Assembly (NCBI GenBank): GCA_038233775.1
Contig: JBBSVG010000032.1
Coordinates: 1-10,629 of the forward strand
Origin: Bacteroidota bacterium
Lineage (GTDB): Bacteria > Bacteroidota > JBBSVG01
Direction: 5' to 3'
Length of the DNA: 10,629 bases
A model generated the notes under the pieces. The model made no database searches and had not been told where the DNA came from. It saw nothing but the letters and a program-made list of their open reading frames with translations. The translations under genes and the position numbers were made by a program. Below are positions 1 through 10,629 of the stretch, in pieces (positions within the stretch are counted from its first letter, which is position 1; each line of letters starts with the position of its first letter).

Positions 1-3
1 GCC

Positions 4-594
4 ATGCACACGCTGTTTCTCGTCGCGACCGTTTTCGGCGCCACGCTCTGGATCGCGCAGTTCACGCTCTCGCTGTTCGGCATCGGCGACGGCCACGACG
101 CCGGGCTGGGCGATGGCGGCGCGGACACCGACGGCAGCGACGCCGACCACGACGGCTGGTTCGCCGGTCTGCTGTCGTTTCGCGCCCTCGTTGCGGCCCT
201 GACGGCGTTCGGCTTGGCTGGACTCGCCGCCGACGCCGCGCACTGGTCGCCGCTCGCCTCGGTCGCCGCCGCGATGGGAACCGGGCTTCTGGCGATGGCG
301 CTCGTCGCCGTGCTAATGCGCTCGTTGCAGGCGCTCGGGCAGGACAGCACCGTCCGAATCGAGCGGGCGATGGACGCCACCGGCGTCGTGTACCTGACGA
401 TTCCGCCGGACCAGACCGACGCCGGAAAAATCCTGCTCACGCTCGGCGGCCGGACGGTCGAGCTGCGTGCCGTTACCCGCCGGTCGGAGCCGATCCCCAG
501 CGGCGCCCCGATCCGCGTCACCGACCTCCTCGGCCCCGACTTGGTCGAGGTCATCCCCGATCCCCTTGCCCCCGGAGCATCCCGCCGTGGCTGA
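4..594 (+). CDS. NfeD-like inner-membrane protein (YqiJ/YuaF-type partner of flotillin)
   Basis: Three predicted N-terminal TM helices (LFLVATVFGATLWIAQFTLSLF, FAGLLSFRALVAALTAFGLAGLA, LASVAAAMGTGLLAMALVAVLM). An acidic Asp/His-rich loop (GDGHDAGLGDGGADTDGSDADHDGW) between TM1 and TM2 is typical of YqiJ-like proteins. C-terminal ~70 aa are beta-rich and OB-fold-like (VVYLTIPPDQTDAGKILLTLGGRTVELRAV...IRVTDLLGPDLVEV). Sits immediately upstream of, and overlaps, an SPFH/flotillin gene, which is the conserved nfeD-flotillin arrangement. The start at 4 is the first ATG in the window. An upstream extension beyond the window cannot be excluded. Confidence 0.7.
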   Translation: MHTLFLVATVFGATLWIAQFTLSLFGIGDGHDAGLGDGGADTDGSDADHDGWFAGLLSFRALVAALTAFGLAGLAADAAHWSPLASVAAAMGTGLLAMALVAVLMRSLQALGQDSTVRIERAMDATGVVYLTIPPDQTDAGKILLTLGGRTVELRAVTRRSEPIPSGAPIRVTDLLGPDLVEVIPDPLAPGASRRG

Positions 595-2377
595 TCTGCT
601 CGCCTTCATCCAACCCGCATCCGACTCGACGGACGGGCCGCTCATCCCCTTGCTCGGCCTCGCGCTGCTGCTGGCGCTGATCGTCTTCAGCGTGCTGATG
701 CTGATCGTCCGGCGCTACAAACGCTGCCCGAGCAACAAAGTGCTCGTCGTGTACGGCAAAATCGGCGGCGAATCGTCGGCCCGATGCATCCACGGCGGCG
801 CGGCGTTCATCTGGCCGGTGATCCAGGATTATGCGTTTTTGTCGCTCGAACCGATTCAGATCGAGATCCCGCTGAAGGATGCGCTGTCGATTGAGAACAT
901 CCGAATCAACGTCCCAAGCGTGTTTACGGTCGCCATCGGGACGCAACCGGAAGTCATGCAGAACGCCGCGATTCGGCAACTCGGACTCGATGTCGCCCAG
1001 GTCAAACGCCAAGCGCAGGACATCATCTTCGGCCAATTGCGCCAAGTGATCGCGTCGATGCGGATCGAGGACATCAACCGCGACCGTGAAAAATTCCTCC
1101 ACTCGATTCTCATCTCGCTCGAGCCAGAGCTGATGAAGATCGGGCTGATCCTGATCAACGTCAACATCACCGACATCACCGACGAGTCGGGCTACATCGT
1201 CGCGATTGGGCGCAAAGCCGCCAGCCAAGCGATCCAGCAAGCGCGCGGCGACGTGGCCGATCAGGAGAAGATGGGCGAGATTCGCGTCGCCGAGGCGCAG
1301 CGCGAGCAGCTCGTGCTCGTCGCCAACGCGAACAAGATGCGCGAGATCGGGACTCGGGAAGCGCAGCGCGACCAGATCGTCCGCACGAGCGAAGTTGATA
1401 AGGAACAGAAAATCGGCGAGCAAACGGCGGCGCGCGACCAAGCCGTTCGGCTGGCGGAACTCGACAAGGAGCGGAAGATCGCCGAGCAAACGGCCATCTT
1501 CGAGCGCGAGAGCCAGTTGAAGGACGCCGAGCAGCGGATGCGAATCGCCGTCGCTGAGGCCAACGCGAAAGCGCTCGCCGGTGAGGCCGAGGCGCAGGCG
1601 CGGGTCTCGGGAACGCAAGCCGACCTGCAAGTGCGCCAAGCCGAGTCGTACCGGTTGGGCGAGACGAAGAAGCGCGAGGCTGAAGCGGCCGTGCAGGAGG
1701 CGCAGAACCGGGCGATGGCTCGGGCGGCGGTGGCCGAGGGCGAGCGGGTCGAGGCCGAGCGTCGGGCCGCGCTTGAAGCCCCGGCTCGGGCGGAAAAAGC
1801 CCGAACCATCGTCGAGGCGGAAGCAGCCGCCGAGAAGCGGAAGATCGAGGCGCACGCCGAAGCCGACGCCGTGTTCGCCCGTCTGGACGCCGAGGCGCGC
1901 GGCCAATACGAGATTCTGGCCCGGAAAGGCGACGGCTTGAAGCGGATCATCGAGGCGTGCGGCGGTCCGCAGCAGGCTTACCAAATGCTGATGCTCGAGC
2001 ATCTCGACACGCTCGCCCAGACGGCTGCGACCGCCATCTCGAACATCAAGTTCGACAAGGTCGTCGTCTGGGAAGGCGGCGGGACCAGCGGCGGCAGCAC
2101 GGCCAACTTCCTGCAGAGCATGACCCGTTCGCTGCCGCCGATGCTGCAAGTGATGCGCGACATCGGCGGCCTCGAACTGCCCGACGCCATCTTGAAGCGG
2201 ATCGTCGATCCGGCCGAGCCCGACGCCACGCAGCCAACCGACGGCATCCCGGCGCCCGCTGCCGAGATCGCCCGGCCGACCGACGGCGCCGCGCCCGAAG
2301 CGTCACCGGCCACCGCAGCAGCGAAACTGCCCGCCGACAACGGCGCCGCAGCCGACAAGCGCCCGGCGCGCGGCTGA
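587..2377 (+). CDS. Flotillin-like SPFH/band-7 domain protein (YqiK/FloT family)
   Basis: Track ORF 467..2377 starts at an upstream GTG. The N-terminus expected for the family is an N-terminal TM helix followed directly by the SPFH domain (PLIPLLGLALLLALIVFSVLMLIV-RRYKR...VLVVYGKIGGE...AFIWPVIQDYAFLSLEPIQIEI). This points to the GTG at 587, with GGAG about 10 nt upstream. It overlaps the NfeD stop by 8 nt (GTGGCTGA). After the SPFH core comes about 300 aa of Ala/Glu/Gln/Arg/Lys-rich coiled coil (the flotillin EA-repeat region), then a GGTSGGS motif and a Pro/Ala-rich tail. The protein family call is firm. The exact start is moderately supported. Confidence 0.85.
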   Translation: MADLLAFIQPASDSTDGPLIPLLGLALLLALIVFSVLMLIVRRYKRCPSNKVLVVYGKIGGESSARCIHGGAAFIWPVIQDYAFLSLEPIQIEIPLKDALSIENIRINVPSVFTVAIGTQPEVMQNAAIRQLGLDVAQVKRQAQDIIFGQLRQVIASMRIEDINRDREKFLHSILISLEPELMKIGLILINVNITDITDESGYIVAIGRKAASQAIQQARGDVADQEKMGEIRVAEAQREQLVLVANANKMREIGTREAQRDQIVRTSEVDKEQKIGEQTAARDQAVRLAELDKERKIAEQTAIFERESQLKDAEQRMRIAVAEANAKALAGEAEAQARVSGTQADLQVRQAESYRLGETKKREAEAAVQEAQNRAMARAAVAEGERVEAERRAALEAPARAEKARTIVEAEAAAEKRKIEAHAEADAVFARLDAEARGQYEILARKGDGLKRIIEACGGPQQAYQMLMLEHLDTLAQTAATAISNIKFDKVVVWEGGGTSGGSTANFLQSMTRSLPPMLQVMRDIGGLELPDAILKRIVDPAEPDATQPTDGIPAPAAEIARPTDGAAPEASPATAAAKLPADNGAAADKRPARG

Positions 2378-2399
2378 CCGGCCGGTATGTTTGTTGTCA

Positions 2400-2441
2400 T
2401 TCGGCCCCGTGAACGCGATGCTCACGGGGCCGAGGCATTTT
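2400..2441 (+). terminator. Putative Rho-independent terminator after the flotillin gene
   Basis: Perfect 10-bp inverted repeat GGCCCCGTGA (2403-2412) / TCACGGGGCC (2422-2431) with a 9-nt loop. It extends to about 12-13 bp with flanking pairs. It is followed within 6 nt by a T-rich run (GGCATTTTCTTG). It lies 23 nt past the flotillin stop. The T-tract is short and interrupted, as is common in high-GC genomes. The downstream arm contains the GAGG that would serve as SD for the next gene's TTG start at 2443. Confidence 0.4.
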
Positions 2442-2442
2442 C

Positions 2443-3732
2443 TTGAAGCGCTTGTTTTTGTTGATGGTTCTCGCTTTTTCGCTCGGCGCCACTCGGGCGA
2501 GCGGACAGACGGTGGCGCTGGACACGCTCGAAGCGGTCAGCGGACCGGGCGCGTTGCCGCTCGGGTTGCCGCCCGAAGTGCCGCTGCCGACTCGGATCGC
2601 CGCGCCGGTCCGGCCGCGCACGGCGCTCGATGCCTACGAAGGACAGATTCAAACCGGCATCTCGGCGGTTTACAACCTCGAACTCGACCGCGCCGAGGTG
2701 ATCTTCAGTGCCATTGAGCGCGCCGCGCCCAGGGAACCCATCGGTCCGTTCTTCTTGGCGATGGTCGATTGGTGGCGCATCCGGCTCGATCTGGACAACA
2801 CCTCGCTCGACGACCGGTTCTACAACCGGCTCGACCGGGTCGTCAAGCTGTGCGACGCGAAGCTCCGGGCCAACCCGAACGACGCCGACGCGCTGTTCTT
2901 TAAAGGCGGCGCCTACGGCTTTCGCGGTCAGCTTCGGATCTATCGCGACCAGTGGGTTCGGGCCGCGCAGGACGGGCGGCGGGCGCTCGATGTGGTCGAG
3001 CAAGCCAAAAAAGTGGCGCCGAACAACACCGACCTGATGTTCGGCCTCGGGATCTATAATTATTACGCGGCGACGACGCCGGTCAAGTATCCGTACGTCA
3101 AACCGTTCATGCTGTTCTTCCCCAAAGGCAACCGCGAGGTGGGGCTCGAGCAACTGACGATTGCCGCCCGTCAGGGTCGGTTCGCCCGCACGGAAGCGAT
3201 GTTCTCACTTGCCCAACTCTACTTCACCTACGAGGAAGAGTTCACCACCAACCCGACCGATGTGTACCGCAAGGCGCTGGCCTGCACGCAGCAGTTGGTC
3301 CAGGCGTATCCGCGCAACGCGATTTTCCAATCGTATTTAGGTCGGGCCTACTTCAAGCTCGGTCGGACTGGCGAGATGGTGGCCGTGTACGACACGGTCG
3401 TCGCTCGGGCGGGTCGGCGGGAAACCGGCTACACGGCCAAAGCCGAGCGCGACGCCCGCTATTATTTGGGCGCAACTGCCATCGGCGCCGGCAACGCCGA
3501 GCTGGCCCGGCTGCACCTTGAGCGGAGCCTGACGCTGACCCGAGCGATGCCGGCGAGCGAGCAGCGGAACAACTGGAGCATCACGACGCTGCTTCGGCTG
3601 GGCAACATCGCCGACTGGCAGGGCGACCGACCGCGAGCCGAAGCGCTCTACAACGAGGTGCTGGGGTTAAAGGACTACAACAAGACGCAGGATCAGGCGC
3701 GGGCGTATCTACAGACGCCCTACCGACGTTAG
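2443..3732 (+). CDS. Secreted TPR-like helical-repeat protein, function unknown
   Basis: N-terminal signal peptide (MKRLFLLMVLAFSLGATRASGQ, probable AxA-type cleavage). The mature protein is dominated by degenerate 34-aa helical-repeat-like segments rich in A/L/Y/G/R (e.g. ADALFFKGGAYGFRGQLRIYRDQWVRAAQDGRRALDVVEQA, NAIFQSYLGRAYFKLGRTGEMVAVYDTVVARAG, ARYYLGATAIGAGNAELARLHLERSL). TTG start at 2443 is preferred over the in-frame ATG at 2464. It keeps the Lys-Arg n-region of the signal peptide and has GAGG 8 nt upstream. No catalytic motif was recognised. Confidence 0.6.
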   Translation: MKRLFLLMVLAFSLGATRASGQTVALDTLEAVSGPGALPLGLPPEVPLPTRIAAPVRPRTALDAYEGQIQTGISAVYNLELDRAEVIFSAIERAAPREPIGPFFLAMVDWWRIRLDLDNTSLDDRFYNRLDRVVKLCDAKLRANPNDADALFFKGGAYGFRGQLRIYRDQWVRAAQDGRRALDVVEQAKKVAPNNTDLMFGLGIYNYYAATTPVKYPYVKPFMLFFPKGNREVGLEQLTIAARQGRFARTEAMFSLAQLYFTYEEEFTTNPTDVYRKALACTQQLVQAYPRNAIFQSYLGRAYFKLGRTGEMVAVYDTVVARAGRRETGYTAKAERDARYYLGATAIGAGNAELARLHLERSLTLTRAMPASEQRNNWSITTLLRLGNIADWQGDRPRAEALYNEVLGLKDYNKTQDQARAYLQTPYRR

Positions 3733-4526
3733 CGGTCGATGGTCGTCAAAAAGATCTCGCCTGTGCGGGCGCGGAGCCGAATCCGACCAGCGCCGCCGTT
3801 GATCGTCCCGTTGAGCACGCCGTCGCTGCGGACGGCGTTGAGAAAAACGAACCCCTGCGTCTTGATTGACCCCTTGTCGGCCAGCGCGTCGATCTGGGCT
3901 GAGATGGTCGGCGGCATGTGGACGGTGATGTTGCCGCTCAACGCCTCGATCACGATCTGGCCGCCGTCCGGCGGGGCGATCTGCACGTCGGCGCCGCCGT
4001 ATTCGACCCGAATATCGCACGAACCGCTCTGTCCGACGACCTGCACGCCCCGGCTGCTGCGGATCTTCAGGTCGCCGGTCAGGTACGAGACGATAGTCGA
4101 ATCGGTCGCCCCGGCGATGCGAAGCGGCGTGTCGTAGGGCAGCTCGACAAAGGCGGTGACACCGGCCGGACCGCGAAACGAGAGCGGCGTCGAGATCGCA
4201 ACCCGCAGGCTGTCGCCGGCCGATTGGGCGTTGCGGATCGTCATCTGCGACAGCGGCACGTCGGCCAGCGAGCGCTCGCTGACCCGGACGAACTTATCGA
4301 GTCGCCAGTTCATCTCCCCGGCCGCGATCCCGGCGCCCGTCACGATGAACCCGCCAATCGGGTTCGTCAGCACGACCGGGGCCGGGATGAACGAGGTCCG
4401 GCCGCTCGACTGGGCGCTTACGAAGACGCTGCTGACCGGTCCAACGCCCAGATCATCGACCTCGCGGCGACAGCCCGAGACCACCGCCATCAGCCCGAGG
4501 GCGAGCGCCCACCGCTGCTTGTTCAT
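3729..4526 (-). CDS. Lipoprotein, beta-strand-rich (possibly DUF4097-like putative adhesin fold)
   Basis: Signal peptide with lipobox (MNKQRWALALGLMAVVSGC, Cys20). AAGGAG SD 7 nt upstream of the ATG. The start overlaps the guanine-deaminase stop as ATGA. The mature protein has alternating hydrophobic/polar beta-strand patterns and Gly-rich turns (GDLKIRSSRGVQVVGQSGSCDIRVEYGGADVQIAPPDGGQIVIEALSGNITVHMPP). This is reminiscent of DUF4097-type all-beta repeat proteins, but that domain call is tentative. Its stop overlaps the convergent TPR gene stop (CTAA). Confidence 0.7.
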   Translation of the reverse strand: MNKQRWALALGLMAVVSGCRREVDDLGVGPVSSVFVSAQSSGRTSFIPAPVVLTNPIGGFIVTGAGIAAGEMNWRLDKFVRVSERSLADVPLSQMTIRNAQSAGDSLRVAISTPLSFRGPAGVTAFVELPYDTPLRIAGATDSTIVSYLTGDLKIRSSRGVQVVGQSGSCDIRVEYGGADVQIAPPDGGQIVIEALSGNITVHMPPTISAQIDALADKGSIKTQGFVFLNAVRSDGVLNGTINGGAGRIRLRARTGEIFLTTIDR

Positions 4527-5104
4527 CGCTGCTCCTTGCCGTTGTAAATCACGCCCGCTCCGGCCGCGTATTGTTCGAGCACCGCCGCCGCCTCGGCGCG
4601 CATCACCCCGCGCACGATCTCGATTCCGCGTTCGGCCAAGTACGCATACGATTCGGGAAAAACCGGTCCCTCGTCGAAATCGAGCCGCATCGCGTCATCT
4701 CGGGTCGCGGCGGTGACCAGCCGACCCACGCCGCTCCAGAGCGTCGCCCCCAAACACATCGCGCACGGCTCGCACGACGTAAACAACTCGAACGGTCCGC
4801 CCGGCACGACGCTCAAACTGTACGATCCGACCCGCGCCCCGGCCATCATAAACGCGACCATTTCGCCATGCAGCGTGCAGTTGTTCCCGGCGACGACAAG
4901 GTTGATCCCGACCGACACCAGCCGACCGGTCGGTTGCTCGAACACCGCCGCGCCGAACGGTCCGCCGGTTCCGTGCGCGACGTTCAATCGGCTCAGTTCG
5001 ACCGCAAGCGCCATTTTGGCGCTGTCGTCGGGATAAACCGCGTTCCAATCAACCGACCGGGCGACCCAATCGGGATACTGCAGATGCACTTCGGGTAGCG
5101 TCAC
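4523..5104 (-). CDS. guaD: Guanine deaminase, CDA-fold (CMP/dCMP-type zinc deaminase family; B. subtilis GuaD-like)
   Basis: Zinc-binding H(A/G)E motif (CTLHGEMVAF) and PCxxC motif (TSCEPCAMCLGATLW), plus GGPFGAAV near the N-terminus. All align closely with B. subtilis GuaD (GGPFGAVIV, HAE, TSCEPCPMCLGAIYW) rather than TadA. The C-terminal helix extension is as in GuaD. GTG at 5104 lies 16 nt after the tsaC stop and has no clear SD. An alternative start is the ATG at about 5014 (MALAVELSRLNVAHGTGGPFG), which fits the GuaD N-terminus length. The context is purine catabolism. Confidence 0.8.
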   Translation of the reverse strand: MTLPEVHLQYPDWVARSVDWNAVYPDDSAKMALAVELSRLNVAHGTGGPFGAAVFEQPTGRLVSVGINLVVAGNNCTLHGEMVAFMMAGARVGSYSLSVVPGGPFELFTSCEPCAMCLGATLWSGVGRLVTAATRDDAMRLDFDEGPVFPESYAYLAERGIEIVRGVMRAEAAAVLEQYAAGAGVIYNGKEQR

Positions 5105-5120
5105 AGCTTTGGGAACAAAG

Positions 5121-6110
5121 TTACTTGGCGGCGCGGGTCAGCCGGTCCATCAGGGCGAGGCCGAGGCCGACGGGCGGGACGTTCTGGCAATAGATCAGCG
5201 CCAGCCCGGCGGCGTCGGAGCGGCGAAAGAAGTCGAACACCGAGCGGGCGTACATCTCGACATCGTCGCAGATGACCAGACGACCGAACTGCGAGCCCGG
5301 ATCGGGCGCGTCGAGGCCGATATACGCCGTCGAGACATCGTCCAGCGCCGCCGATGGGTGGTCGATCAGCACGACACGGGCGCGGGGCGCGTAGTGGCGG
5401 TACTTCGTGCCCGGCGAGCGCGGCGGCGCAGGCGGTTCGACTTCCGAGGTGCCGTCGGCGGCTGATTGGGCGGCGAGCACTTCTGGCGAGAGGACCGTCG
5501 CGGGCAGGATCGTCTGCAACTGTTCGAGCGTGATCGCGCCCGAGCGTAGCACCATCGGGATCGGTCCGGTCACGTCGATGACCGTCGATTCAAGCCCGTG
5601 CTCGGTCGGTTCGCCCTGCAAAATACATGGGATGCGGCCGTCGAGATCGGCCTGAACGGCCTCCCACGTCGTCGGGCTCGGTCGGCCCGAGCGGTTGGCG
5701 CTCGGCGCGGCCAGCGGTCGGCCGCACGCGGCCAGCAGCGCCTGGGCGACCGGGTGGCGCGGGATGCGGACGCCGATGGTGTCAAGTCCGCCCGAGGCGA
5801 TGAGCGGCACGTCGGGGTGTTTGGGGACGACGACCGTCAGCGGACCGGGCGCGAACGCCGCCAGCAGCGCCACAGCCGACAGCGGCATACTCCGGGCGAC
5901 GAGCGGCAGTTGATCGACGCTCGACAGATGGGCGATCAACGGGTTGTCGGCCGGTCGGTCTTTGGCGGCAAAAATGGCCGCGACTGCGTCGGCGTTGAAC
6001 AGATCGGCGCCCAATCCGTACACCGTTTCGGTCGGGAACGCGACGACCTCGCCCCGGCGGATGAAATCGGCGGCCAGTTCGGGGTCAGTCGTCAGCAGCG
6101 TCTTAGGCAT
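5121..6110 (-). CDS. tsaC: L-threonylcarbamoyladenylate synthase, Sua5/YwlC type (YrdC domain plus C-terminal Sua5 domain)
   Basis: The YrdC signature sits near the N-terminus (EVVAFPTETVYGLGAD; later APSAN). The C-terminal Sua5 domain carries the SPGTKYRHYAP motif. Track ORF 5121..6227 begins at an upstream TTG. The family N-terminus is about 20 aa before ETVYGLG, which indicates the ATG at about 6110 (MPKTLLTTDPELAADFIRRGEVV). That ATG overlaps the xdhC stop by 8 nt (ATGCCTAA). Confidence 0.85.
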   Translation of the reverse strand: MPKTLLTTDPELAADFIRRGEVVAFPTETVYGLGADLFNADAVAAIFAAKDRPADNPLIAHLSSVDQLPLVARSMPLSAVALLAAFAPGPLTVVVPKHPDVPLIASGGLDTIGVRIPRHPVAQALLAACGRPLAAPSANRSGRPSPTTWEAVQADLDGRIPCILQGEPTEHGLESTVIDVTGPIPMVLRSGAITLEQLQTILPATVLSPEVLAAQSAADGTSEVEPPAPPRSPGTKYRHYAPRARVVLIDHPSAALDDVSTAYIGLDAPDPGSQFGRLVICDDVEMYARSVFDFFRRSDAAGLALIYCQNVPPVGLGLALMDRLTRAAK

Positions 6111-6882
6111 GAGGGTCGGGTCGGTCACGGAGTTGCAGCAGTTGGGCGGCGATGCTGACGGCAATCTCGGCCGGCGCGTTGCCGCCCAGATCAAGGCCCA
6201 TCGGACAGGTGAAATGGCCGGGTCCAAGCCCGACCGCGTCGAGTTCTTTCCGCAGCCGAGCCGCTTTCGCCCGAGACCCGATCACGCCGACGTAGGGAAA
6301 CGGGCGGTTTTGTTCGGTCAAGCGCCGCAAGATCGGCAGATCGGTCCCGTGGCCCATCGTCATCAGGAGGACGAAGGCGCGGTCCGGCAACCCGTCGAGC
6401 GCGGCGGGCAGATCGGCCGTCAGCGTGGCCGTCAGCCGGTCGGCGGTGGGCAGCTTCGCCAGCCACTCGGGACGCGAATCGAACAGCAGCACCCGGCACG
6501 GCAGCGTCGCAAGCAGCCGGACGAGCGCTTGGGCGACATGGCCCGCGCCGAAGATCGCCACGGTCCACTCGGCCGCGCCGGAGCGCTCAAAATACAGCCG
6601 AACCGTCCCGCCGCAGGTCATCCCGATGTCGCGGCCGAGGCTCCACGAGACGAACCGAGTCCGCTCGCCGCCGTCGGTTTGCAGCATCGCAGCGGCTTCG
6701 TCCAGCGCCCGGCGTTCGAGCTTGCCGCCGCCGACGGTGCCCCGGTCGAGTCCCGCCGAGGTCACGAGCATCCGCGAGCCTACGGCCACCGGGACGCTGC
6801 CGGTTGCATCGACAACCGTCACGGCGACGCACGGCTCGCCCGACTGAACCCGCTCCGCCCATCGCGCCAGCACCTCGTCCAT
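6103..6882 (-). CDS. xdhC: XdhC/CoxI-family molybdenum-cofactor insertion chaperone (xanthine dehydrogenase accessory protein)
   Basis: N-terminal XdhC/CoxI domain (CVAVTVVDATGSVPVAVGSRMLV...GTVGGGKLE) and C-terminal Rossmann-like XdhC domain (VAIFGAGHVAQALVRLLATLPCRVLLFDSRPEW; PYVGVIGSRAKAARLRKEL). The start is re-set from the track's TTG at 6990 to the ATG at 6882 (MDEVLARWAERV). It has a strong GGAGGA SD 6 nt upstream and leaves a 41-nt gap after allB instead of a 67-nt overlap. Confidence 0.85.
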   Translation of the reverse strand: MDEVLARWAERVQSGEPCVAVTVVDATGSVPVAVGSRMLVTSAGLDRGTVGGGKLERRALDEAAAMLQTDGGERTRFVSWSLGRDIGMTCGGTVRLYFERSGAAEWTVAIFGAGHVAQALVRLLATLPCRVLLFDSRPEWLAKLPTADRLTATLTADLPAALDGLPDRAFVLLMTMGHGTDLPILRRLTEQNRPFPYVGVIGSRAKAARLRKELDAVGLGPGHFTCPMGLDLGGNAPAEIAVSIAAQLLQLRDRPDPHA

Positions 6883-6923
6883 CGGCTCGCCTCCTATGGG
6901 AAGATACGACCCGAACGGTGCGT

Positions 6924-8273
6924 TCAGCCCGCCGCCGGTCCGGCGATGAACCGGCCGAACGGCTCGCCAACCGGGTTTCCGCCCGACCAAATCGTCCGGC
7001 CGCCGAGGATTGTGCGGACGACGCGACCGCGCAGCTTCCGACCGAGATACGGGCTTTGCCGATGCCGGTGGCGCAGGTCATCGACCGTCAGCGTGGACTC
7101 GGCCGACAGATCGACGAGTGCCAGATCGGCGTCGAACCCCGGCGCAAGATGGCCCTTTCGCGGCAACCAGAAGCGTCGCGCGGCGGCGCCAGCGAGCAGA
7201 TCGGTCAGTTTTTCGAGCGGCAAGTCGCGCCGGGCGACGCCTTCGGTCAGCATCAGCGAGAGCGTTTGGCCGATGCTCGATATGCCGCCCCAAACGGCAA
7301 AAAAGTCGGCCGAGGTTTTTAGCTCCGGCGGACTCGGCGAGTGGTCGCTGGCGACCCAATCGACCTCGCCCGCGAGCAGCCGCGTCCACAGTTCGGCCTG
7401 CGTCGTCCGGTCCCGGATCGGCGGGGCGCACTTGGCGACGGCGCCGAGTTCCGCCACGTTGTCGTCGGTCAAGACGAGATAATGCGGACAGGTTTCGGCG
7501 GTCACATCGACGCCGCGCGCTTTCGCCGCCGCGACTCGGGCGATCCCGGCGCCGGTGCTGACGTGGACGATGTGCAGCGCGCAGCCGGTCGCCTGGGCAA
7601 ACGTGATGACCCGGTCGATGGCCTCCAACTCGGCGACGACCGGGCGCGAGCCGAGGTAATCGCGGACGCCGGTCCGGCCAGCGGCGATGGCGCGGCGGGC
7701 GAGTTCGGCCGTCAGACCATCGTGCTCGGCGTGGACGGCGACCGGCAGGCCGAGCGCGGCGGCGCGGATCATCCCGTCGTAGAGCGTGACGTCGTCGGCC
7801 GCCGAGAAATCGGCCATCCCGCTGTTCGACAAAAACGCCTTGAATCCGATTGCCCCAGCGGCGGCCAACTCGTCCAGCCGGTCCAGATTCCCCGGCACGA
7901 GTCCGCCCCAGAGCGCGAAATCGACCCGACTCGACCGCTCCCCCGCTGCCCGTTTGGCTGCAAACGCGGCGGCATCGACGGTCGGCGGCGTCGAGTTGAG
8001 CGGCATGTCGATCAGCGTCGTCCCGCCGCCCGAGGCAAAGGCGAGCGAGCCGGTGGCGAACCCTTCCCACTCGGTCCGACCCGGCTCGTTCAGGTGAACG
8101 TGCGGGTCGATCATCCCCGGCAGGACGTGCAATCCGGCTGCATCAACCGTCTCGCGGCCGTCCGCCAACCCCGGCTCCAGCGCGACGATCCGGCCGTCGT
8201 CCACGGCAATGTCCAGCGACTGCACGCCGTCTGGCAGCACGACCGCGCCGCCACGAATCACGAGATCGTGCAT
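6924..8273 (-). CDS. allB: Allantoinase (cyclic amidohydrolase, EC 3.5.2.5)
   Basis: Full-length match to the AllB pattern. It has the metal-binding HxH (MIDPHVHLNEPGRTEWEGFATGS), the carbamylated-Lys motif (IGFKAF), VHAEH, HIVHVST, ETCPHYL, AKCAPPIRD, ASDHSPSPPELK and HRHRQSPYLGR. Each is near-identical to the corresponding E. coli AllB segments. ATG at 8273 directly abuts the hiuH stop (TAGATG). Confidence 0.9.
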   Translation of the reverse strand: MHDLVIRGGAVVLPDGVQSLDIAVDDGRIVALEPGLADGRETVDAAGLHVLPGMIDPHVHLNEPGRTEWEGFATGSLAFASGGGTTLIDMPLNSTPPTVDAAAFAAKRAAGERSSRVDFALWGGLVPGNLDRLDELAAAGAIGFKAFLSNSGMADFSAADDVTLYDGMIRAAALGLPVAVHAEHDGLTAELARRAIAAGRTGVRDYLGSRPVVAELEAIDRVITFAQATGCALHIVHVSTGAGIARVAAAKARGVDVTAETCPHYLVLTDDNVAELGAVAKCAPPIRDRTTQAELWTRLLAGEVDWVASDHSPSPPELKTSADFFAVWGGISSIGQTLSLMLTEGVARRDLPLEKLTDLLAGAAARRFWLPRKGHLAPGFDADLALVDLSAESTLTVDDLRHRHRQSPYLGRKLRGRVVRTILGGRTIWSGGNPVGEPFGRFIAGPAAG

Positions 8274-8642
8274 CTAACTGCCCCGGTAGGTCGAGTAGGC
8301 GAACGGCGAGACGAGCAGCGGGACGTGGTAATGCGCCGCCGGATCGGCCAAGCCGACCCGAATCGGGACGCGATCCAAGAACGGCATCGTCGGCGCGGCG
8401 AGGCCGAGATCGAGCTGATCGGCTGGCGGCGCGAAGTAATCGCCGACGTGGAACGTCAGTTCATACACGCCGGGCGCCGCATCGGCCGAGAGCAACGGCC
8501 GGTCGAGTCGCCCGTCGGCGTTGGTCCGCGCCTCGGCCACCGGCACCCGGCGCTCGTCGCCCTCGATCCGGTGCAGCTCAACGCGCACCCCGGCCGCCGG
8601 TCGCCCGCGAGCCGTGTCCAACACATGGGTGGTTAGAGACAT
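8274..8642 (-). CDS. hiuH: 5-hydroxyisourate hydrolase (transthyretin-like HIUase)
   Basis: About 120-aa transthyretin-fold protein ending in the diagnostic YRGS tetrapeptide ([16 protein letters not shown]). This distinguishes HIU hydrolases from transthyretins. [18 protein letters not shown] at the N-terminus is typical of the family. It sits between uricase and allantoinase. Confidence 0.9.
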
Positions 8643-8728
8643 ATCAGGAAGCGATGAGTGATGAATGAGGAGTGATGAATGGACAACGCCGCAGCACTCA
8701 GGGGTGCTCGGTCATCATTCCGCGTTCA
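8643..8728 (-). promoter_or_regulatory. Structured AT-richer intergenic element between uox and hiuH (candidate operator, internal promoter or attenuator)
   Basis: This is the only gap over 41 nt in the nine-gene array. On the + strand it reads: 2 x GAGTGATGAATG (8656-8667, 8670-8681, period 14), a small hairpin GCAGCAC-TCAGGGG-GTGCT (about 8691-8709), then 2 x TCATCATTCCGC (8712-8723, 8726-8737, period 14). The last copy overlaps the uricase stop and last codons, followed by a third ATTCCGC. There is no canonical SD for hiuH. The function is inferred only from position and architecture. Confidence 0.35.
8656..8683. repeat. Tandem direct repeat, 2 x 14 bp (GAGTGATGAATG + AG)
   Basis: Read directly: gagtgatgaatgag / gagtgatgaatgga. 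Confidence 0.8.
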
Positions 8729-8745
8729 TCATTCCGCATTCCGCC
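8712..8745. repeat. Tandem direct repeat, 2 x 14 bp (TCATCATTCCGC + GT/AT) plus third ATTCCGC
   Basis: Read directly: tcatcattccgcgt / tcatcattccgcat / tccgcc. The second copy spans the uricase stop codon. Confidence 0.8.
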
Positions 8746-9589
8746 CAACCGTCGCGGTGATCATGCCGTAGGGTTCGCTGGTGGCGACGAAGACGGCGTT
8801 CGGGTTGTCGAGCGAGAACGGGCTCAGATCGACGAGCAGCCGGTGCTGGTTGGGCAGCGTCATCGTGATCTCGGCGACCTCGGCGCAGGCGTCGAGCGTG
8901 GCTTGGGCCATGACGAGCAGCGTTTGCTGGACGGCGAGGCTGTCGTGTCCGGCGAAGGCGGTCAGCATCGCCCGGCGGATCGCGTCGTGGGCGGCGGTCG
9001 GGTCGGCCGGAACGGCGGTGTAGCGCCAGACGGCCGTGACGCTCGTCGCCATGATCCGGTCGGTCGTCTCTTTGAGCGACGTGTAGCGGTCGCGCTGAAA
9101 CCCGGTGAAGCCGGAGCGGGCCGTCTTCAGCACGACCAGATCGTCCAATCCACCGTGAACCGTAACCGTCCCGTCGCGGTCGGCCCGAACCTGGGCGGTG
9201 CGACGCTCGGCGCCGGTTGAGACAAACGCGTGCGGGTGCGGTGCCCCGGATTCGTCGCTCAACCGCGCCCAGCCGGCCTGCCGAATCGACACCGTTGCGG
9301 CCGTCACAGCATCGGTCGAGTCGAGAAAATGCCGGGCAACCGTTTGCGCGAACGCCTCGACATCGACGATCACGTGCTGCCGGGCGAGGGCGTACACGGT
9401 GTTCTTCATCGTGTCCGTCGCGACGATTCGGCTGTTGTCGCCGTGGGTGTATGAGCGACCGAAATCGCCTTCAAGTTCAATATCGACGCTCAGTTCGGCC
9501 AGATCGTGCCGACCATCGTCGTGCCGGTGGACGGTCGTCAGCCGAACGGCGGACTTGCCGTAGGTGTGGTGCAGCAGGGTCGCGGTCAT
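8729..9589 (-). CDS. uox: Urate oxidase (cofactor-independent uricase)
   Basis: Strong family motifs: HHTYGKSAVRL at the N-terminus, GDFGRSYTHGDNSRIVATDTMKNTVYALAR, VVLKTARSGFTGFQRDRYTSLKETTDRIMATSVTAVWRY, SLAVQQT and TMTLPNQHRLLVDLSPF...NPNAVFVATSEPYGMITATVGR. The match is collinear with the Arthrobacter and Bacillus uricases. Track ORF 8729..9763 carries a 58-codon Arg/His-rich N-terminal extension that overlaps the upstream gene. The ATG at 9589 (MTATLLHHTYGK) gives a typical 286-aa uricase and an ATGA overlap with the upstream gene's stop. Confidence 0.85.
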   Translation of the reverse strand: MTATLLHHTYGKSAVRLTTVHRHDDGRHDLAELSVDIELEGDFGRSYTHGDNSRIVATDTMKNTVYALARQHVIVDVEAFAQTVARHFLDSTDAVTAATVSIRQAGWARLSDESGAPHPHAFVSTGAERRTAQVRADRDGTVTVHGGLDDLVVLKTARSGFTGFQRDRYTSLKETTDRIMATSVTAVWRYTAVPADPTAAHDAIRRAMLTAFAGHDSLAVQQTLLVMAQATLDACAEVAEITMTLPNQHRLLVDLSPFSLDNPNAVFVATSEPYGMITATVGRNAE

Positions 9590-10239
9590 GTCGGTTCGGG
9601 GTCGGTGAGCGTCGGGGCGAAGCGGGCGAGGGCGGCGGTGAGCGTGGCCCGTTGATCGGCGGTGTGGGCCATCCGGTCGAGATCGACCCGGTGCATCGCG
9701 CCGCCTGTGGTTTCGGCGGTGAACACGTCGCCGTCGAATCCCGCCCGGCGGACATCGCGCCACGGCAGCACAACCCGGCGGAGCAGGTTGAACCGGATCG
9801 TCAGTTCGTCGGGGTCGAGCCGGATGTAGCGCGGACCACGCGGCCGATACGGTTTGAGCTTCGACTCGAACAGGGCAATCGAGAGGAACACCAACCCGAG
9901 GAACACAAACGTCAGCGGCAACGCGCGCTTGCCCAGCTCGGCCAACTCGGCGGCGTGGGCGAACTCGGCCAGCGCGGCGGCCAGATCGACGAACCCGACC
10001 CGTCGCCCATGAATCAAATGCGGCCGTTTCAGCTCGATGACGACGACGACCGCAAGCCCGATCCCAGCCAACAGGACGAACCCGGTCGCGACCGAGACAT
10101 GACCGGCGCCGATCTGATCGACGGCGCCCATGATCAGCGTCAGCCCGGCGACCAGATGGCGAAAGGCGTTGGCCCGCTCGATCCGCTTCGGGACGAGCCG
10201 AACGGTCAGGCCGTCGGCGGGAATCGGGTCAGCGTGCAT
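9586..10239 (-). CDS. Uncharacterised 3-TM membrane protein with cytoplasmic PH-like (bPH/DUF304-like) C-terminal domain
   Basis: 217 aa with three hydrophobic helices (HLVAGLTLIMGAV, VSVATGFVLLAGIGLAVVVVI, LPLTFVFLGLVFLSIALF). A soluble tail of about 85 aa follows (YIRLDPDELTIRFNLLRRVVLPWRDVRRAGFDGDVFTAETTGG...). Its alternating beta-strand pattern resembles bacterial membrane-flanked PH domains. The ATG at 10239 overlaps the uraD stop by 11 nt, and the stop overlaps the uricase ATG (ATGA). The codon usage is coherent and there are no internal stops. It is real by context, but its function is unknown. Confidence 0.6.
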   Translation of the reverse strand: MHADPIPADGLTVRLVPKRIERANAFRHLVAGLTLIMGAVDQIGAGHVSVATGFVLLAGIGLAVVVVIELKRPHLIHGRRVGFVDLAAALAEFAHAAELAELGKRALPLTFVFLGLVFLSIALFESKLKPYRPRGPRYIRLDPDELTIRFNLLRRVVLPWRDVRRAGFDGDVFTAETTGGAMHRVDLDRMAHTADQRATLTAALARFAPTLTDPEPT

Positions 10240-10629
10240 CGGCGAGCAGGTCGGTCAGGCGGAACCGGGCGATCTTGCCGATCTCGCCGAGCGCGGTCGC
10301 GATTTCTTCCGCCCGATTGTGGCGCAGCCGGATCGGGAACGCGGTCAGGATCGACGCCTTCTTGTGCTCTCGGGCGCACAGGACGAACGGAAAGCCGAAC
10401 CGCTCGCGGTAGGCGCCGTTGAAGTGGTCGAAGGCAACGACCTCGTCGTCCGTCAGATCGCCCAGCCCGGCTGAGGCTTGCTCGCGGCTCGATTCGGCCG
10501 TCAGCGTCCCGGCCCGAGCGGCGCGGCCGACCAGATCGGGGTGCGCTTGGATCAGCCCGAGTTTTTCGTCGTCGGTCGCGGCCTCAACGGTCGCCATCAG
10601 CGCGTCGTGCAGCGCATCGACCGAGGCGA
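10229..10629 (-). CDS. uraD: OHCU decarboxylase (2-oxo-4-hydroxy-4-carboxy-5-ureidoimidazoline decarboxylase), 5' end beyond window
   Basis: The track starts at an internal Met (10597). The frame stays open to the window edge (ASVDALHDALMATVEAATDDEKLGLIQAHPDL...). The HP(D/R)L segment and FGFPFVLCAREH are the family hallmarks. The full protein is expected to be about 165 aa, so roughly 30-40 codons lie beyond position 10629. Confidence 0.8.
   Translation of the reverse strand, partial: ASVDALHDALMATVEAATDDEKLGLIQAHPDLVGRAARAGTLTAESSREQASAGLGDLTDDEVVAFDHFNGAYRERFGFPFVLCAREHKKASILTAFPIRLRHNRAEEIATALGEIGKIARFRLTDLLADAR

Follow-up and report, generated by a model that had tools for sequence, protein, structure and literature searches.

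Introduction

REP and BIME elements that lie within operons, as at malE-malF, are co-transcribed with their neighbours and act as barriers to 3′-5′ decay, giving differential expression of the flanking genes. In the early region of phage T7, hairpins of unique sequence between co-transcribed cistrons serve as RNase III sites; once cut, the upstream transcript keeps a 3′ stem that stabilises it, and the initiation region downstream is freed. The operators of uricase genes are of another kind, since HucR/hucO and PucR-box operators are locus-specific and are found in promoter regions beside the regulator gene. Repeats with a unit of seven nucleotides are also known, amongst them the STRR heptanucleotide repeats of cyanobacteria, reportedly described by Mazel in 1990.

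Direct repeats of the heptamer TAACTGA have been described in Beggiatoaceae, Cyanobacteria and Bacteroidetes (MacGregor 2015, PMC4679880). In that work direct sets outnumber inverted ones by 169 to 1, with the forward array directly next to the start codon (PMC4679880). For long simple sequence repeats (SSRs) with a heptanucleotide unit, an excess of period 7 and slippage as the proposed origin are attributed to Mrazek 2007 in so far as that work is relayed in PMC4679880. In H. influenzae, (ATCTTTC)n repeats in the 5′-UTR of hmw1A make up one side of a long hairpin, whose cleavage by RNase III modulates expression (PMC12721329). REPs are 20–40 bp palindromes with a GTAG/CGTC head (PMC3733652).

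Here, we analyse the spacer between a uricase gene (uox) and hiuH in a window of 10,629 nt, by which we mean the whole stretch of DNA under analysis, one entire contig. The window carries tandem 7-nt units (five plus four), stops in three frames and an array that runs over the upstream stop, as heptanucleotide repeats do. The element is one member of a type of repeat, widespread and hardly described so far, that sits between genes. Searches of the literature with the repeat strings and for heptamer palindromes returned nothing specific, and in the searchable literature we found no account of TGA-heptamer hairpins, only of direct repeats (TAACTGA, STRR, LSSR) and of the species-specific hmw hairpin.

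Layout of the uox-hiuH spacer

The spacer occupies positions 8643–8728. At 86 nt it is exceptional within its array, as the initial annotation had pointed out, the remaining minus-strand junctions being −11, −7, 0, 38, −8, 16 and −4 nt. It is likewise AT-richer, as had been noted, with a GC content of 0.535 vs 0.673 in the window. All of the repeat strings quoted at the outset were recovered in place: GAGTGATGAATG at 8656–8667 and 8670–8681, TCATCATTCCGC at 8712–8723 and 8726–8737, a third ATTCCGC at 8738–8744 and an inner hairpin formed by AGCAC (8693–8697) and GTGCT (8704–8708) around a TCAGGG loop. Both TRF, which reports a period of 7 and 4.1 copies, and a repeat search recover the repeats. 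Moreover, GGARTGATGAA (allowing at most 2 mismatches) has 7 matches in the window, 5 of which fall inside 88 nt, and the clustering of repeats in the spacer is beyond chance. An independent Logan assembly (L121) carries the identical spacer sequence. The features of the locus are as follows.

8729–9589, minus strand: uricase (urate oxidase) coding sequence, 286 aa; Pfam PF01014 (1.5e-53); identical to P0001
8710–8744, minus strand: 5′ arm of five tandem heptamers, from direct reading, TRF, an inverted-repeat search and a heptamer parse
8726–8731, minus strand: tandem in-frame uricase stops, TGA TGA, from sequence reading and the heptamer parse
8681–8709, no strand assigned: centre of the palindrome with a short GC hairpin, from the folds; particular to the window copy
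8653–8680, minus strand: 3′ arm, an inverted heptamer array, from the repeat search and heptamer parse
8643–8652, minus strand: linker GCUUCCUGAU, 10 nt from the hairpin base to the hiuH start; no Shine-Dalgarno sequence
8274–8642, minus strand: hiuH (5-hydroxyisourate hydrolase, transthyretin family); Pfam PF00576 (2.5e-35); ATG at 8640–8642; C-terminus ...YRGS

Read on the sense (minus) strand, the element runs through the heptamers GCGGAAT, GCGGAAT, GATGAAC, GCGGAAT and GATGACC, a 29-nt centre, the heptamers ATTCATC, ACTCCTC, ATTCATC and ACTCATC, and 10 nt that lead to the hiuH ATG. The repeats had initially been taken for two different 12-mers, each duplicated with a 14-bp period. The duplications are real, but the two 12-mers are reverse complements of each other; they belong to arms of 23 nt (8656–8678 and 8712–8734) that are 83% complementary, with four mismatches between them in the window copy. 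Similarly, the period of 14 is only apparent, because two heptamer variants alternate on a basic period of 7. The proposal that 14-bp phasing marks a binding site for a dimeric or tetrameric protein therefore falls.

The right-hand repeats cross the uricase stop, as had been observed: the TGA at 8729–8731 (minus strand) is followed by a second in-frame TGA at 8726–8728, and both lie within the right-hand repeat. Moreover, the last three uricase codons (AAT GCG GAA) fall inside the heptamer array together with the stop, and the first heptamer of the 5′ arm starts at the codon for a conserved Arg of the uricase. Whichever strand is incoming, the element presents TGA stops in all three frames. 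Within the 5′ arm, TGA occurs in two of three frames (first bases 8731/8728 and 8717/8714) and the third frame is closed at 8700. The 3′ arm, which has no G on the sense strand, reads GATGAGT, GATGAAT, GAGGAGT and GATGAAT on the plus strand and there holds TGA in all three frames. The mini-ORF MMTEHP*, to which attention had been drawn, does exist, but is just one consequence of TGA/ATG-rich heptamers closing every frame. No purine-rich Shine-Dalgarno (SD) sequence was found upstream of the hiuH ATG, which bears out the earlier reading of this start as SD-less.

A family of TGA-heptamer hairpins

For the present analysis we defined a TGATGAR/GCGGAAT heptamer-hairpin class operationally, by arm units shared with other members, an inverted heptamer array at most 150 nt downstream and never upstream, and a following start codon some 0–30 nt away. 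Its generic pattern occurs at at least 120 loci in the genome collection and at least 120 in the viral collection. The arm 23-mer of the window, GAATGATGAACGCGGAATGATGA (8734→8712), is found exactly in 109 metagenome contigs, where by our own estimate chance would give much less than one. An inverted heptamer arm follows downstream in 72 of the 81 distinct copies of this 23-mer, with a median hairpin of 86.5 nt. Members of the class measure roughly 50–140 nt and vary in unit number from copy to copy; their order is (TGATGAR)n-loop-(YTCATCA)n, with the TGA-bearing arm first on both strands. The polarity is strong: among the matches listed, the inverted partner lies downstream rather than upstream by 33:1 in genomes and 12:0 in viral sequences (45:1 summed). 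The centres, on the other hand, are not shared. A 23-nt stretch of the window centre had 0 exact matches in the metagenome collection, and among the 109 copies that share the arm every centre is different. The window fits the class in its arm units, in its inverted array downstream, in its non-conserved centre and in the 10 nt that separate it from an ATG. That the spacer is a heptanucleotide-repeat palindrome, and one copy of a large hairpin class, is well supported.

Paired hairpins were found in MAGs labelled Acidobacteriota (especially Blastocatellia/Pyrinomonadaceae), Planctomycetota, Bacteroidota and a few Proteobacteria, as well as on viral contigs. The same heptamers also occur as unpaired arrays in Chloroflexota, Cyanobacteria and Verrucomicrobiota, and loci from Nostoc and Anabaena are among the matches listed (L002, L017). 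Larger units also recur: GCGGAATGATGA is shared by L016, L020, L043, L053, L069, L080 and L091, and a 14-nt higher-order unit identical to that of the window builds long arrays elsewhere, for example in L296. The same genomes contain many unrelated heptamer arrays. Within the same 0.83 Mb, arrays of period 7 number 220, compared with 35 each for periods 5 and 6 and 3 each for periods 8 and 9.

Orthologous copies behave in more than one way. One group of orthologues shows variation in the centre and the flanking codons but none in the 3′ arm of 38 nt. In the pairs L255/L352, L329/L346 and L282/L334 the arms diverge or change in concert, as expected under neutral simple-sequence dynamics.

Genomic context and comparison with relatives

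Family members are flanked by genes for sugar transport, 6PGD/ROK, AcrB, glycosyltransferases, ribosomal proteins and tRNAs. Copies internal to operons lie between rplX and rplE, between rplB and rpsS, upstream of rplR, upstream of rplV and in tRNA spacers. Such positions inside ribosomal-protein operons and tRNA clusters argue against efficient termination. Context classes were assigned by comparing GC3 between strands; plain ORF calling over-called convergent pairs by way of antisense ORFs. On these crude gene calls the junctions comprise approximately 21 co-directional, 10 convergent and 2 divergent cases. In co-directional copies the distance from the 5′ base of the hairpin to the upstream stop ranges from −41 to +17 nt, and the next start follows a median of 17 nt past the 3′ base, compared with 10 nt for hiuH in the window.

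The nearest syntenic relative, L122, is the sole syntenic relative with DNA; its uox-hiuH gap is 2 nt and the spacer is absent. No closer relative was available for aligning the spacer, the next-best uricase being 58% identical. Aligned uricase C-termini usually end one residue past an invariant Arg (R283), whereas here N-A-E comes after it, so that the window uricase carries a 2-residue C-terminal extension encoded by the heptamers. An exact look-up of the HiuH protein returned no record. Other proteins of the window show mixed similarities: TsaC/Sua5 to Rhodothermales or Blastocatellia (~60%), flotillin to Gemmataceae, Tepidisphaeraceae or other Planctomycetota (~70%) and the uricase to Gemmatimonadota (55%). 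A total of 42 kb from the nearest named relatives of the window TsaC/Sua5 contained no heptamer array.

Folding and RNA-level analyses

The element is predicted to form a stem-loop of ~90 nt (about 92). In the window the predicted stem has 23 nt per arm plus extensions, and the class median is ~31 predicted pairs. RNA folding had been put forward as a check on the spacer, and both strands fold better than dinucleotide shuffles: the sense strand at −37.8 kcal/mol (z = −2.7) and the plus strand at −50.9 kcal/mol (z = −6.0), the antisense thus being much the better folded. Across the family, the transcribed strand of 33 co-directional members was better than its complement in 19 and worse in 14 (Wilcoxon p = 0.40). 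The strand asymmetry in folding is thus not significant and gives no signature of RNA-level selection; accordingly, the advantage of the plus strand in the window is probably a chance excess of G-U over A-C. A CGCG variant is placed as a mirror image in both arms, exactly so in 21 of 76 hairpins, but this is uninformative because the MFE fold picks the register that pairs variants.

An Rfam search had likewise been proposed, and it yielded no family. In the window it gave only sub-threshold C/D-box, miRNA and THF matches, the best being sR14 with 17.8 bits vs a gathering score of 38; the sub-threshold matches reach at most 17.8 bits vs gathering scores of 35–96. The weak C/D-box-like matches arise because RUGAUGA/CUGA strings are present. 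At the gathering score, 18 family loci gave no match. A terminator scan of 8300–9100 found none, and there is no U-tract on either strand, the tail being CGCUUCCUGAU. No sigma-70-like promoter was detected on either strand, which leaves the suggested internal promoter without a candidate.

Two further possibilities were considered and set aside. The hiuH initiation region has an opening energy of 8.1 kcal/mol, the lowest among the window genes, and 5.1 kcal/mol with a ribosome on the uox stop. Sequestration of the hiuH start, or coupling through unfolding, was dropped for the window copy, the opening energy being low and barely altered by the ribosome. As to attC-like core sites, GTTGGGC and CTCTAAC pair at the base of the hairpin when the predicted fold is read by eye, but they stand in the wrong order for an attC and in coding sequence.

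Proposed origin and function

We propose that a palindrome grew at the uricase stop and now forms a co-transcribed intercistronic stem-loop, possibly processed by RNase III, and we hold this joint reading to be evenly balanced between true and false. As to origin, a once tight, translationally coupled uox-hiuH junction may have expanded as 7-nt units underwent slipped-strand mispairing, with the stop codon as the point of nucleation, and the inverted array may have arisen by intrastrand template switching. The 2-nt junction of L122 and the heptamer-encoded extension of the window uricase speak for such an insertion. Because a period of 7 rotates TGA through three frames, any slippage leaves a stop nearby.

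As to function, the element would be carried in the uox-hiuH-allB mRNA and fold there as a long, nearly continuous stem-loop. It would be a generic intercistronic RNA structure, neither an efficient terminator nor a urate-specific operator. A stem of ~25–30 bp is predicted to be the type of substrate taken by the double-strand-specific RNase III, whose processing hairpins would call for at least ~20 bp of near-continuous dsRNA. A putative cut would divide the mRNA in two: the uox part would keep a 3′ stem as protection, and the hiuH leader, unstructured and SD-less, would be released; the outcome would be a set ratio of uox to hiuH-allB expression in which urate is not sensed. Co-transcription, folding in vivo and cleavage by RNase III are all inferred. 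The initial annotation had also suggested an RNA structure controlling hiuH-allB-xdhC. A predicted long stem-loop in the uox-hiuH transcript agrees with this; a role specific to the locus or to urate is not supported.

Alternative explanations

It is possible, if rather doubtful, that the element is a neutral or selfish simple-sequence palindrome, a by-product of slippage and template switching at the stop with no selected role in expression. It would be tolerated since it folds upon itself and keeps stops in every frame. The lack of folding bias in the sense strand is consistent with this, as are the four arm mismatches that weaken the sense-strand fold of the window copy, the drifting or concertedly homogenised arms of orthologues and the wealth of unrelated heptamer arrays in the same genomes. 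Moreover, no other class of long SSR is as common in prokaryotes as that with heptanucleotide units, which has been ascribed to polymerase slippage (Mrazek 2007, as relayed in PMC4679880). Neutrality sits less easily with the 45:1 polarity among the matches listed, with copies placed precisely between stop and start codons, with their toleration within ribosomal-protein operons and with the one orthologous group whose arms are invariant while synonymous sites vary. The polarity and the stop/start placement could nevertheless be explained by nucleation at stop codons without any function.

A more ambitious functional reading, which we think unlikely, is that the class constitutes a cross-phylum module, a portable termination-reinitiation (shunt-like) or processing cassette. 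A ribosome would terminate in the 5′ arm, and the stem would bring the stop to the next SD-less start and/or be cut by RNase III. Changes in unit number through slippage would then adjust how strongly neighbouring cistrons are expressed relative to one another, ribosomal-protein operons included.

It is quite improbable, in our view, that the element terminates or attenuates transcription without a factor and so makes hiuH-allB-xdhC partly independent of uox. A stable hairpin is predicted immediately past the stop codon, T-rich tails follow the hairpin in L085, L094, L080, L119, L030 and L091 (some of them two-sided), and convergent junctions are over-represented where divergent ones are rare. 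However, neither strand of the window copy carries a U-tract, and the scan was negative. Furthermore, hiuH begins 10 nt past the stem, leaving no room for a promoter, members lie within S10/spc ribosomal-protein operons and tRNA clusters, and stems of ~31 bp far exceed those typical of intrinsic terminators.

A mobile palindrome of REP or MITE type, spread by a transposase (e.g. RAYT/TnpA-REP), is very improbable. The dispersal of an intergenic palindrome at 3′ ends would suit such an element, as would the Blastocatellia-type inner stem TTAAAGAC...GTCTTTAA, which recurs between the genomes L053, L080, L114 and L096, and the duplication of whole elements, centre included, in L119. Against this, the centre of the window copy matches nothing else, the other arm-sharing centres differ likewise, and the flanks show no target-site duplication by eye. 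Inspection of 8643–8745 by eye also showed neither a GTAG/CGTC REP head (cf. PMC3733652) nor its complements. The variation of unit number per copy fits slippage over transposition.

The initial annotation favoured an operator for a urate-responsive factor. In its fuller form, a MarR/HucR-, PucR- or GntR-type factor would bind at four GGARTGATGAA sites. The four similar 11-mers do form two inverted pairs and do lie in a purine-catabolism cluster. The distribution of the element largely refutes this reading, however: upwards of 100 unrelated loci, spread over several phyla and viral contigs, have the same sequence, and it is absent from the closest syntenic relative, L122. No regulator gene or domain was found among the window ORFs and there is no promoter; moreover, the site separates two genes of one array instead of preceding the array. 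The motif is presumably also unlike hucO or the PucR boxes. We therefore regard an operator as highly improbable. The repeats are uninformative on urate sensing and thus unfit for the inference of a regulon.

Finally, the probability of a gene-specific cis-regulatory RNA or riboswitch, an antisense small RNA or functional mini-ORFs is negligible, for although the plus-strand fold (z = −6.0), mini-ORFs such as MMTEHP* and the C/D-box-like matches might suggest one, those matches stay far below their gathering scores, the hairpin is plainly repeat-built with no conserved loop, the mini-ORFs are different in every copy and neither strand has a promoter.

Whether or not the stem-loop is processed, its architecture is recurrent and easily recognised, with a fixed order of arms and three-frame closure from both directions, and it fills gaps between stop and start. 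If it is processed or affects reinitiation, it may represent a general post-transcriptional device in lineages with poor use of SD sequences, and a heritable, slippage-driven means of tuning operon stoichiometry. If it is neutral, it is still a systematic trap for motif-based regulon prediction and for gene callers, the latter because ORFs extend through the stop-free YTCATCA arm.

Comparison with known systems

Like hucO and the PucR boxes, the element is palindromic DNA adjoining a uricase gene; unlike them, it stands between cistrons, lacks a regulator gene in its vicinity and is common to more than 100 unrelated loci. Like REP/BIME elements, it is a palindrome scattered over intergenic sites, both inside operons and at the 3′ ends of genes. 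Its arms, however, are tandem heptamers of variable number, whereas REPs are non-repetitive inside and are linked to RAYT. The T7 early sites are likewise long intercistronic hairpins, and the class to which the window belongs is also found on viral contigs; the element differs from them in being built of repeats, and its cleavage by RNase III is a prediction.

The hmw1A leader resembles the window in that heptamer repeats form the arm of a hairpin, and its repeat number can slip. There, however, the opposite arm is a non-repeat, G-rich sequence, and the hairpin belongs to the promoter-proximal 5′-UTR of a phase-variable adhesin gene in one species. In the window both arms are heptamer arrays, TGA-bearing and intercistronic, of a kind found in many lineages; cleavage by RNase III was demonstrated by experiment for the hmw hairpin and is a prediction for the window.

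With LSSRs and STRRs the class shares the excess of period 7 among intergenic tandem repeats, but those are described as direct arrays, for which neither an inverted partner nor a polarity is defined and whose place relative to stop and start is not fixed. The TAACTGA repeats differ from the window in their unit (here GARTGAT/GCGGAAT), and the window has inverted, hairpin-forming pairs, with the reverse array next to the start. In other respects the two are alike: both consist of tandem 7-nt units that contain TGA and give three-frame stops in the forward orientation, both overlap the upstream stop and have an SD-less start within a few nt, and both have copies in ribosomal-protein operons and a patchy spread across phyla.

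The spacer within the gene array

The contig is complete at 10,629 bp, has a GC content of 0.67, and carries on its minus strand, in listed order:

10229-10597, minus strand, OHCU decarboxylase
9586-10239, minus strand, unknown membrane protein
8729-9589, minus strand, uricase (uox)
8274-8642, minus strand, HiuH
minus strand, allantoinase-like amidohydrolase
4523-6990, minus strand, XdhC, TsaC/Sua5 and deaminase
minus strand, LiaG-like protein

The junctions measure -11, -7, 86, 0, 38, -8, 16 and -4 nt. The initial annotation had singled out the 86-nt gap (8643-8728, GC 0.535), and it is indeed the outlier, the others spanning -11 to 38 nt. Its repeat-structured character is confirmed in the sequence, where the quoted repeat strings are all in place, and in an independent Logan assembly with an identical spacer region. 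However, the "two different 12-mers" with a 14-bp period are not different: the left and right repeats (8656-8678 and 8712-8734) are inverted copies, 83% complementary over 23 nt, and the basic period is 7. In the sense (minus-strand) direction the element reads:

8744-8710, minus strand, 5′ arm, GCGGAAT GCGGAAT GATGAAC GCGGAAT GATGACC
between the two arms, centre of 29 nt with a 5-bp GC hairpin
8680-8653, minus strand, 3′ arm, ATTCATC ACTCCTC ATTCATC ACTCATC
minus strand, 10-nt linker from the 3′ arm to the hiuH ATG

The uricase stop lies inside the 5′ arm, and TGA is met in every frame (3/3) on entering the element from either strand. Folding models show a predicted long stem-loop, at -37.8 kcal/mol for the sense strand (z = -2.7 versus shuffles) and better, at -50.9 kcal/mol (z = -6.0), for the plus strand, antisense to the operon; of the four mismatches between the arms, three read as G-U when the plus strand folds and as A-C when the sense strand does. 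The same modelling shows the hiuH start as unoccluded, with an opening energy (-18 to +12) of 8.1 kcal/mol against 8.4 to 18.2 for other genes of the window and 14.6 for a modelled 2-nt uox-hiuH junction.

Members of the uricase family have a single residue beyond an invariant Arg. In the window, the codon for this Arg (CGG) forms the opening triplet of the first heptamer, and translation continues R-N-A-E-stop-stop. The single syntenic relative with DNA read (L122; uricase 59% identical) has a uox-hiuH gap of 2 nt, and no closer relative was found among 5.8 billion protein clusters. From these alignments the element appears to be an insertion or expansion at a once-tight junction.

Elsewhere in the array, the 217-aa predicted membrane protein between OHCU decarboxylase and uricase has no match in Pfam or NCBIfam; its ORF runs 11 and 7 nt into the genes on either side, which makes joint translation with the uricolytic enzymes probable. 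TRF reports a 9/18-nt repeat within its gene (9933-9979). The OHCU decarboxylase ORF encodes only 122 aa, covering Pfam profile positions 44-154 of 155, and would seem either to lack its N-terminus or to be disrupted close to the contig end. The tight array continues past allantoinase with XdhC, TsaC/Sua5 (the tRNA t6A enzyme) and the CDA-fold deaminase; within a purine-catabolism cluster, this is an unusual position for a housekeeping tRNA-modification gene. A relative's Sua5 (L125) likewise has a CDA-fold deaminase gene, ~3 kb off.

A class of polar heptamer palindromes

The element is well supported as a member of an under-described heptanucleotide-repeat variant: paired, polar, stop-bearing palindromes. 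Scanning one genome per species with GARTGATGANNNNNGARTGATGA returned at least 120 loci, the matches being tandem heptamer arrays. Those listed are mostly from MAGs labelled Acidobacteriota (Pyrinomonadaceae, Blastocatellia), Planctomycetota, Chloroflexota, Bacteroidota (Chitinophagaceae, Saprospiraceae), Cyanobacteria and Verrucomicrobiota. In 0.83 Mb of listed genome loci there are 220 period-7 arrays, against 35, 35, 3 and 3 with periods 5, 6, 8 and 9, and many further kinds of heptamer. Among the matches listed, 113 (TGATGAR)n arrays have complete flanking sequence, and an inverted partner within 150 nt lay downstream in 33 of these and upstream in 1; viral contigs among the matches listed have the same polarity (12:0), and the window element keeps it read from either strand.

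The window arm itself, GAATGATGAMCGCGGAATGATGA, is present in 109 metagenome contigs, where by our own estimate from collection size much less than one chance match is expected. A downstream inverted arm occurs in 72 of 81 distinct copies with flanks, giving hairpins of median 86.5 nt with a median stem of 31 pairs. The centres differ among all copies, and that of the window has no second match in the metagenome collection. Its 14-nt higher-order unit forms long arrays at other loci: GCGGAATGATGAAC, a doublet in the window, reaches at least eight copies elsewhere (L296 1670-1776; L351; L254), one of these arrays extending past the contig end.

Several variants were seen. Arrays or hairpins of the TGATGAR type occur two or three to a contig in viral L129, L136, L164, L167, L197, L181/L188 and L170/L176, and viral L147 has a 19-nt arm string, TCATCATTCCGCGTTCATC, in common with the window. 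Intergenic mosaics of different adjoining arrays (for example TGATGAA, then GTGGCCG, then GGGGAGA) are found at L011, L018 (Planctomycetaceae MFD01231.bin.2.4), L077, L120, L028 and L108, and at L250, L291 and L318 the hairpin sits within a larger inverted repeat, cccgaccgtgagggagggcg ... cgccctccctcacggtcggg. In Blastocatellia and Pyrinomonadaceae MAGs (L053, L080, L114, L096, L007, L042), the inner stem adjoining the heptamer arms, TTAAAGAC ... GTCTTTAA, is itself conserved across genomes, which hints at a propagating sub-family instead of independent slippage events. The Planctomycetales contig L001 (CAYVVX010000008.1, 22,250 bp) has a (TGATGAG)6 array; P0258, a flotillin 69% identical to that of the window, may be located on it.

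Class neighbours are unrelated to purine catabolism, for example:

ABC permease and SIS protein
CCG-domain protein (PF02754) and TPR protein
6PGD and ROK kinase
AcrB
GT2 glycosyltransferase and asparagine synthase

By a crude GC3-based gene call, junctions in high-GC contigs are co-directional in 21 cases, convergent in 10 and divergent in 2; in co-directional members, by the same call, the distance of the upstream stop from the 5′ base is -41 to +17 nt, and a median of 17 nt separates the 3′ base from the following start. Hairpins with the window's arm lie inside S10/spc ribosomal-protein operons, at rplX/rplE, at rplB/rpsS and upstream of rplR and rplV (L294 and L286, both JADMIO010921796.1; L355; L287), and class hairpins fill tRNA spacers (L335 ~800-885, tRNA-Tyr/tRNA-Thr; L332 ~50-130, upstream of tRNA-Asp). 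Given these positions, the class is compatible with co-transcription, and its members are not efficient terminators. The class matches no Rfam family (window plus 18 family loci).

Selected function or mutational by-product

A strong rival is a purely mutational origin, by stop-codon-nucleated heptamer slippage and template-switch palindrome growth. The strikingly regular polarity and placement speak for a selected function, yet this rival would account for the polarity too. Selection is also favoured, at the level of alignment, by an eight-contig orthologous group in which all six contigs that reach the 38-nt 3′ arm carry it unchanged, with variation in the centre and in nearby codons. On the other side, arms drift or homogenise between other orthologous pairs, which argues against selection, as do two folding predictions: the transcribed strand has no advantage over its complement in co-directional members (better in 19 versus 14, n = 33, p = 0.40), and the window's sense strand folds worse than the antisense.

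L265, L266, L267, L271, L273, L307, L325 and L336 represent one orthologous locus with a class hairpin, between ORFs named by eye from translations as zinc-finger-like and then heptosyltransferase-like. Just upstream is a second, GC-rich hairpin with the upstream gene's stop in its loop and compensatory changes between orthologues (GGCGGGCGGG...CCCGCCGCGCC versus GGCGGGCAAGC...GCTTGCCGCGCC); the downstream GTG start directly abuts the 3′ arm.

The urate-responsive operator favoured by the initial annotation is set aside, since the window holds no regulator gene, no promoter was found, the site is intercistronic and hundreds of unrelated loci share the sequence. Of its proposals, only RNA structure formation by the repeats still stands, in a generic sense and without the urate-specific role. 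A riboswitch or C/D-box RNA (Rfam search of the window), a canonical terminator (none in a scan of the window region), a REP (no GTAG or CGTC head, read by eye) and a MITE (no conserved core; no target-site duplication seen in the flanks) were rejected.

Proposed role and comparison with known systems

The explanation that we favour overall is a generic intercistronic structure that would be transcribed as part of the uox-hiuH mRNA; with the mechanism inferred, we give this explanation an even chance. Predicted stems of ~25-30 bp would be more in keeping with an RNase III substrate than with a terminator. The best experimental precedent is the Haemophilus influenzae hmw1A 5′-UTR, in which a transcribed (ATCTTTC)n heptamer tract is one arm of a long hairpin cut by RNase III, modulating expression, and in which repeat-number change requires both the hairpin and RNase III (PMC12721329). 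In descriptive terms, the class has its closest precedent in TAACTGA heptamers, direct repeats known from Beggiatoaceae, Cyanobacteria and Bacteroidetes and without a known function (PMC4679880). Like the window element, these repeats give stops in three frames and adjoin starts without a Shine-Dalgarno sequence, and like the class they occur within ribosomal-protein operons; unlike the class, they are almost never inverted (PMC4679880).
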